Sequence record: NC_062582.1
DNA length: 64,000 nt
Reading direction: 5' to 3' (one strand)
This document shows, one piece after another, positions 1 to 64,000 of this stretch (positions are counted from its first letter, which is position 1; every line of letters begins with the position of its first letter). The position numbers and the translations under genes were made by a program. The notes beneath the pieces were generated by a model. That model was given only the letters and a program-made list of their open reading frames with translations, was not told where the DNA came from and ran no database searches.

Positions 1-5
1 TATCG

Positions 6-455
6 ATGGGATGGAGAATACTGGTGAACCAAACTGCACTCAAGATTATCATTCCTTTATACAACGGTACTAAAGGACAGATTGATAAAAACTTTTTCTC
101 TTCTGATGGAACTTACGACAAACGTAAGGTTTATTGGATAACACCGTTACAGGTTTATGGACCAGGTGGTAACTCCTTATACAAGACTAAGATTGTACCT
201 ACCCGCGCTAAGTACGAAGGTAAGTTCACTCTGAAGGTCTGGGATAAATACCTGCAAGCTAAACCGTTATTGATTGCCGAGATAAACTTTGACGTAGATG
301 CAAACACATATGAAGTTATGGTTACTGAACGTTATATGTGTCTTCGCATGTCTGCACAGTTTAACTTAATGCGTGCTGCTAATGGACCCCATTACACACA
401 AGCCTTTAGAAACCAGACGCCGTATGGCCAGTGGGAGTTTGAAAACAACATATGA
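6..455 (+). CDS. hypothetical protein, probably the 3' part of a gene starting upstream of the window
   Basis: Frame is open from the window edge; stop overlaps the next ATG (ATGA). Confidence 0.7.
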   Translation: MGWRILVNQTALKIIIPLYNGTKGQIDKNFFSSDGTYDKRKVYWITPLQVYGPGGNSLYKTKIVPTRAKYEGKFTLKVWDKYLQAKPLLIAEINFDVDANTYEVMVTERYMCLRMSAQFNLMRAANGPHYTQAFRNQTPYGQWEFENNI

Positions 456-736
456 GTATTAGAGCCTCGCTTAAGAGACTTAGCAAGTATGCAAAGAAGC
501 GTCGTTACGCTGCATTGATCACTAACTTGGCCATTAACGGTCTACCTATTAAGGGTAAACGCATGTCTGAAAAACAAAAGAAAGGTGAGAAAATCACCGA
601 GCTTCAAGAGATGGTAGATAATCAAGCTATTCAACTAGCGGATGCTGCCAAGCTCCTGGGTACTTTGAAACGTGATGTCGAAGAACTTAAGAAAACAGTA
701 GCAGACCTGAAACAAGTTTGTAGCTTGGGTCAATAA
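452..736 (+). CDS. hypothetical coiled-coil protein
   Basis: Heptad-like C-terminal half (LKRDVEELKKTVADLKQ); the start may be a downstream ATG. Confidence 0.6.
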   Translation: MSIRASLKRLSKYAKKRRYAALITNLAINGLPIKGKRMSEKQKKGEKITELQEMVDNQAIQLADAAKLLGTLKRDVEELKKTVADLKQVCSLGQ

Positions 737-789
737 TTCTAGGGTGATCCGAAAGGGTCACCTTTATAACCTAAAAGAGGAAAAGTAAA

Positions 790-1635
790 ATGGCTATCGC
801 AATTATCCACAGTGACGCCCTCCAGACTTTTATCAAAGGGATTGGTTTCCCTTACGACCATCGCATGAACCTGGATAAAGGTGGTGTTGGTTTTGACGCG
901 TTTGATAAGTTCATCCGTGCAAATGTACAGTGGGTTCCTGAACTGAGTTTCGATAAAGAAAAACATGTCAAGGTTTGGGGTTCCGCTCGGGTGACTGGTC
1001 CTGTGCCACAACCAGAAGACTTCTACAGTCGCTCTGTGTTCACTGGTACCGAAGAGATCAACCAATTCAAGCCTTGGGCACAACAAGATGCTCATGAAGG
1101 TAATAGCCCTGCTCATGCAAACTTCATTGGTGCTACCTTTGCACTGTCTACGAAATACATTGCTGACTTTAAAGAGACAGCTGATGGTAAGGTAGATGTA
1201 TCTGAATACATTCGTGTACTGGTTTCCGAGGTGGCATCTGAATCCTATCTGGGTTATGGTATCCTGGTACCTGTAGAGAAACTCTGGGATATCCATTACA
1301 AGACCGACGGTAAAGATCGCTTCTGGGTCGAACGCTCAGAACACGGTGTCGATAACATCGAGCATTTCTATGTTCGTGAAGTTACCAACCAAGGTGAGAT
1401 CAATAACAACTTCAAACAAGACGAAGAAGGTGTATGGTCTGTTAAGGTTAAGGAGGGCGTACGGGTCACCGATAAAGAAGTACCTACAGCAGTTGACCTG
1501 ACTGGCTTTAGTGACACTAGTGATACTTACACGTCTATCTCGATTACAGATGAAGAAACAAAGGCAGCCTTACTACAAGTGGAAGTAAAATCTAGGTCTC
1601 TTGTTAATGAGATTAAATGTAATCTCGGCCTATAA
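790..1635 (+). CDS. hypothetical phage protein (281 aa)
   Basis: Long ORF with GAGGA Shine-Dalgarno and phage-like codon usage. Confidence 0.8.
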   Translation: MAIAIIHSDALQTFIKGIGFPYDHRMNLDKGGVGFDAFDKFIRANVQWVPELSFDKEKHVKVWGSARVTGPVPQPEDFYSRSVFTGTEEINQFKPWAQQDAHEGNSPAHANFIGATFALSTKYIADFKETADGKVDVSEYIRVLVSEVASESYLGYGILVPVEKLWDIHYKTDGKDRFWVERSEHGVDNIEHFYVREVTNQGEINNNFKQDEEGVWSVKVKEGVRVTDKEVPTAVDLTGFSDTSDTYTSISITDEETKAALLQVEVKSRSLVNEIKCNLGL

Positions 1636-1684
1636 CTTGTACCTACGGTGCATTATATTCTGACTTAAGCAACCAAGGTACAAC

Positions 1685-2056
1685 GTGATGCTAAATCTAA
1701 CACACGTACTACGCTCTCTGTTACTCATTATCCTTTTCGCATTACCAATGAGTACACAAGCGAGTGTCGGGGTTAAAGTCGATGAACTCTACTGTGATGG
1801 TCTTAGTCTTATGGCTAAGGCTACCAGTGAAGCTAATCAACGAAAAGAACCAGAAGCCGCATGGCGGAAGAATCTTGAAACCCTGAGAGGATACGGTGTG
1901 AAGGACAAAGATAACGTTCTTTACTACATTCTCCCCCAAGCTGTAACCCAAGTGAAACGTATCTATCAATCGAAGCAAGCTCCGAAAGATGTTTACATCG
2001 CCGAATACAATCGATGCATGAAAGAACAATACGGCCAAGTGGTGGCTGTTAACTGA
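1685..2056 (+). CDS. putative secreted/periplasmic protein
   Basis: Signal-peptide-like N-terminus (LLLIILFALPMSTQA) and two Cys; architecture like 12270..12620. Confidence 0.65.
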   Translation: MMLNLTHVLRSLLLIILFALPMSTQASVGVKVDELYCDGLSLMAKATSEANQRKEPEAAWRKNLETLRGYGVKDKDNVLYYILPQAVTQVKRIYQSKQAPKDVYIAEYNRCMKEQYGQVVAVN

Positions 2057-2069
2057 CCGAGTAATTGAT

Positions 2070-2423
2070 ATGGACCGACTGTTAGAGTTACAAGCTAATA
2101 CGACAGTAATTAGAAATGAATCCGATCGAATGGATTCTATTATCAAACTGAGTAAAGCCTTAAGTGTCGAGATTGATGCTAAGATTAATCTGGATGACAA
2201 GGAAGCAGTTGGTAAACTAATTGATGCTGCGTCGAACTGGGAACTCACTGTATTAGTCGGTACCCAAATCAATCACATCATCGAGTGTGAACCTAAATTC
2301 TGTAAGGATCTTCCAAAGGATCTGAAACATTATAAGGATCACTTTAAGGTTTACCAAGTTAAGCACTTTCAGAACTTCCGTGATGGGATTCGCGTCCCTA
2401 CAAAAGAACAGATGTTTCTGTAA
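2070..2423 (+). CDS. hypothetical protein
   Basis: ORF in operon order, followed by a terminator. Confidence 0.7.
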   Translation: MDRLLELQANTTVIRNESDRMDSIIKLSKALSVEIDAKINLDDKEAVGKLIDAASNWELTVLVGTQINHIIECEPKFCKDLPKDLKHYKDHFKVYQVKHFQNFRDGIRVPTKEQMFL

Positions 2424-2430
2424 TCATACT

Positions 2431-2457
2431 GCCTTCCTTCGGGAAGGCTTTATGCCG
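2431..2457 (+). terminator. intrinsic terminator of the GCCTTCC-TTCG-GGAAGGC-TTTATGCCG family
   Basis: Perfect 7-bp stem, UUCG loop, T-rich tail. Confidence 0.85.
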
Positions 2458-2506
2458 CTTTAATTTACTCACCTGAAAATAAGTATGTAACCAACAAGGA
2501 ATTAAA

Positions 2507-2881
2507 ATGGAACTTATAATCGATCTAACCGGTAAAGCAAAAGGTTATAAAGAAGCATTCACGGAACTTGTGACTTCTCCATTTGCTGCTGAAGGTAACC
2601 TGCGTTGTGAATTAGGTCCTATCCCTTATACAGGGTTGACTAAAGGGCAACTTAAAGCACGTTGTACGTATATTGACCATAAGCGTGTCTGTGCTAAGTT
2701 CACTAAGTTTGATATTGATGGCGATATCGTAAAGGTTGAAGTTACTCCATCCGGACCACTGAAAGCGCACCTTGAACAATTACTTACACAGGGTATTGAA
2801 TTCGAACCTGTAGCGCGTGCCGCGTTCAACCGTGATATGGAAATCATCCATATGTTTAATATTGACCTCAACCCAGTCTAA
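2507..2881 (+). CDS. prohead-protease-fold-like protein, apparently catalytically degenerate
   Basis: ELGPIP...IDHKRVCAKF...VTPSGPL...FEPVARA follows the GExGHP...I...V(C/S)H...P.GP.G...RS pattern of phage head proteases, but lacks His and Ser. Confidence 0.4.
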   Translation: MELIIDLTGKAKGYKEAFTELVTSPFAAEGNLRCELGPIPYTGLTKGQLKARCTYIDHKRVCAKFTKFDIDGDIVKVEVTPSGPLKAHLEQLLTQGIEFEPVARAAFNRDMEIIHMFNIDLNPV

Positions 2882-2889
2882 GGAGAACA

Positions 2890-3279
2890 ATGATGCAAAT
2901 CGTAGTTAACTTACTTATAAAACCTGAAGGCTATCGTGAATCACTTCGCGAATATATCGCATCCGAAGCATACAAGAAAAGTCCTTTTTTAGAATGGGAA
3001 AATCCAAAAATACCATCGGGTGTTGTAGCGGAAGAAGTCTTTAATCGTATCTTTCAGATAGACGCCAATAGAATCTGCGCAAAGATTATTCACATTGAAA
3101 TCGAAGATCTTGTTGCACGGTTTATAATTACACCACATGGACCATTGGCAAGTTTGATCGATCCCTTCAAGAAATATGCAGTTGCTACACGCATGTTAAA
3201 AGACGGTGCTATAGTTAAACAAATCCCTGGTTTTGATCTCATCCCAGTAGAAAACCATATCGAACATGTAGGAGAATAA
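2890..3279 (+). CDS. paralog of 2507..2881 (prohead-protease-fold-like)
   Basis: Shared motif ID.xR[VI]CAK[FI]...[VI]TP.GPL. Confidence 0.45.
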   Translation: MMQIVVNLLIKPEGYRESLREYIASEAYKKSPFLEWENPKIPSGVVAEEVFNRIFQIDANRICAKIIHIEIEDLVARFIITPHGPLASLIDPFKKYAVATRMLKDGAIVKQIPGFDLIPVENHIEHVGE

Positions 3280-3281
3280 CC

Positions 3282-4163
3282 ATGCTTTTTATCAATATCC
3301 TTAACCGCACTCCAACAGGAATTACGCACACTGGTTTCGACCTGGTACCTAGCACGACTTTTAAAGGTGGCGAACAAAACGTAAAGCTGTTTGATTATCA
3401 GGCAATCGCTATTGAGTCGGCAGATAAGATAACAATCAAAGCTCATCTTACTAATGCTAATACCGTAATGGACCTGCTGTTGTTGGTTGATGCCATTCGT
3501 CGTATTAATCCTTCTGTACGTATCGGTGCCTTTATTCCATACATGCCATATGCACGACAGGATCGTGTCTGCAATCCAGGTGAGGCTCTCTCAATTGCGG
3601 TTATGGCAAAAGTAATCAACAGCCTTAACTTTGACCGTGTCTTTCTGTTGGACCCCCACAGCGACTCCACTGTTGGTCTGATCGAACGTTCCATAGTTGA
3701 ATCTCCAGTACAGTTCATTAGACGTAGTGATACTTTCGTTGGTATGGATTTCTCTGAAGTTTATCTGGTTGCACCAGATGCCGGTGCACAGAAGCGAGTG
3801 AAAGCTCTGGCTACTGAACTTGGTGCAGCTGGTTACATCACAGCTACCAAAGAGCGTGATCTTGAAACTATGGAAATCACAGGTACTAAATTCGACGGCA
3901 ATGTAACTGGTAAGAAACTACTGGTTGTTGACGACATCTGTGATGGTGGCCGTACATTTGTTGCGTTGGCCAAAGCTCTACGGGAACAAGAACCAGAGGA
4001 ACTCCATCTCTGGGTTACTCACGGTATCTTCAGCTATGGTACTAAAGTAGTAACGGTTCATTACGACAGTGTTGCAACAACTAACTCGTTCCAACCAACT
4101 GCTGAAGGGCAGGTTGATCAGAACGGTGAACGCGATTACAAAATGACTTGGGTACAACTCTAA
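3282..4163 (+). CDS. prs: ribose-phosphate pyrophosphokinase family protein (likely ADPR-PP synthetase, Adps of NARP1)
   Basis: PYMPYARQDR, LDPHS, VAPDAGA and VVDDICDGGRTF motifs. Confidence 0.9.
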   Translation: MLFINILNRTPTGITHTGFDLVPSTTFKGGEQNVKLFDYQAIAIESADKITIKAHLTNANTVMDLLLLVDAIRRINPSVRIGAFIPYMPYARQDRVCNPGEALSIAVMAKVINSLNFDRVFLLDPHSDSTVGLIERSIVESPVQFIRRSDTFVGMDFSEVYLVAPDAGAQKRVKALATELGAAGYITATKERDLETMEITGTKFDGNVTGKKLLVVDDICDGGRTFVALAKALREQEPEELHLWVTHGIFSYGTKVVTVHYDSVATTNSFQPTAEGQVDQNGERDYKMTWVQL

Positions 4164-4396
4164 TGAGTCCAGAACAAACAATACAATCTGCTTTCGGTGT
4201 TGTTTTAGTAATCACGGTATTCTGTTTGGTACAGCAGATCCGGATGGGTAAGAAAAAGAAACAACATTACGATGATTTACCAGCATGGCACAGTTGTCAT
4301 AACTGGCAGCTGTTCTATCACATGGTGGGTATCCCATTTGCTGTGGCTACAGGCGTGCTGTTGGCTAAAGCTCAATCCATTTGGTTCGGTGCTTAA
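4163..4396 (+). CDS. small membrane protein
   Basis: Two hydrophobic segments; TAATG coupling to prs. Confidence 0.6.
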   Translation: MSPEQTIQSAFGVVLVITVFCLVQQIRMGKKKKQHYDDLPAWHSCHNWQLFYHMVGIPFAVATGVLLAKAQSIWFGA

Positions 4397-4843
4397 ATGA
4401 CAATACTCCATTTGTTGTGCGCTGTATTACTTGTATCCGTAACCCTAATGATTCTAAATATCAAAGGGTACATTAAACATAATCCGTTTGCTTGGGAACC
4501 TGGTCGTCAGGGTACAGGCTATGAAAAACTAGAACTGTTCAATCGGTGGAAGTATTTCGGCAAACGCAAATGGGATTTGTATCTGCTTCGCTATCGAGTG
4601 GGCGCAGGCATTCCTGAACACCGTGATCCTTTACCGGGTCACGAACATTACCGACTGAATATCTATTTGTGGAATGCAGATCGTGGAGGTGTTCCTGATC
4701 ACGCGTTTACAATTATCCACAATCGGTTCTTTACTTTGTTTCGCCCCGACCAAGCGCCACACAGCGTAAGTACTGTAACTAAAGGTACTCGTTATGTATT
4801 GAGCTTCGGTTATTCTAAACTCCTTAAGGAAGATTTTCAATGA
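4397..4843 (+). CDS. 2OG-Fe(II) oxygenase-like protein with N-terminal hydrophobic anchor
   Basis: HRD (HxD)...LNIYL...GG...PHSV...GTRYVL: facial triad plus 2OG-binding Arg. Confidence 0.75.
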   Translation: MTILHLLCAVLLVSVTLMILNIKGYIKHNPFAWEPGRQGTGYEKLELFNRWKYFGKRKWDLYLLRYRVGAGIPEHRDPLPGHEHYRLNIYLWNADRGGVPDHAFTIIHNRFFTLFRPDQAPHSVSTVTKGTRYVLSFGYSKLLKEDFQ

Positions 4844-5229
4844 AGAAAGTTATTGCTTTTGTATTGGCCGCAGCCCTATCGACTGGTGTTATGGCACAAT
4901 CGTTTCAAACCGTTGTTGAGGATGCAAACTGCGTCCAGATTGGACAGAATACCTCCATGACCGGCGCAGCTGTAGGTGGTGGCGTAGGAGCCGTGGGCGG
5001 TGCTTTGGTAGGTAGTTTGTTCGGTAAGAAAGGCAAGTGGCTTGGTGCAGCTGCTGGTGCCCTCGGTGGCGCAGCAATTGGCTCTAATGGCGACAAGGTT
5101 TACAACTGTACTATTCTTACCACAGTGGGTAACGAACGGATCATGGTCAGTAAACAAACCAACGCACCGGTTGAACGCGGTACAGCCGTAACTGTACTAA
5201 AACAAAACGGTCAATGGCAAGCTCTTTAA
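4840..5229 (+). CDS. glycine-zipper exported/membrane protein
   Basis: Signal peptide plus GAAVGGGVGAVGGALVG...GAAAGALGGAAIG. Confidence 0.75.
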   Translation: MKKVIAFVLAAALSTGVMAQSFQTVVEDANCVQIGQNTSMTGAAVGGGVGAVGGALVGSLFGKKGKWLGAAAGALGGAAIGSNGDKVYNCTILTTVGNERIMVSKQTNAPVERGTAVTVLKQNGQWQAL

Positions 5230-5255
5230 TTCTCTCTTAATAAAAGGAAACTAAT

Positions 5256-6986
5256 ATGTCTACTAACTTCCAGCTGTTCGCTCCAACTGTTGCTGACGGT
5301 TACAAAATGGGTCATGGTCCACTCTATCCACAAGGTACTGCCTTTGCCTATGGTAACGGTACTCCACGTGCCGATCGTCTGTTCCGTGGTTCTAAATCTG
5401 AATCTATGTTCTGGGACAGTAAAGTTGTATGGTTTGGCATTCAAGCAGTATTGCGTGAGATCCACGGTATCTGGGATAGCAGCTTCTTTAAGAAAGATAA
5501 AGGTACAGTGATCCGTCGTTACAAGCGTCGTATGGAAACCTACCTGGGTAAAGGTCTGGTTGATATCGAGGCAATGGAGCGACTCCATGATCTGGGTTAC
5601 TTGCCTGTAACCATTCTGTCGATTCCAGAAGGTTCTCGACTGAACATGAACGTTCCAGGTTATGTGATCTATAACACCATCCCTGAGTTCTATTGGGTGG
5701 TGAACTACCTCGAAACCGTAATGTCCTCGTTGATCTGGGCTATGGTCTGCAACACAACTATCGCTTATGAATATCGTCGAGTACTGGACCACTTCGCACA
5801 CCTGACTGGTTCTCCAATCGAAGGCGTTGACTTCCAAGGTCATGACTTTGCATTACGTGGTATCAACAACCCATTCGCAGCTGCATTCTCGAACGCTGGT
5901 CACTTGGTATTCTTTAAAGGTACTGATACCCTGCCTGCAATTGACTTCGTTGAAGACATGTACTTTGCCGATGCTGAGAAAGAGTTCATTGCTGCCTCCG
6001 TAGTTGCAACCGAACACGCTGTAGCGACCTCTAATATTCTTTACAAGCTGGCATTGAAACTAAAAGCCGCGGGTAAAACTGAAGCCGATTACACCGCCGA
6101 TGAATTGAACGTACTGAAGCTTGAAGCCGAACGTGAGTTCATTATTGAAGTAATCACTGAGAAAGTACCTACTGGTATTATCTCTTTGGTATCGGATAGC
6201 TTTGACTTCTGGGGTGTACTGACTAACGTATTGCCTACTATCAAGGAAGCGATCCTTGGTCGTAAACCAGATGCTAACGGTTTGGCTAAAGTTGTTATTC
6301 GTCCAGACTCTGGTGATCCTGTTGAAGTGATCTGCGGTCGTGAAATCCTGTCTATGGACGAATGGCGTCGTGGTATTAAAGGTAACCGCCCATTGGTACG
6401 TACCGAAGAGGGTGTAATCTGCGAGGTAGTACTTACTCGTGATGGTTATGACTTTACCCCGTACGAACTGAGTGCTGAAGAGAAAGGTGCTGTACAAGTA
6501 CTGTGGGAAACCTTTGGTGGTACTGTCAATGACAAAGGCTACAAAGTGTTGCATGAACGTATTGGTCTGATCTATGGTGATTCGATTACTGTAGACCGTA
6601 CTCAACAGATCATGCGTCGTCTGATGAAGAAAGGCTTCGCTTCTTGCAACTGGGTTCTGGGGATTGGTTCTTACACCTATCAACACAACACTCGTGATAC
6701 CTTTGGCTTTGCTGTTAAAGCAACTGCTATCCAGGTAGAAGATCTGTTTGTTGAATTGTTTAAGGCACCTAAGACCGAAGGTGAAACCAACAAGAAATCT
6801 GCTAAAGGTTTCCTGAAGGTTGTTAAAGATGAATTTGGTAATTTCCTGCTGGAACAAAACCAGACTTTCGGTATTGATGAAATCGATACTCATTCTGGTG
6901 AACTGCGTCCGATCTACAAAGATGGTAAGTTCTTGAATGAAGTTACCTTTGAACAAGTACGTGCTGTAGCTAACGCTAAGGTATAG
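5256..6986 (+). CDS. nadV: nicotinamide phosphoribosyltransferase family protein (NAMPT/NadV; likely Namat of NARP1)
   Basis: DGYKMGH, HDFALRG, ATEH, SLVSDSFD, VIRPDSGDP, LIYGDSIT and GIGSYTYQ motifs. Confidence 0.92.
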   Translation: MSTNFQLFAPTVADGYKMGHGPLYPQGTAFAYGNGTPRADRLFRGSKSESMFWDSKVVWFGIQAVLREIHGIWDSSFFKKDKGTVIRRYKRRMETYLGKGLVDIEAMERLHDLGYLPVTILSIPEGSRLNMNVPGYVIYNTIPEFYWVVNYLETVMSSLIWAMVCNTTIAYEYRRVLDHFAHLTGSPIEGVDFQGHDFALRGINNPFAAAFSNAGHLVFFKGTDTLPAIDFVEDMYFADAEKEFIAASVVATEHAVATSNILYKLALKLKAAGKTEADYTADELNVLKLEAEREFIIEVITEKVPTGIISLVSDSFDFWGVLTNVLPTIKEAILGRKPDANGLAKVVIRPDSGDPVEVICGREILSMDEWRRGIKGNRPLVRTEEGVICEVVLTRDGYDFTPYELSAEEKGAVQVLWETFGGTVNDKGYKVLHERIGLIYGDSITVDRTQQIMRRLMKKGFASCNWVLGIGSYTYQHNTRDTFGFAVKATAIQVEDLFVELFKAPKTEGETNKKSAKGFLKVVKDEFGNFLLEQNQTFGIDEIDTHSGELRPIYKDGKFLNEVTFEQVRAVANAKV

Positions 6987-6988
6987 AA

Positions 6989-7219
6989 ATGGAACCATCG
7001 GTTTTACTCGTTATATACACAATCCTGAGTGGTCTTATTGCAGTAGGTTCTGCTTGGCTGGATCACTGGCTGTGTCAACGCTGGCGTAAATGTCAGAAAC
7101 GGTACAGTGCTTCTAAGTTGGTTGGCCGCTTCATGCTAATCATCGTACTCATGGTGATCTTTGCCGTGTCTATCGCTTGCTGCATTAACTTTGCTGCGGC
7201 TTTGTACACGGTCTTGTAA
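6989..7219 (+). CDS. small membrane protein
   Basis: Two hydrophobic helices separated by a basic loop. Confidence 0.6.
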   Translation: MEPSVLLVIYTILSGLIAVGSAWLDHWLCQRWRKCQKRYSASKLVGRFMLIIVLMVIFAVSIACCINFAAALYTVL

Positions 7220-7228
7220 CGGTATAAG

Positions 7229-7270
7229 TGCCTCTCCTTCGGGAGAGGCATTTGTATACTTTATTTTTTT
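7229..7270 (+). terminator. intrinsic terminator
   Basis: TGCCTCTCC-TTCG-GGAGAGGCA followed by a T-rich tract. Confidence 0.85.
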
Positions 7271-7298
7271 GTTCGGTCAATACAATTTATTTGAAATC

Positions 7299-7306
7299 TA
7301 TATTAC
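7299..7306 (+). promoter_or_regulatory. phiKZ-type early promoter box TATATTAC
   Basis: Exact TATATTAC between a terminator and the sspB-like RBS. Confidence 0.55.
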
Positions 7307-7344
7307 GTATATGCTGTTAATCCAAACATAAAGAGGAAAATGTA

Positions 7345-8061
7345 ATGACTATTGAAAAAGATACTAACTTTAACCGTGTTATGCTGCAAGCTATTTTGAA
7401 CTGGTTTTCGGCTGCTGATTATCCACGTGCAAACTTCATGATCGATAACGAGATTGCAGATCTACCTAAAGCTTTTGCTGATACTGCCGATGAGAATGGT
7501 CAGGTTATCGTAAACCTTTCGTGGAAAGCAACCCGTAACATGACTTTCGATGACGATGGTGTTGAATTCGAATGCCGTTGCAATGGCACTGTATATGTTA
7601 TCTTTGTACCTTACATTTCCATCATTGGCTACATTACCAACTATGGTTTCTCAATGTGGTCGTACATGCCGACTGCAATTGAACCATCTGATGAAGATGT
7701 GGCTAACGAAAACATCGTTGAATCAGCTACTGGTGAATATGCACCTAAGATGATTCGACTAAGCCTAACCAAAGAAGAAGCTGATAAAACACGGAGCGAT
7801 ACTGTGAAACATTTGAAACTGATTCAGAATCATCGTACCCCTGTAGTGGATGAACCGGTTGATCCAAAGAACCCAAGCTATCCTTTCCCTGTAGATCGTT
7901 TCAAAGACTATAACGACAAACACAAAGAGCGCGAAGCTGTACAGAATCCTAATAAGGATGTTATCTTCACTGGTGACGCAGCAGGGATTGAGTTCCACTC
8001 TCGTAAGAAACAACCACGTGTTCGTCCTTCCTGGATGACTGTAATTGATGGAGGTAAGTAA
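7345..8061 (+). CDS. sspB: SspB-like ClpXP adaptor (stringent starvation protein B)
   Basis: AILNWF...GQVIVNLSWKATRNM...VEFECRCNG...VPY aligns with the SspB core; flexible tail ends RPSWMTVIDGGK, resembling the ClpX-binding tail. Confidence 0.75.
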   Translation: MTIEKDTNFNRVMLQAILNWFSAADYPRANFMIDNEIADLPKAFADTADENGQVIVNLSWKATRNMTFDDDGVEFECRCNGTVYVIFVPYISIIGYITNYGFSMWSYMPTAIEPSDEDVANENIVESATGEYAPKMIRLSLTKEEADKTRSDTVKHLKLIQNHRTPVVDEPVDPKNPSYPFPVDRFKDYNDKHKEREAVQNPNKDVIFTGDAAGIEFHSRKKQPRVRPSWMTVIDGGK

Positions 8062-8231
8062 TGGTAGATGCAATCTTCGGTGTGACGCTTACATTTATGG
8101 TATTAGTTTGGGTAGCCACGCCCTTCACTCTAAGTTCTAGTGACAGACGCGTAACTATTGGCTTTGCATGCGCTGGCCTTTTACTACTAGCCTTTAATGT
8201 TTTCTGGGCAATGCATTTTGGGAAATACTAA
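8061..8231 (+). CDS. small two-TM membrane protein (56 aa, not in ORF track)
   Basis: TAATG coupling, GGAGG SD; MVDAIFGVTLTFMVLVWVA...LLLLAFNVFWAMHFGKY. Confidence 0.55.
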   Translation: MVDAIFGVTLTFMVLVWVATPFTLSSSDRRVTIGFACAGLLLLAFNVFWAMHFGKY

Positions 8232-8267
8232 TGAATCGTAATAAGTCTAACATTTAAGGAATAGTCA

Positions 8268-9665
8268 ATGCAACAATACCATGAGATCCTAGAACAAATT
8301 GCTTCCCAAGGTTCCCGTAAAGGAGATCGTACTGGGACCGGAACTACAAGTTGGTTCGGACAACATAAACGTTTTGATCTACATCATAAATTTCAACCGC
8401 GCTTGCCGGTAGTAACTACCAAAAAGATCCACCTTCAATCTATCGAGCATGAATTGTTCTGGATGTTGGCAGGTGATACTCGATTGGAATACCTAATCGA
8501 AAACGGTGTACGTATTTGGAATGAATGGGTTAAGCCCGGCACTGAGGTTTATCGCGACCTTACATTCGATGAACTCCATACCTATTTGGATAAGCACTGG
8601 GCGGTAACAGCGACCTTTACAAACTCAGATACACCTTATTCAATGACATGGCCTGATGAAGGTGAGAAGTATCTTCAGATCAGTCTAGACGCTTATCGTG
8701 AAGCCACAACTACCAGTGATATAGAACTACTAGGTTCCGGTCGTGGCGGCGATTTGAACTACGAACATTTGCGTCGTATCTATCGCGTTGTTGAAGGGAA
8801 AGAACCACGGCTGTTGGTTGGCGGTGATCTCGGTCCAGTCTACGGTAAGACATGGCGTGACATTGATGATGTCCGTATCATTCCTAAAGTGGAATGGGCG
8901 GACTATTGGAAACGTCAGTTTGATCTGGTGGTTGATATCCCTGGCGAAGACTACACCAAGGATCGTTGTGTGATCCAGCGCAAGGTTGACCAAGTTGCAG
9001 AGGTGTTGCATCTGTTGGAGAAAGAACCAGATAGTCGTCGGATTATCATCTGTGCCTGGGACCCACGATTGGTAGAAGATCAAGCACTCCCACCTTGCCA
9101 CGCTTTCATTCAATTCTGGACTCGCGAACTAACCGCAGAAGAACGGTTGGAAAAATACACCGCGATGGAAGACCAACGTATAAAGGACCAGATTGAAGCT
9201 GGTATCATGGAACGTGGTCAAGGTGTACCGTCGTCAGTAGACTCCTTTATTGCGTGTATGGATTTATTCGGTAATAAACGCAATACGATTGATGACTACC
9301 ATGACCGTATGGATAAAGAAGGTGTTCCTCGACGTGCAATCAGTTGTCAGTTGTACCAACGCAGTGCTGATACTTTCCTAGGTGTTCCTTTTAACATCAC
9401 CTTCTATTCGTTGCTGACCCACATGTTGGCTAACCAATTTAATATGGTAGCGGAAGAATTCATCTGGACCGGTGGTGATACACACGTGTATTCCAACCAC
9501 GAAAAACAAGTAGAACTACAATTGACGCGTGAATGTTATGGAACACCAACCATTACATTTAAACCAGAATCGAAAGGTAAACACATCTTGGATATTACTC
9601 GGGATGATTACACCATCGATAACTATAACTTCCATCCCCATATTGCAGGTAAGGTAGCTGTATGA
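8268..9665 (+). CDS. thyA: thymidylate synthase with large insertions
   Basis: DRTGTGT, HELFWMLAG, IWNEW, GPVYG, SRRIII, ALPPCH, YQRSADTFLGVPFN and GDTHVYSNH motifs. Confidence 0.97.
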   Translation: MQQYHEILEQIASQGSRKGDRTGTGTTSWFGQHKRFDLHHKFQPRLPVVTTKKIHLQSIEHELFWMLAGDTRLEYLIENGVRIWNEWVKPGTEVYRDLTFDELHTYLDKHWAVTATFTNSDTPYSMTWPDEGEKYLQISLDAYREATTTSDIELLGSGRGGDLNYEHLRRIYRVVEGKEPRLLVGGDLGPVYGKTWRDIDDVRIIPKVEWADYWKRQFDLVVDIPGEDYTKDRCVIQRKVDQVAEVLHLLEKEPDSRRIIICAWDPRLVEDQALPPCHAFIQFWTRELTAEERLEKYTAMEDQRIKDQIEAGIMERGQGVPSSVDSFIACMDLFGNKRNTIDDYHDRMDKEGVPRRAISCQLYQRSADTFLGVPFNITFYSLLTHMLANQFNMVAEEFIWTGGDTHVYSNHEKQVELQLTRECYGTPTITFKPESKGKHILDITRDDYTIDNYNFHPHIAGKVAV

Positions 9666-9943
9666 CAGATCGTATAGTTGAAGATGTACCTTTGAAAGAA
9701 GGCGAATTAGTGGTGTTTCATCAAACAACACCCTATGACGGGAATACACGTGTTGGACTATATCGTGCATTAGTAGACTTTACAGTAAAGTCCGACCACT
9801 ACGTACACGAGTTAATTGATGATCCCGAGAGTGACAACGGTTTTGACTTCATCTGTAAATATGAATTTATTGATAAGCTTATTGAGGAAGGTAAGCTTGA
9901 AGAAGTTAAACACAAATTTATTTATATCCGGAGTGAGAATTAA
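9662..9943 (+). CDS. hypothetical protein
   Basis: ATGA overlap with thyA. Confidence 0.7.
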   Translation: MTDRIVEDVPLKEGELVVFHQTTPYDGNTRVGLYRALVDFTVKSDHYVHELIDDPESDNGFDFICKYEFIDKLIEEGKLEEVKHKFIYIRSEN

Positions 9944-9946
9944 AAA

Positions 9947-10030
9947 ATGAAAGAAGAATATGAAGGTCTTGATATCGGCTGTGAAGAAATCAATCTAGGG
10001 TTTATGACTGCCACTAAGGAATGGACTTAA
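9947..10030 (+). CDS. micro-ORF, 27 aa (MKEEYEGLDIGCEEINLGFMTATKEWT)
   Basis: Read manually; 3 nt after the upstream stop and coupled to the next ORF by TAATG. Confidence 0.5.
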   Translation: MKEEYEGLDIGCEEINLGFMTATKEWT

Positions 10031-10086
10031 TGAATAAATATGATGAACGTCCTGACATCATCACTAACGAAGAGGAGTGGGTATGA
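10030..10086 (+). CDS. micro-ORF, 18 aa (MNKYDERPDIITNEEEWV)
   Basis: AAGGA SD, TAATG start and ATGA stop overlaps. Confidence 0.5.
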   Translation: MNKYDERPDIITNEEEWV

Positions 10087-10172
10087 GCGTAGAAACTATT
10101 ATCGGTCGTGATGAGTACGAAGGTTATGACGAACACGATGATCTTGTCATTCGCGAAGAAGATTGGATCTAA
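10083..10172 (+). CDS. micro-ORF, 29 aa (MSVETIIGRDEYEGYDEHDDLVIREEDWI)
   Basis: GAGGAG SD 5 nt upstream; overlaps with neighbours at both ends. Confidence 0.55.
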   Translation: MSVETIIGRDEYEGYDEHDDLVIREEDWI

Positions 10173-10261
10173 TGACCGCTTGGCAAAGGGCATTGGCCGC
10201 CGGGTATAAAGGTCGTTGGATTGACTGGTGGGTTAGCTACCATACACAGTACTTAAACTGA
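10172..10261 (+). CDS. micro-ORF, 29 aa (MTAWQRALAAGYKGRWIDWWVSYHTQYLN)
   Basis: TAATG coupling; ends at a terminator hairpin. Confidence 0.5.
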   Translation: MTAWQRALAAGYKGRWIDWWVSYHTQYLN

Positions 10262-10283
10262 GCCTCATTGTGAGGCTCTTTTA
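10260..10283 (+). terminator. intrinsic terminator
   Basis: GAGCCTCA-TTG-TGAGGCTC-TTTT. Confidence 0.7.
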
Positions 10284-10297
10284 TAACGGAGATTACA

Positions 10298-10459
10298 ATG
10301 ATCATTATGCCTGAGATGCTTCGCCGAGCAAGACCGATTGAAGAGTTCCGTAAAGACCGCAGCAAGTGTAAAGAAGATTCTGGCGAACGCACTAACACTA
10401 AACTCCATGACCAACCTTTCTATCATCGTGGTAAACAAGGTAAAATGAGGAAGTTCTAA
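10298..10459 (+). CDS. small basic hypothetical protein (53 aa, not in ORF track)
   Basis: GGAG SD; MIIMPEMLRR...PFYHRGKQGKMRKF. Confidence 0.55.
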   Translation: MIIMPEMLRRARPIEEFRKDRSKCKEDSGERTNTKLHDQPFYHRGKQGKMRKF

Positions 10460-10460
10460 A

Positions 10461-10649
10461 ATGGTTAAAGAAACGGTAATCAGTCTGAAGCACTCTGGAA
10501 TCGATATTAAGTTCACACCATCCACGAAATTAGAAATTGAAGAGATGACTGATAACCTAAAGCTATTAAGTGGCTTTGCTATGCTTCACCATCTTTTTAG
10601 TAAAGGATTGTTAAAAGAAACCCAAAGAGCTATGGGTTATATCAAATGA
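10461..10649 (+). CDS. hypothetical protein
   Basis: Tightly packed operon ORF. Confidence 0.6.
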   Translation: MVKETVISLKHSGIDIKFTPSTKLEIEEMTDNLKLLSGFAMLHHLFSKGLLKETQRAMGYIK

Positions 10650-10930
10650 AAAGACAATCAATTAACTTTTCAGGTAGTCTTAAATTAGCTGGATTGGTAT
10701 ATAAACCTGATACAGCTCTGACAAAATATATCCACAATATTCTAGAAGCTATGCAGGGACGCTTCCACGAGAGAGACCATCAGGATATTTTATTGTCAAT
10801 AAAAGCTTCCCGAAAACCCACATGGCTAGGTAGACCAGAATCAGGTAAGTTTAAAATATTTATCGTCCGTACAGATCGTCCTAGCTCTGAAGTTATCGTC
10901 GACGATAAATTCTACAGTGACGAGTTATAA
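10646..10930 (+). CDS. hypothetical protein
   Basis: ATGA overlap. Confidence 0.65.
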   Translation: MKRQSINFSGSLKLAGLVYKPDTALTKYIHNILEAMQGRFHERDHQDILLSIKASRKPTWLGRPESGKFKIFIVRTDRPSSEVIVDDKFYSDEL

Positions 10931-10966
10931 TCTGTAGTAAATACATTTACCTAAAAGGAAAGTTAC

Positions 10967-11515
10967 ATGTCTAAAACACAGCTAGAACCCATTGAAGTAT
11001 TTAATGTGGTTAAGACCGTACCATCGTTGATGAAAGCATTCCGTGAAGAATGTTACAGCATGCCGTTGCAAGAGTCCTTGGAATATCAAGCAGACTCCGA
11101 AAAGAAATATGATCACCGCTTGGGCATCGCCTTTCTGAAAAAGCACGGTATCCCTACCACACGTGAAGATCTGTTTGATGACGGCAAATATAACTACACC
11201 TCTGTAATGGATGGTGATGTACGTTACAACGTTGGTCAATTTATCGTGTTGTTCTCTGAGACTATTTATAGTTCCGGTGACATGACTCGTGAGAATACCT
11301 GGGTACTAGAGGTAATGGATGAGTTCCATTTCCCCGCCGATAAACCACTACACAGCATGCGTGTAGAATCGATTCGTGAAGCACTTCATGATTACTTGAG
11401 CATTGGTATTGTACGATTGCATCCAGCTGGTCTGCGTATGTATCGTCATGAGCACACCTACGGTTTTGCGGAACGTATTAATAAGAAGGTAAAAGACGAT
11501 GAGCAAGCATCCTGA
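10967..11515 (+). CDS. hypothetical protein
   Basis: AAAAGGAAA SD, 182 aa. Confidence 0.75.
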   Translation: MSKTQLEPIEVFNVVKTVPSLMKAFREECYSMPLQESLEYQADSEKKYDHRLGIAFLKKHGIPTTREDLFDDGKYNYTSVMDGDVRYNVGQFIVLFSETIYSSGDMTRENTWVLEVMDEFHFPADKPLHSMRVESIREALHDYLSIGIVRLHPAGLRMYRHEHTYGFAERINKKVKDDEQAS

Positions 11516-11867
11516 GATTCATTTCGAGATGCTCCATTTACAAGTAGCTTCCATCTTTAAATACTACGGTGGTATGGTTTCTGATAAGTGGGTTATGGCT
11601 ACTTACAAACCACTCACTATTGATGGTGTTAATGTAATCGAGTATTCTCTTGAGCAGGACGAAGCGACCCCTGCTAAACGTAAGCTTGTAATTACTATCA
11701 TGGTTGAAGAGCGTCAATTCACTTTCTACCAGAATTATAATTACGGCGTACCTCTTGACAATGGTATTACCTATCTACCTAAACAGGTTAACAAAGATCT
11801 TATCGATCTGGAATACGCACTGTCTATTGTAACCGAACACACCGCTGACCAAATCGTAAAAGCCTAG
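11499..11867 (+). CDS. hypothetical protein
   Basis: Operon ORF. Confidence 0.7.
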   Translation: MSKHPEIHFEMLHLQVASIFKYYGGMVSDKWVMATYKPLTIDGVNVIEYSLEQDEATPAKRKLVITIMVEERQFTFYQNYNYGVPLDNGITYLPKQVNKDLIDLEYALSIVTEHTADQIVKA

Positions 11868-11878
11868 GAGTTATTCAA

Positions 11879-12235
11879 ATGACCTACCAACTGCAATCTG
11901 TTATCCAACAGGCCATCAGTGGTAGCAAGTGTGTGCTCGCTGTATATCAAGCCTTAGAGTGCCTTGCTCGGCACTCTTTTATGGCGCCACACGCTGCTGC
12001 TCGTTATCCTGAACTCGGTAAACTGACTCGGGAAGATATCACAATCGAAGGTGGTTTATCCGCAAAACGTTCGATGCGAATCATTAATAAAGATCATCCG
12101 CTCTATGGGGTTACTTACGTGCATTGCATGGCAGGTTATAAGCACGTTGACCTAAGTGCTTATAATGGCATCGCTGGTTATTTCATTGATCCCGAAGAAC
12201 GGGTTCTTAAATACATTCGGAAGGATCTCTTCTAA
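11879..12235 (+). CDS. hypothetical protein
   Basis: AGGAG SD. Confidence 0.7.
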   Translation: MTYQLQSVIQQAISGSKCVLAVYQALECLARHSFMAPHAAARYPELGKLTREDITIEGGLSAKRSMRIINKDHPLYGVTYVHCMAGYKHVDLSAYNGIAGYFIDPEERVLKYIRKDLF

Positions 12236-12269
12236 ATTTAATCTGCCCTAATCAGGCAAGGAGTTCTAT

Positions 12270-12620
12270 ATGCGTTGGTTCACATTAGTTATAATGATGT
12301 TGTTTGTTGGGTGTCAACCTTCTTATGCCGAGAAGGAAGTTCAACTGACCACTAAGTCTTGTCAGGTAGCAACGCAACTAGCGAAACGTTCTCTAGATAT
12401 GTTTCGTAGTGGTAAGGACCAGTTTGACGTTATGGTAATGCTGAACAACTACAACACAAATGGAAGTCCTGAAGCTTTTGCAGGGAAAGTGTTTGTACAG
12501 CTAACAGTTGTAGATTTACAGAAGAACGTATTTAAAGCTTTCAAAGATAAACCGATTATGTTCGAATTTACCGAGGCGTGCACTAAACAACTCGGTTTCA
12601 AAATACCAAAAGGAAAATGA
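12270..12620 (+). CDS. putative secreted protein
   Basis: Signal-like N-terminus, two further Cys; similar layout to 1685..2056. Confidence 0.65.
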   Translation: MRWFTLVIMMLFVGCQPSYAEKEVQLTTKSCQVATQLAKRSLDMFRSGKDQFDVMVMLNNYNTNGSPEAFAGKVFVQLTVVDLQKNVFKAFKDKPIMFEFTEACTKQLGFKIPKGK

Positions 12621-12758
12621 TTCAAATGTTTAAGTCTAACGGTTTCTGGACTTGTATCTCGGTGGCTACACTTGTGGCCGCTCTTACATTTACTACCTTT
12701 AGTATCAATCGGCACAATCAACAAGTCGCTGCCGAATGCAGTCGTTATCCATTAGGGT

Positions 12759-13253
12759 GTGAGGTTGCTCGTGAAAAGTAAAGTTATCGTACAAGGTCGC
12801 TGGGTATTAGGGCATAAAGACCAATGGCGTTTAACCATTGATCCATACGTAGAAGTCTATGCCACTAAAAATAATAAGTTGGTTCCCGCTAGTGCATTCC
12901 TTCTGGCTGACCTAGACCGCTTAGAAGGCGAAAGAAAGTTCAACATAAACAATGTAACGCTTGATGACATTGAAGGTCGTACAGAGCGTCTCACGATCTT
13001 TAACATGGGTGATCTATCAAACGTACATGGTTACGACTATGAAATGTTTCTATTGTTAGAACCTACTGATCTGTCAGTATCTAACAATGTTGTATTCGAA
13101 GCCTATGTCGACGATATCGTTCTGGATGAAGATGACGAACCACTGGATCTAGAAATTATGCGGCGTTTGAAAACACTTACTGCACCTATGTCTGTGACCT
13201 GCACTCAACGCTCCCATGGAGGTATTTATGTTCCATCTACTCAAAGCCATTAA
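12759..13253 (+). CDS. hypothetical protein
   Basis: 164-aa ORF, GTG start. Confidence 0.65.
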   Translation: MRLLVKSKVIVQGRWVLGHKDQWRLTIDPYVEVYATKNNKLVPASAFLLADLDRLEGERKFNINNVTLDDIEGRTERLTIFNMGDLSNVHGYDYEMFLLLEPTDLSVSNNVVFEAYVDDIVLDEDDEPLDLEIMRRLKTLTAPMSVTCTQRSHGGIYVPSTQSH

Positions 13254-13632
13254 GAACTTTATCTGGTATCCAGGTAACGTTTACACTTTGCCCGAATGCA
13301 TTGTTGTGGGTTTGCCAATGTCGCACAACAACGAATATGAAATACAACTGCATCATCCAAATGAAGCACGTGATGACGTTTATCATGGCTTCAGTATTCC
13401 TTCGTATCTACCAGACGAAGTACGTGAACCTGGTGCCCCGTCTGGGTTTACATTTGAACATCGTGATAACAATACTATCTTCGTTACATTCGATGTGGAA
13501 ACAATGCGTATTTGGACATCCGGTCGTAAGGTTGAAGACTATTGCTTCTCGCTGTACGATAAGACTAATGACATTGTGATACTGAACAAATACAAGTTTG
13601 TTACTCGTTCGGGTTCAAGTCTAAACGGATAA
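13228..13632 (+). CDS. hypothetical protein
   Basis: GGAGG SD before the ATG at 13228. Confidence 0.7.
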   Translation: MFHLLKAIKNFIWYPGNVYTLPECIVVGLPMSHNNEYEIQLHHPNEARDDVYHGFSIPSYLPDEVREPGAPSGFTFEHRDNNTIFVTFDVETMRIWTSGRKVEDYCFSLYDKTNDIVILNKYKFVTRSGSSLNG

Positions 13633-13684
13633 ACAATACTCACGCCGTAAACGATTTGATAACATTCACTAAAAGGAAACAACA

Positions 13685-14038
13685 ATGACTATTTACTTTG
13701 AAGGTAATGGTAAATCCAAAGCAGTTACAACTGAACAAGCACGAGATCAATTCATCTTTGCATTGAAAGCAAAGCGTGATGAAGTTCTGAATGACCCTGA
13801 ACTAGATAGCTACGAAGACTCCGCTCAGCGTGATCGTGTACTGGCAGATAAAACTATCAAAGGTGTTCTGCAAGTATTGGATGGTGACACACCACACTTC
13901 CCTTACATGAATCTTCTGCCGGGCGTACCTGATGAAGACTACGAAGAAGCCATTGCAGCAGGTGCCGATTACTTTGATAACGGCGGTGGTTCTATTGGTG
14001 GTGGTTTGGCCGATTACTTTAGCATGGTGAATAGCTAA
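13685..14038 (+). CDS. paralog-array protein 1 (C-terminus YFSMVNS)
   Basis: AAAAGGAAA SD; shared helix and C-terminal motif with neighbours. Confidence 0.75.
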   Translation: MTIYFEGNGKSKAVTTEQARDQFIFALKAKRDEVLNDPELDSYEDSAQRDRVLADKTIKGVLQVLDGDTPHFPYMNLLPGVPDEDYEEAIAAGADYFDNGGGSIGGGLADYFSMVNS

Positions 14039-14283
14039 TGGCCACTCTATGGGAAGATGTCGTAGGTCACTCTGCTTACGACCTGCAAGAGAAACGTGAG
14101 TTGACTCTAAAAGAATGTGCAACCATGACGCCAGCAAACATCTTTGACGCAGCGGTAATGTATACCCTTACCCATATCGAAGGAAAGTACGACATAATTG
14201 CTAAAGGTGCATGTAACAGTGATGGCAGTCCTTTCTATGCAACGGATATGGCCAGAGAATATTTCCGAGTGGTGAATACATGA
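14038..14283 (+). CDS. paralog-array protein 2 (C-terminus YFRVVNT)
   Basis: TAATG coupling. Confidence 0.7.
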   Translation: MATLWEDVVGHSAYDLQEKRELTLKECATMTPANIFDAAVMYTLTHIEGKYDIIAKGACNSDGSPFYATDMAREYFRVVNT

Positions 14284-14555
14284 GTGATATCGAATACCCT
14301 ATCTCTGGACCAATGGTTGATCAGTTAGTTGTAATTCACACTGAACTCCTTTCTGACGTACCGCCTGAGTCTCTCGACCTGGTTAAAGATAAAATCACAC
14401 AAGCTATCCACAAGACCTGTTTTGTATTTGAAGATAACTGGGATTGGCAGAATAACTGCGGTCGCATGTGTCAAGGTGGTGATGCGGAAGAAGAAACCGC
14501 AGAAGAAGGATGGCAGGATATTGGCGTTAGATTCTTTAATAAGGTGAATACCTAA
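14280..14555 (+). CDS. paralog-array protein 3 (C-terminus FFNKVNT)
   Basis: ATGA coupling. Confidence 0.7.
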   Translation: MSDIEYPISGPMVDQLVVIHTELLSDVPPESLDLVKDKITQAIHKTCFVFEDNWDWQNNCGRMCQGGDAEEETAEEGWQDIGVRFFNKVNT

Positions 14556-15211
14556 TGTACAATGCAGATGAAGCAATGCGACGATACGTGTACGCAATGC
14601 AACAAAGGTTCCGTGCACCCATCCCCGTCCCGTATGACCCGAGTAAGCCAGTAACCCATGAACTGGGTATGGATGAAAAAGATAGGGACCCGTGGATAAA
14701 ACAACGGGAACCCATTAAGATTGTTGATATCGATGGAAAAATTATTGACTGTAATGTAGTTAGCTTGGCAGATTTTAAGAAACAATGTCAAGATTACATG
14801 GACTCGACTGGTATCGTTAGTCCAATTGACTTACCAACGAAATACGGTGAAAGCAAAGAAGGTATTAATCGTCTCATTCGAAATATACATAACGATCACC
14901 AAAATCTTCAAGCCCTAAGCGAAGATAGTTTTGATGAACTCATTCAATCGTCTGCTAATTCTCTGGTTTACGATAGCCTTGATGTTATTAAACACAAGGT
15001 TAAACTTACCCCACAAGCGGAGTTACATGTACTACAGGTATTGAATGATGTTGTCGAGCTAACAGCGCATACTGTCTGCGAATATAACCAAGTGATGCAT
15101 GATACGGGTATGAATTACGCTTACCCAGAATTGGTTATTGATAGTTTTGTTAGTGCGGGAGAAGAGATCGATCGCCACATTCTAAAACTATGGGATGACA
15201 TCAGCACATGA
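14555..15211 (+). CDS. paralog-array protein 4, N-terminally extended (C-terminus LWDDIST)
   Basis: TAATG coupling. Confidence 0.75.
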   Translation: MYNADEAMRRYVYAMQQRFRAPIPVPYDPSKPVTHELGMDEKDRDPWIKQREPIKIVDIDGKIIDCNVVSLADFKKQCQDYMDSTGIVSPIDLPTKYGESKEGINRLIRNIHNDHQNLQALSEDSFDELIQSSANSLVYDSLDVIKHKVKLTPQAELHVLQVLNDVVELTAHTVCEYNQVMHDTGMNYAYPELVIDSFVSAGEEIDRHILKLWDDIST

Positions 15212-15576
15212 GTCCAAAAGAGTTTGATCAGTGGATTAAAGTAAATGCTGAGTTGTCGCTTGCACGCGAAGATGCTGAGAAAGTAATTAAAGAAGTAACC
15301 GTATCTGCGGTTACTCAGGCGATGGAAACTTGTTTTGAATCTATTCTCCCACATGCTAAAGATGTACCTCATACCGAGTACCATCTTCGTAAAGCTATCA
15401 ACATCCTAGCTGATACGATAACACAAGAGACCATGTCATTTACCACCTTGTTGGAAATACATAATGGTGTCAGGGGTGAATTCGCTCCTTCCGCCATTGT
15501 TGTTCAAGGTTGTAGAGAAGCAATCAGCACCCATGGTAAACTAGTCAGTAAGCTATTTGACGAAATCAGTAACTGA
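15208..15576 (+). CDS. paralog-array protein 5 (C-terminus LFDEISN)
   Basis: ATGA coupling. Confidence 0.7.
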   Translation: MSPKEFDQWIKVNAELSLAREDAEKVIKEVTVSAVTQAMETCFESILPHAKDVPHTEYHLRKAINILADTITQETMSFTTLLEIHNGVRGEFAPSAIVVQGCREAISTHGKLVSKLFDEISN

Positions 15577-15586
15577 GGTTAATACA

Positions 15587-16183
15587 ATGTCACAGTACCC
15601 TAACTACGGTTTGAGTTTTGTTGTAACTGATACGGTTGAAGGTAACCGTGGTTCTGCTTTAACTGGATTACTATATCAGATGCATGAACCGAATGGACAA
15701 CTGGTACTAGACTACCGTAGACTGATGAAGCGCAAAGAACGACGCAAAACTTGCATCGTCACCGCTTATAAAGGAATAACACCCGTTGGCATGTGTGTCT
15801 GTTATATAAACAGTGCATTCACAGCAACCTATGTAAAACCCGAGTATCGTGGTAAAGGTGTCGGTTCAGCAATGATCCGTGAATTGAGACAGTACCATAA
15901 CCTAGCTAATCGTGTACTCACTGGGGATTCAGGCTTTAATGGTTGGGAAAATTTCTTTGCCCGTAATCACATCATGCAAGTAAGGACTTCAGGTAGTACA
16001 GAAGAAATTAATGCATGGGCGGATCGAGGTAAAGGTAGTCTTCTGACTTTCCTTAACTTTAAGAAGAAACGTCAGTACCTAACAAATACGCGAAGAGCGC
16101 AACGAATTTCTACTAAGGTTGCCAATACTGCGAGTAGTTACATGGCGGCATGGGTGAAGCCAATGCATGAGGTTCGAGCATGA
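15587..16183 (+). CDS. GNAT family acetyltransferase
   Basis: Acetyl-CoA motif A: YVKPEYRGKGVGSAMI; GAGG SD before the ATG at 15587. Confidence 0.75.
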   Translation: MSQYPNYGLSFVVTDTVEGNRGSALTGLLYQMHEPNGQLVLDYRRLMKRKERRKTCIVTAYKGITPVGMCVCYINSAFTATYVKPEYRGKGVGSAMIRELRQYHNLANRVLTGDSGFNGWENFFARNHIMQVRTSGSTEEINAWADRGKGSLLTFLNFKKKRQYLTNTRRAQRISTKVANTASSYMAAWVKPMHEVRA

Positions 16184-16476
16184 AGCTTGAAGAACAAACG
16201 TTGCAAGATAGTTGTCTAAATCGGTTACGTGAAATAAAAGAAGAACTTGTTTCAGAATTACCAGAAGATCTTGCCAGAACAACAGGTTTGTTAATCCAAG
16301 TTGCAATTGGTCTAACAGTCGAGACAATTGAAAAACATTATCAAATTAGTTTCCAAAGTTCTGAACTAGTTGAGTCCGGTACGTCAGAAGACCCAGCTAT
16401 TCAAATGCGTAGTATCCCTACAACAGAATATGTTCACGGGTTGTCTGCCAAATACTTCGAATCTGTAAACTCTTAA
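16180..16476 (+). CDS. paralog-array protein 6 (C-terminus YFESVNS)
   Basis: ATGA coupling. Confidence 0.7.
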   Translation: MKLEEQTLQDSCLNRLREIKEELVSELPEDLARTTGLLIQVAIGLTVETIEKHYQISFQSSELVESGTSEDPAIQMRSIPTTEYVHGLSAKYFESVNS

Positions 16477-16489
16477 GAGGTTTTAAAAA

Positions 16490-16780
16490 ATGAGCGTAGA
16501 TACATTTATTAGTGCTGTAAAAGACAAACGCAACGAAGCTCGTGAACTTTACGAGAAAGAACTGGTTGCCGCTTTTGATGAGGGTGGTAAACCGGATTGG
16601 CACGGGATCGCAGCAAGAGCTATTGACCATGCTGTTGCCGGGGTTCTTGATGTTGTTGAAGAACAATACGAAAGCATTGTAGCGGGTGCAGCCCTTGATT
16701 CCGAAGGCGAAGAAGTTGACGTTAGTCTTACTGTAATGGCTGAACTTTCTACTTTGTACTTCGAAGAAATCAGTAACTAA
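16490..16780 (+). CDS. paralog-array protein 7 (C-terminus YFEEISN)
   Basis: GAGG SD; followed by a terminator. Confidence 0.7.
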   Translation: MSVDTFISAVKDKRNEARELYEKELVAAFDEGGKPDWHGIAARAIDHAVAGVLDVVEEQYESIVAGAALDSEGEEVDVSLTVMAELSTLYFEEISN

Positions 16781-16785
16781 AATAC

Positions 16786-16810
16786 AGGGAGGCGAAAGCT
16801 TCCCTTTATA
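16786..16810 (+). terminator. intrinsic terminator
   Basis: AGGGAGGC-GAAA-GCTTCCCT-TTATA. Confidence 0.7.
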
Positions 16811-16830
16811 CCTTTTATAGGAATCTTTAA

Positions 16831-17340
16831 ATGACCGTACAATCAATCATTCTATTCTTTGCCGCCGTAGGTTTGTTGGTGTGGTTCTTTAGTTGGTTAG
16901 GTAAGAAGTCTGCTCGTATCGTAGCTACGGTAAAGAAAGATTACTACGCTAAACTTGAGAAGGTCCCGTTCTTTATTTTCAACTTTGCAAATATCACAGT
17001 TCGCGTAAAAGACGTAGCTGTGCATTTGAATAACTTCAAACCACTACGGGTCATTTTCAACGATCTCAAAGCTGGTGATTTCTCTGAAACTCAGTTTCTT
17101 ATGATCCGTGATGATGGCGCCGCAGCTTACAATACCAAGTCAGCTGCTGAAGCTGTATTTAAGTCAGCTATCCATCTGGCCCTTATAGAAGTCACCGCAG
17201 ACAAAGCAGGACGCCTCACGGTTACTCCACACGCACTGCCAGGTTATGAGGAAGCTGTACGAGTTGAACTAGGTTACAATGCCTTTAAAGAACTAGAAGC
17301 ACCTAACTTCATTAAACTTGCACGCGAATACAAAGGTTAA
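16831..17340 (+). CDS. membrane-anchored hypothetical protein
   Basis: N-terminal TM helix (IILFFAAVGLLVWFFSWL). Confidence 0.7.
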   Translation: MTVQSIILFFAAVGLLVWFFSWLGKKSARIVATVKKDYYAKLEKVPFFIFNFANITVRVKDVAVHLNNFKPLRVIFNDLKAGDFSETQFLMIRDDGAAAYNTKSAAEAVFKSAIHLALIEVTADKAGRLTVTPHALPGYEEAVRVELGYNAFKELEAPNFIKLAREYKG

Positions 17341-17344
17341 TATA

Positions 17345-17923
17345 ATGGATAAGCAAATCTCGGAATACCTCGAACATACTCATATCCATGTAGCCAATAG
17401 CTTTGATAAAGAAAGTGCAGAGTATGCAGGAAGTAAAGCGGTAAAAGATCTGATGTTTAAAGAACTTACAAAATTCGGCTTCACTGACATCAAGATTGAT
17501 CATGAAGAGTACACCGAGCGAGAACTAGCTGCCTACGCAAACGCTATCGGTAATAAGAAGATCTATATCACCGTGCATTATGTAGCGCAATCACTGCGCT
17601 TGGATAACCACGTTCCAGTTACACGTCCGTTGCGATATCGCCCTGAACTAAGTATCAGTAATTTTGTTGATAATGGAAAACCAGCTCCATTCCATATTCA
17701 AATTATCGGCGGTATAAACACAGGTAAGACCACACTTGTTAATATGTTACGTAAAGTACTATACGTAATTAATCCAACTGCCGAGGTAATCGCTGTAGAT
17801 AGCGATCCATACAGTTTTAACTTTTACTATGGTGATGATACTGAACGCGTGGGATACTTTACAAACCTCAAACACCGTAAGATCAATTTGTGTACACCGA
17901 TGCTGCACAACGTGATGGCATAA
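17345..17923 (+). CDS. hypothetical protein with C-terminal P-loop (Walker A)
   Basis: IQIIGGINTGKTT...VIAVDSD. Confidence 0.55.
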   Translation: MDKQISEYLEHTHIHVANSFDKESAEYAGSKAVKDLMFKELTKFGFTDIKIDHEEYTERELAAYANAIGNKKIYITVHYVAQSLRLDNHVPVTRPLRYRPELSISNFVDNGKPAPFHIQIIGGINTGKTTLVNMLRKVLYVINPTAEVIAVDSDPYSFNFYYGDDTERVGYFTNLKHRKINLCTPMLHNVMA

Positions 17924-17943
17924 AGCCTTCCCGTAGGAAGGCT
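17917..17943 (-). terminator. intrinsic terminator, reverse-oriented family member
   Basis: Reverse complement AGCCTTCC-TACG-GGAAGGC-TTTATGCC. Confidence 0.75.
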
Positions 17944-17948
17944 GAATG

Positions 17949-18152
17949 TTATTGGTCTTTAAACTGGCCAACGCCAATACTAGAACGTGCTTCACTCGAT
18001 ACCTTCTTAGGAAGAGTCTTAGTACGATCTTTGGAATCTTTGTCATTCCATTCTTTAGCAGTGCTTTGTTTGATTCCGGCTTTCTTAGCGAATTCTGGGT
18101 TGTGTGCAGCTGCTTGCATAAAACGAGCTTGATCTTTACTAACTGATGGCAT
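17949..18152 (-). CDS. small conserved phage protein (MPSVSKDQARFMQAAAHNPEFAKK...), possibly virion-associated
   Basis: GGAG SD; recognised N-terminal motif recurrent in phages; lone - strand gene with its own terminator. Confidence 0.6.
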   Translation of the reverse strand: MPSVSKDQARFMQAAAHNPEFAKKAGIKQSTAKEWNDKDSKDRTKTLPKKVSSEARSSIGVGQFKDQ

Positions 18153-18279
18153 GGTATACTCCGTGATTATCAACTGTGATTACATATGATGTAGTTAAAA
18201 GAAAAGAGGTTCAGCATGCCAGTATATGAAAATGTTTGGGTACGGTTTAATACTGTAAGCCTGAGGAGGCAACGTACCC

Positions 18280-18459
18280 ATGTCAAAATCTTATCGTACC
18301 TGTTATTACTCGCGTGGCAAAGATCTCTGGGACCGTGATCGTCCCTATAGTGCCTACCTGTCGAGTAACAAACGCAACAAAGTTCTCGCCCACCAAGTAG
18401 AACGCGCATGGGTGGCTAAACGCCTCCATCGCGAATTGGTACAGCTGGGCTATAAGTAA
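18280..18459 (+). CDS. small basic hypothetical protein (59 aa, MSKSYR..., not in ORF track)
   Basis: GAGGAGG SD; followed by a terminator-family hairpin at 18467-18491. Confidence 0.6.
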   Translation: MSKSYRTCYYSRGKDLWDRDRPYSAYLSSNKRNKVLAHQVERAWVAKRLHRELVQLGYK

Positions 18460-18464
18460 CATAT

Positions 18465-18809
18465 ATGCCCTCCTTAACGGGAGGGCTTTATGAGGTGAAT
18501 ATGATCAGCCGTAATAAAAGGAAATACCTGGAACGGGAATATCGGGCTATTCAATTAGCAAATAGTATTCGTCGGTCAGCACCACATCTCTCTGAGGAAC
18601 GAATTACTACAAGTGTGGCTATCCATAGAAAACTGTGGGATAGAAAAGGTGGGGAACGACATCTCGGATACACCACAGCTTCCAAAGCCGACAAAAAAGA
18701 ATACGCCGCTTTCAGTAGTTATCTGGAAACACTTGGCAAGGTAGCTTTAGCTAGTACTTTTGTAAAGCGAATTAAATTAATACCTTTTAAAGAGTGGGCA
18801 CGTCAATAA
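18465..18809 (+). CDS. basic hypothetical protein
   Basis: True start probably the ATG near 18501 after GAGGTGA. Confidence 0.6.
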   Translation: MPSLTGGLYEVNMISRNKRKYLEREYRAIQLANSIRRSAPHLSEERITTSVAIHRKLWDRKGGERHLGYTTASKADKKEYAAFSSYLETLGKVALASTFVKRIKLIPFKEWARQ

Positions 18810-19203
18810 TGTTTCCTTATTTTGAACTCGGGATATTTGTCTTTGGCTTGATGTCCTTCATCGGCATGTTGATCTTAGGTACGGCTGATAACCTAGGTAA
18901 AGTTGGTTACATTGTAATACGTATTATCCAAGCTCTATTTGTTGTTTGTTGCGCCGGCTATTATTATACGGGGAATCACTGATGGAACTTTTAACTAGTA
19001 TTCTGTTTATCTTGGGTGTAATTGGGCTGGGTCTCACAGCCCTTCTTTTACTGTTGGTGGCATTTAGTAACCTTGCGCATGCATTGGGTGCTCATGTACC
19101 GGATTACCCTATGACTCTAAAAGCTTTCATCATTACTGGTGGAATTACAGTAGTGATTTGGATCAGTTACTGGTCTGGTATCTTGCTTATTAAACATAGT
19201 TAA
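18809..19203 (+). other. two small membrane-protein ORFs (about 18809..18982 and about 18982..19203)
   Basis: Hydrophobic two-TM ORFs in tandem. Confidence 0.55.
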
Positions 19204-19208
19204 ATATT

Positions 19209-19250
19209 GCCTCTCCTTCGGGAGAGGCTTTATCTCCTTTTCTTTTTTGT
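19209..19250 (+). terminator. intrinsic terminator
   Basis: GCCTCTCC-TTCG-GGAGAGGC-TTTATCTCCTTTTCTTTTTT. Confidence 0.85.
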
Positions 19251-19308
19251 CTTTATGCAAATAGTATAGGTATGTAATGTCGCATATCCAATTGGAAGGA
19301 AATTACTA

Positions 19309-19671
19309 ATGTCAATTCCAACTTTAGCTGAATTAACCGAAAAGGTAGGTAATCTGGAAATCGCCGGAATCGAGACTGCTATTACTGCACGTTTGGAAAC
19401 CGTAGGTACCGTAGCTTTCTTGAACGATCCAACTGTCACTGATAAAACTCTGAACCTGGATTTTGATGGTGTACATTTGTCTGAAAGTGCTATCGCCCTG
19501 TTGGTTGCTTCCTTGACCAAGAGTGGCTGGGCTTCTCCAGTAGTTAAGAATACCCAAGGTCCTGCTTACACTGGTATCGGTCACCAACCGCGCCCACGTA
19601 ACAACCCTGTTCTGACTGTTAGCTTTAAACCAGGCGCTGTTACTCCACCAGCAACAGATGATGGCGAGTAA
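19309..19671 (+). CDS. hypothetical protein in its own transcription unit
   Basis: GGAAGGAA SD; bounded by terminators on both sides. Confidence 0.75.
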   Translation: MSIPTLAELTEKVGNLEIAGIETAITARLETVGTVAFLNDPTVTDKTLNLDFDGVHLSESAIALLVASLTKSGWASPVVKNTQGPAYTGIGHQPRPRNNPVLTVSFKPGAVTPPATDDGE

Positions 19672-19679
19672 AAACATTT

Positions 19680-19707
19680 AGCCTTCCTTCGGGAAGGCTT
19701 TATGCCG
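19680..19707 (+). terminator. intrinsic terminator
   Basis: AGCCTTCC-TTCG-GGAAGGCT-TTATGCCG, nearly identical to 2431. Confidence 0.85.
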
Positions 19708-19708
19708 T

Positions 19709-19749
19709 TATTAGAAGTTATTTAACCACTATATTACTAGTTGGATATT
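19709..19749 (+). promoter_or_regulatory. 41-bp early promoter element, copy 1 (contains TATATTAC)
   Basis: TATTAGAAGTTATTTAACCACTATATTACTAGTTGGATATT, repeated at 21674, 54937 and 58381. Confidence 0.75.
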
Positions 19750-19791
19750 CAAAGACGAAAGTCACCAATTAATTAAATAGGGATTATAAAA

Positions 19792-20244
19792 ATGCAAATT
19801 CGTTCTGAAACTCGTGGTAATACCAAAGTTGTAGATCTGCGTGGTAACTGGGTTACCCCTCCTGTACAGGAGCGTCTCGACCGCATCGCTGGTTTGCAAC
19901 AGTTTACTCGTGGTGCAGATATCACCGTTAAAGAGAAAGGTTTGTTTCTGGAGTTCCGTCCTGAAACCACCGATAAAGAACAAGCCGCTTTGGTTGAATA
20001 CATTAACGATAACCTGTTTATGGTAATCGGTCGTGCATTCACCGAGATCCGTGTTTCTCCTTATCACGTACCAAACAACAACAATGAGAATGGTCTCGGG
20101 TTGTTGATGGCCATCGTAGAAGAAACCGGTTGCGATGCAGATTACGGTACCTGGAACTCTCCAGTAACTCTGAAGCCAGCTACCAGCACACAATACAACG
20201 AGATCGTTGATCTGTTGGATACTTTCGAATTACGTTACAGTTGA
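19792..20244 (+). CDS. early hypothetical protein
   Basis: First ORF after the early promoter. Confidence 0.75.
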   Translation: MQIRSETRGNTKVVDLRGNWVTPPVQERLDRIAGLQQFTRGADITVKEKGLFLEFRPETTDKEQAALVEYINDNLFMVIGRAFTEIRVSPYHVPNNNNENGLGLLMAIVEETGCDADYGTWNSPVTLKPATSTQYNEIVDLLDTFELRYS

Positions 20245-20441
20245 GGCATAACCAGATGGCATTCTACCGCGTTAAAGCAAAAGGTATCGATGTAAAGAAA
20301 GCACTTGAACTGGGGTTTGGTACTAACCAGTTTGAATGTGATTTTGATGAGGTTATTCTGGTACACACTAGTGAACCCACTATGCGTGCCATGATCAAAC
20401 ATTACGGCATCAAAACTGTCGGCGAAATTACACAAGGGTAA
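20241..20441 (+). CDS. small early hypothetical protein
   Basis: Operon ORF; true start may be the ATG near 20257. Confidence 0.6.
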   Translation: MRHNQMAFYRVKAKGIDVKKALELGFGTNQFECDFDEVILVHTSEPTMRAMIKHYGIKTVGEITQG

Positions 20442-20444
20442 TAC

Positions 20445-20897
20445 ATGAAACAGATTAAGTTTAAATTGGCCGAACGAATCGAATACACTCGTATCAATCA
20501 TCATGAAATCTACGATGTGATTCGCGATAGATTGGACGATACTAACTGGGTTGTCGAGATCCTGAACTTCAACGAGATTCCAACTGGTTACCTGCCACCA
20601 GTTGTTGATCCGTATGTATTGACCAACCGTATCCTTACCGCTATCGAGGTACTGGGTCCGAACAGTCCTGGTTACAACTGGGCTCCGCTGCGTGGTAAGA
20701 CTGTTGTCTGGTTCACCCAACAACCAATTTCTTCCGTGCGTCGTCGTTTCCGCTACCAACTGGAAAACGGCGCTATGATCGAGCAGACCATCAAGGTCAC
20801 CGCGCAGAACATTACCCATCATGAACTCTTTTGCAAATACGTTTTGCAAGAGGGCGGTAATGAAGCAGGTAAACGTATCGAGGTTGCATCCGAATGA
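20445..20897 (+). CDS. early hypothetical protein
   Basis: Operon ORF. Confidence 0.7.
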   Translation: MKQIKFKLAERIEYTRINHHEIYDVIRDRLDDTNWVVEILNFNEIPTGYLPPVVDPYVLTNRILTAIEVLGPNSPGYNWAPLRGKTVVWFTQQPISSVRRRFRYQLENGAMIEQTIKVTAQNITHHELFCKYVLQEGGNEAGKRIEVASE

Positions 20898-21613
20898 ATG
20901 AGGAAATGCGTCAAGTAAAAGTGGTTGAGTTCTGTGAAGCCTTAACCAAACGTATCCGTACGGCTATTGCTGTATTGGGCAGTTACGCTCCTGGACATAA
21001 TGCTGAGTTCCATAAACTGGACAACAACATTATTCGACTACAGGTAACTAAAGTCGATAAGTTTGAATGGCTCCACAAATACACCCTGGATAATGGGGAC
21101 GTACATAAAGTGGAAGTCTTGGATCTGTCAGAGGCTGAACGTTATGCGACCGAGAAGTTCCATAACTACGTCTTTCAAACAGATGCCCTGCTGGTTAATG
21201 GCGATATCCATTTTACTAAATGTGAAATTGACCATCACCCTTCTGGCTTGTCTACAGGTGTTAACGAGTTTTTGCACCGTAGTCTGAAAGAGAACATGAC
21301 CTGGAGTACGTTCGAAAAGATCCTGACCGAGAAGATGCGCTGGTATACCCAAGTGTATCGTAAGGAATGGAATCCTGCTGCAAAGATCCAGAGAGGTTTC
21401 GATCGAGATCTGTTGTTGTCAGGTGTTGCGGTTGAACTGTCTGGTCCTGATAAACTCATCTGGAAATTTACCTGGAATGATGGGTCTATCTATACTGATA
21501 CTCAGCCAATTGGTGATGAGTTGAACGACCGTATCTACAACGCTATCACCAGTGGTCTGTGTGACGGTGAACGTAATGCTCCGTGGCGTATGACCTACCT
21601 CAAGCAATCGTAA
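20894..21613 (+). CDS. early hypothetical protein
   Basis: 239-aa ORF, ATGA overlap. Confidence 0.75.
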   Translation: MNEEMRQVKVVEFCEALTKRIRTAIAVLGSYAPGHNAEFHKLDNNIIRLQVTKVDKFEWLHKYTLDNGDVHKVEVLDLSEAERYATEKFHNYVFQTDALLVNGDIHFTKCEIDHHPSGLSTGVNEFLHRSLKENMTWSTFEKILTEKMRWYTQVYRKEWNPAAKIQRGFDRDLLLSGVAVELSGPDKLIWKFTWNDGSIYTDTQPIGDELNDRIYNAITSGLCDGERNAPWRMTYLKQS

Positions 21614-21673
21614 TAATAGCTACATTACTACTACGATATTCGTAAAAGGATATCGTAGTGTTAAGCATGTTAT

Positions 21674-21714
21674 TATTAGAAGCGATTTTACCACTATATT
21701 ACTAATTCGATATT
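21674..21714 (+). promoter_or_regulatory. 41-bp early promoter element, copy 2
   Basis: TATTAGAAGCGATTTTACCACTATATTACTAATTCGATATT. Confidence 0.8.
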
Positions 21715-21744
21715 AAACCCAAGATACATTACAGGAGTTACAAA

Positions 21745-23420
21745 ATGAACAACCAACTGAATGTTGTAACCGAGCCAACTCAACAAGCTTGGGAAGACTA
21801 CGTTGACAACCGTGTTCTGAATGTTGCATCGATCTACGATGTAAAACCAGAACTGACTTTTGCCCAGCGCTTGGAAATGATGCAGGATTTGCTTGCGGAC
21901 CTTTCCATTGAACTGTACAACAACGTCAAAGACAAAGCAATGCGTTCGCCAATGATGGCTTACGTAACCAAAATCGAAAACCGCCTGGCTGTATAAAGTC
22001 ATCTAGGGAGCAGCAATATGTTTAACGAATTAGAAGATTATATTCTTGCAGCTGCTGCCCTCTATGTTGGCGTAGTTGTTGGTAGCGCTATCTATAAAGA
22101 AGCTAGTGCAGCTATTGACGAATTGTGCACGATCAAAAAAGAGTCTTCTGCCGAATGGGACAAGTGGACTCTGGAACGTTACACTCATCTCAGCAAGAAG
22201 CTAGATGAAACTAATGCATCGGGTCCAGCTCGTCGTGAAGCACATGAACATGCCGCGATGTTGATCGAAAAACATCTGGCATTTTATGTCATCAACCCGG
22301 CTGCCCGTGAAAAGGCTCTGGCCTTTAATCAAAGATACATCGACGCAATCCGTGGCATCTAACTCAATTAACTAAATAGGAAATTACAAACATGAATGCT
22401 AATCAAGTAATCGGTCTGACCCTCGCTGTATCCGCTATCGTAGTTGGTGCTTGCGCCTGGTACATGTCTCGTGAAGAAGTAGTTCCTGAAGCTGCTACCA
22501 ACCAGCCTGATGACGCGCATCACTTCGATCATGTAACTGATCGTTGGAATGCTGCACGTAGTGCGGTTGATAACGGTGAAGTTGATGTGACCTTTCATGA
22601 CGAGTATTACAAATCCGTTCATTCGGAAATGGATACCTACATCCGTGAAGCCGTGATGGTCAATGAAGACCTGCGTGAACATCTGAACACCAAGAATGCT
22701 TTGTTCCTGGCTGAGCTGGTTTAATCAAATAACTAAAAAGGGAAATACGGACATGAAGACTTTGGCTACCATTCTGGAAGAAGCTAACAACTATGATGAA
22801 CTCTCGGAAGCACTGGGTGGTCATCCACTTGCTAACGTGTTCTTCACCGATGACAAGCTTCCAAACATGTTGGCTGATCTGGACGAGTATTCCGGCACAC
22901 CAGCTGACAACTTCCATCACAACCTGTGCTGGCAGCACACCGCTACTCGCATCAACCAATTGATCGCTACTAACTAAACAGGAGTTACAAACATGGCACA
23001 TACTCGACACGCTCTCGTACATTACGAACGCGACGATGGTTCGGTTACTCATAGCCGACTTGACGGTTCTACTTATGAATCGGTCGTGGCTTCCTCCTTG
23101 GAAGAAGCTGAAAAAATGATGCAAGAAAAAGTTAAAGAACTCGACGGACATTCTTTCGAGTTCGTTTGATTAAATAATTAAACAGGAGTTTTACCATGAT
23201 CCGTTATGACAATAGCCAAATTGTTCCACAACTGCATGTTGATATTGTGCGCTTGAATGCTGCTCGCATGGCTGCTATCCGTGCGGCCTGTAAAGATCCA
23301 GCTTACACCGATATCAGCGCCTTTCTGGAAGTGTATGATTATCACGCTGTGGTAATCCTGCATCGTGGTAATGAAGAACAGCATATCGAGTTCATGAATC
23401 ATCTGAACTCGCTGATGTAA
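21745..23420 (+). other. early cassette of six small genes: 21745..21996, 22018..22362, 22392..22724, 22753..22977, 22993..23169 (not in track), 23196..23420
   Basis: Strong SDs (CAGGAG, TAAATAGGAA), short acidic ORFs, downstream of the early promoter, closed by a terminator. Confidence 0.7.
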
Positions 23421-23425
23421 TAGAT

Positions 23426-23443
23426 GGGGGACTTCGGTCCCCC
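23426..23443 (+). terminator. intrinsic terminator
   Basis: GGGGGAC-TTCG-GTCCCCC, with a T-tract a few bases downstream. Confidence 0.7.
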
Positions 23444-23477
23444 GCTATCAAATTATTTTTTTGACTAAGGTACAGCT

Positions 23478-24167
23478 ATGAATCTTCCACCCGTAAACAG
23501 TTTTACTGTAATCGAACATTTACATAGTGTTTCCATGGATCGTAATATCCATGGGTATCAGGAAACATCGACTATTGACATCCATTATGTGTTGTCGCAA
23601 GGTATTTCCTTTTACGCATTAACCCAACGCGAAGGCGATGAGGTTTCCTGTGACTTCAGTATTCGTTCGCGAGGACATCTTCACATTGGACCGCATCTAC
23701 TGAAAGATGCTATTGAACTATGGCGTGCTGCCTGGCTATCTGGTGTAGAAGCTGTTATTCCTGGTGACGTAGGTCACTTGGAATTCGGGTCGATGGTTAA
23801 GACTGATTATGCAGCGTCGTCCCATCGTATTGTTGTTCGTGGCTGCCGTAGTAGTAAAGTAATCGGTTACATGCATTGGAGCAAGGATGAGCGTTTCGTT
23901 ATTACGTATGACGAAAATGAAGCCTGTCTTTTCCCATCGTACGAGTACGCATCTATACTGCATACCGGGTTGTTGTTCCGTGATCAACCACAAGAACTTC
24001 GAGAGAATGTAGAAAGTATCCTGGAACTTTTCGGTGAAGACATTACTGTCCAGCTTCAGAAAGAAGTGGGTGAGAACGGCGGCAGTTGGGTAGACGTTGG
24101 TGATGAGAATCTCGCACCCGCGTATACCCGCAAAAACAGCTACATCAATAAAATCAAACAGTACTAA
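23478..24167 (+). CDS. hypothetical protein
   Basis: 229-aa ORF with AAGG SD. Confidence 0.7.
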   Translation: MNLPPVNSFTVIEHLHSVSMDRNIHGYQETSTIDIHYVLSQGISFYALTQREGDEVSCDFSIRSRGHLHIGPHLLKDAIELWRAAWLSGVEAVIPGDVGHLEFGSMVKTDYAASSHRIVVRGCRSSKVIGYMHWSKDERFVITYDENEACLFPSYEYASILHTGLLFRDQPQELRENVESILELFGEDITVQLQKEVGENGGSWVDVGDENLAPAYTRKNSYINKIKQY

Positions 24168-24178
24168 GAGGGTTTAAC

Positions 24179-25442
24179 ATGTACGGTATTGTAAACGAAC
24201 GTGGGCGTCAACTGGATCGTAATCTGGCACTGTTGGATAAGTTGGGGGGTCACAAAAAGATCAAGAGTATCTATAATGTCAGCTATCCTATTGATGGGGC
24301 TGATAGTCTGGTGCAGGTAGAAGCTATTCCTGAGTTCATGCCACACCTGGTTACATGGTCCAGTGTAGCGGTACCACGTAAAGGTAAGCTTGGTCTGTTT
24401 GCTGTTAACCGTTTGGTCAAGAAACATTTGAACAACATGGTTGAAGAAGAACGTAAGTTGGTAGGTCCGATGATTTACCAATTGGTACTACTGCATGAAA
24501 TCAATGCGGTAGATGTGTATGATGAAACATTCATCTTGCACTGCACTATCAATGGCGAGGCAAAGAGCGCTGTCATCACAGTGTTTAATCTCATTGAGAA
24601 AAACTCTGAGACCGAGAATCATCTTTGGCGCAGAGATAGTCTCAACTAAGTAGTCCAATTATATTGAGGGTGTTGTGCCCTCAGTGTAATAACTATTTTG
24701 AGGTGTCTATGGATAACCGTGTGAAGCTGGTAAAGCAACCAGATAAAGTCTGGACCGTTACTGTAGATGGTGTTCAACGTCTCGTTACATTAGATGAAAC
24801 TCCATTGATAGTATGGAAGACTCTTGGCCTTCACCCTGATGGTGTGGTCGAAGTCTATCAAACATCTTCGGGTGTCATTGAGAAGTTCGTGTTGCTTCCT
24901 TCTGAAGTGGAGTTAACGGAACTTGAATTTACTAAACAACATTCACTGTATCGTGCAATGAATATTCGCGGTCAGTATGTTGGAGGTTAAAGATGCTTAA
25001 CAAGGTTGAACGTGGTTCTGTACCACTAGGTGGACATGCAGCCTCTATGGGTGTACTCCCAGAACTCTGTAATGACCATAACGTACAGGTAAGTTACAAA
25101 GACGGGACGACGGGGATTGCCAGTCATGTTGCTACTAATGGTCAGTATTTCTCGCTAGAACGTCTATTGGGTGGTTCGGTTAATTTCGACCACATTGTAC
25201 TAGATGAAATATCTTATGTAGACTCGACAGGTGCTTTGGCAATTTACCAAATCCCTGAATCTGCACCAGTACCCTTTAAAACTGGACGAGTGTTTACATT
25301 GGGGTATGTTACTAAATTGAATGGTCTGCGTTGGGGCTTTAACTTTGAATACGATCCTGTAAATGGTCGTGGTCAATTGGTTTCTGATCCAGGTAGCCCA
25401 ATCATTGGTGCATGCTTCCACTTTGTTAACCATGTAGCTTAA
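24179..25442 (+). other. three hypothetical CDS: 24179..24649, about 24664..24990, 24993..25442
   Basis: Contiguous + strand ORFs ending at terminator 25481-25508 (GCCCTCC-GTAAT-GGAGGGC-TTTATG). Confidence 0.65.
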
Positions 25443-25607
25443 AGCAGGTGCCGGCCTGTTAAAGTCGAAACAATATAAATGCCCTCCGTAATGGAGGGCT
25501 TTATGTCCGCATACTTTAGAAACATAATCAGATCTATATCACAGTTGTAGTAGTGTCCCTTAAATGTAGGAGCTAGTACTAAATGAAAAGTAAATTGGAG
25601 TAGCTGC

Positions 25608-26101
25608 ATGTCGTTTTTTGAAGATCTAGTAGAGCTGGGCTTAGGTATTGCTAAAAGTAAAGTTGTACGCGGTATGGTCTTACAAGCAGGTCGTGACATT
25701 GTTATTACTAGAACCGATCGAAAGTCAGGTTATACCGAATTCCATTATGCAAAAGAAGGGGATGATCTAGAAGTATTGGGTGAAGACCATGATAATCCTC
25801 TAGGGGGTTTCCGAGTAATCAATCGGGACAACTATGATCAAATTGATACTGTGCTGTGTGATGATCTAGAAGACACCTTTAATGATTATGGTAAATAAAG
25901 GAGAACGCGATGACGCGTACTGTAACAGCAATATGCACTATCAGCTTTAGTGTAGGTGAAACAACTGATCCAGCACGTGTTCTAGTATTAGCTCACGCTG
26001 GTGAAGAACTGATCGTAGTTCAGGATCATGGTACATTTATCACTGTTCGTAAAAACGGCAGCAATGAAACGTTCCAGATTTATCCGGGGCAGTATCAATG
26101 A
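25608..26101 (+). other. two small hypothetical CDS: 25608..25898 and 25910..26101
   Basis: GGAG SDs, contiguous. Confidence 0.65.
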
Positions 26102-26634
26102 ATTTCATTACAAGCGGGGAGATCCGCCAACGCGAAAAGATGCAAACGGAATACATGAAGACCCTGATTCATCCAATAGGTGGTTGGGGTATGTTCTATC
26201 GCCGTGCAGATGGACCTATACCTGGTATGCAATGTGCATTCGGTTTACAGTTCAACGGTTATCCTGATATCGTAATTAGTGGTACTACTGACACGAAGAC
26301 CCAACAACATCAAACACTGTTGAATCTGGTTGTTACAGAACTACTGACTAATCTACCACTGCCGGTAAAGACCGATTACGTAGACGACATCAATTTCATC
26401 CTTGCTGCAAAAGGGTTACAAACTACATATAAAGCTGTGATCATTGACACCGAACAATTCCTTAATGGATACGGTATTAATGTGAATCGTTTTTATGAGG
26501 ACTATCCACGTGATAACATGTGCTTCGTTCAACTTGTAGAAACAATGTTCAATGGGGAATTCCCTACTGAATCGCAACCTAATCAAATGTTGTTCCATAC
26601 CAAACCATTCGGCTATAAGGAAACTACACAATGA
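26098..26634 (+). CDS. DUF4262-like hypothetical protein
   Basis: AFGLQFNGYPDIVISG...LLNLV resembles the DUF4262 core (recalled pattern). Confidence 0.45.
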   Translation: MNFITSGEIRQREKMQTEYMKTLIHPIGGWGMFYRRADGPIPGMQCAFGLQFNGYPDIVISGTTDTKTQQHQTLLNLVVTELLTNLPLPVKTDYVDDINFILAAKGLQTTYKAVIIDTEQFLNGYGINVNRFYEDYPRDNMCFVQLVETMFNGEFPTESQPNQMLFHTKPFGYKETTQ

Positions 26635-28701
26635 ACCAATTCTTCCAGACTCGTGAATTCCGTGCTTCCCAAATCGTTCGCGCTAAAGTAACTCTGGTTG
26701 ATGCTAAAGGTGAAGTCTACTTGCATGAAGGGCAAGAAGCTCGCATCATGATGTGTGATCCAGAGAAATACCCGGACCGTCCTTATGGTCTGCGTAAAGT
26801 TGACGAACATGTTACTCGTAACTTCTTCGCTGCTGAACAACTGGAAGCGCATCCCGAATACCCTGCAAAGGTTTCGGTATGGGAAGCTAACCCGGCTGAG
26901 CGATACAGCCATCCTTCGCATCCACGCCATGAAGAACTGCGTGCTTGTGGGTGGCGTGTTGATCCAGCTACCATTGGGATGTAAAGGTAGTTGAATGACT
27001 GTAGCTGATGTAAACGTTTTAAGACCCAGATACCTCAACCGTGTTAACCAAATGGATTTCCATTGGTCAGTATGGAATGTGGTAACTGGGGAAGTAGTTA
27101 TGTTGTTCGTAACCGATAAGGGATCGAAGCGTGGCTACTTCACTGGGCAATACGATGAGACGAAACAAAACATCTGGTATTGGGATGATTACATGCGTTG
27201 TACTCATGCCTTAGGTCTATTAGGTAAAGAACCTTGGACAATCCATGGGGATGCTGTAAAGGCAGGTTTGCCTAGTGGTACGTATAAATGTTCGATCACA
27301 CGGGTGAACGGACAGAAACTCAATTCTTATGAATTTACCGTCTAGAGGAATGTGAATATGGGTCTTGCGAACATGGCTGTTGATTACACTGTATCTGTTA
27401 ATAGTGCTGGTAACACCTATTATGGTCACCCGGATCATAGCGGTGTAGTAACTAATGAGTTGGTGCTTTCAGAACAAGCCGCTAATGTTTTGATGAACCG
27501 TATGGTTGCCGGTTATTGGGACCCTATCTCGGAAGGGATTGTAATTAACTGGGAGATCAATCGCACTACTGGTCAACATCACCCAGTTCGTATTATCGAA
27601 GCATCGGTTGTTGATCAAGCCAATGTGATTGAGTATATCCCTACTAACCCAAGTAATGCTGACCTTGCTTTCATCATCGCTAAAGATGTTAAAGGTACTG
27701 TTAGCTTTGTTTCGAATATGTTTGCGGATAAACCATTCGTGACCGACTTTTCTAAAGCCGATCTAATGTGGTTCAATGAACCGGGTCTTGATTCGATCAT
27801 CAAACGCGGCTTTGTACATAAAGCTTCCGAAGCATTTATGGAGATGTATAGCCATAACTACAACATTCAACTGATGTGGGTTCGTATTAAGGAATAGCTA
27901 TGGAAACACCGACGACCTTGTACCATGGGTCAATGTATAAACAAACCGAGCTTATGCCCGGTTACCAACGTTCTGGAAAACTTCAGACGTGGGATGGTGT
28001 AGAGTCAAATCTACACCTTTACGCTAGTAGTTCAAAAGAAGAAGCTGAACTACTGGGTGTGGGATCAGCTGCTGAGAAGACATTTGAAACCAATCGCTAC
28101 ATTGAATTTGAAGGGAATATCTGGTTGTTCACGGATACTCCCATCGATATCAACGACGTATTGGGTATGACTGTCTACATCTACACGATTCCTTTTAAAG
28201 AATCGGATGGCTGGGAAAAGAACAACAACCCTTACAATAACATCGATACCGAATGGAAGACTCGTAAAACGGTTAAAGGGGTTAGTGTTAAATCGATTGA
28301 TATCCGTGCTCTAATGCAAGGTCGAACGATTACACTTACGACCGCTCCAGCCGATGTACGGATTGACCAGTTACACAAACGCTATCGTGAAGAAACCAAA
28401 GTTCATAAATTTTGAGGTGGTTATGCAAACAGGGGATTCGTGGTCGGCGTTGGTAAAGGAAGTTGCCGTTTATGAATATTTCGTTACTGAACTGGGACAT
28501 AGCAATACTGAGTTCGGTCCATATGCTTCAGCAGTTAATGCTAATGCAGCGAAAGAGATTTTGAAAGAAATGTCTTCTGATGAATTACAGCAGATCTTTG
28601 GTCGCCCTGTAAATCAAACATGTTTGAAAATCCAAGGTTGGCCGAAGGTTGGCGCTAACAACATACCTGTAACTCGTTACGAACTGAATGTAATTAACTG
28701 A
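26631..28701 (+). other. five hypothetical CDS: 26631..26984, 26995..27345, 27352..27897, 27900..28415, about 28423..28701
   Basis: Contiguous ORFs with SDs; terminator GAGTGGC-TTAG-GCCACTC-TTTT at 28700-28721. Confidence 0.7.
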
Positions 28702-28745
28702 GTGGCTTAGGCCACTCTTTTATTCCCCTAAATAGGAAAATACAA

Positions 28746-31700
28746 ATGAACAAAATTGACGTTATCTATAGTAAATCTAGCGGTTCGGGTATCCGTAAAT
28801 CTCTTCTGGGTTTTAATACCTGGGTTCGTACTGCACCCATGGTTCAAGAATCCATGACAGCTATCTGGATCGATGCTGACGCGGGTTGGATTAAAGACCG
28901 TGATTTGATTATGCCTGCTATCGCGCATAAGTTGGCAGAAGACGGTCATGACCCTTTCTATTTCCCGCACGTAATTCATCAAGAACCTCGTAAGGTTGTT
29001 GTGGATATTACATCCCGTGAATTGTTCTTCCATAAACATTCAAAGGAGTATCATGAAAAGCTGAGTTTTGGCGATGAGGAAAAAACTCACTTGTACCTCA
29101 AATATGATACCAATATACCAGATGCTAGTTCCTCTGTTGAGATCACAGACATCTGGTTGATCGGTAACCATTACACTGTGCGTAAAGCTAAACGTTACAT
29201 TGCTAACAAGCTTTCTAACAACAACAAATACCTAACCAATAACGACCTGTCGCGGGTTAAACAGCTCATTGGAAATGGTCGGGTGTACATGTTGTCTAAT
29301 ATCGGACGTGTAATTGATCTGGTCAATACCCGGCTGGTAGTTGCTGGAGGTTACATCCCAACTGAACGCGAGTTGATCTTGACTAATAGTCAGATCATTC
29401 ACACTGGCAAATTGGTTGAGCGTATTCACGAAACCAGCAACCTCGATAACGTGCTGCGTTCTGCAAACGGCAAATAGGAGATTCAATAATGAGACCAATC
29501 TATTACCTTCCAACTAGTAAGTCGATTGAAGAGTGCAAATTGGCATTGGGTGAAGGCGCCGAGTTGTTCCGTTTTTTCGAAGACGAACTTGGTCGTGTTT
29601 ATATGGTGTGCATTTGGTACGAAATGAAGTCGAGTCAGATTACTGCGCTGGAAAAAGCTTCGGAGATTCTTGATGAAGGTTACGCAGTACAGAACACACC
29701 AATCCGCGATATACCTCCTTATGGCGTTGCTGTAGGTGGCTTCTTGTGGATAGCGCATCGCAAAGGTCATGACCATTTCATTTTCGATTTGGAAGATAAA
29801 GGTGTGACTCTAAATTGGGCAGATGCCTCTAAATTCCTAGTCACTCCACAAAGCCTGAACGTACGTAAGTTTGTTTTGGTGGGTGAAGGTAATGCCCTCC
29901 GTAACACTCGGCGATGGATCAAGCGACAACTTACCGACGGGCACAAAGAGTTCCAATTAAGGAAACTTGAAGAAGTCCGTAAACGTGCCAACAAATACCA
30001 ATTTAGTTTGTTGGTCGTGGTTGATAATGGTATTGTGATCGATCTAAGTAAAACGATTCCTGAAATCATTGATCGTCGTAATGCGCCTCCAAGTGTCTTG
30101 GTTCAACTTCTTCACGAATACACCGTTGTTGGTGTACAGGGAACATGCACTTCAGTAAAAACCCCTACCCCTCTAGTAAGCGTACTTAACCAAGTACATA
30201 CCTTCGTCAACGAAGAGGTGTTCTGAAAATGAACGCCTTGGAGTGGGAACTGAATTGGATTGATAATAATCCAGATCGATACGAAGGACCCCTCCATCGT
30301 GAAGCAGTTAAGCGTTTCATTACTGAAAGGTATGAACAAAAGGGATTGATCAAAGGCGATGTAGTCTACCTGAAGAAAGGTACGGTCTACAAATACCTCG
30401 GACAGTCCCTGGGAGCTGGCTGGAGACGCGATGAACGTTTATTCGTATATTGGGATGCCGATAAGAATCAACTCTTCCATCGAGAACGTGATGACTTTAA
30501 CGAGGCTATGAAACTATGACAATGGTGTTGTTTATGAACTGGCTGGTCGCCGGTCTCTGGCTGATAACTGGGTATTCTTTTTATGTCTTTTTGACCATGT
30601 CGCGTAGTCAAGCGCGCGGTTGGGAAAACTCGGTGTGTTTGTCGCATCGGGTTAGTGTTGGGAAAGATCCAGAAATACTTGGTAATGTCCAACGTCTGAC
30701 AGTGTACCTGTGTATTGCTTCAGTTGTTATGACTTTTATCCTTTCTATGGTGCATTTGGCTACAGGTACCTTTTCATGATCAGTGCGACCGTAATGAACA
30801 TGGTGGCGTTTTGTTCGTTTGTAACAGCGTTGATTCTCGGGTTGGTTGCTTATGTGGGTAGTCGTAATGCTCCATGGGCAAAACTAAACACCGATGGTCA
30901 AACTGTCGTTATCGGCAGTGCAATGTGCGCAGTTGTAGGAGTCATTGCACTTGTAGTCAGTGTTCTTGAATTCCTTCAAATCATTCCAACGGTGGTGTTG
31001 TAATGGCTAAGTTTATTCTTGAGTTAAATGCAGTTGGTTGGTATCAAGCAAAATACCTGCATCGTAACGAAGCGAAAGAGTTTTTATTGGTAGGTTACAA
31101 TGACCTAGATAAAACACCTCCGTACGATGTCAACTCTCAGTTACGTACTGAAGTGATCAATGACTATTATAACAAACCTATTATAGCTTTGTTACAGGAC
31201 TCTGGTCGTGAACGGGTCAGTGTCAACATGGTGCGTGTTGATGAAGGTAGTTTGTCGCTGTCTGGTAAATACAAAATTTATCGGGCTTGGAATGTAGCAA
31301 TGCATCAATCAGAAGAACGTCTTATCTGGACTCCAATTCAATAAAAGGAAAGTTGTATGTACTCGTTGAACTATGCTGGTGTTGTATTCAGTAAGTCTTA
31401 TAATGAGGTCGTTCGTGATCTCATTGCCGACAATAAATGGTCGGAAGCTGAACCCTTCCATTTCAAACTGAATAATGCCGATCAGGAAGTTAGTTCTGTT
31501 GTAAGCCGCTCGGTAGACTCGATGGAACTTTCTGGTCTTATCACTTTGCTGCATGACAACGGTGTTCCGCATCGTTTGTTCACAATCCCGAAGTACGAAG
31601 CTCGTGTTCTGGAATCGTTTGCTGCTCGTGGGGAACGTTTGGTGGTGCATCATCGTCCTCGTGATATGATGTATCAATTAGACTATCCTAGCGAAGGTGA

Positions 31701-32356
31701 GTCCGCGCGGTTGTTTGGATTGGCGAATGCCTTTAAGGCTGCCTTCAATATGGACCCTTGGGTGCCGATAAAGTCTATCGTCGTGGTAGGTCCTCATTGT
31801 GAAGCGCGTAAGTTGTACCGGTGGTTAGATTGGAGTCTTCGTGATAATAAGGTTCTCGGTCATTACGAATATCACGGTCTCAATGAACGTCTCAAAATGG
31901 GTAAAGTGTACATCCAGACTCATGAAAATGTTTGGCATGTATTTGCAAGTGATTGTGTTTATGTTGGTGAAGTAACGGGTGTACTGGATGCGGAATGTTT
32001 CGTAGCTAATATAAACGGTTTCAGTCAACACGGTGTTGTATACGAGGACCCTAACGATGAAACAGCTTAAGCTTGCTGCCTATGTAAACCGTAACAGTGA
32101 ACCCCTCTGGATTCAGTTTGATATCGGACGTAACTATTCGGTTTCAACTGAAATGTCTGAAGGTAGTGTAGTTGCCAACTTTGATGATGGTATTGCATTG
32201 CTGGCGGACATTAAGATGTTGCGTTCTGAAGTGATGCGTAAGTTGGTAAATGCACAGGGTGGTTCCATTGTGTTCTTTCTATACGAGATTGGACGTTGTG
32301 ATTCCACCAAACCAATTATCAGTAACGTTGTAGCCCAACGCCTGTATAAGTTTTAA
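28746..32356 (+). other. operon of hypothetical CDS: 28746..29477, 29489..30226, 30229..30519, 30516..30779 (TM), about 30776..31003 (TM), 31003..31344, 31357..32070, about 32057..32356
   Basis: Contiguous + strand ORFs; TAAATAGGAA leader; terminator GCCTCCC-GTGAT-GGGAGGC-TTTATG at 32368-32392. Confidence 0.7.
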
Positions 32357-32410
32357 ACCCTATAAATGCCTCCCGTGATGGGAGGCTTTATGCTGTCTGA
32401 AGGTAATATC

Positions 32411-33659
32411 ATGAAAAAGCACAAAAGCTCAGTCGTTTCTGTTGAGATTCGTAAAGTAGATCCACGTGAGTTTGAAGCACGCGAACTGGTAGAGTGGTTG
32501 AAGTCCCTACCTGTTGGAACCGAACGCGACGCAGCTGTTTACCAAGAAACGCTTTCAGTTTCCAATCTTCGTGGTGGTGTACGCACACTTAAAGGTTTGG
32601 CTAATTTTCTGTATGACCTTAAAATAAAAGATTCGCAGTACGATTTTCTTCGTGTCTATCACGATGCAGAGCAAACAAGTGTCACCTATATGGAGCACTT
32701 TAATGAAGGTGCTCCCGGTAAGTTCTTTACTGCGGTCTGTACTCAGTACTTTGATCACATCGTAGATGCCTTCATTTGCCTCAAGAACCGTTACGAATCC
32801 ACTCAACCAGCAAAGACTACCTGATATGAACACCAATAAAAAGCTGGAATGTATTATCGGTCACATCATGGCAACCCGTGAAGACTTCAAAGATACCTTG
32901 GATACCAAAGACCTTCCTGAACATCGGGAGTTCTTGAAGACCAATGTCGAAGTCCTTGGTGAGCGTCGCAAGGTACCCGGTCCATCCGGGTTATTCTACT
33001 TTGAGCTTCACCGTTTCATTCGCCGTATGATCAAGACCGATGAAGAAATCGAAGCGATCTGCGAGAAAGTTGAAGCGCTTAAACAAAACCAATTTCACTA
33101 AGAGGTAATACCGATGAACTCCACTACTTACATGTTGAAGCACACTGACGCTTTTATTGCAACGGTGTTTGCAAGTGCACCTAATTTAATTGAAGCGTAT
33201 TCCGGATTGGTTTCGGCTTATGGTAGTAATGTAGACCAGTATCGGGATTACTGGGAAAGTCATGGTCTGGTTTTCAATAAGGCTCAGATTATCTATTTGC
33301 TTACCTATACTAACATGATGGGGTTTACACCAAAACACATGTCTAAGGAATGGGTGTTGTTGAACTACGATGCCTATCAACGTCTTTTGCCTGATAACAA
33401 CCCAGCTAAAGACGATCTGGATGCGATTGTAGACGTTATAGTCCAGAACCAAGACAAGTTCAACCAGGAACTCGACATCAGTCGTGTATTGTATCCTAGG
33501 GACTTCCTGATGGATAACCTGGCTCAGCTGGAAACTTCTATGGTCGAGCTTGATGGTGAGTTCGGTCTGTTTTGTAAGTGTGTTGTTCAGTTGGCAGGCG
33601 CTATTCTCACAGCGGAACAAAAAGCGCGGGATACCCTGAAAGTATTGAAAGCTGTTTAA
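32411..33659 (+). other. three hypothetical CDS: about 32411..32824, about 32826..33101, 33114..33659
   Basis: Contiguous ORFs with SD-like leaders. Confidence 0.65.
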
Positions 33660-33694
33660 CAGCTATATAACTGTCCCGTAGTACAACCCAATCA

Positions 33695-34699
33695 TTGATA
33701 ACAGGAAATTTCAAAATGACTATTCAATCCGTACGTGTCGTATCGAAATCCATCGCTACCTGCGAGCGCTTCAAACAATGGCTTACTGCCAATGCCGAAT
33801 ACCATCAGGGTGAAATCGATATCCTCGAAAACGATCCGGTGTTGTTTGCTTTGCGTAATACACATAGTGGACTGTTACTGAAAATCAAAGGCGCTCCAAA
33901 AGACTTTCTGTCGCTGGTGATCTATACTGGTCTCAGTCGTCATATTGCTGTACGATATCTGGAAAACGTTATCGAAGATGATGGCGATGAATATCTTTCC
34001 GCATTGAACAGCGATACTTTTGAACGCAGTGATCTACATCGCGCCCTTGAGTGCTTTATGGCTCGTTGGGATTCCCTTACACCTGAAGAAAGTATTACCA
34101 CTCAACCAACCATTGATACCCGTAAGCGTATCATCGATATTCTTCGTTCGCATAATACACCGAATAAACCGAAGCTCGACTTTACTCCGATCGACGTCAC
34201 CATGACTCCTAAGGATATTCGTATCATTCTTGGTGTTAAAAAGATGGCGCGCCAGATGAATGACGTATGTCAACAGCAGTTTAACAGTAGTGGTCATCTA
34301 CGTGAACTGTTGCTGCGTACTAAACACCTCGATACTCGTGTAGAGTACATCGATGCTGATGGTGCTAAAGCGATCAGCCCTACTGTTCGTAAGTTGTGTG
34401 AAGATCTGGGTGTAGCTGTATTCGAGACTAGCAACACGGTTAAACCCGAACGTCGTGATCACTTGTCGTATGCAGTAAAGCGTTCAGTCGATAGTCTTCC
34501 AGATGTAGCTGGTATGGAGACTGTATTTGAAAATGGTAAGCCTGTTGGTAAGTACGCTGAAGATGGTTATACCCTTGGTACTGAAACTGTAGTTGCTGCT
34601 GCTATGGAATCTCGTCCTGGTGTTAAACAGTTGCCTGTAGGTTATACCGGTAATAAGGACAATCATGGTTTTGGTAGTCTTGATCACTGCAATTGGTAA
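33695..34699 (+). CDS. hypothetical protein (~325 aa)
   Basis: Likely start at the ATG near 33717 after CAGGAAA; TATATAAC box at 33664; terminator at 34725-34750. Confidence 0.75.
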   Translation: MITGNFKMTIQSVRVVSKSIATCERFKQWLTANAEYHQGEIDILENDPVLFALRNTHSGLLLKIKGAPKDFLSLVIYTGLSRHIAVRYLENVIEDDGDEYLSALNSDTFERSDLHRALECFMARWDSLTPEESITTQPTIDTRKRIIDILRSHNTPNKPKLDFTPIDVTMTPKDIRIILGVKKMARQMNDVCQQQFNSSGHLRELLLRTKHLDTRVEYIDADGAKAISPTVRKLCEDLGVAVFETSNTVKPERRDHLSYAVKRSVDSLPDVAGMETVFENGKPVGKYAEDGYTLGTETVVAAAMESRPGVKQLPVGYTGNKDNHGFGSLDHCNW

Positions 34700-34811
34700 G
34701 TTCTACTCAGTTGCTTAATGTAAGGAGGAGTTGAGTACTCCTCTTTATTTCTTTTATATAAGCAATAGTGGTAGGTACTACCATTTCATAATCCCTAGAT
34801 AGGACATTACA

Positions 34812-36924
34812 ATGTCTATTAAGAAATACTTCGATGTTGATAGACAGCAGAACTGGTATATCCTGACTGTTAAACGAACAAAGAATAAAAAGGATGAAGA
34901 CGTAGATACCATCATGCAAGTACAACACCTAGGTAAGTTAGGTATTGGTGTTATTGCAATGATGCTTGACTACGAAGTCTGGGAACGCTGTTTAGACTCA
35001 GGTGACTATGATCTCTACTTTAAGGTAACTCCAGTATGAAGCAGAAAACCCTAGCTGTACCACTTTCACTGAAAGAACGTGTGATGGCGATGTATCCAGA
35101 GGAATTGGATAAATTGATCACCGGCATTAACCATGCAATTGAAACAATGCCTTTCCATGGGGAAAGCCCTTCAATCAAATGTTCTATCCAACTACATATT
35201 CCTGTTGATGTATGGCAGGTAGTAGTTGAGCACTATGCGTTCTTCAATTGGACTCTTAAGAAAGAAACAGAAGAACACAATATCCATAACCTCGTTATCA
35301 CTCATATCAAGCTTAAGGACTTTGTCAAAACTGCGGATACCTCACCTACACCCGAGAGTTTATTTCACAGCAACCCGAAGAAAACTGAAGCCTTACGCAG
35401 TTTGATCGCTCACTGCGATAGTGAATTGAAGGCGGCAGTATGGGATGAAGATGCGGCTGGGTACCTTGTTGTGAGTAATGATCTCATCGGATTGTCCACT
35501 GAGACGTTTGCTGCTCTTGCGCAGCATTACACTAAATCTGGTTGGATGATCGGTGTTCGCTTCGTCAGCCTTATCTTTAAACCTCTTTAAAACAAAGGTA
35601 TCAAAATGTCTATCCCAACTTATGCAGATCGTATCGCGGCAAAATATGAAACCCAATACCCGCTGATTAAAGAGTCTATTAACAGCGCTATCTTGACAGG
35701 GTATACCCATACCAGTTCAAACGGGTTTACCTACTTCATTGCTGGTGTTGGTGAAGGTTGGCCAGAAGAAGAATTGGTAAATTATCTTATTAAAGAATAT
35801 GACCAAGCTGGTTGGATTCTGGAATTCGAGTGGGCAGACCGTGATGCAGAAGCTGGTCGCGTAATCGTTGAAATTTATAAGAAAGCGGAGTAAGTAATGG
35901 ATAAGCACATCATCATTAACAAAGCAGCACTCACCAAGGACTCCACTATCGCATTGAAAACATTGCTTGATGAGCTGGTATTGAATACCACTCACAACGC
36001 AATTGTGATTGGGGTTAAGTGGGAGGAATTCGATACGCAAATCTACATCACGATTTCCCAAGAAGCGAGCTTTGTAATTGGTCATGATGTATTGTTGGCT
36101 GTTTTCTACAAGGCTTTGAAACAACTGGAAGTACAGTACCCAGCTTTTAAAGGTAATATCCGTGTTAGTGAACGTGATGCACGTGATTACCATGGTTGGT
36201 TCTCTACTACAGATGACTGTATTCGTTTTAACGTTGCTCGCCAAGATCAGTACATGTTGCGTGAATGTTACGATGCGCAAGGTGCACGTGGCCATGTAGG
36301 GTTTTCCGAACTGAAGCGCATCACCGGTATTCGTGTATTTGGTGAACCTAACCAAGCACGGAAGGTACTGAAACGTGTCACTAAGGAAGCCCACGCAAAG
36401 TTGAACTTCATTGATCTGCGCCCTGGTTCGGATATCATGAATCTTTGTGGTTCCCGTGTAATCGTTTTGGTTGAAGCCACCAACGGTCATTTCCAAATCG
36501 TTAACGACGGTGTTCCTGTATCGGAACTCGAAGTTTACAATGCAGCACGTAGCCCCTACAAGAACGTTGATTACAGTTTCTTGTACAATCACCCTCTGTT
36601 TCAGTAATGCCGCACTATAGCCTTTTTATCATCAGCTTCTTATTGACATTCAGTTCCGTGTTCTTGAAGAGTTTCCAGGTCAAGAACATGGTAGGTGGTC
36701 AGTACTGGTTGATGTTTGTAACGGCTTTGGTGTTGGGCGCATTTGAAGTGATTGCACCACAGGTCTCTGTAAAGGGTGGACTATGGTTGATTCTGACCGG
36801 TTCACTTGGAGCAGGGACTGCAATCGTTTTGGGTGTAAAGTTCCATGATGTATTGTTTAAACCAAAACAACGCATTAGCACCATACCAAAATCTCCAAGA
36901 ACTTTTAAAAGGAAAATACAATGA
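34812..36924 (+). other. five hypothetical CDS: 34812..35039, 35036..35590, 35606..35893, 35897..36607, 36607..36924 (multi-TM)
   Basis: Contiguous, coupled ORFs. Confidence 0.7.
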
Positions 36925-37709
36925 CTCAAAAGAGCGATCGTTTTACCATCCATGCACGTTGGGGTAACTTGCCTGATAGGAAGAAACAAGATGCCTTGAA
37001 TAAAATCATCGAAGCCACCATTAAGAAGATCAAGACAGATTTTCCAAATGCTGGTTTCAGTGAACACTACACTGATCGTCGGGATAACTTCACCACGTCT
37101 AAGTTGGACGTGGTCTTTGACCAACGTGTTTGGGTTCATCCAAACAGCGGTCGTTATGACTACAACAGTTTTGTTGGCGCTGTACGTGCATTTGATACGC
37201 TCCTTAAAGAGCTTCCATCGGAGTGTGGTGTACATGGTACCTACAGTACTACCGATACAAAGACGCCATGGGTCCAACGTGCTGAATCCCGTTCCCTGGG
37301 TTTGGTTGTACGCAGAGGTGTATCGGTTGTTGAGCTAGACCAAAAGGTTCTGAAGCGCATCAATTTGAAATTCCTTGGCATGGATAACTACGTCCAGAGC
37401 TTGAAGTTGGTTGGTGAACCTACCGAAGTGGCAAAGGTATATGCTTCTCTGCGAGTACACAGTCGGGAGCGTAAGACCGATTTCTACGGCATGCTTAACA
37501 AAGTAATGTACAACCACCGTAACACACGTTGGGCGATTGTTCTGAAGAACGACAACGACCGGACTTTTACCTATGGTCATTCTGTGACAACCCGCGTCGA
37601 CATTACCTTGGATACTATCTTCGGTTACGAGCGTCCGTTGGAACTTCTGGTACAGCAGTATGTAAATACCACTCCATTCGGTAGTGACCTGTACGTCCTA
37701 TCTGTTTAA
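36921..37709 (+). CDS. hypothetical protein
   Basis: AAAAGGAAAA SD, 262 aa. Confidence 0.75.
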   Translation: MTQKSDRFTIHARWGNLPDRKKQDALNKIIEATIKKIKTDFPNAGFSEHYTDRRDNFTTSKLDVVFDQRVWVHPNSGRYDYNSFVGAVRAFDTLLKELPSECGVHGTYSTTDTKTPWVQRAESRSLGLVVRRGVSVVELDQKVLKRINLKFLGMDNYVQSLKLVGEPTEVAKVYASLRVHSRERKTDFYGMLNKVMYNHRNTRWAIVLKNDNDRTFTYGHSVTTRVDITLDTIFGYERPLELLVQQYVNTTPFGSDLYVLSV

Positions 37710-37740
37710 TAACAACCCAAATAATTAAAAAGGAAGTAAG

Positions 37741-38469
37741 ATGCAAGTTTCACAACAAGAAATGAAAACCGGTTATGCTGTTCGCCCTTTGTTTGACATG
37801 AACCGTCCAACTAATACAGACGAGTTTCTCAATACCTGTAAAGAACTTCGCGCGTATATGGCCGACTATACCAACACATCAAATGTGCCAAGCGGTGCAA
37901 AAGGTGGCTGGTATGCAGTCGTTACTAAACAGACAGGTAAAGTCTGGTTGGCCCACACGAAGAATCTGCAAAGTACGCTGACTCGTTTCCGTACGTCAGG
38001 TGTTATGCCTAAAGAATTGAAAGGGTTGGTATCGGAAGGTCTGGCTTTATTTCTGACCACTAAAGATATCGATGTTGATCAACTGCGCTTTGCGTTGGAA
38101 GAAACCAACAGTCTGCTGCACCGTGGTACACGCACTAATAACGGTTCTGGGAAGCTTTATGTGGTAACCCATACTTCGGGTCATTACTATCTCACCAAAG
38201 CACGCACCGAGACTCAGGGGGAACACAACATCCTCACTCGGTTCATTAGTCGTGTGTTGGATCTGAAGCAAAGTTTCAGTCATCAGACTAACCACAAACT
38301 GCAACAGTTCGTTTCGGATCATGCTGGTGATCTATTGCGTGAAACTGGTTTCGAAGTTCGAGAAGTTGCCGACTTCAAAAACTCCGACGAAGCTGTGGAG
38401 TTGATGAACCAGTATTACATCGATCAGACTAACCTGATCTGCTTGAACCACGTATTCGATAAACGTTGA
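37741..38469 (+). CDS. protein with two degenerate GIY-YIG-like modules
   Basis: GWYAVVTKQTGKVWLAHTKNL and KLYVVTHTSGHYYLTK; terminator GGGTTCC-TTCG-GGAACCC at 38478-38495. Confidence 0.4.
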   Translation: MQVSQQEMKTGYAVRPLFDMNRPTNTDEFLNTCKELRAYMADYTNTSNVPSGAKGGWYAVVTKQTGKVWLAHTKNLQSTLTRFRTSGVMPKELKGLVSEGLALFLTTKDIDVDQLRFALEETNSLLHRGTRTNNGSGKLYVVTHTSGHYYLTKARTETQGEHNILTRFISRVLDLKQSFSHQTNHKLQQFVSDHAGDLLRETGFEVREVADFKNSDEAVELMNQYYIDQTNLICLNHVFDKR

Positions 38470-38560
38470 CATAAACCGGGTTCCTTCGGGAACCCTTTAC
38501 TCACCGGCAATTACAATATGTAAACAAGGTGTATTATAAACTCTAAATAGGAACTCTTAC

Positions 38561-39971
38561 ATGACTACACAAGCAATGACAACCGCCATCGTCCCTACGC
38601 CGGTGATGACGATGATTATCAAACGTCTCTCTGACTTCACTGTCAAACGTTTGTCTGGTATTAACAACATTCCCCATCTATGCGTAAAAGTACGCCATGG
38701 TGATGGCTACTGCTGGTTTGGTATTAACGTATTGCATGTTACCGATACTCGACCATGGACAGCTGAAACTGCACGTCAGGTAGAAAAAGAATTTACCGAA
38801 GCGATGCACAAAATCGTAGACTTGAAAGAGATGATGACCGAGGTTCCACGTCTGATGGATTCCTTGCAGGATATCACTACTGGTCGCCGTCGCCCAATTA
38901 TGTTCGGCACAGGCTCCAATGAAAAGATTCAAATTACCGCAACTAATAACATCCAGATTGAAGTATATCGTGAAGCGGTTAAAGACGAATCGCTAACGTA
39001 TGGTGGTTATCTGTTTGAACTCACTACCTACGATCATCTGGGTCATTCTACAGATCACGCTTTGTTTGTTTATCATCGAGGCGTTATTCTTTACAACAAT
39101 GCTTCAGCCGATGAGATTGCAGAGTTTGCAATTACAGAACTACGCAATGCTTTCCCTGAACTGGAATATGCCAACGAGATGGAGATCCATTTTGTTTATC
39201 AAGTAGACCGCCAAAGGAATCGTCGAGAAGTCAAATGAAATCACAAAACCTAGTAGTAGATACAATCCGTGATTGGAAGTGTGGTCGACTACTGGGTGAT
39301 GATTCAGTAGAGGTCAAAGAGCTGGAATATGCAACACTTTCATTAGTGACGCAAGATCCTGAGTACTACGGTAATCCGGAATACTCCATGACGATCCTCT
39401 GGGATAACTACTCTCCAATTGATGACACTAATCCACGCAATGAATTGATCAACCAACTTATGCGTTCTTTTGTACATCACTGGTCATTGACTATTAAGGC
39501 CATCCGTCATGAAGGTTTAACTACCTACATTGATTGTAAGACTACTTCTAAAACCCAGAACCAATTCGGTTTCGACTGGATTGACATCAAAGCTCCTAAG
39601 GCAGATCTTGTATGAATTCATTGAAATTGTATTTGTGTCAACCTCGTTTCGATTTGATGACAGACAAAGAAAAACAACTGGCACCGGAATACGACTGCTA
39701 TCGCGGTTATGTAATTGCGGCAACTTCTCAAGAAGAAGCACTTTATAATTGTCCCCGGCGCGACATAGCTATTCGTGATAATACCTGTGAAGGTCTTCTT
39801 GATTCTGGTCTACCTGTGTTTGCCGATGAGTACAACGCCTTTATCAAGCAGGGTGGTGAAGTACGCGATGATAATGGCCAGGTGCTATGGACAGCGAAAT
39901 CAATCGGTCTAGCTGACATGTCGCAATATAAACTGCTCGATATTGTAATCTCGGACTTTAAGGCGGGGTAA
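38561..39971 (+). other. three hypothetical CDS: 38561..39238, 39235..39615, 39612..39971
   Basis: TAAATAGGAA leader and ATGA overlaps. Confidence 0.7.
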
Positions 39972-40167
39972 AACATTACCCAAGTGGTAATGATATGTAG
40001 CAGCAATGCACGAACGCTCTTTAACAATTTAGTTACATGACGCGGTAGGTTAGAGTCCTATCAACCACGGGGTCCGTAATCGACTGATCCCAACGATAAA
40101 GTTTTAAACAATTAACCCTGTCTTCGGATGGGGTTTTATTCCGTCCACCTAAAAAGGAAATTCCAAA

Positions 40168-41355
40168 TGACTACCGAGATCAATAAAGAATACGAAGCGG
40201 CTGTTGCAGGTGGTTACACGGGTACCCGTAGTGAGTACATCGCTTCCAAGAAAAAGAAACGTGATTACTTCAACGAAGGTCTCAACCTCCTAATTCTGTC
40301 AGGTGTTATCACATTGCTGTTTAGTGTTGTGGGTAGTGCCTTTGTCGAACATTACATTGATAAAACATCTACAAAACTCGAATACTGGGCGATTGTCAAT
40401 TTCTCAGTACTGGTAGGTCTTTTGGGCGCACACAATGTATTCAAGCGTAAGGATGCATGATGAAGCATATCGAAAACTTTTGTTATTTCGTGATCGTTGC
40501 CATCGCTGTTACATTTGCCTATTACGCCACGCGTAAGTCGTTTAATGTTGTGGATGGCAGCATTCAAAGCATCGTTGATTTTATGCTGGGATTTATTACA
40601 TACAGCACGTATCTGATTGTGGCCACTATTACCTGCAATAACTTACAGAAGTGGTTTAAAGCAGAACACTGGGACAAACTTGAAGAACTTAAAAAGGTAA
40701 AGAAAATTGATTAAGAAGTATTGGAAACACGGATTGGTAGCACTACAACTGGTTCTTTGGATTGTCGCTGCGTATGCAGTGGTATCACCATTTGGAACTT
40801 GGCTTCCTAATAAACCTAATTGGGTAGACTTCTGGGTCCTTGTAATCTTTGGTGGACTGGCCGCCTGGATTGGCGGTAAGATCATGGGCTATGACAAAGA
40901 AGATCCAAAGAACCCTAAACCACCAAAGAATGGAAAATTCGCATGAAACTCTTTCTTCATCAAATGGCTATGTGGGTTGTACTGATCCTCACTAGTATCT
41001 TGATTCCAATGATTAATGTACCTGTTGAGTTTGGTGGAACGGAATTTAAATTCTACGTCGAATTCGCCAGTCGGGCATTGTTGTTGGTGGGCTTTGCTAT
41101 TTACTATCGTTGCTTCCTTGAATGGGTCGGCGTAATTAAGAAGGTGGGCGCATGAAAGAGACATCTACTTGGATTTCGTCACTGCTCGTGGTTATCTGGT
41201 TTGCATTCATGTTTTACATGGTGAATGTCAGCAAGATTGAAAGTTCGGGTTTCCCAATTAAAACGGGATTTATGGAACTCTTTGCGGCGGTGTTCTGGAC
41301 ACGTGTAATGGTTTGGGTAAATACAGCACAACGTAAATACTTACTTAGTCTGTAA
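40168..41355 (+). other. cluster of small membrane proteins: about 40168..40460, 40457..40714, 40707..40946, 40943..41155, 41152..41355
   Basis: Each ORF has two hydrophobic helices; overlapping starts/stops; bounded by terminators at 40114-40140 and 41476-41506. Confidence 0.65.
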
Positions 41356-41519
41356 TTATATGTGAGACAACACGTCCAAACATTCTTAGAGGTTCTCAAA
41401 GACTATCTCCCCAAGGAGGGTCCCCGTCACCAATAGTTTTACCTTGGGTGCTTTGATCGAACCTCGCCTATTCTTAAGCCCTGCCTTCGGGTGGGGCTTT
41501 ATTCCGTCAGGAGCAGTGC

Positions 41520-43616
41520 ATGTCACTTCGCGATGAGTTGTACAAGATCTATCAAACTGTTACACCGCATGCAACCATTACCGTGCGTTGTCGTCGACAC
41601 CCGTCGCATTTGCGCATTGTTGCTAAAGCACGCAATCAGGCTCTTCGTCGCTATCATGTTCTCCCTCCTTTAGCTGAACATAATACCGACACAATTGTTT
41701 ATCGCAACTACATCGATTAAGGAGTTAAAAATGTCTAAGCTTTATATCTGGAAATGCAGTGTAGATAAAAGTAGTCATACCAAAGCAGAACTGGTTTATT
41801 TCCCGTCTTACTCTTACACGGATTCTTACGTAGTTGTAGCTGAAACAGCAGCCGAAGCTTTGTATTCTTTTAAAGCCCGTTGCATGGTTACCGATCACGA
41901 TGACGGTGAACCACTTGAAAAGGTACTTGAATACGTACATGACCAGCACCTCCCTATCACCGAAGCAGAACATAAAGACTTTCAGAAAAAGGTAGCCACG
42001 TGGCGAGATCCTGATGGTATTTATCCAGTACGATGGAACTGGGTAGCAGAACAAGTAACTCCTTACATTGGTAACAAATACCAAAACGGCGATGTGTTGT
42101 GCCGGTCTTATAACGCCGCTTAAGGAATTTTAAAATGATTGAGATCGAAGGTAAATGTTCTTTGGGCTGGAATGAGACTGTTGCTGTACTCATCGAAAAA
42201 CCCATGGAATTTGAAATGTATGTTCAGAGTCAGCGCTATGCACTGGCTGTAACCTACGGTACTAAACCGGACGAGTATCCTTATCTGATCGTGTGTGACT
42301 ATAACGAACAGGCGGAAGATCTCACGGTTACATTCATTACTCCCGATATGTTCACCCCAGAACAGCATCAGGTGATTAAAGATCAGTTGGAGATCAAACG
42401 ACTGCGTGATACTCTCGCCAGTCTGGAATCCGAGCTTCGTACCGCAGGTAACGCTGACCTGGGTATTTGGGGTCGTGAACGTGACCATCAGATGGCTAAA
42501 GCTTTCATCAAGATGGCAGATCATGCCCAAGCCACTTTGACTGCCACGCAATAGAAACCATTTAATAGCTATATCACTTATTTGAATCTAAACCATCTAA
42601 AAGGACAATACAAATGAAAAAGCTTTTTTCTGATTACAGTACTGTGACTCAACAAAGTTTTCTGATTGAGCACCATATCGACATCCACCTTGTTATCGAT
42701 CAACTCAAATCGGTTATCGATGTTGGGCATCTTCCTACCGAAGTTGTAATGGCTAAACATGTCCGTTTTGAAAATGGTCCTTTGCCGGAAGCATACCCGT
42801 ACGCAATCGTTGTTAATTGCGATGACGAAAGAAATACTTTGCGTGTTTCCGCAATTGATCTTGCGTCGTTCAATAACTCAGGTAAGTTGTATGAGTTCCG
42901 TCTGAAGAAGACTGACCTCACTAGCCCGTATACCTCCCGAGAATTTGATTATCAGGTTCCTGCCAGTAGCGCTTTCGATGCTCTATTTAAACTGGGCCAA
43001 ACTTATAACCGTGATGATGAGTATACACTCGAAGTATTGCATATCGGTCGAGTTAACTAAAACAACAGGAGTTGTCAATGCGTTGTATACCTGAGGAGCG
43101 CCTGAAACGTCGCCAGAGCGATAATAGAAAAGAAACCGCACAACGAGCCGCGATGTGGCTTACTATCTCCCTAGTGTTAATCTGGGCAGTTATGGAACTG
43201 TCCATTACAATTATCAAAAAGGTATGAACATGTCTGCTAAGCAAGTCTTTGATCTGAACCAAAAGTATAACGACCGTATTGCGTACCTGTTGCATAATCT
43301 CCCAAAGGAAGTAATGCCTGGCGTGGAACGTCATGTACTAACAGCGGCCCGTGATCTCTATATTGATTTCCTAGCTATGGAAAATAAAGTCAATATTGAC
43401 TATCTCGTATGGCTTGGCATCATTACCAAGTTCTATCGTTTCCAACCTCTGTTGGCGGTAGACCAAGACGATGTGCTGGCTAATCTGGCAGAGAAAATTA
43501 TCAACCACCCGAGTCTGGTAGATTACTTTAAACAGTATGTCGACACTGGTGTAGAACTGGACGTGTTACAACTACGTCTGTTCGTTGATAGTGTTAACAC
43601 TACACTCGCCGCTTAA
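41520..43616 (+). other. hypothetical CDS: 41520..41720, about 41731..42123, 42135..42554, 42614..43060, about 43078..43227 (TM, not in track), about 43230..43616
   Basis: SD-bearing contiguous ORFs; 41731..42123 is a paralog of 39612..39971. Confidence 0.65.
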
Positions 43617-43667
43617 CGGCATATCGCCCTCTCCTTCGGGAGAGGGCTTTATACCTTTATTTTTTTG
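43617..43667. terminator. bidirectional terminator at the + to - strand switch
   Basis: CGGCATA...GCCCTCTCC-TTCG-GGAGAGGGC-TTTATACCTTTATTTTTTT. Confidence 0.8.
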
Positions 43668-44573
43668 TTATGGTGTTACTTTACCAACATATTCAAAAAC
43701 GAGACAAGCTCTGTTTAATGCATCGGGGTTACTTTGAGAATAGCTGTTAGTGTAACCAGCGCCCCAGTCCAGTAAGTACACCGAGCTACCCGTAGTTGGC
43801 CTGTTCATCCAAGCCGTTGTTTGTCCCCAACCACCTGGCTCCAAAGCGGTATTAGCCCATAGATAACCTGGTGCACCTGTTTTCCAACCATTAAACATAG
43901 CGCGACCTGCACCTTCTAAGTCGTCCGTTTTGACTAAACGCACACGATACTCATAACCAAGAGCTTGCATCGTTTTACCCTGAGGTACAACTGGACCATC
44001 TCCTTGAAAAAAGGCTTTTGCTGTAGGTGTAAGTGCATCAAATTCGGCGTCATCCTTGAACACTAATCCCATGGTGTATAAGTTACGAATTGTAATTTGT
44101 GTGATCTGTCGACTATGTGGAAAATACATTACTCTACCATCGATAACATATTTAGAATAGTCGTACGGCCGAACAGCAAAGTCTACTTGGGCTTTTATAT
44201 CTGGAAACGCATCAAACAACGTATAGATATCTGGAAGTCCATCCAATGGACAAGTACCGAAATAACCAAGATCTGCATCGCCTGCAATTAAGTGGTCACA
44301 TTCTTTACCTTGAACAGAATAACCATTGTCCGTCCAAAGAATCAAAGAATGTAATTTACTGAAACGAGAACCCGTGGTAGTTACTGTTTCAACCATGTAA
44401 TAAAATCTTACGTTGTTTGGTAGTTCTCCTTCTTCATAAACAATTTCCTGTACCGTTACAATCTTTGGGTTGTCGGGTAATGTTTCCGGTGTGAAAGGCG
44501 TAGTTGAGTTATAAATACGCATCTCTTGAAAGATACCACTATCGTTAAAGTCAGCTGCGGTTACTTTTAACAT
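43668..44573 (-). CDS. virion structural protein, phiKZ gp131-like family
   Basis: FN3-like N-terminus (IYNSTTPF...FYYMVETV) then LIAGDADLGYFG...YSKYVIDGRVMYFP. Confidence 0.6.
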   Translation of the reverse strand: MLKVTAADFNDSGIFQEMRIYNSTTPFTPETLPDNPKIVTVQEIVYEEGELPNNVRFYYMVETVTTTGSRFSKLHSLILWTDNGYSVQGKECDHLIAGDADLGYFGTCPLDGLPDIYTLFDAFPDIKAQVDFAVRPYDYSKYVIDGRVMYFPHSRQITQITIRNLYTMGLVFKDDAEFDALTPTAKAFFQGDGPVVPQGKTMQALGYEYRVRLVKTDDLEGAGRAMFNGWKTGAPGYLWANTALEPGGWGQTTAWMNRPTTGSSVYLLDWGAGYTNSYSQSNPDALNRACLVFEYVGKVTP

Positions 44574-45466
44574 TATGCCTCTCCATCATCAAATGGCACA
44601 CGTGTATATTTGAGCGCCATTAAAACACCTGTGGCTCTTACCTCATTAATACCTACAATGGTATTGGTCGTTGTCAGTACTTTTGCATCATCTTTATTCA
44701 ACTCATTACCAATAAGATAACCAGTATTATTTATTGCAGATGTAATACCTGTATTTACACTACCTAAAGTACTAATCGCATTATGTGTCGCCCTAACGTT
44801 ATTTTGTTGTGGGTTAGACAATACATTCGTTCCGATATAAAGGAAATTCATAATGTCCGATTGCCAGATACCTGTTACGGGATCTACAGTTAAACCAGGA
44901 ACAACTACATCGAAATGATCTTTACCTATATTAAGACCTGTTAGATTAGCAGGGTCTAAATACTTTAATAATTTATCCCAATCTGTATTAGGATTTACGC
45001 GACAGACCTTATTAGGAATGTAGTAAATTTCACCACGGTACATAACTTTAAACCAGCGTAAAGTAACTGGTGTAGTCGCGGCAATATCTGCCACACCAAG
45101 TAATCGCTCGTAATCGTTAAGGTTCGGTAGGTTTGCAGGTTGTGCGTCTGAATTCAACACGTCCATAACCCCCAGGAAGCCATCACCGAGAACAATGCTT
45201 CTAGATCCAGGTCCATTGTAAGTCAGACCATCAAATTGAAATGGGTCCGACATTGACCAGTTGCCATTAGGAAATGTAGTTTTAATACGATACCAAATAG
45301 TTGGAGCCGTGTCGGGAACAGTATCGGTGTATTCTGTCTCGTTATTGGTTAATGTTACTACAAGTGTACCTGGACTTTCAATAGTCGTGTAGTGATCACT
45401 TCGGTAAATAACTAAAGTTTTTTGTTGGCCCGGATTTGCGTCAATCCAATGTAATTTAACTTTCAT
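44573..45466 (-). CDS. virion structural protein, paralog of 43668..44573
   Basis: LHWIDAN...IYRSD...TEYTDT...WYRI; GPGSRSIVLGDGFLGVM...WFKVMYRGEIYYIP. Confidence 0.6.
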   Translation of the reverse strand: MKVKLHWIDANPGQQKTLVIYRSDHYTTIESPGTLVVTLTNNETEYTDTVPDTAPTIWYRIKTTFPNGNWSMSDPFQFDGLTYNGPGSRSIVLGDGFLGVMDVLNSDAQPANLPNLNDYERLLGVADIAATTPVTLRWFKVMYRGEIYYIPNKVCRVNPNTDWDKLLKYLDPANLTGLNIGKDHFDVVVPGLTVDPVTGIWQSDIMNFLYIGTNVLSNPQQNNVRATHNAISTLGSVNTGITSAINNTGYLIGNELNKDDAKVLTTTNTIVGINEVRATGVLMALKYTRVPFDDGEA

Positions 45467-45479
45467 TATTCAATCCTTC

Positions 45480-45803
45480 TTAGCTGTCAAGCGCTAGAGT
45501 ATCTTTAAGTACAATACTCGGTTCAAGAGTATATTCTCTTGTAGTATAGACCGCACTGATTTTCTCAGGTAAGCCTCCAGGAAGTTCGATTGGCGCAGTG
45601 GTGTCGGCCAATACAAAACTAGGTTCGAGCGTGTATTGTCTGGTTGTATACAACCCTGTTATTTTAGCTGGGTTACCGCCAGGCAATTCGTTCGCCGCTG
45701 TAGTGTCAGCTAAGGCAATAGCTGGTACTGCATCTGGTGGATCATCGAATAAAATCGCTTGTATTTTATTTGGTCGATTAGCCACTAATAACATTTCAAA
45801 CAT
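45480..45803 (-). CDS. probable virion protein with internal tandem repeat
   Basis: Two copies of LADTTA..ELPGG.P.KI...YTTR.YTLEPS.VL; co-operonic with gp131-like genes. Confidence 0.55.
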   Translation of the reverse strand: MFEMLLVANRPNKIQAILFDDPPDAVPAIALADTTAANELPGGNPAKITGLYTTRQYTLEPSFVLADTTAPIELPGGLPEKISAVYTTREYTLEPSIVLKDTLALDS

Positions 45804-45835
45804 AAGTACCTCATTGTATCATGTTCATAACATGA

Positions 45836-45863
45836 CGGCATAAAGCCTCTCCATAGGAGAGGC
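45836..45863 (-). terminator. intrinsic terminator
   Basis: Reverse complement GCCTCTCC-TAT-GGAGAGGC-TTTATGCCG. Confidence 0.75.
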
Positions 45864-45873
45864 ATTTATAGCG

Positions 45874-47180
45874 TTAACCAACAGCAATCCAAAGATGGAT
45901 TCGATAACCTTTAATATCGATATAACGGGTCAACATATAATCACCCGTAACAGGTAATGTATGCTTAGGAGCTACACCAAATACTTCATGTGGAAGTGCT
46001 GCACAGTAACGCAAAACTTCACGGATAACAAAACGACGGCGACCTGGAGTTAGACGGGGGAAGTCTGTACGGAGTTGCTCGTTGATCGAATATTCGTAGT
46101 GTCTGATTGCACCGTAGATCATACCCACTCCTTATCTTCGAGAGCCTTACACAAGTCTTTCCACATGGTAATCGGTTCTCGAACAATCTGACTGTTTCGG
46201 GTAACTTCAATTGTCTTTTTATTATTATCGTTACGCAATTGGTACTCTATGTAATCCCGTGTCCATTTTACCTGCTGAGCACTCAGTCGATCGAAGTACT
46301 GTTCCCAGAAAAGTTTATGGTAATCCGGGTCGTAGGAGATACGAAAACCAATTGACCAAAGATCAAGACGAATGTAGGGTACATAGTCATGACGACCAAA
46401 CCAGCTAGTACGAATCATTTCGTTACCTGGTTCGAGTTTAATAACGGTGAGCTTAAAATCTTTAAACAGTTCTTTCAGGGAGCTTAGCATTCTCTATTTC
46501 CTCAAAAGCCTTAGTGATGATGTAACCGTGCTTACCAACCCACGAACGAGCGATGACACCATTAGCCTCGTTGGTGCAAATGCTGTTATGATCAGACCAT
46601 GCTAGAACAACAGAACGTTCGTAATAAAGATCCCGTTGCTTCTTCAAAGCCTGTACAATCTCAACGGTACCAGCAAGCATCAGTGTAAGGAAAATAGACT
46701 CTTCGAAAACTTGTTTGTCTCTTACCCAGTCATGTTGCTCTGGGGTAAAGTTACGAATGAAATCATGTTCTTCTGAAACTTGTGGTAGCAAATCGATAAG
46801 AAATTCAGGTAGATTTGTTTTATTTAACATTTGTTCCATGCCTCTAGTTGTTTAATATATTCTTGGATGATCCAGCCGTACTTACCTGAAAGTTCTTCCA
46901 TAGATGCCCAGTGAGTCATGCAGCGACTACTGTTCAATAAGGTTCTTTCGATGTCAGCTGTTTCGTTATTGTATCTACGGTCAAGTCGGTCTAAAATATA
47001 CAACCCATGCTCGCTAGCAAAATCACGAAGAGCGTTGTACAGGTTATATTCCTCCTGTTGTTTCTTATCCACGCCAGTAGTAAACGAGCCTTCATGGAAA
47101 ACATGGTAAGGTGAATACTTATTGTAATCATCAAACGGTACAGGTGGATTATTAATTAGGAATTTTGAAGTGTCTATCAT
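45874..47180 (-). other. four hypothetical CDS: 45874..46128, 46119..46490, 46462..46839, 46824..47180
   Basis: Overlapping - strand ORFs downstream of the radical SAM gene. Confidence 0.65.
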
Positions 47181-48067
47181 TTTAGGAATGTCCCACAGCT
47201 AGCCATTACGTCGGTACCTACCCGTGGAATTAATTTTACTTTCGATTCCGGTAAACGGTGTCGAATATATTCGTAAAGATTATTGACGACGAATTCCGTA
47301 GGTTCTTCTGATTTATCGTTAGGTGGATTATATCGGACTATATTCCAGTTGACATTTAATTTTGCGTCTTTAACCGCATCAATAATAGCGCCAACGTGTT
47401 GGATATTGTCATTCTCACCTTTAATAAAAGCGTAATGAATCTTTGGAGTTTTACCAGTCGCTAATTGCCACATGCTCAGATTAAATAAAGCCGAGTCCGG
47501 ATGAATAGCTTTTGGTAACCAACGACGGCGAAAGTTAGGATCAACTGAATAAATTGAGTAATAGATCTCTGGACGAATAACTCGAAAGATATCCTGAAGT
47601 GCGCGATGACCCATTTCCTCTGGAAAGATAGTGGAGATCAAGAACTTGACATTGAGACGATATTCCATAGCCATGTCACCAAGTCGTTCTAAAATCTCGT
47701 CGGCGTTATCAAGGAAAATCTTATTCGCTAAAGGTTCCCCACGGGCCATGAAATTGAAATGAACAAGATCAGCTTGTGGTTTCCCTTCCTGAACTTGTTT
47801 CCAATAGTACTCCAAAACTTCACGAGCCTGTTGCAGGTATTCTTCAATTGTTGTATCCCGTAGTTTAGTCTGACCAGTTGCTGTCAACCAACACATACGA
47901 CAAGCTTGTTTACAGCCTGTCTGGGACGAAAGATAAACAATGAAGTACTCGTCAACCCTACGTACGTAACGAGCCTCTAACATCCCTGGATGGTCTTCGA
48001 AGCGGTGTTCAAAGTTTACAGATTGATCAAGCTTTGACTGGTGTTGTTTAAAGATTAGTTCACCCAT
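47177..48067 (-). CDS. RlmN/Cfr-like radical SAM RNA methyltransferase (variant)
   Basis: SSQTGCKQACRMC (CxxxCxxC), FMARGEPLAN (cf. MGMGEP), C-terminal DVMASCG (cf. DIDAACG); lacks the N-terminal domain; Cys118 position is Tyr. Confidence 0.8.
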   Translation of the reverse strand: MGELIFKQHQSKLDQSVNFEHRFEDHPGMLEARYVRRVDEYFIVYLSSQTGCKQACRMCWLTATGQTKLRDTTIEEYLQQAREVLEYYWKQVQEGKPQADLVHFNFMARGEPLANKIFLDNADEILERLGDMAMEYRLNVKFLISTIFPEEMGHRALQDIFRVIRPEIYYSIYSVDPNFRRRWLPKAIHPDSALFNLSMWQLATGKTPKIHYAFIKGENDNIQHVGAIIDAVKDAKLNVNWNIVRYNPPNDKSEEPTEFVVNNLYEYIRHRLPESKVKLIPRVGTDVMASCGTFLK

Positions 48068-48068
48068 G

Positions 48069-48671
48069 TTAGTCTACCTGAATTTCGATATACACTTTAA
48101 CCTTTCCCACATTAACAATTGTGCGATTGGCGTATTGAGCGTGGTATGTAACAACCTTATCGATCCATACTTGATAAACGTCTTCCTTGCAGTCACGTAT
48201 AAAGTTGCTCGCTTTGTTGACAGTGTAACGCACTTTCTTATCATCGAACTGTGGGAATGCTTTACGGATTTGTTTTTCCATTTCTACGGTGTAGTCAGTC
48301 ATTGTATTTTCCTATTGTGCTTTAAAAGATACTGCTAGATGTTTATTGACAATAACATTCCATGTGAGGTAACTTTGACCAACCTGCCAGTAGTTAGCTC
48401 TTTGTTTCTGGATGTGCCAAACCATCTGTTCGGGTTTAGGAAGCAGTGCTTGAAGTTCCCTAAAGACTTGTTCAATCTTTGCCTCCATATCCCAATCCAT
48501 TAGGGTACCGTAGAGTTCAGGTCTGAAATGTTCTAAGGCCCATTGAGCAAGATGATTAATATTCTCATCTGTCAATCGACGATTGTGTAGACAGTGCTTT
48601 GCCAGAAAATCTTCAGGCAAATGGATACCACTTGATTCTGTTACTTGAAGATCTTCTGGTCTGCAAAGCAT
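48069..48671 (-). other. two hypothetical CDS: 48069..48302 and 48312..48671
   Basis: Contiguous - strand ORFs. Confidence 0.65.
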
Positions 48672-48672
48672 T

Positions 48673-49320
48673 TTAACCTACCCGTACTACGATGGTATCG
48701 TTATTGAAAGTTTCACCAACCCAACGGTTGAATGTATGATCTGTAATACCCTGATAATTCAGTGTAAAAGAAGCGTCGTCTACAAGAATGTATTTGATAG
48801 TCGATGCCGGTGTATCGATATATTTATCCCAAAGGTCATCCGTATTTCTGATTACATCACCTTTGTTATGGAGTACCACTGGATATAAAGAACCATTCTC
48901 ATGCACCGCGACTTTTAATGTCCCATCTTCATTACGATCATAAATTGTTTCTTCATAGGTCTCTACTTGACGATCTTTGATGATCTGATTAAGTATGCCT
49001 GAATTCATGTAGTGTCTCGGTAAGATAGCATTTGTACGCTTCACAAACTTCTCACCGATCACTTTCTCGATAGCTCGATCCTTACAGATGAACAATACTT
49101 CATCAACTCCGTGCTGTAATGCAAAATCTACAAGAGCATCGGTTTTACCACATTGTCTACCAACATAGAAACCAACCGTACGGTATTCCCGAACATCCGC
49201 ATGGGGTGGGTTTCGTGCATGGAGTCGATGTATCCAGTTCTCTTTTGTCTTGTCAATAAGAGCTTCGATGATTGAAGTATAAGCTACTTGAATTTTTGCT
49301 GGTGTAATAAAGTGATTCAT
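48673..49320 (-). CDS. stand-alone P-loop NTPase-like protein (terminase/helicase-type Walker motifs)
   Basis: VGFYVGRQCGKT and YILVDDA. Confidence 0.55.
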   Translation of the reverse strand: MNHFITPAKIQVAYTSIIEALIDKTKENWIHRLHARNPPHADVREYRTVGFYVGRQCGKTDALVDFALQHGVDEVLFICKDRAIEKVIGEKFVKRTNAILPRHYMNSGILNQIIKDRQVETYEETIYDRNEDGTLKVAVHENGSLYPVVLHNKGDVIRNTDDLWDKYIDTPASTIKYILVDDASFTLNYQGITDHTFNRWVGETFNNDTIVVRVG

Positions 49321-49389
49321 GTTAATTACCTTTTATTTCAATAAGTGCCCAATTGCACATATAGTGTCATGCCGGGTAATTATTGTAGA

Positions 49390-49417
49390 CGGCATAAAGC
49401 TCTCCTTGCGGAGAGCA
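49390..49417 (-). terminator. terminator downstream of the tRNA pair
   Basis: Reverse complement GCTCTCC-GCAA-GGAGAGC-TTTATGCCG. Confidence 0.8.
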
Positions 49418-49428
49418 CTATATTTGTT

Positions 49429-49517
49429 TGGCGGAGAGATAGAGATTCGAACTCTAGGGTCCCGATAGGACCTGCGGTTTTCAAGACCGCCGCCTTAAGC
49501 CACTCGGCCATCTCTCC
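49429..49517 (-). tRNA. tRNA-Ser(TGA)
   Basis: GGAGAGA acceptor, GCGGT-CTTGAAA-ACCGC anticodon arm, long variable arm, GTTCGAATC, encoded CCA. Confidence 0.95.
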
Positions 49518-49522
49518 TTATT

Positions 49523-49608
49523 TGGTACGGGATGCGAGACTCGAACTCGCACGCTCTAAGAGCAACAGATTTTAAGTCTGGTGTGTCTACCGATTCCACC
49601 AATCCCGT
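49523..49608 (-). tRNA. tRNA-Leu(TAA)
   Basis: ACGGGAT acceptor, CAGA-CTTAAAA-TCTG, variable arm, GTTCGAGTC, encoded CCA. Confidence 0.95.
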
Positions 49609-49614
49609 GAATGT

Positions 49615-50210
49615 GTCCAGCTCGTGAGATTGACGCCTCACTATAATTGTAGATCGCCGCTGGCGAAGCTTTTCATCCCTAAGTAAAGCCTACCCTGACG
49701 GCAACCATTTGGTCGCTAGAGGGAAAACCTTTTCATAGGGTCTATCTACCTTACTTACCTCTACATGGCTTCAGTACGATGGAGGGCAAGTAAATTGAAT
49801 TCGAGAGTAATCCACTTAAATACTTGGCAAACACATGCTCTTGTTAACCTGCATGCTGCTATCTAAGTCATTACTGTGGTCACGTGTATGGTCCGTGCGT
49901 ACCGCCTTTCGGCGCGTGCTCTTTAGAATGGTTGGTAGCAGGTACGGGACTATCACCTTCGTGGTTTACCTTTCCAGGTAATTCCCTGCTTCCGGTCGTA
50001 CACCTGGTACGAACAGCCCTTCTTCTCGCTTCAGGGAATGGCGTGACCTTTACAGAGCTATCCGTTTCAGCCATTTCTTCATAGGGGTGGGTCGCGGTTC
50101 CCTCGTCCATAGAGCTATAGCTCGATCTACAAATGTCTAAGGGTTGAGTAGGCACACCTATTTGACCACAGGTTAGTGGGTGCCTTTTGCTACACGGGAA
50201 GGTTAGTTCT
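49615..50210 (-). ncRNA. candidate large structured ncRNA (~595 nt) containing a 23S rRNA H18-H20-like module
   Basis: No credible ORF/RBS; many perfect hairpins; 10-bp long-range helix (50123-50132 with 49647-49656); directly upstream of tRNAs on the same strand. Confidence 0.75.
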
Positions 50211-50233
50211 CGTATACTATTACTATCTCAGTA

Positions 50234-50410
50234 CTATTTAACTGAATTACCGAACTGATCTTGGCTAAACCTTTTCAACATAGCTTCACGTACAGGACTT
50301 GGAATGTAACCTTCCAGTGGAATACACTCATCTGGTGGTGTTGGATGAGTCAGTGATTCGTCTACCCAACGTTCCGACAGTTTAACTAAGGCTTCTTTGA
50401 TCTCGCTCAT
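50234..50410 (-). CDS. hypothetical protein (58 aa, MSEIKEALVKLSERW..., not in track)
   Basis: Read manually; ATGA overlap with the upstream ORF. Confidence 0.55.
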   Translation of the reverse strand: MSEIKEALVKLSERWVDESLTHPTPPDECIPLEGYIPSPVREAMLKRFSQDQFGNSVK

Positions 50411-50670
50411 TCCGTCTTCCTTTCCATACGGATCTCTATGTCAATACCTTCTTTAAAGATAAAGTTCCAGGACTGTTTAACATGGTTATGTACCACATGT
50501 TTCAGATAAGGAATCGCTGTATGCAATTGTTGATACAATTCAAACTTAGTAATCGCTGTATTACCAAAGATATTTTTGATTGCTTCATCCGCATGTAACG
50601 CAAGGCGTGCAGTACTCAATGACTTATGGACTTCACGGTTTTCTTCGTAGACACTGGTTAGTTTTTTCAT
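50407..50670 (-). CDS. hypothetical protein (MKKLTSVYEE...)
   Basis: GGAAAG SD before the ATG at 50670. Confidence 0.6.
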   Translation of the reverse strand: MKKLTSVYEENREVHKSLSTARLALHADEAIKNIFGNTAITKFELYQQLHTAIPYLKHVVHNHVKQSWNFIFKEGIDIEIRMERKTE

Positions 50671-50683
50671 ATTATCTTTCCTA

Positions 50684-51145
50684 TTAAGATGCGAGGATAA
50701 CAAATGTATCGATACCAAAGTTATTAGCAACCCATTTGTAAAATGTCTTCTTCTTGCATCGACCATAGGTAAAAGCGGAGTCAGCATCTTCAAGGATGAT
50801 GTACTTGTAGCGTTTGGAACAAATTGCAAATTCCATTGGGATGGTGTGGATACGACGTGGGCCTTCAATAGTCAAATGACGCATGGCATTGTCTGGAATA
50901 TACCTCGACAGAAATGCATACGTATCATCATTCTTAGGAATAACCAACGTATCTGGATGACGCCTTACCCATTCTAAAATGAAAGCACTCTTACCCATGC
51001 CTCTACCGACGTGGAAACCTACTGACTGGTATTCACGGATAAGGTAATCAATTGGACGATCATAATCACCCGCGTCTTTGATATTTTGAACGACCACCGA
51101 TTTAGAATCGAGCATACTCTGAATAAAATCTACAAGTTTTGACAT
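50684..51145 (-). CDS. stand-alone P-loop NTPase-like protein, paralog of 48673..49320
   Basis: REYQSVGFHVGRGMGKS and YIILEDA. Confidence 0.55.
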   Translation of the reverse strand: MSKLVDFIQSMLDSKSVVVQNIKDAGDYDRPIDYLIREYQSVGFHVGRGMGKSAFILEWVRRHPDTLVIPKNDDTYAFLSRYIPDNAMRHLTIEGPRRIHTIPMEFAICSKRYKYIILEDADSAFTYGRCKKKTFYKWVANNFGIDTFVILAS

Positions 51146-51222
51146 GATTGTTGCCCTTTAATAGTGAAGAACGAAATTGTTCTACATATGGTCTACAGCC
51201 GAGTAAAAGCTTTAGACGGTAT

Positions 51223-51248
51223 AAACGGAAACCCGAAGGCTTCCGTTT
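51223..51248 (-). terminator. terminator after tRNA-Asn
   Basis: Reverse complement AAACGGAAGCC-TTCG-GGTTTCCGTTT. Confidence 0.7.
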
Positions 51249-51253
51249 AGAAT

Positions 51254-51329
51254 TGGCTCCGAGACCAGGGTTCGAACCTGGGACCAACGGATTAACAGTC
51301 CGCTGCTCTACCAACTGAGCTATCTCGAA
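51254..51329 (-). tRNA. tRNA-Asn(GTT)
   Basis: 76 nt; AGCTCAGTTGGTAGAGC D arm, CGGA-CTGTTAA-TCCG anticodon arm, GTTCGAACC, encoded CCA. Confidence 0.95.
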
Positions 51330-51390
51330 TGAATCTCTTTAGAGTTTGTATACTCTTACATAATATTACACAAAATCAACGACTTAACTT

Positions 51391-51987
51391 CTATGGACGA
51401 TAACCGTCAAGTACGCGTTCTACAAACACAGGGCAGATCTCACGGATCACCTTCCAATCAAGTGCACGATAACGCCATGCTTCTACTGTGGTACTGATCA
51501 CACGTTCATTGTTATCCAGTGATGGTGCGATACCTTGAAGTTTATGTTCTTTGAAACCTTCCAACCGATCATCGCGTTCTACAAACTTACCGATGATTGA
51601 CGAATGGTTTTCCTGGCGAAGGTCGTAGTTGTCAATGGCGTAAATTGTAAATTCGCCTTCGGTACCTCTGTAGTACTCGAAGTAACGTGCATACGACACG
51701 ATGTTGTTAAGTAGGTTATTGCGAATATCTTCACGCAGAGCTACCGATTTAGCAAATTCGACATGTTTACTATGGATGTAATGAGTCGCATATTCGGACT
51801 GGTCCAGTTCTGTTTTGTTCCAAACAATCGTCGAATAGCAGATACTTACATCATCAATAAAAAACCTTCGACCAGTATCGGTATCTACAATGGTACCGGC
51901 TAATTCATTACCTTCGCGATCAACGATGATCACGGTCTTACCGGTGTCTTTATAAGTCTTGTAAAAAACATCATCAAAATAAATCAT
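51391..51987 (-). CDS. hypothetical protein
   Basis: GAGG SD, 198 aa. Confidence 0.7.
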   Translation of the reverse strand: MIYFDDVFYKTYKDTGKTVIIVDREGNELAGTIVDTDTGRRFFIDDVSICYSTIVWNKTELDQSEYATHYIHSKHVEFAKSVALREDIRNNLLNNIVSYARYFEYYRGTEGEFTIYAIDNYDLRQENHSSIIGKFVERDDRLEGFKEHKLQGIAPSLDNNERVISTTVEAWRYRALDWKVIREICPVFVERVLDGYRP

Positions 51988-52124
51988 TTTTAATTACCTC
52001 AAGTGCCTCGCTGTTCTTCAGCTGGCTTGATTGTAGTTAGGTAGACGGAATTGTCTACATTAAGTTGTATGCTATGGTATTAGTTTACATCATAAAGGCT
52101 ACCCTAAGGCAGCCTCTATTGTTA

Positions 52125-52646
52125 TTATGCCGTGTAAGTTACTTTAGGTTCAGGGTTAGGATTTGCTTCGTTCAACAAAGCACGACGAGCCAGTTCAGCA
52201 ACAGCTTGGTCATGCACAGATGGTGCGGGTTTTTCCTCTGCCGCAAGTGGAAAGGCTTTACGTCCACCAGCTATGATATCGTTATTAGTACCAACGGCAG
52301 TAACTTCGACCCTAGTGTTACTGGAGATTTCAATGTTCTTCTCTGTAACGGTTACTTCACTTGCATCTGCACCCACAGTACCCTTTAATTCACTGCGGCC
52401 CCACAGAGAACGAGCCCAATGGGACGAAACAGTCTTACCTGTTTCAGATACAACGTAAGCATTCCCTGTCAACTCGACACTATAGCTTTCACCTTCCTTT
52501 GGTACAACTTGGGCCATAGGCAAACCTGTGTCAGGGTCATGATAAAACTCGAACTGATCACCAGAACCAATAGCAATCATTTTGTAGTTCTTGGTCATAT
52601 CGTTATCAGGGAGATTTTGGTTAGACATAATTTTCAATAGAAACAT
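52125..52646 (-). CDS. hypothetical phage protein
   Basis: AAGG SD; AYVVSETGKTV motif. Confidence 0.7.
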   Translation of the reverse strand: MFLLKIMSNQNLPDNDMTKNYKMIAIGSGDQFEFYHDPDTGLPMAQVVPKEGESYSVELTGNAYVVSETGKTVSSHWARSLWGRSELKGTVGADASEVTVTEKNIEISSNTRVEVTAVGTNNDIIAGGRKAFPLAAEEKPAPSVHDQAVAELARRALLNEANPNPEPKVTYTA

Positions 52647-52714
52647 TTCATTTACCTTCTAGTAGTAGTGAGCCACGATATTGTGGTCTCATATGGAGTA
52701 TATGTTAGTATTAT

Positions 52715-53272
52715 TTAACCGTTAAATTTACGTGCATCTTTTTCATTGTCAAAGAACGTACATCCATAACTCGACCATTCGCCGCTAGGTTTATGGTATT
52801 TCCAATCCTTAGCCTTATCACCTAATGTACGGCGAAGCTCTACAACTGCGTCAAAGAAGCTTCTAGCTGTAGCTTTGCCAATTAAGTGTGCCTTCTCATC
52901 ATTACCATTATCACGCCAGCCCTCGACCCAGATTTCAAACTCACGTGGTTCAATAACTGCATCTCTTTGGTCAGTCAGTACTTTCATTACTTGATCAAAA
53001 TCGGTATAACCTAATTTACCTAGATCTCGAATCAGTGCCTTTTGTGCATTACCGTCAACCAGATGTTCTTGTACTTCCGGGGTAACATGAATTAATCCAC
53101 CAGCTGCCATAACCAGTGTTAACTGTTCTGCCTTGATGTATTCGCCCTTGGGATCAACCACCATATCGCCTGTAGGCTTTGGTGCATTGGCACTTAACAC
53201 AATGGTGGGTTTGTAAACATTGTAGCGTGTAAAACGTTTGAGGATCTCTGGTTCTAATACTTCACGTGTCAT
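52715..53272 (-). CDS. hypothetical phage protein
   Basis: AAGG SD, 185 aa. Confidence 0.7.
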   Translation of the reverse strand: MTREVLEPEILKRFTRYNVYKPTIVLSANAPKPTGDMVVDPKGEYIKAEQLTLVMAAGGLIHVTPEVQEHLVDGNAQKALIRDLGKLGYTDFDQVMKVLTDQRDAVIEPREFEIWVEGWRDNGNDEKAHLIGKATARSFFDAVVELRRTLGDKAKDWKYHKPSGEWSSYGCTFFDNEKDARKFNG

Positions 53273-53282
53273 TGTAGTTACC

Positions 53283-53815
53283 TTAAATTGTAATTAGTTT
53301 ATTGAGTTGTTCCGATGTTAACTGACGAGCTTTCATCCTTGCTTCGACCTGTCTATCCCAAGTCTGCATACGTTCTTGAAATGCAAGTTGACGTTCAGTT
53401 ATTTCTTCAGGCGTAAGTGATCGTAACGGATTATTAGCCAGTTCTATTAAAGCTTTTAAAGACATTTTTTATCCTTGACAGCTACCTGCTGCCGGTATCA
53501 GACAGCGAACACAATAACTGCGCCATCCATTTTCCCTTGTCTCAGGTACCCAGTCTTTATGTGGGCAAATTTCTTGAGGTAGTAATGTAGGTTTATTTAT
53601 TGGCGGCGCCCGATGAAGAAGTTGTTTAATAAGAGCTATCAGTAATTTCATAGTGTACACCTTTTGTTTAATAACTCGGGAGTCATTCGCTGACTTTCAA
53701 AGTCTTCCTGTGCTTTCCGATTAAACTCGATTGACCTTTTGGTATGTGCAGCAAGTCTTTCTTGTTTAGTCCCTTGTCTAATTAAAGCGTCTTTTACTAG
53801 TTGCTCTATATTCAT
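53283..53815 (-). other. three small CDS: 53283..53465, 53469..53660, 53648..about 53815
   Basis: First and third share a C-terminal (L/M)T.E.LNK..T(I/L) motif; terminator at 53831-53858. Confidence 0.6.
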
Positions 53816-53978
53816 TTTTAATTCCTTAGTCGGCATAAGAGCCACCCGAAGGTGACTCCTAAGATTTGATAGTTGTAGAAGGATCTCTTCTAGAGTCAGT
53901 CTAAACTAACCCTGCATGCAACTACGATTGACTTGAAGTATGTACACCTTCAACTATATCATTACATGCTGAGTATTA

Positions 53979-54869
53979 TTAATCTACAAGAATCAAACGT
54001 GTACCGGTACGTCCCATGGCTGCAAGATACTGTTGCAACTTGGTTACTTTCAAATGGTCCTGTGCGATCAGTTTTGCCGCTCCGTAAATAACGATGTTAC
54101 GGAAGTTCCGTGGGTATACACGATGCAGAGAATCGGAAAGGTATTTAGCCTTCAGGAACCAATTCGACCAGCCGTAGTATTTCATTGGGTCTGGTTCGCA
54201 ATCATCGTTAACCATTCCGTCAAAAGACTCTTTCTCTTCAAGCCCTGCACTGTACACCTTTGTAAGCGGGTCAATCAAAACAAGCATAGAATCACGATGG
54301 GAAAGATCACGATGTAGTGCGCTCATGATGATCTCATTTTGTTGATTGGCTTCCTGAATCAATGGGAATACGTCATGCCAGATGCCGTCTTTATCTGCCT
54401 GACTACCATGTCGGCCTTGTGGCGCTACGAAGTCGGCACGCAGAAACAAAGTCTTGTACCCGTAGGTCTTTTCCAATTTGTCAAATACCCAATCTACATT
54501 TTCAATAGCCGCATTAACGGTAAATGTTTCGTCACGATTGCGGTGCCATGAAGGGTATGTGCCCATGTGAACGTCGAGGGTATTGTCATTGGTATTGATA
54601 ATATCTGACAACAGGGTATGTATGGTGGAATCAATACGACCGATACAAACCGCTTCATCCGTTGGACTACAGTCTGGATCAGAATCTTCTTCAGGAGATT
54701 CGAAATAATGGAACATGGAGTCATATCGAGAAGCCTGACGAATTAGATCATCAGTTAGCCATTCTCCCTCGCCTTGGGGATTATGTACTTCGATGTGTTG
54801 TGGTGTTACTACTAGGTCTTCAGAGTTACTGCTAAATTTAATATGTGTCATCTCTATATCCTCTGCCAC
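53979..54869 (-). CDS. hypothetical protein (~290 aa)
   Basis: Long ORF; true start may be the ATG at 54851. Confidence 0.7.
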   Translation of the reverse strand: MAEDIEMTHIKFSSNSEDLVVTPQHIEVHNPQGEGEWLTDDLIRQASRYDSMFHYFESPEEDSDPDCSPTDEAVCIGRIDSTIHTLLSDIINTNDNTLDVHMGTYPSWHRNRDETFTVNAAIENVDWVFDKLEKTYGYKTLFLRADFVAPQGRHGSQADKDGIWHDVFPLIQEANQQNEIIMSALHRDLSHRDSMLVLIDPLTKVYSAGLEEKESFDGMVNDDCEPDPMKYYGWSNWFLKAKYLSDSLHRVYPRNFRNIVIYGAAKLIAQDHLKVTKLQQYLAAMGRTGTRLILVD

Positions 54870-54936
54870 GATGGGCTATGGTATTAGTTTAGGTAGCATA
54901 ATTGCTACATATCTGATAACATTCAGGTATATTAAT

Positions 54937-54977
54937 TATTAGAAGCGTTTTTACCACTATATTACTAATTCGATATT
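54937..54977 (+). promoter_or_regulatory. 41-bp early promoter element, copy 3
   Basis: TATTAGAAGCGTTTTTACCACTATATTACTAATTCGATATT, one mismatch from copy 2. Confidence 0.8.
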
Positions 54978-55020
54978 CAATGAAGGATATCAAATCAAAC
55001 TACTAAATAGGAATGAAATT

Positions 55021-55497
55021 ATGAACGCAGTAACTAAAGCTATCGCCGCCGCCAATGCCGCTATCGCTGTCGAATCCGGCAATCGTGTTGCAATGGTAAT
55101 GAAGGTCGCTGAAGGTGAAGGTACCAAGGAAGAAGTTCTAGCATCCGTAGTACATCTTAACAACACTATTACAGATATGAAACTTGTAAAGGAAATGTTT
55201 GCTAAGTTCCTTGAGCATAAAGAAGCTGATACATTCAGCTTTGATGTTTGGTACGAAGGTTTTAAACATTGCAACCTGGAAAGTAGCTTTAAGTTAGATC
55301 GTAATTCGGAACCATACGCTGCGTTCTTTCATCAGTTGGTTAATGGTGATCGTGCAGATCTGTTAGAGTACTTCACTAATGATGTACTGCCGGTTATCGG
55401 TATGCTTCCAACTATCATTGATAACCTGACAATGACTTCCAGTGTTCTGGAAGAATTGAAGGTTGTTGTAGCGGCTAAGCGTCGCGCCGTAATGTAA
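55021..55497 (+). CDS. early hypothetical protein (single-gene islet)
   Basis: Between the early promoter and a terminator; TAAATAGGAA leader. Confidence 0.75.
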   Translation: MNAVTKAIAAANAAIAVESGNRVAMVMKVAEGEGTKEEVLASVVHLNNTITDMKLVKEMFAKFLEHKEADTFSFDVWYEGFKHCNLESSFKLDRNSEPYAAFFHQLVNGDRADLLEYFTNDVLPVIGMLPTIIDNLTMTSSVLEELKVVVAAKRRAVM

Positions 55498-55502
55498 TGG
55501 AA

Positions 55503-55547
55503 TAAAGCCCCTACCTTCGGGTAGGGGTTTATAACCTTTTCTTTTTT
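55503..55547. terminator. bidirectional terminator
   Basis: TAAAGCCCCTACC-TTCG-GGTAGGGGTTTATAACCTTTTCTTTTTT, nearly identical to 59781. Confidence 0.85.
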
Positions 55548-55635
55548 GTTTGAGGCGGCATAAAACTGAACCATCCATGGCTCAGTCCTATACTTAAACT
55601 AAACTCTTAAAGCTAAGTCATTGTAATACATAGTA

Positions 55636-57846
55636 TTAGTCAGCAGAAGCTTCCATAATCCACAACGTGCCCCGTACAACGCCATCAATATTTTCCCAAG
55701 CATTAGAGAAACTGCTATAGAAAGATTCTTGTACATTATCACCGGCTTTACCGATAGCGATTGATAATTCTTTGGCAGCGCCTTCAAGACGTGCTGTTTC
55801 CATACCGTTGACCCCAAAACGTTCTTTACCAGAATCTGTGTAAAGAAGCTTATAGAGACCAGATGAATATACGGCATCACTGGCTCGACGGTATTTAATA
55901 GCCTCTTCAAAGATACCTGCTGCTTTAAGCATACCTTCTTTATCAAGAGCAGCTACATCTCCCGGACTACCAAGATCCATATCTGGCGCTTGTTCCAATT
56001 GGCGTTTTGGACGAATCTCAAACATATCAAGTAATGCTTTAACCTTATCACTATCGCCGTTTAGTGCTTTAGCGAACTTAGTTAAATATTCGACTTCTTC
56101 TTTAACGTACTGACGCGTTTCTTCGAAAGACTTAGCGTTGTTTTGTTTAACTTTAGTGAATGTCTTTTCTGGGTTAGCAGCGACATCATTACAACCTTTA
56201 ACTTTAACCCGATGGCCTGTTTTCAGTCTACGTTTCTTAACCCATTCTGGATTACCATAGGTTGCTTTAACTGCGTCAACTGCTTCATCGTAAGCAGCAT
56301 TAATCTTTGGTAAATCTTCATAGTTACCACCGAAGAGATAACGTACAGCGCCCCAGATACCCTCATTAGAAACAGTATGGTTCTCAAAACCTGTGTTGTT
56401 AATATTCGTGATAGACTTAGACATGCAGTTAATCAGACTATCGGAAATGTTTTCACTGTTAATACTTAAAGCGTGGGTCTTAGTGCCATTAACGATATTG
56501 GTATTAACCCGATTGATTATTGCGTTATAAGCGGTAACCAACTGTTTAAGTTTCGGTAGTACCGCTTTGTTCTCTGGTTTCCGTCCTGAGAATGAAACAG
56601 CCACGTCACTAACGTAGTGTTTCTTCTGTAGAGTAGATGCGTATGCAAACCTAAGACGTGTTTCTTGTACGTCGTCTAACATACCTGCAAACTTAACTAC
56701 CTCGGTCTGAGTAAGTGCTTCCATAGGAGTAGGAAACAATTCTTCGTAGAGTAGTTCCGGTTCTTTGAGGTTCAGGTTAGTATTGAATTGCCACGGATTC
56801 AAGGTAGCCAGCAAACCATCTACAACACTAGTATTAACAACTGAGTGACCATTGACACTTGAAGCAAAAAAGTTCTCAACTGCTCTTAACTGTGTCGTAA
56901 CCTTACGGAGTTCATTCTTATTGTGTTGCAACGCTGTATTGAGACTACGTTTAAATTCATCCACAAAACGTGGGGCATTACGTACATCAAAACCCTTGAT
57001 TACTTCTGGTTCAATAATACCAGTTTTAAAACTTTGGCGACTCAGCCAGGTCTTATCCATAATCGTCTTACGAAGAAGATTCTGTAGATTTGCCGAGTCA
57101 CCTTTCATCTTTACCGAGGTGGGACGACCTGAAAAGAAATCCCCGATTGTAGACCAGAAACCCTCATTGGCTACTGTTGGCTTGGTCATCAAGTATTCAG
57201 TAATCTTTAAGGCTCTCTGTGCAACTGGTTCTAGACCATCCTTGCCAGCCTTTTCTTTAACTTCTTCAAACTTTTCATTTGCTATGGTGTTCATGTCTTT
57301 ACCTTCTAATGTATTCTGAAATGCCTGGATTAATTGTAATGCTCTTATACCTTTAGGGTCCGAGATAGATTCTATCCCTGGCTGAAGAGTAATACGACCT
57401 TTATAATTACGACCAGCATACTGAATGCCATGTCGATGGTACATGTGGTTCACATACGCGTTTAAACCAGTACCAGAGTTAGCCAACTCCCGCATCCGAT
57501 AGATACGTTCTGGTAATGTAGAAGCATGTGTATAAAGATAAAGTGAACCGTCTTTGAACTTAATAAGAAACCAATCGACACCTGAGTCATATTCGGAAAC
57601 GCCCGAGTTACCACCAATGTTCCGATAAGGGACCATGTCATCATCACCGCGTGTTAGCAGTTCTGTCCAGACTGGTGATTTAATACCTAGAGTCTTTGGT
57701 AGTTCTGGCTCTTCCCATACGTCTACTTCACCGTGATCCATGTACTCCGAATCGAATGTTTGATCGTACCAATCGTCCCACCAAGCTTCTGTAGAAATAT
57801 TTAATTGCTTGAGGATACGGAATTTATATCTGTCTAATATATTCAT
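55636..57846 (-). CDS. large virion head/internal protein with multiple (S/A/G)-X-E processing sites and a KTSC-like module
   Basis: STE, GIE, ANE and SNE motifs precede modules; two related GFW/GIW-starting domains; YRNIGGNSGV..Y..G.D...I.F.DGS.Y.Y domain; start at ATG 57846 after AGGT. Confidence 0.6.
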   Translation of the reverse strand: MNILDRYKFRILKQLNISTEAWWDDWYDQTFDSEYMDHGEVDVWEEPELPKTLGIKSPVWTELLTRGDDDMVPYRNIGGNSGVSEYDSGVDWFLIKFKDGSLYLYTHASTLPERIYRMRELANSGTGLNAYVNHMYHRHGIQYAGRNYKGRITLQPGIESISDPKGIRALQLIQAFQNTLEGKDMNTIANEKFEEVKEKAGKDGLEPVAQRALKITEYLMTKPTVANEGFWSTIGDFFSGRPTSVKMKGDSANLQNLLRKTIMDKTWLSRQSFKTGIIEPEVIKGFDVRNAPRFVDEFKRSLNTALQHNKNELRKVTTQLRAVENFFASSVNGHSVVNTSVVDGLLATLNPWQFNTNLNLKEPELLYEELFPTPMEALTQTEVVKFAGMLDDVQETRLRFAYASTLQKKHYVSDVAVSFSGRKPENKAVLPKLKQLVTAYNAIINRVNTNIVNGTKTHALSINSENISDSLINCMSKSITNINNTGFENHTVSNEGIWGAVRYLFGGNYEDLPKINAAYDEAVDAVKATYGNPEWVKKRRLKTGHRVKVKGCNDVAANPEKTFTKVKQNNAKSFEETRQYVKEEVEYLTKFAKALNGDSDKVKALLDMFEIRPKRQLEQAPDMDLGSPGDVAALDKEGMLKAAGIFEEAIKYRRASDAVYSSGLYKLLYTDSGKERFGVNGMETARLEGAAKELSIAIGKAGDNVQESFYSSFSNAWENIDGVVRGTLWIMEASAD

Positions 57847-57861
57847 TTTATACCTATAACA

Positions 57862-57890
57862 AAATAAAGCCTCTCCCGAAGGAGAGACCT
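57862..57890 (-). terminator. intrinsic terminator
   Basis: Reverse complement GGTCTCTCC-TTCG-GGAGAGGC-TTTATTTT. Confidence 0.75.
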
Positions 57891-57959
57891 TATCAACCAA
57901 ACATCAAAGGAGAACCGCTAATCACGATGTGGGAACACCGTCACTCACATACTATTACA

Positions 57960-58352
57960 TTATTCAGTAGTGTCTTCCGGCTCACGGTAGTAATCTTCAA
58001 ACGGGGTTTGAATTGCCGCGCCTTGTTCTGTTGGTAACAGATAAACAAAGTAAGGATAGAACGCTGGAATAACAGTTAACTCTTTTACATATTCTTCGAT
58101 TGCTTCAATACCTTCCGAAGGTGGTCGACTATGCAAGACCGTTCCTATTTCGTAAGCATTGGTACTATAGATTACATACATCTCTTCTCGATAAGAGTTC
58201 TCTTCTTCTACCCAAACAGCTGTATCCGGTACTACCAGACCAGAGGTTATGGATGTGATCATACCACCAGTTAACCAGTTGCGATTTAAACGAACAGGGA
58301 TATCGTCTTCGTTAACCCATTCGCCAGGGGCGATTTCTCTAATTACAGGCAT
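57960..58352 (-). CDS. acidic hypothetical protein
   Basis: AAGGA SD, 130 aa. Confidence 0.65.
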   Translation of the reverse strand: MPVIREIAPGEWVNEDDIPVRLNRNWLTGGMITSITSGLVVPDTAVWVEEENSYREEMYVIYSTNAYEIGTVLHSRPPSEGIEAIEEYVKELTVIPAFYPYFVYLLPTEQGAAIQTPFEDYYREPEDTTE

Positions 58353-58380
58353 GCTACATTCCTTAAGTTAATTTACATAG

Positions 58381-58421
58381 TATTAGAAGTGTTTTTAGGA
58401 CTATATAACTAATCTGATATT
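58381..58421 (+). promoter_or_regulatory. 41-bp early promoter element, copy 4 (TATATAAC variant)
   Basis: TATTAGAAGTGTTTTTAGGACTATATAACTAATCTGATATT. Confidence 0.65.
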
Positions 58422-58444
58422 AACCAGCTAAATAGGAAATCCAG

Positions 58445-59775
58445 ATGGCGATTCTAAAGAAACCATTCGATGTAAAGTTGATTCCATTCTGCGCATTTGA
58501 AAATGCACGCAGTTACGAAGCAGCTGTATATGCTGTTGAACAAGTCAATAAAGTTTTAGCTTTGGTGAAACAAGGTTATTTGGTTTTAGAGGATGGTGCT
58601 CTCTTCAATCCAGGTTTCGAGATCAATTACTCAAAGACTACTTTTAGCATGTACGGCTTTGAGAACGATGGTACTGATAAAGTCGGTTGCCGGATCTGGC
58701 TTGTTGGTCATTGTAAAGGTGGACCTAACTACGATCTCAACTATGTTACAAAGAAAGAGATCAAAGACTGGTTCAAGAAATATCGCTTTATCAAAAAATC
58801 TAATATCCTCAACTTGCTTAAGGTTTAAATCATGTGGTCTCTTTTCTGGGCTTTCTCAGGTGTGATGCTCCTGAGTTATTTGGCATTCACTGCACTGGTA
58901 ACTGCTCGTGTGTTTGAGCACATCCAAACAGCTCATCGTATTGAATACCGGGTGGTACGCGATCATCTCATTTGGCCTGACGTTCCACAATGGAACACCG
59001 CGCTGTATGAATTACGTACACAGACTAATCGCCTGATCAATCAGATCCGGGATAGCGAGATTTTCCCCACGGTTGCCGATAGAGCTATCAAAGCTATTGA
59101 AGAAAGTCGTGATCGTTATATCGCTGTGTTGGAAACCAAGATCGTAACAACCAAACATCGTGTTGATGTAAAGGTTTAAAGATAATAACTAACTAGGTGT
59201 TTGACCGTGATGAAAAAAGTCCTTGCTTTTATTGCAGCATCTGTTATTGTAGTAACCATCGGTTATGCATTGAATGCAACCGTAATTGCAACTCACTCCC
59301 TCTGATTAAATAGGAAATAAAAATCATGACTACTCAGAAATCTCAAAGCACTCTGGAAATCAATGCCTTCGGTCAACGTGCCGGTGAACTCGGTAGTGAA
59401 TTCAGTAATGCTATTTTCTCTAAAGGTATTGCGAACATTACCCAACTAGAGAAAGACTCCCTGCTCGAAGTGATGGAATGGAACTGTCTGGTTCAGAAAG
59501 CCTTCATCGAATGGCTCGGGGGCGATCGTAGTTTTGAAACCTGGCTTCCGTTCTTCTATGTTACTCAGTCTGGTTTCGATTATGACAAGATCGATCCAAC
59601 CGGTGAGTTGAAAGCAATGGCAGGTAAGAAGTGGGATGAAGCTGTCCTCAAAACTTACTTTGATGAAGAGATCAAAGACGCGGTATCCGGTCTTGAAATC
59701 AAAGATGTAAATATTACTTTGGCCATGTTCGAAGAAGGTCTGGTATACGTTAAAGCTCTTCAGGTAGCAGCCTAA
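58445..59775 (+). other. early islet: 58445..58828, 58832..59179 (TM), a 31-aa signal-like ORF near 59211, 59326..59775
   Basis: Downstream of the early promoter; TAAATAGGAA leaders; closed by a terminator. Confidence 0.7.
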
Positions 59776-59826
59776 CGGCATAAAGCCCCTACCTTCGGGT
59801 AGGGGTTTATACCCTTTTCTTTTTTT
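59776..59826. terminator. bidirectional terminator
   Basis: CGGCATAAAGCCCCTACC-TTCG-GGTAGGGGTTTATACCCTTTTCTTTTTT. Confidence 0.85.
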
Positions 59827-60952
59827 ACAGTTCGAAGTCTTCGTCGTCGTCATCACGTTTCATGATGTTAACTTTGTACTGGCCATTTGCTTCTTCTTGT
59901 GGGGAAGGTTGATTGTCAGACATGTTCAGCCAACCAGTCATGTAATGTAGTGGGTTGGTTTCAACTTGACGATAGTTCAGTTCCAGTTTAAATGGACGCG
60001 CCACGTTAGTAGCACCAAACAGAACCCAGTTCTCAAGCTTCTTCATATCCAGATGTTCAAGACCATCATCACCAGTTTCGCCTTCAGCAAATACAAAAGG
60101 AATGAAGTCAAGTTCACATTGTGTAACCTCGTTTAGAATCTCTTCCATTCTAGGTTTCAACATCCGGTAAGCAATCTGCCCACGCTCTGTTGTAAGCTCG
60201 TGTGCCAGCACCGCCTTGTCCAAGTCTACGTGAACTTCATATTCGTCTTGTGCGATCTTCTGGACAGCTTTACCAATGGGCATGAACTTGTTTTCTTCTG
60301 CCAATGCAAAGGTCACAGCAAAAGAAGCCATGAATTGAATACGTTCCATGCAAAGCATTACGAAAGCAAACATGAAGATAGCGTTGTAGGTCTCTTGGTC
60401 ATTCTCAACCAAGCCCAAAGCAAACTCCAGACCACGTTTACGGATAGCGTGCAATTCACGACCAACCACGGACAAACGTTGCATCGCTTCTGTGATATCA
60501 AGAATCTCTTCTAGAACCTCACGGCCTGGTGTACCGGTACGGACGATCTCAGAGTAAGTAGCGGCATGGACTACTTCGTTATCAGATACACGTTGCCATG
60601 CTGCCCACAGTTCGCTACAAGGGTTAAACAAACTGACGATATGAGCGATAGCACGAGAGGCGATAGAGTCTGCTTCCCATTGCCATGCCAACGACTTCAG
60701 CATCTTCTGAACTTTACCATTCGGCAAAGATTGGAACTCAGCTTTACAACTGGAGTAATCGAACTCTACTTCATCCCAGTCAAGGGATTTCATAGTTTTG
60801 TACAGACTCCAAATAACAGGATATTGTTTGTTCACGGTATCGAACAGTCCTGGCTCTTCGCCTAGGAACAGACTAGTATTCTTGTAGTCTGATTTTTTAG
60901 TATTAAAGATTGTGCTAGGGATGATGTCAGTAAGTTGTGTTCCGAGAGTCAT
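59825..60952 (-). CDS. nrdB: ribonucleotide reductase class Ia beta subunit
   Basis: WEADS (D84), EVVHAATY (E115/H118/Y122), MERIQF and DEYEVH metal-ligand motifs. Confidence 0.92.
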   Translation of the reverse strand: MTLGTQLTDIIPSTIFNTKKSDYKNTSLFLGEEPGLFDTVNKQYPVIWSLYKTMKSLDWDEVEFDYSSCKAEFQSLPNGKVQKMLKSLAWQWEADSIASRAIAHIVSLFNPCSELWAAWQRVSDNEVVHAATYSEIVRTGTPGREVLEEILDITEAMQRLSVVGRELHAIRKRGLEFALGLVENDQETYNAIFMFAFVMLCMERIQFMASFAVTFALAEENKFMPIGKAVQKIAQDEYEVHVDLDKAVLAHELTTERGQIAYRMLKPRMEEILNEVTQCELDFIPFVFAEGETGDDGLEHLDMKKLENWVLFGATNVARPFKLELNYRQVETNPLHYMTGWLNMSDNQPSPQEEANGQYKVNIMKRDDDDEDFEL

Positions 60953-60985
60953 TCTAAAATTGTCCTGTTATCCAAAAAGTTAGTA

Positions 60986-61003
60986 GGGGAGCCGAAACTC
61001 CCC
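60986..61003 (-). terminator. hairpin between nrdA and nrdB
   Basis: Reverse complement GGGGAGT-TTCG-GCTCCCC. Confidence 0.55.
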
Positions 61004-61011
61004 TTTGTTAA

Positions 61012-63504
61012 TTACATCTTGCAACCACCTGCACCGCAGTCAGCTGCTTCTTCGCCATCGGTGTTCAATACAGTTACGAGTACTTCAGTACCATCGTCCA
61101 GTTTCTTCTTCTTAGAAGTAGAAGTATTCTGGTAGTAACGTGACTTATAGCCCATCTTGGTCATGTAGAAGAACTGCTTAAGCATTTCGGTAGAGCTTAC
61201 CATTTCGCCTTCGCCAATCTTACGCCAGTGGTCAGCAGAGGCACCTTGGTCGGTCCACTTCTGTGCGATAGCGTAGTTATCTACTTGGTGAACCCAATCG
61301 ATATCCCACGCCGATTGATACATATCTTTCAGACGATCAGATTCAGGGGCAGCCCAATCAGACTTGATCTTATTGTCAGTTTTACCGTGAGCGATCTCAC
61401 GAACAGGGTAGAGGCTGTTAGGTTGACCTGATGCCTTAGAACTAGATTCGCCAGGCATGTGTGCAACGAGACAGCTAAAGCGCATACCTTTGTTGGCAAT
61501 CAGTTTAGCCCGGACGGATTCCCAGTCACGTAGCAATGGTTGACTGTGTACTGCGTCTACATCTTTCTTGTACGTATCAAGTGGCAGATAACCTTGTGGC
61601 CATTTTGTACGGTGAATCCACGGAGCGTTACCACGTTCTTCACCCAGCTTGATCGATTGTGTGATCAGGTGATAGAAGTGTGTTTCATGCATGCGGTGAA
61701 TGAAGTTCTTACCTTCTTCGGTATCGTACTTCATGCCATTCTTAGCCATGTAGTAAGCTTGGCCCATGATACCAACACCGGCATTCAAACGTGCCTTAGA
61801 AGTATAACCAATCTGCGGTAGTTCGTAATCCGCTTTGTGGATACAGATATCGATCATCAGCAATGCGTAGTAAGTTGCATCAGCTTGGATCTCATCAGTC
61901 TCACATGCGGCAGGAACAATACCACCAATGTTGCACATTGCAACTTCTGGTTCTTCTTTGGTTTCCAGAATCTCAAGCAGTTCGTATTCATGTTCTTGGT
62001 AAGTGAAGCGTTCGCCCGGTTTCAAAGTATGCGCTGTGGCTACTGTGTAACGAGCACCAGCTACGTACTTAGATTCACGATCAACACCAACGCCGTAAGC
62101 GTAAGGCATTACTATAACCTGAGCTACGCCATTAGGGGTAGTAACACTTGCCTTCACATAACCCACGCCAGTTTCGGAATAGAGATCCATGATGTGCTGG
62201 TGAGCAGTTTGTGGCAGCATGATTTCTTGACACAGGTTAGAAGCCCAGATGGTATCTTCAAACGGTGTGTGGTAGTTCATCTGGTCTGTCCAGTGCAGAT
62301 AGTAACGACCAGTCTCGTAAGCTTCGTTCAGAGCCAGCAGTACGATTTCACGTGCACTGAAATAGTCTTTAACGAACAATGGGTCGTTTTCGTATTTTGC
62401 ATACAGCTCTTCAAACAAAGCTGGATCATCAGAATACATAGCACGATACAGATCAGGTGCAGTGGCGATGTTAAAGCGGAACAGTTTCTCTTTCTTCTGT
62501 GCCAGCTTAGCCAGGTGCATGGTAACACCCATCGAGTAGTCAATACCGCGAATCTTCTTGGTATCTACCGACATTGGGTTTTGCAAGCCAACCAATACTT
62601 CGTTCTCTGGATCGTAGGCGTTCCAAGAAGTGGTATCAGCGCCACCACGACCATTCTGTAGGTTAGCACTTACCATTTCTTTGGTAGCACGGATGTACGG
62701 AAGTTTGCCTTGGTGTTCGATCATACCACCACGGACTTCGTTACCCAGAGAACGTGTGTTCAGGTGAGTACCGATACCAGCAGACATGTAAGTCATTGTG
62801 TATGCGATGTGCAGACCTACACCAATAGAACGAGCAGTGTCATCAGAGGTATAGATACAGCAAGAAGCGTAACCATTGAGCGGCGTGCCCAGGTTAATAA
62901 AGTTTGGAGAAGGAGCGTTGATGCGACCTTTGGAGAAGTGATCGTACCAAGCTTTAACGTCTTTCAATCGACGGTGTACAGGTTGTTCTTCAGCGAGAGC
63001 CATTGCCATACGCATGTAAACAAACTGAGGTGTTTCATAGATCTTACCAGTCACTCGGTTTTGCAGTGCGTATTTCTTATAAATGTAATCCAGACGGAAC
63101 TGTGGATAACCATGGTCGCGGGTATGGTCGATCAGTTCTTGAATAGCTGCGTATTCTGCGTCATTGTAATTCAGTTTGACCATGTAGTTCTGGGCAAGCA
63201 TCTTACGATGTTGTTGTTGAACTGTAGGGATCTCTGCACCGTGGACATGTTTGTGCAGATAAGGTGCGTACATTGCACCTGCCATCAAATAGTGATTCCA
63301 AGTGCCGCCTCGATTAATATGGCGGACAGCTTTCAATTGCAATTCTTGAGAAGAGATGGTAGAAGGACAATCGTTAACTACGTCCATCATGATTGTAGGC
63401 CAATCAATACCGAGGTCTTGTGCAGCCCATTCAGCCCAGCGGGAGAACTTAACGGCTTGCCATGGTTCTCGTGTACCATCAAATTTAATTACAGTGTTAA
63501 TCAT
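61012..63504 (-). CDS. nrdA: ribonucleotide reductase class Ia alpha subunit
   Basis: ATP-cone N-terminus, YETPQFVYMRMA, ASCC, SNLCQEI, KSRYY and C-terminal CGAGGC. Confidence 0.96.
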   Translation of the reverse strand: MINTVIKFDGTREPWQAVKFSRWAEWAAQDLGIDWPTIMMDVVNDCPSTISSQELQLKAVRHINRGGTWNHYLMAGAMYAPYLHKHVHGAEIPTVQQQHRKMLAQNYMVKLNYNDAEYAAIQELIDHTRDHGYPQFRLDYIYKKYALQNRVTGKIYETPQFVYMRMAMALAEEQPVHRRLKDVKAWYDHFSKGRINAPSPNFINLGTPLNGYASCCIYTSDDTARSIGVGLHIAYTMTYMSAGIGTHLNTRSLGNEVRGGMIEHQGKLPYIRATKEMVSANLQNGRGGADTTSWNAYDPENEVLVGLQNPMSVDTKKIRGIDYSMGVTMHLAKLAQKKEKLFRFNIATAPDLYRAMYSDDPALFEELYAKYENDPLFVKDYFSAREIVLLALNEAYETGRYYLHWTDQMNYHTPFEDTIWASNLCQEIMLPQTAHQHIMDLYSETGVGYVKASVTTPNGVAQVIVMPYAYGVGVDRESKYVAGARYTVATAHTLKPGERFTYQEHEYELLEILETKEEPEVAMCNIGGIVPAACETDEIQADATYYALLMIDICIHKADYELPQIGYTSKARLNAGVGIMGQAYYMAKNGMKYDTEEGKNFIHRMHETHFYHLITQSIKLGEERGNAPWIHRTKWPQGYLPLDTYKKDVDAVHSQPLLRDWESVRAKLIANKGMRFSCLVAHMPGESSSKASGQPNSLYPVREIAHGKTDNKIKSDWAAPESDRLKDMYQSAWDIDWVHQVDNYAIAQKWTDQGASADHWRKIGEGEMVSSTEMLKQFFYMTKMGYKSRYYQNTSTSKKKKLDDGTEVLVTVLNTDGEEAADCGAGGCKM

Positions 63505-63607
63505 TCTACGGAATCCTTGAGTGTGGTTGGTTATAACTTAAACATACTTTTTGGCTCATCAGTATTTTTATGTTTAGCTTTTGCGCATATGGTAAGGATA
63601 ATTTTAC

Positions 63608-64000
63608 TTGGATGAAAATAACTATGTTCATATCACTTTCAAGGTATTCCTAATGGCTCTTTATTCTGCTCGTATCCCTAATGTAGAAGCAATACAATGG
63701 TTCAAGAATGGTGATCATCCAGACGATCATGTAATCAATAACATCAACTCAGGACGAGTAGTAGGAAGACATTCTACACATCTTCACTTTACAGGTGGTC
63801 AAGTATGTAATACCTGTGATAATCCAATTGGTATGCATGGGCTCTTAAATAAAGCAGCCGAATCTAATCGTATTGTAGTATGTCCTGGTGATTACATTGA
63901 ATACGTACGTGACCGTAGAGGACGCACCATTCATTATAAGCTATGGCACCGTAAAGAATTCGAAGCAATTTATGCACTTAACACAGAAGGTAAAATCTAA
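63608..64000 (+). CDS. conserved phage hypothetical protein with putative Zn-binding CxxC...H...C
   Basis: EAIQWFKNGDHPDD...CNTC...HG...VCPGDYI. Confidence 0.6.
   Translation: MDENNYVHITFKVFLMALYSARIPNVEAIQWFKNGDHPDDHVINNINSGRVVGRHSTHLHFTGGQVCNTCDNPIGMHGLLNKAAESNRIVVCPGDYIEYVRDRRGRTIHYKLWHRKEFEAIYALNTEGKI

Follow-up and report, generated by a model that had tools for sequence, protein, structure and literature searches.

The window analysed here is a stretch of 64,000 nucleotides from NC_062582.1. At positions 47177-48067, on the minus strand, it holds an open reading frame with an ATG start that encodes a 296-residue RlmN/Cfr-like radical SAM core, gp444 of the giant Pseudomonas phage Phabio (YP_010348413.1). 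The gp444 stop codon overlaps the start of gp443 (ATGA), and a single nucleotide separates the gp445 stop codon from the gp444 start. A mis-called start concealing an N-terminal domain was rejected on the basis of this 1 nt spacing, the equal length of the homologs and the conservation of their N-terminus.

The catalytic landmarks of the protein are likewise encoded on the minus strand. Residues 41-59 (YFIVYLSSQTGCKQACRMC; 47891-47947) include the CX3CX2C motif of the radical SAM [4Fe-4S] cluster ligands (C52, C56 and C59; 47891-47914), assigned by motif and alignment, and Tyr45 (codon 47933-47935), which occupies the position of the resolving cysteine, Cys118 in RlmN and Cys105 in Cfr. The SAM-binding GGE-type motif of RlmN (M176-G-M-G179-E180-P181) has its counterpart in MARGEP (47732-47749), as an earlier sequence-only reading had pointed out; M, G, E and P are retained and M178 is replaced by R109, which is invariant in the family to which gp444 belongs (the Tyr-118 clade). 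Three further clade-invariant residues, Y169, Y170 and Y173, lie in the segment YYSIY (47549-47563), where they replace A231, I232 and H235 of the S-L-H-A-P-N strand of RlmN and may form part of a changed active site. The C-terminal loop D-V-x-A-S-C-G, which reads DVMASCG in gp444, carries Cys291 (codon 47195-47197), the equivalent of the methyl-carrying Cys355 of RlmN and Cys338 of Cfr, again as first noted from the sequence. Another Cys at the 118 position, which would count against a swap, was looked for and not found: gp444 has exactly four Cys residues (52, 56, 59 and 291), all otherwise assigned, so that the position is open to no substitute.

The placement of Tyr45 at the Cys118 position, the central observation of the sequence-only reading, is reproduced by three alignments. 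MAFFT alignment with E. coli RlmN (NP_417012.1) pairs C118 with Y45, C125/129/132 with C52/56/59 and C355 with C291, with no gap between them. Y45 falls on C105 in a HMMER pairwise alignment to Cfr (9p0p), and the Tyr column of the family profile falls on the mutated Ala118 of RlmN C118A (4pl1).

The AF2 model of gp444 (pLDDT of 92) has the class A core fold with an N-terminal β-extension and a C-terminal catalytic loop. The top 11 Foldseek matches of the model are all RlmN or Cfr (TM of 0.75-0.81). Residues 1-295 align with residues 77-359 of RlmN in the RlmN-tRNA complex 5hr7 (r.m.s.d. of 2.6 Å for 272 residues aligned with VIA-align; Z of 27.7), the Z scores being 25-28 for RlmN, 20 for Cfr and 16 for the next family. 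The model thus begins at RlmN residue 77, and no Pfam match to the N-terminal helical domain RlmN_N (PF21016) was found in gp444, in line with the earlier remark that the N-terminal domain is missing. The NCBIfam RlmN model TIGR00048 matches the whole gp444 core (E of 2.8e-13) and the Cfr models match too, but the scores lie far under the curated cut-offs: 49.5 bits versus 290 for TIGR00048 and 37-41 bits versus 468-550 for the Cfr models (40.9 versus 530 for NF000424 and 37.6 versus 550 for TIGR04432). The protein also matches PHROG 27142, 'Fe-S-cluster redox domain-containing', a name without a tested function (E of 2.3e-175; residues 1-296 on all 300 profile positions).

Class A radical SAM methylases follow a textbook two-cysteine ping-pong mechanism, in which the RNA adduct of RlmN or Cfr is deprotonated by Cys118/105 and then fragments; to our knowledge, RlmN and Cfr represent the only two known activities of the class. 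gp444 has the CX3CX2C motif, with C52, C56 and C59 invariant in the family, and an invariant methyl-carrying Cys, C291, aligned to C355/C338. The second, resolving Cys is absent, although class A enzymes are defined by 'two conserved cysteine residues' (PMC9692996). Among the catalytic positions of RlmN that were compared, the equivalents of C355, M176, G179, E180, E105, S120-Q122, N286/D287 and N312 are retained and C118 alone is swapped. C118A RlmN is dead (PMC5130265), and the statement in the sequence-only reading that RlmN and Cfr need both Cys residues, C118 mutants staying crosslinked to the RNA, agrees with the published work (PMC9692996; PMC5130265).

Tyr is found at the Cys118 position in 120 of 120 close homologs, in all 73 bacterial genome loci (64 plus nine), in 148 of 149 representatives at 50% identity and in 76 of 76 viral contigs, which answers the earlier suggestion that its conservation in phage homologs be checked. 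The clade comprises at least 420 cluster representatives with E ≤ 1e-30. Its carriers are mostly jumbo phages and megaplasmids, and also bacterial chromosomes; orthologs at about 50% identity occur in Planctomycetota, Myxococcota, Actinomycetota, alphaproteobacteria and Caulobacter/Brevundimonas phages. Cys is retained at 118 in more distant phage relatives that show the canonical RlmN/Cfr features. The contrast between Tyr across the family and Cys in these relatives indicates a separate selected branch: as far as the sequences tell, the Cys-to-Tyr swap is a fixed family trait within the class A radical SAM enzymes and not the peculiarity of one phage gene as which it was first described. A decayed RlmN was also considered and was rejected in view of the family-wide conservation. 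The N-terminal extensions of five longer family members contain no Pfam domain. With a neutral median pI in the family, as in RlmN, pI and net charge are uninformative. No description of the clade, or of any Tyr-for-Cys118 enzyme, was found in the literature searched, which is weak evidence as most subscription journals lay outside its scope.

The only invariant Cys residues in the family are C52, C56, C59 and C291. The invariance of the cluster ligands, the SAM-binding motifs and the catalytic Cys down to about 35% identity is typical of an active enzyme and makes it hardly credible that gp444 is a pseudoenzyme devoid of catalysis that binds RNA or protein, such as a decoy, despite the loss of a residue held essential in RlmN and Cfr and the low scores against the curated models. 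The retention of the methyl-carrying Cys, the cluster Cys residues, the M176 and E105 equivalents and G-E-P, together with an invariant Tyr, is as expected for an active enzyme with a different way of resolving its intermediate. The altered chemistry proposed in the sequence-only reading is therefore supported by the invariance of the swap in a deep family and by the retained catalytic residues.

Our preferred interpretation, to which we assign a probability of a little under one half (about 0.45), is that gp444 represents a third branch of the RlmN/Cfr (class A) enzymes, which is active via methyl-Cys291, employs Tyr45 in place of Cys118 and acts on RNA, probably tRNA. The [4Fe-4S] cluster would be bound via C52, C56 and C59, and the methyl group of SAM would be transferred to Cys291. 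A 5'-deoxyadenosyl radical would activate the Cys291 methyl group, and the methylene radical would add to an sp2 carbon of a nucleobase. Tyr45 would then resolve the adduct as a tyrosinate base and/or as a hydrogen-atom donor to the Cys291 thiyl radical, possibly assisted by the clade-specific Y169, Y170, Y173, H211 and R109. Tyr is able in principle to do both jobs. If Tyr45 takes over the task of Cys118/105, turnover would be possible without a second Cys, for which we know of no precedent in a class A enzyme.

Other fates of the adduct were also weighed. A small thiol or the Cys of another protein could resolve it in trans, with gp444 remaining a class A methyltransferase and Tyr45 serving a structural or substrate-positioning role. 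This would suit a protein without a second Cys, and even in RlmN the origin of the electron for the Cys radical has yet to be identified (PMC9692996). However, no partner gene is conserved across the phage, plasmid and bacterial contexts, and the residue is Tyr, never Phe, Leu or Ser, in more than 400 sequences. This strictness favours a role for the hydroxyl group, and we regard resolution in trans as quite improbable. The suicide crosslinker raised in the sequence-only reading, each molecule of which would be permanently methylene-bridged to an RNA target and so block it, has a parallel in the trapping of C118A/S RlmN and C105A Cfr on RNA (PMC9692996), and a one-shot effector might be tolerable where the bacterial gene lies beside an abortive-infection-type toxin. 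Such an enzyme would, however, act stoichiometrically, its carrier phages depend on host translation, and the gene persists stably in chromosomes and megaplasmids that have no obvious immunity gene; moreover, any non-Cys residue would abolish resolution, which does not call for an invariant Tyr. The spread of the family, at 40-55% identity, over bacterial chromosomes, megaplasmids and numerous phage lineages sits badly with a one-shot stoichiometric enzyme, and the idea appears very unlikely.

We also give decidedly little weight to the possibility that gp444 is no methyltransferase and instead uses Cys291 and Tyr45 to relay hydrogen atoms, as in spore photoproduct lyase (SPL), for nucleic-acid repair or for a lyase or isomerase reaction. 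A pair of this kind is known to relay radicals in SPL, another radical SAM enzyme, and the gp444 family has several more invariant Tyr residues. The bacterial neighbours described below come from a toxin family that damages tRNA, so that an adjoining repair enzyme is conceivable. Yet the Cys-bearing C-terminal loop is conserved in the RlmN/Cfr form (G-x-D-x-x-A-[AS]-C-G), the equivalent of M176, which flanks the mCys radical, is kept, and there is no positive evidence for another reaction.

For a Tyr45-dependent methyltransferase, the substrate should be a molecule shared by widely differing bacteria and phages; RNA is the most likely, and tRNA would be the best guess among RNAs, the link to RNA being drawn from the characterised relatives and from the gene neighbourhoods described below. 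The nearby phage ncRNA, named in the sequence-only reading, is an unlikely substrate because orthologs at about 50% identity occur in diverse bacteria and phages, and the substrate should thus be universal. Recognition would take place without the RlmN-type N-terminal helical domain. In RlmN this domain helps to hold the RNA, and its loss would also fit a non-RNA substrate.

It is accordingly conceivable, though unlikely, that the same scaffold has turned to another class of substrate (a free nucleotide or cofactor, DNA or a protein side chain), with the loss of the N-terminal domain and the change of the resolving residue reflecting a substrate shift. The many clade-specific active-site changes (Y169/Y170/Y173, H211 and R109) are consistent with such a shift, as is the presence of the gene in jumbo phages and megaplasmids, which are rich in nucleotide-metabolism genes; further, the AbiEii-type enzymes that adjoin it in bacteria are Pol-β-fold nucleotidyltransferases and also handle free NTPs. 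Set against this, the RNA-contacting β-extension (RlmN residues 77-118) is kept and highly conserved, and there is no consistent nucleotide-metabolism or DNA-modification neighbour. All of the characterised relatives that we know of (RlmN and Cfr) act on an RNA adenine.

An AbiEii-family nucleotidyltransferase gene divergently adjoins the radical SAM gene in 38 of 74 bacterial loci, and in a derived Planctomycetota/Myxococcota clade, to which this module is confined, the gene stands back to back with an AbiEii/MenT-type nucleotidyltransferase, an LRR protein and a sulfotransferase-fold protein. MenT toxins, the studied members of the AbiEii family, extend tRNA 3' ends (PMC10435456; PMC11541572). 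No match to AbiEii (PF08843) was found in the whole Phabio genome. PADLOC has no model for gp444, its bacterial ortholog or the LRR and sulfotransferase-like neighbours; its only matches are to AbiEii and, at a single locus, to an unrelated retron-type RT.

The gene has tRNA genes 0.4-1.4 kb away in Phabio and its relatives, and in several unrelated huge phages it sits within tRNA arrays. A tRNA within 6 kb is present in 18 of 79 viral loci, corresponding to six of 22 clusters at 60% identity; this is near chance where tRNA regions make up 10-30% of the phage genome, and with only six of the 22 clusters the proximity was rejected as strong evidence. In CcrColossus a CCA-adding enzyme gene lies 1.7 kb downstream, and in a Pseudomonas megaplasmid the next gene is of the RNase II/R family. 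The contexts in 201phi2-1, CcrColossus and Bajun consist of hypothetical genes with none in common. Clustering of the 79 viral loci revealed no neighbour conserved across phage lineages and synteny within lineages only (RecA-like, terminase, SprT-like and metallophosphatase genes).

A broader and rather unlikely interpretation joins these contexts to the chemistry: the Cys118-to-Tyr family would be a third functional class A branch with a Tyr-resolved methylene bridge and, perhaps, one side of a tRNA-centred conflict. The enzyme of Planctomycetota and Myxococcota may be firmly tied to an AbiEii/MenT-type tRNA nucleotidyltransferase toxin, together with an LRR sensor and a tyrosylprotein-sulfotransferase-like enzyme, and jumbo phages and megaplasmids may carry the gene alone so as to tag or shield tRNAs or to weaken toxins of this kind. 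A Tyr-resolved methylene-bridged intermediate, if true, would be a chemistry undescribed for class A. Nature here provides hundreds of sequence clusters in which the methyl-carrying Cys is retained and Tyr stands for the 'indispensable' resolving Cys, and this family offers enzymology a ready-made test of the role of the second Cys (base, radical sink or disulfide partner), with a new product being possible. To phage biologists it supplies a marker gene that is widespread in huge phages and megaplasmids, and the fixed combination with an AbiEii/MenT-type toxin seen in two bacterial phyla suggests an unexplored interaction between mobile elements and hosts at the RNA level.

The predicted structure of gp444 resembles that of RlmN (E. 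coli b2517; PDB entries 3RFA and 5HR7), a class A radical SAM methylase that forms both m2A2503 in 23S rRNA and m2A37 in tRNA. The two share the core fold with the β-extension, CX3CX2C, the G-E-P SAM motif, the M176 and E105 equivalents and the methyl-carrying Cys (C355 and C291). The differences, at about 20% identity, include the absence from gp444 of the N-terminal helical domain (RlmN residues 1-76) and the replacement of Cys118 by an invariant Tyr, of H235 by Y173, of A231/I232 by Y169/Y170, of M178 by R109 and of E278 by H211. Among solved structures the best sequence match of the family is Cfr, the 23S rRNA m8A2503 methyltransferase (PDB entry 9P0P; E of 2.9e-18 for the family profile, compared with about 1e-8 to 1e-10 for RlmN). 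The catalytic layout is alike, with C338 aligned to C291, but Cfr has Cys105 and an N-terminal domain where gp444 has Tyr45 and no such domain, and nothing in this comparison indicates action of gp444 on A2503 or an effect on antibiotic binding. The second Cys is retained in some RlmN/Cfr-like proteins of phages (gp170 of Tunturiibacter phage Tunturi_5 and the gut-phage contigs MT835987 and MT835527), which are 23-28% identical to gp444 and are placed by the tree outside the Tyr clade; Tunturi_5 gp170 lacks the N-terminal domain, like gp444, whereas the gut-phage proteins are full-length RlmN/Cfr types. In SPL the hydrogen-atom relay is formed by Cys141 and Tyr99. The likeness of SPL, which is discussed in PMC9692996, to gp444 is functional only, being that of a radical SAM enzyme with an active-site Cys and Tyr and a nucleic acid substrate; SPL belongs to another subfamily, has no methyl-Cys and acts on DNA.

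The window is identical (100%) to Pseudomonas phage Phabio (NC_062582, 309 kb, host P. fluorescens SBW25). The ORF of gp444 lies at 47177-48067 on the minus strand, within a minus-strand series of small genes: one base separates the gp445 stop from the gp444 start, and the gp444 stop overlaps the gp443 start. Its sole annotation is 'Fe-S-cluster redox domain-containing'. The genes for tRNA-Ser(UGA) and tRNA-Leu(UAA) are located ~1.4 kb upstream in the direction of transcription, with tRNA-Asn beyond. Two paralogous P-loop proteins, gp447 (48673-49320, minus) and gp465 (50684-51145, minus), both phrog_2586, flank these tRNA genes on either side.

The sequence-only reading had placed a Tyr in gp444 where RlmN has the resolving Cys118; all of the motifs it quoted were found, and their coordinates were verified. 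The protein contains four Cys residues: C52, C56 and C59 of the CX3CX2C motif and C291 near the C-terminus. A HMMER alignment pairs Y45 with Cfr C105 and C291 with Cfr C338, and the family profile places its Tyr column on residue 118 of the RlmN C118A crystal sequence. When the E. coli RlmN sequence (from MG1655) is aligned by MAFFT, C118 falls opposite Y45 and C355 opposite C291, and the stretch from position 118 to the cluster motif is ungapped. The replacement is thus upheld by all three alignments, and the presence of the methyl-carrying Cys as C291 by MAFFT against RlmN and HMMER against Cfr. A different Cys at position 118 is impossible, since gp444 has no further Cys. Also kept with respect to RlmN are D90, G100, E105, S120-S121-Q122, G124, the cluster Cys residues, M176, G179-E180-P181, S213, P217, S233, R242, N286-D287, N312, G348, D350, A353 and C355-G356. 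The changes from RlmN that are invariant in the Tyr clade are C118 to Y45, M178 to R109, A231/I232 to Y169/Y170, H235 to Y173 and E278 to H211.

The AlphaFold2 model of gp444 is confident (pLDDT 92, pTM 0.90), and the structures it matches best are exclusively RlmN and Cfr (TM 0.75-0.81 in Foldseek). It aligns with the RlmN-tRNA complex 5hr7 with a VIA-align Z of 27.7 (r.m.s.d. of 2.6 Å for 272 residues); the next family, PFL activase, has a Z of 16. The model corresponds to RlmN residues 77-359 and therefore lacks the N-terminal helical domain, as had been proposed; Pfam detects no RlmN_N domain in gp444.

The exchange of Cys118 for Tyr is a trait of the whole family. A word-indexed search gave 1951 matches; in all 120 of those listed, with identities down to 52%, Tyr precedes the first Cys of the cluster motif by seven positions and A-S-C-G is present at the C-terminus. 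Across 52 diverse members that were aligned, Cys is invariant only at C52, C56, C59 and C291, and Tyr45, Y169, Y170 and Y173 are all invariant. When 1.84 billion representatives were searched with the family profile, 420 clusters scored E ≤ 1e-30; a threshold of 1e-10 raised the number to 1019, and one of 1e-3 to 3337. The best 150 representatives comprise 148 with Tyr, one with Cys and one fragment. Tyr is found in all readable loci from bacterial genomes (73/73) and viral contigs (76/76). The original observation is correct, and stronger than was apparent from a single sequence. The one Cys-118 member among the best 150 (P0269; motif V-V-C-L-S-S-Q-T-G-C) represents a reversion or else an early branch, and would serve as a useful natural control in biochemical work.

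More distant phage relatives differ at this position. Tunturiibacter phage Tunturi_5 gp170 (L076:3911-4909; 28% identity to gp444) and two gut-phage proteins of full-length RlmN/Cfr type have Cys at 118, and the Cys-bearing proteins are placed outside the Tyr clade (FastTree, rooted on E. coli RlmN). The jumbo-phage protein gp170 lacks the N-terminal domain yet keeps both catalytic Cys residues, so loss of the domain and loss of Cys118 are separable. The distant RlmN-like radical SAM protein gene_104 of Klebsiella phage 05F01 (L077:3863-4792) is a further natural variant at the resolving-Cys position, with Val at 118 followed by L-S-C-S-H-G-C, which places a Cys three residues further on; its gene lies between an ADP-ribosyltransferase-annotated gene and an anaerobic ribonucleotide reductase.

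Both Cys residues are required in RlmN/Cfr, as the sequence-only reading had stated: C118/C105 is indispensable for resolving the protein-RNA crosslink (PMC9692996), and C118A RlmN forms no m2A (PMC5130265). A suicide RNA crosslinker, as which gp444 had also been proposed to act, is nevertheless improbable, and a pseudoenzyme, given the residues kept, even more so. In family sequences down to ~35% identity position 45 is strictly Tyr and never Phe or an aliphatic residue, which argues that the hydroxyl group matters. Spore photoproduct lyase (SPL) uses a Cys/Tyr relay. By analogy, Tyr could act as a base (tyrosinate) and as an H-atom donor to the thiyl radical. An SPL-like relay reaction in gp444 itself is doubtful, and resolution of the adduct in trans, which would leave Tyr45 out of this step, is only slightly less so. 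We predict that gp444 very probably follows the RlmN/Cfr route up to the crosslinked intermediate, which Tyr45 would then resolve.

Those relatives of gp444 that have been characterised modify RNA adenines, and a substrate other than RNA seems rather unlikely. With moderate confidence, RNA, probably tRNA, is the best-supported guess. tRNA genes adjoin the Tyr-clade gene in 11 of 13 loci of the Phabio lineage, lie 0-500 bp from it in some mis-binned phage-like contigs and surround it in some unrelated huge phages, in arrays of 13-46 tRNAs. Five huge uncultivated phages from IMG/VR (L112, L146, L120, L148 and L113; 17-46 tRNA genes) carry it inside or bordering the tRNA region. Across the viral loci as a whole, however, a tRNA is found less than 6 kb away in just 18 of 79 (six of 22 clusters at 60% identity); in phages where tRNA regions make up between a tenth and a third of the genome, such proximity is close to chance and lends the tRNA link weak support. 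As further hints, a CCA-adding enzyme gene lies near the Tyr-clade gene in CcrColossus, and a VacB/RNase II-family 3'-5' exoribonuclease directly downstream of it in the Pseudomonas sp. FeN3W megaplasmid (L082:7007-9852). Phages of Pseudomonas and Caulobacter, Nocardia, rhizobia and Planctomycetota all have orthologs, which are 40-55% identical; with hosts so varied a universal substrate is to be expected, which disfavours the nearby phage ncRNA suggested earlier.

Every named phage that carries the gene is a jumbo phage: in Pseudomonas the 201phi2-1/Psa21/D6/RVTF4/Viktualia group, in Caulobacter CcrColossus/CcrPW, and in Brevundimonas the giant phages. IMG/VR contigs with the gene are often 200-465 kb, and the ESM Atlas clusters closest to gp444 are ~75% viral. 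Eight large plasmids are also carriers, four of them Pseudomonas megaplasmids (H33-H36) with sizes of 0.9-1.17 Mb, and the GTDB genome set has 74 loci with the gene.

In 38 of these 74 loci, nearly all from Planctomycetota and Myxococcota and including complete chromosomes, the Tyr-clade gene is divergent from an AbiEii-containing operon, mostly less than 200 bp away (for example L002:4850-8864; others include L005, L006, L014 and L081). The operon encodes an AbiEii-family nucleotidyltransferase (Pfam E of 1e-23 to 1e-25; PADLOC AbiEii 1e-52; closest relative of known structure AbiGII, 9hlo) and a leucine-rich-repeat protein that also has a TIGR02996 domain; in 22 loci it additionally encodes a conserved P-loop protein (L002:4850-5665, minus; 19 orthologs, alignment A3). 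The AF2 model of the last (pLDDT 88) most resembles the tyrosylprotein sulfotransferases TPST1/2 (Foldseek E of 2e-6, TM ~0.6); by a curious coincidence, this predicted Tyr-sulfating-type fold lies beside an enzyme family whose hallmark, a catalytic Tyr, is invariant. The module-linked radical SAM genes form a single clade of 45, with a Myxococcota and a Planctomycetota branch, and its nearest neighbour in the tree, weakly supported, is the Pseudomonas jumbo-phage group. The Phabio genome has no AbiEii gene. One Myxococcota locus has an Apyc1-like metallo-beta-lactamase-fold gene and a 2OG-Fe(II) oxygenase by the module (L081:2703-4115), and one Planctomycetota locus a retron/defence-type reverse transcriptase (L002:8981-9856); these adjoining genes suggest a defence-island setting, although neither arrangement is conserved across module loci.

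No PADLOC model covers the AbiEii/LRR/sulfotransferase-fold/radical SAM set and no published description of it was found; MenT toxins, which are members of the AbiEii/DUF1814 family, extend tRNA 3' ends (PMC10435456, PMC11541572), and the module could represent an AbiE/MenT-like conflict system not described before. Two conserved Cys residues define class A radical SAM enzymes (PMC9692996). In contrast to the class A methylases, gp444 lacks two defining features, the second Cys and the N-terminal domain, and its scores fall far short of the curated cut-offs for RlmN/Cfr. Neither RlmN nor Cfr is an appropriate annotation for it.

Follow-up and report, generated by a model that had tools for sequence, protein, structure and literature searches.

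A 23S rRNA-like junction in a very probable large noncoding RNA gene of the Pseudomonas jumbo phage Phabio

What occupies the 625 nt (49609-50233) that lie between a 58-aa ORF, whose stop codon is at 50234-50236, and tRNA-Leu(UAA) in Pseudomonas phage Phabio, a jumbo phage? A preliminary description of the window (the whole stretch of 64,000 nt analysed here, from record NC_062582.1, to which all coordinates refer) had inferred from sequence alone that a large structured noncoding RNA (ncRNA) heads a tRNA unit at this place. This main inference held, on the grounds of synteny, covariation and the lack of a conserved ORF. We conclude that the interval is very likely the gene of a large, highly structured ncRNA, ~600 nt long in Phabio and up to ~950 nt in relatives; no expression data are available.

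The locus and its family

The transcription unit comprises the following features:
50208-50239, minus strand: promoter-like bipartite motif AAATAGTACT-N7-TAATAGTATACGAGA, found by conservation (promoter function inferred by analogy)
49609-50207, minus strand: large structured ncRNA (10-member family, covariation, matches of models R1 and R2)
49608-49523, minus strand: tRNA-Leu(UAA), directly 3' of the RNA in the same orientation (ARAGORN and Rfam)
49517-49429, minus strand: tRNA-Ser(UGA), after tRNA-Leu in the same orientation (ARAGORN and Rfam)
49399-49416, minus strand: terminator-like hairpin GCTCTCC-GCAA-GGAGAGC followed by TTTATGC, read from the sequence, closing the unit after tRNA-Ser

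The preliminary description saw no credible RBS-bearing ORF in the gap. A 76-aa hypothetical CDS, PHABIO_450, is in fact annotated there in GenBank, and a 91-codon GTG ORF is open at 50155-49880. PHABIO_450 is, however, absent from all nine relatives, and a tblastn search of the nine homologous loci with the Phabio ORF yielded marginal short matches only. The longest ORFs of the members differ in place and strand, and indels among members do not come in threes. The element has no conserved ORF, and in the annotation an ncRNA feature should take the place of PHABIO_450.

Homologous elements of 625-950 nt were found in nine further ~300-kb Pseudomonas jumbo phages or contigs, so that the family counts ten members: Phabio, Psa21, D6, RVTF4 and six uncultured contigs (IMG/VR or metagenome). 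tRNA-Leu(UAA) lies directly 3' of the element in every one of them, and tRNA-Trp or tRNA-Ser lies 5' of it in several. The 5' boundary varies among members; the 5' flank is a stop codon or a complete tRNA and the 3' flank a complete tRNA-Leu. The adjoining tRNA-Leu of Psa21 and D6 has been broken and replaced, leaving its 5' half, and the RNA is intact in both. An HNH endonuclease gene is also found near the element in these two phages.

We searched Rfam 15 with cmscan. No ncRNA family was found in the element at the gathering score (only tRNAs), and relaxing the threshold to E<=10 for the window region, or to E<=1-5 for five relatives, still returned only tRNAs. GOLLD, ROOL, tmRNA, RNase P and group I and II introns were all without a match, as were RNase P RNA and tmRNA by any model (Rfam; ARAGORN for tmRNA). 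The suggestion of a possible new class thus held as far as Rfam is concerned. Its assignment to phiKZ-like jumbo phages held only in part, the family not being general to these phages: in the tRNA regions beside the PHIKZ297-family gene of phiKZ and PhiPA3 there is neither a gap of this kind nor a match to R1 or R2. Within the searches made, the family is likely to be restricted to one clade of ~300-kb Pseudomonas jumbo phages.

Several candidates were rejected. Searches for members with the 15-mer ACTTGCCCTCCATCG and with the pattern TGAAAAG-N-GCGATCTA gave mostly chance matches. Among the contigs, L206 (an Ignavibacteriales MAG) carried a chance match within a coding region, and L207-L212 were likewise chance matches. 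RNase P, suggested by the word AAGUCC...GGGCA, had no model match, and the word is absent from Phabio, Psa21 and L204. A group I intron (RF00028), suggested by CAGACUA/GAUAGUCC, had no model match, no P3-P7 topology and no exons to join.

The RNA is placed on the minus strand, with the tRNAs, because of its conserved G-U pairs (UG in 8, GU in 9, UG in 7 and GU in 8 of 10 sequences). The promoter-like motif and the stop codon of the 58-aa ORF overlap, and the first ~25-30 nt of the gap are part of this motif and not of the RNA. The exact 15-mer TAATAGTATACGAGA, preceded by AAAATACT-N7, recurs 5' of tRNA operons in eight relatives (sites in Psa21, D6, RVTF4, L205, L204 (twice), L219 (twice) and L229). 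Early promoters of jumbo phages are AT-rich motifs of ~10 nt centred near -10 (PMC7598289). At the other end of the unit, the terminator had been put at 49390; the hairpin is present, at 49416-49399. It was flagged by a terminator scan, but on the plus strand; relatives carry an equivalent hairpin, then TTTATG, after their tRNAs. A minus-strand scan between the RNA and the tRNA detected no terminator-like hairpin. The ends of the RNA itself are both inferred, the 5' end as set by the promoter motif and the 3' end by an RNase P cut at the 5' end of tRNA-Leu.

Domains, covariation and the rRNA-like junction

Three parts make up the RNA: first a 5' region that varies between members, then the central domain, and last a 3' domain that is almost invariant. 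Together they hold at least 15 conserved helices. These are laid out as follows:
50185-50180 with 50155-50150, minus strand: 5' hairpin AGGCAC/GTGCCT enclosing CCAC-TAACC-TGTGG (sequence)
50100-50143, minus strand: Pj (CCCT...GAGGG) and H1 (TTGTAGA...TCTATGG), with which the central domain starts (R2 alignment)
50044-50073, minus strand: Pk/H2 hairpin, TGGC...ACGG-ATAGCT-CTGT...GTCA (sequence, with covariation in relatives)
50017-50036, minus strand: Pf hairpin, CCCT-GAAGCGAGAAGA-AGGG (covariation)
49996-50012, minus strand: Pg hairpin, TCGTAC-CAGGT-GTACGA (covariation)
49937-49990, minus strand: three-way junction like H18/H19/H20 of 23S rRNA (R2 match to E. coli 23S)
49801-49936, minus strand: variable linker, of greatly differing length (~0-260 nt) and sequence among members
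49617-49800, minus strand: conserved 3' domain (R1 match of 161 bits, and covariation)

Folding energy offers little support by itself (MFE z-score of -2.1 on the minus strand vs -0.85 on the plus strand), and it is the comparative evidence that decides. Models R1 (3' domain) and R2 (central domain) each match the window once, at 161 and 119 bits, with the caveat that the alignments behind them were fitted to our own structures. Comparison of the syntenic regions gave strong covariation in two domains that were modelled independently of each other. In the central domain, 88.8% of alignment cells pair and 29 of 43 pairs show compensatory change, vs a shuffle mean of 16.9 (0/500 shuffles reached 29, and slid controls gave at most 13). 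The 3' domain has 93.3% of its cells paired and compensatory change at 16 of 36 pairs, vs a shuffle mean of 7.2 (0/500 shuffles reached 16; slid controls gave at most 5). Because the family is small (10 sequences, some of them close), these statistics rest on few independent events. All helices listed in the preliminary description are present in the Phabio sequence, and four have compensatory support: TCGTAC/GTACGA, TTACTTGCC/GGTAAGTAA, GCGACC/GGTTGC and GTGAG/CTCAC. For two others, the GNRA hairpin GCGCC-GAAA-GGCG(G) (49915-49902) and CATGC (49855-49851) with GCATG (49838-49834), there is no comparative support either way, because the linker that holds them cannot be aligned between members.

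In the variable 5' region, the relatives have a long helix, H-A, which covaries by eye (GAUCACAUUGGUGU/ACACUGGUGUGAUC in D6, UCGUUAGCGAUG/CAUGCUAACGA in RVTF4). The 5' hairpin of Phabio agrees with H-A in its position relative to CCCT(T)AGAC and could be a reduced version of it, homology being inferred.

The central domain opens at 50143, position 1 of model R2. H1 shows compensatory changes at 6/7 pairs in relatives, and its loop contains AGCTAT (50122-50117), complementary to the H2 loop ATAGCT (50061-50056). This loop-loop contact reads GACUA:UAGUC in six members and GAUCA:UGAUC in three; 97.8% of cells pair, and pairs change from CG/UA to UA/CG in concert. The Phabio version, AGCUAU:AUAGCU, was taken directly from the sequence, since H2 of Phabio is misaligned by the model. 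The kissing sequences are partly palindromic (UGAUCA, AGCUAUAGCU and CUAG). Pf has a conserved 12-nt loop of the type GAAGCGNGAURA, and its stem covaries between CCGA/UCGG, CCACC/GGUGG and CCCU/AGGG (97.4% of cells pair). The relatives' equivalent of Pg is ACGGA/UCCGU, with 100% of cells pairing and two compensatory pairs.

The most informative feature, missed by the preliminary description, stands at the end of the central domain in 7/10 members, Phabio included. It is a three-way junction whose helices Pi (AGCAGG/CCTGCT), Ph (TTACCT-GGAA-AGGTAA) and GG-TGATAGT-CC correspond to H18, H19 and H20 of 23S rRNA, joined by the strands GAA, ACCACGAA and CGTA. R2 positions 158-215 match nt 290-348 of E. 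coli 23S at 26.5 bits (E 1e-8 in 3 kb); in 840 kb of unrelated DNA the same match has an E of 2.8e-6 and is the only one above 8 bits. Alignment of the seven phage modules to E. coli 23S nt 286-353 needs hardly any gaps and keeps the helix registers; only Phabio and D6 differ, by 1 nt, in the length of the H19-H20 junction strand. The rRNA side was represented by E. coli 23S together with two LSU-like fragments that are unidentified (L298 and L269), without the 23S of the Pseudomonas host; 17 invariant columns are common to all of these and the phage modules. Pairing in the module reaches 79% of cells, with compensatory change at 13 of 17 pairs; the junction helices covary while the junction nucleotides are conserved.

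Phage module and rRNA share the GGAA loop on H19 and the near-identical GAA, CCAYAGAA, GGUGAUAGYCC and CGUA of the junction and H20 loop. The phage copy differs in being embedded in an ncRNA and in its shorter H18 equivalent (6-9 bp). In 23S rRNA, nt 281-359 (H18-H20) make specific contact with uL4 and uL24 only and are the primary target of both (PMC6426284). The module is a close copy of this uL4/uL24 primary-site junction; that it binds either protein is inferred. The junction cannot be the core function of the RNA, because it is absent from L087, L034 and Psa21, which have other hairpins in its place. No model-level match to 23S, 16S or 5S rRNA was found for the rest of the RNA. Two further resemblances were dropped, that of M1 in relatives to the 23S GTPase-associated centre (nt 1045-1112) and that of Pf and the 3' domain to 23S nt 1514-1531 and 1279-1300; both came from blastn-short only, and R1/R2/R3 found nothing significant.

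The 3' domain begins with Pa (49793-49751), in which TTACTTGCC (49793-49785) pairs with GGTAAGTAA (49759-49751) around the invariant loop CUCCAUCGUACUGAAGC. The segment GGTAGATAGA (49750-49741) leads to Pb (49740-49677), which contains Pc and Pd, with GCGACC-AAAT-GGTTGC at 49716-49701. The segment ATGAAAAGC stands between Pb and Pe. Pe (CCAGC 49663-49659 with GCTGG 49621-49617) encloses the invariant CGATCTAC (49656-49649) and hairpin Py (49641-49624), whose stem is GTGAG (49641-49637) with CTCAC (49628-49624). The last helix, Pe, stops 8 nt before tRNA-Leu, correcting an earlier estimate of ~15 nt, and the distance is 8-20 nt among members.

The preliminary description also had a 10-bp helix close a domain of ~485 nt, formed by TTGTAGATCG (50132-50123), which falls within the Pj/H1 region, and CGATCTACAA (49656-49647). 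The pairing is present, and when the 570 nt upstream are shuffled, a perfect 10-bp complement to CGATCTACAA arises just 0.08% of the time. Its closing role is not established, because the invariant 3' strand has a rival local partner, GUAGAU. The GUAGAU/AUCUAC pairing has the sole compensatory change seen for this motif and is the better supported of the two. A pairing of AAGGUCGCC, in the relatives' M1, with GGCGAUCU was at first accepted as the family's counterpart of the closing helix and later rejected; the long-range helix in relatives is doubtful because the M1 segment has a local partner with compensatory change (GGUC/GAUC in D6, GGUU/AAUC in Psa21).

Possible function and rival explanations

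What might such an RNA do? The explanation we favour, with moderate confidence and without expression, end-mapping or binding data for any member, is that of a tRNA-operon RNA with a ribosomal protein-binding junction. The RNA would be co-transcribed with tRNA-Leu and tRNA-Ser from the TAATAGTATACGAGA promoter-like motif, the transcript being expected to start ~5-15 nt past TAATAGTATAC. tRNA processing would then free it, the RNase P cut making its 3' end and, in relatives with a tRNA directly upstream, the 3' processing of that tRNA making its 5' end. The freed RNA would build up as a stable species, and its rRNA-like junction would bind host uL4 and/or uL24, the first proteins onto 23S rRNA. 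It may thereby titrate uL4/uL24 away from the assembly of new host ribosomes and from the partners of uL4, such as RNase E, or it may use the two proteins as folding cofactors. Our best guess is a tRNA-operon-derived scaffold or decoy for host uL4/uL24. The invariant 3' domain persists in members without the junction, and is proposed on that ground to carry a second, unidentified core activity. Against this explanation, the module may be a captured piece of rRNA, kept only as a rigid Y-shaped building block, and the promoter assignment is by analogy only. A bolder reading remains possible, binding being inferred here too: a stable decoy bearing a near-literal copy of the 23S rRNA site at which 50S assembly starts would capture uL4 and uL24 during infection and so shut off new host ribosome assembly or redirect the extraribosomal roles of uL4 (such as RNase E inhibition), all within an ornate RNA of a new class that has a further, unidentified activity in its invariant 3' domain.

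The alternatives fare less well. The RNA could be an RNA-only architectural particle like ROOL or GOLLD, a homo-oligomer held by intermolecular H1-H2 kissing in which the junction is a rigid module. Like ROOL and GOLLD it is phage-encoded and tRNA-adjacent, and its layout recalls GOLLD, in which conservation is high in the 3' region, lower in the 5' region and absent from the linker, and in which covariation reveals kissing loops (10.1101/2024.12.08.627333). A ROOL kissing loop that covariation had called tertiary proved to be intermolecular (10.1101/2024.12.08.627333), a precedent that fits the partly palindromic kissing sequences here, and three of the ten members dispense with the junction. 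We nevertheless consider this reading unlikely, given the lack of sequence or model similarity to ROOL or GOLLD, the conjectural status of oligomerisation here, and single-stranded junction nucleotides that are identical to rRNA beyond the needs of a structural brace. Less probable still is a cis-acting leader of the tRNA-Leu/tRNA-Ser unit, without any function in trans, that would act by attenuation or offer a platform for folding or processing and so set the amount of tRNA-Leu(UAA) produced. The strict linkage to tRNA-Leu(UAA), the short distance from the last helix to the tRNA and the position of the Phabio RNA between the promoter-like motif and the tRNAs speak for it. Yet 600-950 nt with that many conserved helices far exceed the needs of known leaders, the RNA outlasted the breakage of tRNA-Leu in Psa21 and D6, phiKZ and PhiPA3 express tRNA-Leu without such an RNA, and the attenuator would lack a minus-strand terminator-like hairpin before the tRNA.

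More improbable again is a ribozyme, be it a catalyst of tRNA processing or a self-splicing intron (degenerate or free-standing). Catalysis is common among large, conserved RNAs that contain pseudoknots and invariant single-stranded segments, relatives contain words like group I R/S (CAGACUA and GAUAGUCC), and the HNH gene of Psa21 and D6 is close by. On the other side, no group I, group II, RNase P or small-ribozyme model matched at E<=5-10; no gene is interrupted, the flanks being a complete tRNA on one side and a stop codon or complete tRNA on the other; GACUA/UAGUC joins two hairpin loops, unlike the topology of P7; and the 5' boundary is not constant. Finally, a protein-coding interval (PHABIO_450 or the 91-aa GTG ORF), or the decaying remnant of a gene, can point to the annotated CDS and the open frame; it is all but excluded by an ORF kept in 0/9 relatives, by indels out of step with codons and by helix substitutions that are compensatory.

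Large ornate RNAs of bacteria and phages, among them GOLLD, ROOL, OLE and raiA, are rare, and most of them lack a known function; structural study of each new class has paid off. GOLLD (RF01998) and ROOL (RF03087) are large (~580 to >800 nt), many-helix, pseudoknotted RNAs encoded by phages or prophages and often adjacent to tRNAs. The Phabio family shares with them a large, covarying, many-helix fold, a loop-loop contact and the tRNA adjacency. It differs in showing no detectable homology at E<=5-10, in its hosts (~300-kb Pseudomonas jumbo phages), in its link to a single tRNA, Leu-UAA, and in carrying the rRNA-like junction. OLE RNA is likewise a large ornate bacterial ncRNA, with a proposed pocket for the ribosomal protein RpsU, but its sequence, host (Firmicutes chromosomes) and partners are different, and there is no Rfam match. 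A further parallel to the favoured decoy or scaffold lies in ribosomal protein leaders. Besides binding RNase E, uL4 controls its own operon by way of an RNA resembling its 23S site; this E. coli S10 leader, too, is an extra-ribosomal mimic of an rRNA site that competes with rRNA for a ribosomal protein (PMC10931766). Such leaders are short cis-regulatory parts of host mRNAs with a structural and weak resemblance to rRNA, whereas the phage copy is near-literal, tRNA-adjacent and not upstream of a ribosomal protein gene, its stability as an RNA being inferred.

To our knowledge, no large ncRNA class was known in the nucleus-forming Pseudomonas jumbo phages, a heavily studied group, before the Phabio family, and our literature search found no paper describing it. 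Since this RNA, unlike the other large ornate RNAs, holds a copy of an rRNA site, the long-standing question of what giant phage RNAs bind becomes directly testable, for which a 54-nt fragment and two purified proteins suffice. Should early-assembly ribosomal proteins indeed be captured by the RNA, ribosome biogenesis would be the target of a novel form of host takeover. The conserved TAATAGTATACGAGA, for its part, marks the tRNA/ncRNA transcription units of these phages, and a variant, TAAGAGTATAC, lies elsewhere in the window, 18 nt 5' of tRNA-Asn.

A noncoding RNA family 5' of tRNA-Leu(UAA)

The 625-nt gap at window positions 49609-50233 is identical to positions 294766-295390 of Phabio (MF042360), a jumbo phage that infects P. 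fluorescens SBW25 and has a 309-kb genome. Its surroundings are as follows.

51358-51348, minus strand: variant motif TAAGAGTATAC, 18 nt 5' of tRNA-Asn
50239-50208, minus strand: bipartite motif AAATAGTACT-N7-TAATAGTATACGAGA, after the stop codon of the 58-aa ORF
50234, minus strand: stop of the 58-aa ORF
49608, minus strand: start of tRNA-Leu(UAA), followed by tRNA-Ser(UGA)
49416-49399: hairpin then TTTATGC, 3' of tRNA-Ser, kept in relatives

Rfam 15 matched tRNA alone in the window, both at the gathering score and at E ≤ 10, and no Rfam family was matched in the relatives of the element. The first of these, found by blastn, was an 80-nt match in phage Psa21, within an ~800-nt gap also 5' of tRNA-Leu. 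Phages D6 and RVTF4 joined the family through pattern scans of IMG/VR and metagenomes together with more blastn, as did contigs L087, L034 (identical in sequence to L205, L029 and L013, and counted once), L204, L036/L012, L219 and L229. Ten distinct elements (625–949 nt) resulted, all of them in Pseudomonas jumbo phages or large viral contigs; for six, the genome or contig measures ~300–310 kb. tRNA-Leu(UAA) lies directly 3' in 10/10 members. The 5' neighbour varies, being a small ORF in Phabio and a polysaccharide-lyase gene, tRNA-Trp or tRNA-Ser in the other members. Phabio carries the shortest and most divergent member, whose identity to the rest of the family is 61–75% across the 3' domain and 47–55% across the central domain. 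In phiKZ and PhiPA3, neither such a gap nor a model match was present in the tRNA regions on either side of the PHIKZ297-family gene.

The only sizeable ORF in the Phabio gap has 91 codons from GTG or 76 from ATG (PHABIO_450 in GenBank). The element is nonetheless noncoding, because the longest ORFs vary in place and strand between members, tblastn of the Phabio ORF against nine homologous loci gave short, marginal matches at most, and member alignments contain abundant indels whose lengths are not multiples of three. Predicted folding energy was modestly better than that of shuffles on the minus strand (z = -2.1) and not on the plus strand (z = -0.85). We conclude that this is a new family of large structured ncRNA, residing in the tRNA operons of one Pseudomonas jumbo-phage clade. 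The new large ncRNA class proposed in the preliminary description thus held, as a family of ten without an Rfam 15 match in the element, and no description of it was found in the literature searched.

The exact 15-mer TAATAGTATACGAGA, with AAAATACT-N7 ahead, occurs 5' of tRNA operons in Psa21, D6, RVTF4, L205, L204, L219 and L229 (L002, which is Psa21, 1315-1329; L088, which is D6, 2185-2199; record L089 2304-2318; L205 1768-1782; L229 1822-1836; two sites each in L204 and L219). Jumbo-phage early promoters have AT-rich motifs near -10 (PMC7598289), and by analogy the bipartite motif is probably the promoter of the tRNA/ncRNA units; transcription would start near 50205. The RNA is likely, by inference, to be co-transcribed with the tRNAs and matured by their processing: from established tRNA processing, an RNase P cut at the 5' end of tRNA-Leu would free it.

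Architecture and covariation

From 5' to 3', the RNA comprises the following parts.

Optional modules, 5'-most: relatives only; the larger is named M1
H-A: long helix after the optional modules, in Phabio probably cut down to an AGGCAC/GTGCCT hairpin
Central helices, in order: Pj/H1, Pk/H2, Pf (conserved 12-nt loop), Pg
50122-50117 and 50061-50056, minus strand: Phabio loop–loop strands AGCUAU and AUAGCU
Three-way junction after Pg: Pi, Ph and a mini-hairpin
Linker after the junction: variable, about 0–260 nt
3' domain, in order: Pa, GUAGAUAGACC, Pb(Pc(Pd)), AUGAAAAGC, Pe
Pa loop: invariant, 24 nt, CUCCAUCGUACUGAAGC
Pe: surrounds invariant GGCGAUCUAC and one or two hairpins, closing 8–20 nt 5' of the tRNA

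Covariance models of the 3' domain (R1) and central domain (R2) were built, all members were realigned and pairs were counted, with 500 shuffles and slid partners as controls. Across the six helices of the 3' domain, 93.3% of cells pair and compensatory pairs reach 16/36 against a shuffle mean of 7.2; none of the 500 shuffles reached 16 and slid partners gave at most 5. The central domain (eight helices and a loop–loop contact) pairs in 88.8% of cells, with 29/43 compensatory pairs against a shuffle mean of 16.9, a value reached by 0/500 shuffles, and at most 13 for slid partners. The H1 loop pairs with the H2 loop as GACUA:UAGUC in six members and GAUCA:UGAUC in three, and therefore two adjacent pairs switch together. 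Because G-U pairs are conserved at several positions, the RNA is assigned to the minus strand.

Every helix read earlier from sequence alone was found where it had been placed. TCGTAC/GTACGA, TTACTTGCC/GGTAAGTAA, GCGACC/GGTTGC and GTGAG/CTCAC held, each corresponding in Phabio to a helix that covaries across the family. The GNRA hairpin and CATGC/GCATG are present in Phabio, but within the linker, which cannot be aligned between members. The suggested comparison of tRNA-upstream regions in relatives was run, and compensatory pairs exceed shuffles in both modelled domains. For the proposed 10-bp closing helix TTGTAGATCG/CGATCTACAA, the perfect match was confirmed (such a match occurs in 0.08% of shuffles), but its formation is not established, given competing local pairing. 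Its 3' strand is the family's most conserved word, with an alternative local partner in GUAGAU (49749-49744). The sole compensatory event found, AUAGAU with AUCUAU in RVTF4, favours local pairing, and the 5'-proximal complement of GGCGAUCU in relatives likewise has a partner nearby. Since both pairings cross Pe, a pseudoknot is implied under either.

A covariance model of M1 (R3) found no match in Phabio. Contig L219 carries two tandem diverged M1 copies (minus strand, about 6390-6150), one Psa21-like and one D6-like, which make its RNA the longest of the family (949 nt). The first ~26 nt of the element in L036 (minus strand, AUACCUACUGGAAACGGUAG) form a 5' hairpin with 20 nt 95% identical to E. 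coli 16S rRNA nt 149-168 (E = 0.003 in a 5.3-kb search); unrelated hairpins occupy this site in other members.

A copy of the 23S rRNA H18–H20 junction

Scanning for GAAGGTGAHAGYCCYGT, a conserved word, recovered two small contigs, L298 and L269, scoring 39 and 37 bits with R2 (model positions 148-220 and 161-212). By eye, these matches resemble LSU rRNA domain I, and E. coli rrlH was therefore searched. R2 positions 158-215 matched 23S nt 290-348 (26.5 bits, E = 1e-8; runner-up 5.5 bits). When the rrn operon was searched together with 840 kb of unrelated viral DNA, this match (E = 2.8e-6) alone exceeded 8 bits. Seven phage modules align almost without gaps to 23S nt 286-353, Phabio and D6 being 1 nt shorter in the H19-H20 strand.

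Pi: counterpart of H18
Ph: counterpart of H19; in Phabio and E. coli alike, 6 bp capped by a GGAA loop
GG-UGAUAG(Y)-CC: counterpart of H20

The junction strands (GAA, the H19-H20 strand and CGUA) are conserved and the helices covary (compensatory pairs 13/17). The module is carried by Phabio, D6, RVTF4, L204, L036, L219 and L229 (7/10); in L087, L034 and Psa21 its place is taken by other hairpins. An rRNA junction that binds proteins is thus reproduced almost literally in the family, although protein binding by the phage RNA is untested. The rest of the RNA had no match to rRNA at the covariance-model level, and short blastn resemblances of other parts to rRNA, lacking a model-level match, are not claimed.

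Contigs L298 (1-74) and L269 (about 200-345), of 3.2 and 2.1 kb in IMG/VR, have an LSU-like start including H18-H20, followed by coding-looking sequence. In neither did Rfam identify LSU rRNA at E ≤ 0.001; chimeric assembly is one possibility among others.

Possible functions and genomic setting

In 23S rRNA, nt 281-359 (H18/H19/H20) form a Y-shaped three-way junction whose only specific partners are uL4 and uL24; each has its primary binding site here (PMC6426284), and 50S assembly cannot take its first step without the two proteins (PMC2672003). uL4 also binds RNase E, and its control of the S10 operon runs through an RNA competing with the 23S site for the protein (PMC10931766). Our hypothesis, held tentatively, is that the phage junction binds host uL4 and/or uL24, as decoy or cofactors. 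The main rival is RNA-only assembly, supported by a genomic habit and layout like those of GOLLD and ROOL. Apart from the uL4/uL24 reading, we infer that the core function, whose nature is unknown, must reside in the invariant 3' domain, because this is kept in all members.

Within that domain, the invariant Pa loop (49784-49776, minus strand) exposes CCCUCC, which resembles the anti-Shine-Dalgarno core (CCUCC) of the 16S 3' end; it could conceivably pair with GGAGG-type sequences, which is a lead only.

In Psa21 (L002 3224-~3256) and D6 (L088 3140-~3176), what follows the RNA is just the 5' half of a tRNA-Leu, comprising the acceptor, the D arm and some of the anticodon stem. Beyond it lie a full-length tRNA-Leu(UAA), distinct from the half gene, and a gene for an HNH endonuclease. 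This resembles a homing-type event in which a tRNA-plus-HNH cassette entered the original tRNA-Leu gene. Contigs L036 and L012 (IMGVR_UViG_3300042010_000058 and _000112) derive from the same metagenome; each stops within the RNA, and the two share a ~30-nt overlap containing one mismatch. Strain variation within the element may have caused the assembly break. Small paralogous proteins of 215 and 153 aa, sharing a GxxGK(T/S) P-loop-like motif, are encoded either side of the tRNA genes in the window (48673-49320 and 50684-51145, minus strand). Homologues of the 215-aa protein, PHIKZ297 and PhiPA3 gp369 among them, occur in 56 records of Pseudomonas jumbo phages and are likewise located among tRNA genes.

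Follow-up and report, generated by a model that had tools for sequence, protein, structure and literature searches.

The Pseudomonas jumbo phage Phabio (NC_062582; 309 kb genome; host P. fluorescens SBW25) encodes, within its tRNA island, a large structured RNA of which one arm is shown, by covariance-model alignment and covariation, to be a faithful copy, in both sequence and predicted structure, of the Y-shaped junction formed in 23S rRNA by the tip of H18, H19 and H20, pseudoknot pairs included. Phabio is a PhiKZ-related jumbo phage possessing the nuclear-shell protein ChmA (PMC10643120). The window considered here is the whole stretch of the Phabio genome that was analysed, 64,000 nt (64 kb) in length.

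The rRNA-like element is found on the minus strand, inside a 625-nt ORF-poor gap (49609-50233) bounded by a 58-aa ORF on one side and by tRNA-Leu(UAA) on the other. The large RNA lies on the same strand as the tRNAs of the island, with tRNA-Asn being encoded 1.6 kb upstream of the gap. The neighbours of the rRNA-like element are tRNA genes and hypothetical phage genes and not an rrn operon with 16S and 5S genes, and no r-protein gene was found next to the large RNA when the neighbouring genes were examined. The main features of the locus are as follows:

49609..50233, minus strand: Phabio copy of the large structured RNA, ~625 nt, its 5' end approximate and its 3' end abutting tRNA-Leu (ORF-poor gap, homologous gaps, consensus fold)
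49934..49993, minus strand: rRNA-like arm, an outer helix bearing an H18tip-H19-H20-like three-way junction (covariance model R1, described below, Rfam LSU, unique pattern)
49617..49793, minus strand: most conserved 3' core (invariant blocks; the search pattern that recovered the homologues)
49880..50110, minus strand: annotated CDS gp468, hypothetical protein of 76 aa, overlapping the rRNA-like module (GenBank record)
49523..49608, minus strand: tRNA-Leu(UAA), directly 3' of the large RNA (ARAGORN and Rfam)
49429-49517, minus strand: tRNA-Ser(UGA), after tRNA-Leu(UAA) (ARAGORN and Rfam)

The 23S rRNA-like arm

The resemblance to 23S rRNA had been pointed out in a sequence-only reading of the window, in which the minus strand at 49937-49990 was given as AGCAGG-GAA-UUACC-UGGAAA-GGUAA-ACCACGAA-GGUGAUAGUCCC-GUA-CCUGCU and set against a segment of E. 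coli 23S rRNA. The phage letters proved to be exact, and the segment quoted is the true E. coli 23S sequence (L045/L006). The outer helix proposed in the same reading is indeed present, although it is longer than was stated, since 49985-49993 (GGAAGCAGG) pairs with 49934-49942 (CCUGCUACC) with a single A.A mismatch. The arm comprises the following parts:

49985..49993, minus strand: 5' strand of the outer (H18-like) helix, GGAAGCAGG (sequence and covariation)
49982..49984, minus strand: J18/19 junction strand GAA (sequence and Rfam LSU alignment)
49966..49981, minus strand: H19-like hairpin UUACC-UGGAAA-GGUAA (stem covaries among seven phage copies)
49946..49965, minus strand: J19/20 strand ACCACGA and H20-like hairpin AGG-UGAUAGU-CCC, including the equivalents of lone pair 319:323 and of pseudoknot pairs 317:334 and 318:333 (letters match the bacterial LSU consensus)
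49943-49945, minus strand: J20/18 junction strand GUA (sequence and Rfam LSU alignment)

When compared with the H18(tip)-H19-H20 region of 23S rRNA (E. coli nt ~295-343), the phage element presents the same three-way junction, with GAA, UGGAAA, CCA.AGA, GGUGAUAGUCC and GUA unpaired, and keeps both the lone pair 319:323 and the pseudoknot pairs 317:334 and 318:333. By contrast, every stem base pair differs from that of E. coli, the junction is mounted on a continuous 9-bp helix within a phage RNA and not within rRNA, and position 325 is an A, yielding A:U or A.C where the rRNA has G:C. Moreover, one J19/20 nucleotide is missing in Phabio and in phage D6, and junction letters are altered in some copies. 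The bacterial LSU consensus (GGUGAuAGuCCcGUA, aCcAuAga) is a closer match to the phage element than is E. coli, and in Rfam LSU alignments, nearly all unpaired consensus nucleotides are matched (GAA, UGGAA, CCAUAGA, GGUGAUAGUCC and GUA).

The significance of this match was assessed with a covariance model, termed R1, for which the 23S segments of six bacteria (E. coli, Acinetobacter, Ralstonia, Sinorhizobium, Paenibacillus and Persicobacter) were used and no phage sequence. Searching both strands of the 64-kb window with R1 and with filters turned off gave a sole hit, at 49940-49987 on the minus strand (43.2 bits; E = 5.7e-13), the runner-up reaching 10.4 bits (E = 0.32). Likewise, a search of the window for GAA-N5-UGGAAA-N13-GGUGAYAGYCCCGUA, the unpaired nucleotides written as a pattern, gave a single match even when 3 mismatches were tolerated, and 100 dinucleotide shuffles gave none. 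Given the R1 score, the uniqueness of the pattern in the window and its absence from the shuffles, chance resemblance to 23S H18-H20 is excluded.

Alignment to an LSU covariance model, which the sequence-only reading had named as a check of its claim, was positive not only with R1 but also with the Rfam model LSU_rRNA_bacteria. The latter aligned to the Phabio copy at model positions 332-381 (20.9 bits; E = 5.4e-5; 131 nt searched) and to the corresponding elements of two related contigs, L013 and L015, at positions 330-384 (40.1 and 37.7 bits; E = 8.8e-9 and 5.6e-8, respectively), these last matches coming from a 50-kb search against all 4227 families. A repeat of the LSU search reproduced the alignment of the relatives, with L013 now scoring 34.7 bits. 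The gathering score of this model (RF02541; 50 bits) is not reached in the window. No LSU hit was returned when the whole 64-kb window or a 2.5-kb stretch of it (49000-51500) was searched, the speed filters missing the site, and the match was also missed in one 854-nt search (L013 5463-6316) while being found in other L013 searches. With Rfam cmscan, whether a short local match to the 2.9-kb LSU model is reported varies strongly with how the filters are set, and these misses reflect loss of sensitivity due to the speed filters, not absence of the element.

R1 recognised the element in seven phage copies, namely, those of L013 (45.4 bits), Phabio (43.2 bits), L015 (40.7 bits), L033 (36.9 bits), RVTF4 (34.4 bits), D6 (33.5 bits) and L023 (28.6 bits), with E-values from 1e-13 to 1e-7. 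In the alignment of these copies, 93.9% of the cells are paired, as compared with 27-44% in controls with slid partners, and changes on both sides are seen in 8 of the 14 pairs. All five pairs of the H19-like stem are changed on both sides, as are all three model pairs of the outer helix (four of nine in an extended alignment of five copies). The equivalent of 317:334 is paired in each of the seven copies, appearing as AU in two, GU in three and GC in two, and the equivalents of 318:333 and 319:323 are invariant C:G pairs. The 325:337 pair is A.C in four of the seven. Thermodynamic folding alone gave modest z-scores, from -1 to -3.

Conservation is not uniform along the arm. J19/20 and the H20 loop are nearly invariant, whereas the H19 loop and both H18-side junction strands drift somewhat, with UGGAAA, UGGAAU, UGAGAA and UUAGAU being found in the H19-like loop, GAA, UAA, AAA and AA at J18/19, and GUA, GUG and GU at J20/18. 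Indeed, at certain junction positions where all six bacterial sequences agree, the nucleotide is varied or deleted in phage copies.

Because compensatory changes occur in every stem and in the tertiary pair across seven diverged copies, comparative sequence analysis shows the arm to be under selection for structure. That the module is common to Phabio, the deepest branch among its relatives, and to other clades points to selection rather than decay. The LSU alignments and the covariation together bear out the proposal of a junction mimic with compensatory stem changes.

It was also considered whether the arm could be a neutral relic of captured rRNA or part of a coding gene. Pieces of rRNA are sometimes carried by phages and by RNA-virus assemblies, and a relic of 23S domain I had been listed in the sequence-only reading, together with domain-I-like words upstream of the arm (GAGGGAACCG at 50095-50104 and CUGAAAC at 50064-50070). 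These words, however, take no part in any alignment to the LSU model, and the homologues do not conserve them. Only ~55 of the 2925 LSU model positions are matched by the phage RNA, the likeness being limited to the H18-H20 unit, and the rest of the 625-950-nt RNA matched no rRNA region when compared with the LSU and SSU models. With its stems under structural selection and not decaying, the arm does not behave as the captured relic once suggested. As to coding, the GenBank record does annotate gp468 across the module, but the frame is not conserved, no match to gp468 was found in PHROG, and the equivalent region of L013 contains no same-strand ORF of at least 50 aa. Furthermore, a 1-nt indel within the module between homologues would shift the gp468 frame while RNA pairing is kept, and the corresponding gap is unannotated in Psa21, D6 and RVTF4. 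The coding reading was rejected, gp468 probably being a gene miscall. Taken with chance resemblance, the relic and coding readings are effectively excluded, such that we consider any of the three to be very improbable.

The large RNA and its homologues

Homologues of the large RNA were sought via the neighbouring Fe-S protein, with DNA patterns from the conserved core, and by blastn. Ten homologous regions in total were found, every one in genomes or contigs (~300 kb) of Phabio-like, nucleus-forming jumbo phages, namely, Phabio, Psa21, D6, RVTF4, the IMG/VR contigs L013, L015, L032, L049/L052/L053 and L023 together with L019, and L033 (from a metagenome). The homologous gaps in the nine other phages span 706-949 nt, as compared with 625 nt in Phabio. 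A scan of metagenomes yielded one real homologue (L033) and two chance matches, and no copy was found in ~186,000 bacterial and archaeal genomes, where four chance matches were seen in unrelated genomes.

In all ten homologues, the RNA is situated in a tRNA island with tRNA-Leu(UAA) immediately 3' of it, and in several, tRNA-Trp or tRNA-Ser precedes it. This constant arrangement suggests that the large RNA is co-transcribed with the tRNAs and that its ends are set by tRNA processing. As such, the RNA would be made within the tRNA-island transcript, with its 3' end being generated by RNase P at tRNA-Leu. Other genes are also encountered in these islands. An HNH endonuclease gene comes right after tRNA-Leu(UAA) in Psa21 (L002 3924-4646) and D6 (L046 2295-3017) and not in Phabio, and the Psa21 island holds a polysaccharide lyase family 7 gene, with an ORF of the same size being found there in L013 and L015.

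RNAalifold analysis of six copies returned 104 consensus pairs, 37 of which display compensatory changes, with long-range helices connecting the 5' and 3' regions. Long invariant blocks are common to the homologues, mostly in the 3' third (alignments A1 and A3). The 3' core contains a hairpin (49750-49793) with the loop CUCCAUC..CUGAAGC, the blocks GUAGAUAGACC, GGAUGAAAAGC and CCAGCGGCGAUCUAC, and a terminal hairpin (49624-49641). Apart from LSU, no Rfam family, including GOLLD, ROOL, introns, RNase P and tmRNA, matched the large RNA. Since the fold is conserved, Rfam is silent and the gp468 ORF is not conserved, the region is read as a previously unannotated large structured RNA, predicted to be non-coding. 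In L015, ~100 additional nucleotides at the 5' end (L015 6204-6310, as compared with L014 4990-5100) closely resemble the first domain of the Psa21 type, and this contig seems to contain two divergent tandem copies of the first domain of the RNA.

Among known RNAs, those closest to the large RNA include GOLLD and ROOL, which come from phages and prophages. In each case, the RNA is phage-encoded, exceeds 600 nt, presents extensive covarying structure and is positioned in or beside a tRNA island, and in GOLLD, as here, conservation is higher towards the 3' end than in the 5' region (10.1101/2024.12.08.627333). They differ in that the hosts here are Pseudomonas jumbo phages and in that an rRNA-like arm is undescribed in GOLLD or ROOL (10.1101/2024.12.08.627333). 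Membership in either family was rejected, as the Rfam GOLLD and ROOL models gave no match at E<=10 in Phabio 49000-51500 and the L013 gap or at E<=5 in L013, L014 and L015. Hence, the large RNA resembles GOLLD and ROOL in size, ornateness and tRNA-island site and is not detectably a member of either.

Other assignments were also considered and rejected. A group I intron was suggested by the words CAGACUA and GAUAGUCC in the relatives; no Rfam intron model matched, CAGACUA is lacking in Phabio, the upstream GAUAGUCC corresponds to the loop of a local hairpin that covaries, and tRNA-Leu(UAA), next to the large RNA, is intact. The sole group II hit was a weak match to D1D4-4 in the L013 gap (E = 0.74), overlapping the GGUGAUAGUCC word. 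Finally, an RNase P-like identity, raised by GGAAAGUCC, was dismissed.

The rRNA-like junction itself is found in seven of the ten homologues. In the remaining three (Psa21, L032 and the L049 lineage), where R1 found no match, the same outer-helix arm carries a plain hairpin. In a tree built from the large RNA minus the module, module-bearing Phabio forms the deepest branch and at least two changes of module state are needed, one of these within the well-supported D6/RVTF4/L049 clade. The simplest reading is that the module is old and was lost at least twice. Its loss on at least two occasions, with a simple hairpin in its place, identifies the rRNA-like arm as accessory, swappable and dispensable, and the plain hairpin of three homologues implies that the large RNA has a core function independent of the arm.

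Matches in other viruses

The module pattern was also used to scan 2.9 million viral contigs. Beyond the Phabio group, the first such scan returned two true 23S fragments (L004 and L006) and five collagen-like coding repeats, and a later scan returned three chance matches with no model match. L004 and L006 are short IMG/VR contigs ending in genuine bacterial 23S rRNA, that of L006 matching E. coli, and point to rRNA contamination or host flanks in the viral collection. At the Rfam gathering threshold, L006 gave no LSU hit despite its true 23S sequence. In L003, L005, L007, L008 and L010, the collagen-like Gly-X-Y repeats match TGGAAAG..GGTGATAGCCCCGTA by chance, which calls for caution in searches based on motifs only.

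The only other real match outside the Phabio group was found in an ssRNA phage contig, L048 (IMGVR_UViG_3300009580_000537; 3187 nt), assigned to the Leviviricetes and encoding a maturation protein (Pfam Phage_mat-A) and a replicase (RNA_replicase_B). The first 79 nt of this contig correspond to a complete H18-H19-H20 domain (LSU positions 319-395; 52.1 bits with the Rfam model and 61.8 bits with R1), with the LSU alignment ending exactly at the base of H18 though the sequence continues. The element is followed downstream by a GC-rich hairpin; ten contigs of a relative with 58% identity start at this hairpin and are without the domain. An independent Logan contig (three samples) presents, in the 30 nt upstream of the hairpin, the same sequence as L048. 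Contigs L061 and L062 are likewise involved in the observation at L048 1-120. Either this RNA phage truly bears an rRNA-derived domain at its 5' end, or L048 is an assembly chimera. Were the domain genuine, the same piece of rRNA would have been acquired by two unrelated phage lineages, and this would favour a portable protein-binding function.

Possible partners and roles of the arm

Bacteria regulate r-protein synthesis through mRNA leaders, some of which are known to mimic protein-binding sites in rRNA. Like the autoregulatory leaders responding to L1, L10, L20, S8 and S15, or the uL4-responsive S10 leader, the phage arm appears, from its sequence and covariation, to copy the rRNA site of an r-protein. 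In terms of how it might work, the likeness is an analogy only, namely, that free r-protein could be captured. Unlike these leaders, the phage arm belongs to a large RNA encoded by a phage and not by the host, and is not situated in the 5' UTR of any r-protein operon. To our knowledge, no rRNA-site mimic has come from a virus and none is known for the uL24/uL4 junction, at which 50S assembly is nucleated, nor has the S10 leader been reported to resemble that junction. In the literature searched, neither this large RNA family nor viral mimicry of the uL24/uL4 site was found to be described.

In the ribosome, uL24, the first protein to join 23S rRNA, and uL4 have their primary site on the H18/H19/H20 junction; no other proteins interact with it specifically, and these two clamp its three strands (PMC6426284). 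Since the site of uL24 and uL4 in rRNA is a junction that folds by itself, the phage arm, by virtue of its predicted fold, would most likely bind whatever uL24 and/or uL4 is free in the host cytoplasm, a reading that we judge to stand at about an even chance. In such a scheme, uL24 and uL4 might be borrowed as clamps or cofactors, turning the phage RNA into a ribonucleoprotein. Alternatively, the two proteins might be titrated away from nascent 23S rRNA, which would perturb assembly of new 50S subunits as well as uL4-dependent regulation. Counting against binding of uL24/uL4 are the loss of the module in some lineages, the A.C at 325:337 in four copies and the modest folding z-scores, as well as the observation that the letters that drift, at J18/19, J20/18 and the H19 loop, belong to the strands contacted by uL24 (PMC6426284).

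That same pattern of drift at protein-facing positions, together with the better conservation of the internal tertiary core (J19/20, the H20 loop and the pseudoknot pairs), favours the main rival to uL24/uL4 binding. Here, the Y junction, rigid and able to fold by itself, would be reused to brace the large RNA or to provide a docking point as this RNA folds or multimerises, with no r-protein being involved. Such a role is feasible since the junction, an archetypal three-way junction, folds by itself and is stable without protein (PMC6426284). Moreover, the arm is peripheral and exchangeable for a plain hairpin, as a structural accessory should be, and RNA-only assemblies, such as the ROOL and GOLLD cages, are known for large phage RNAs beside tRNA islands (10.1101/2024.12.08.627333). 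Against this, an arm of the same fold would be expected to bind abundant free uL24 and uL4 anyway, and the two readings are not exclusive. We know of no case in which an rRNA junction of ~50 nt, with ~24 unpaired nucleotides identical to consensus, was reused for purely architectural ends, the sequence-level rRNA look-alikes of such size known to us so far being r-protein binding sites. Overall, an RNA-only role is deemed unlikely, if still a contender.

The arm could also act as a decoy or a handle, its target being a different factor that recognises this part of 23S rRNA, be this a phage protein, an rRNA-modifying enzyme, an assembly factor or a host anti-phage nuclease. A site in a tRNA island would fit a store of spare parts or decoys for the translation apparatus, paralleling the replacing or shielding of tRNAs, and PhiKZ-like phages, Phabio and Psa21 among them, invest in ribosome-directed factors, encoding proteins that target the 50S subunit (PMC10914614). 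Nonetheless, only uL24 and uL4 have been reported as specific binders of the junction (PMC6426284), and no candidate partner gene for such a factor was identified. A decoy of this sort is, accordingly, considered improbable.

Returning to binding of uL24 and uL4, precedents exist for contact between large RNAs and ribosomal components. OLE, a large structured bacterial RNA, binds the r-protein RpsU (bS21) through a pocket resembling that of the ribosome, and ribosomes are recovered in pull-downs of GOLLD (10.1101/2024.12.08.627333). OLE belongs to a different RNA family, binds a different protein, is host-encoded and is without rRNA sequence mimicry of such extent.

The finding joins two known kinds of element, namely, mimics of rRNA sites and the large ornate phage RNAs found near tRNA islands. 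Should the RNA-only reading be true, the arm would offer the first instance of a whole rRNA three-way-junction domain being reused in an unrelated RNA. It is, on the other hand, conceivable, at somewhat below an even chance, that phages (jumbo phages and maybe an ssRNA phage) captured the 23S junction as a portable protein-binding domain for binding host uL24 and uL4. If so, host ribosome biogenesis and regulation through uL4 could be throttled or redirected by the phage, or else the phage would gain a host-supplied clamp for its own RNA. The homologues with a plain-hairpin arm provide natural controls, and P. fluorescens SBW25 is a laboratory host that is non-pathogenic. Were the arm to bind uL24/uL4, it would represent a new, RNA-based phage route onto the host translation apparatus, would complement the known ribosome-binding proteins of PhiKZ-like phages, and would assign a function or molecular partner to one of the large ornate RNAs of phage tRNA islands.
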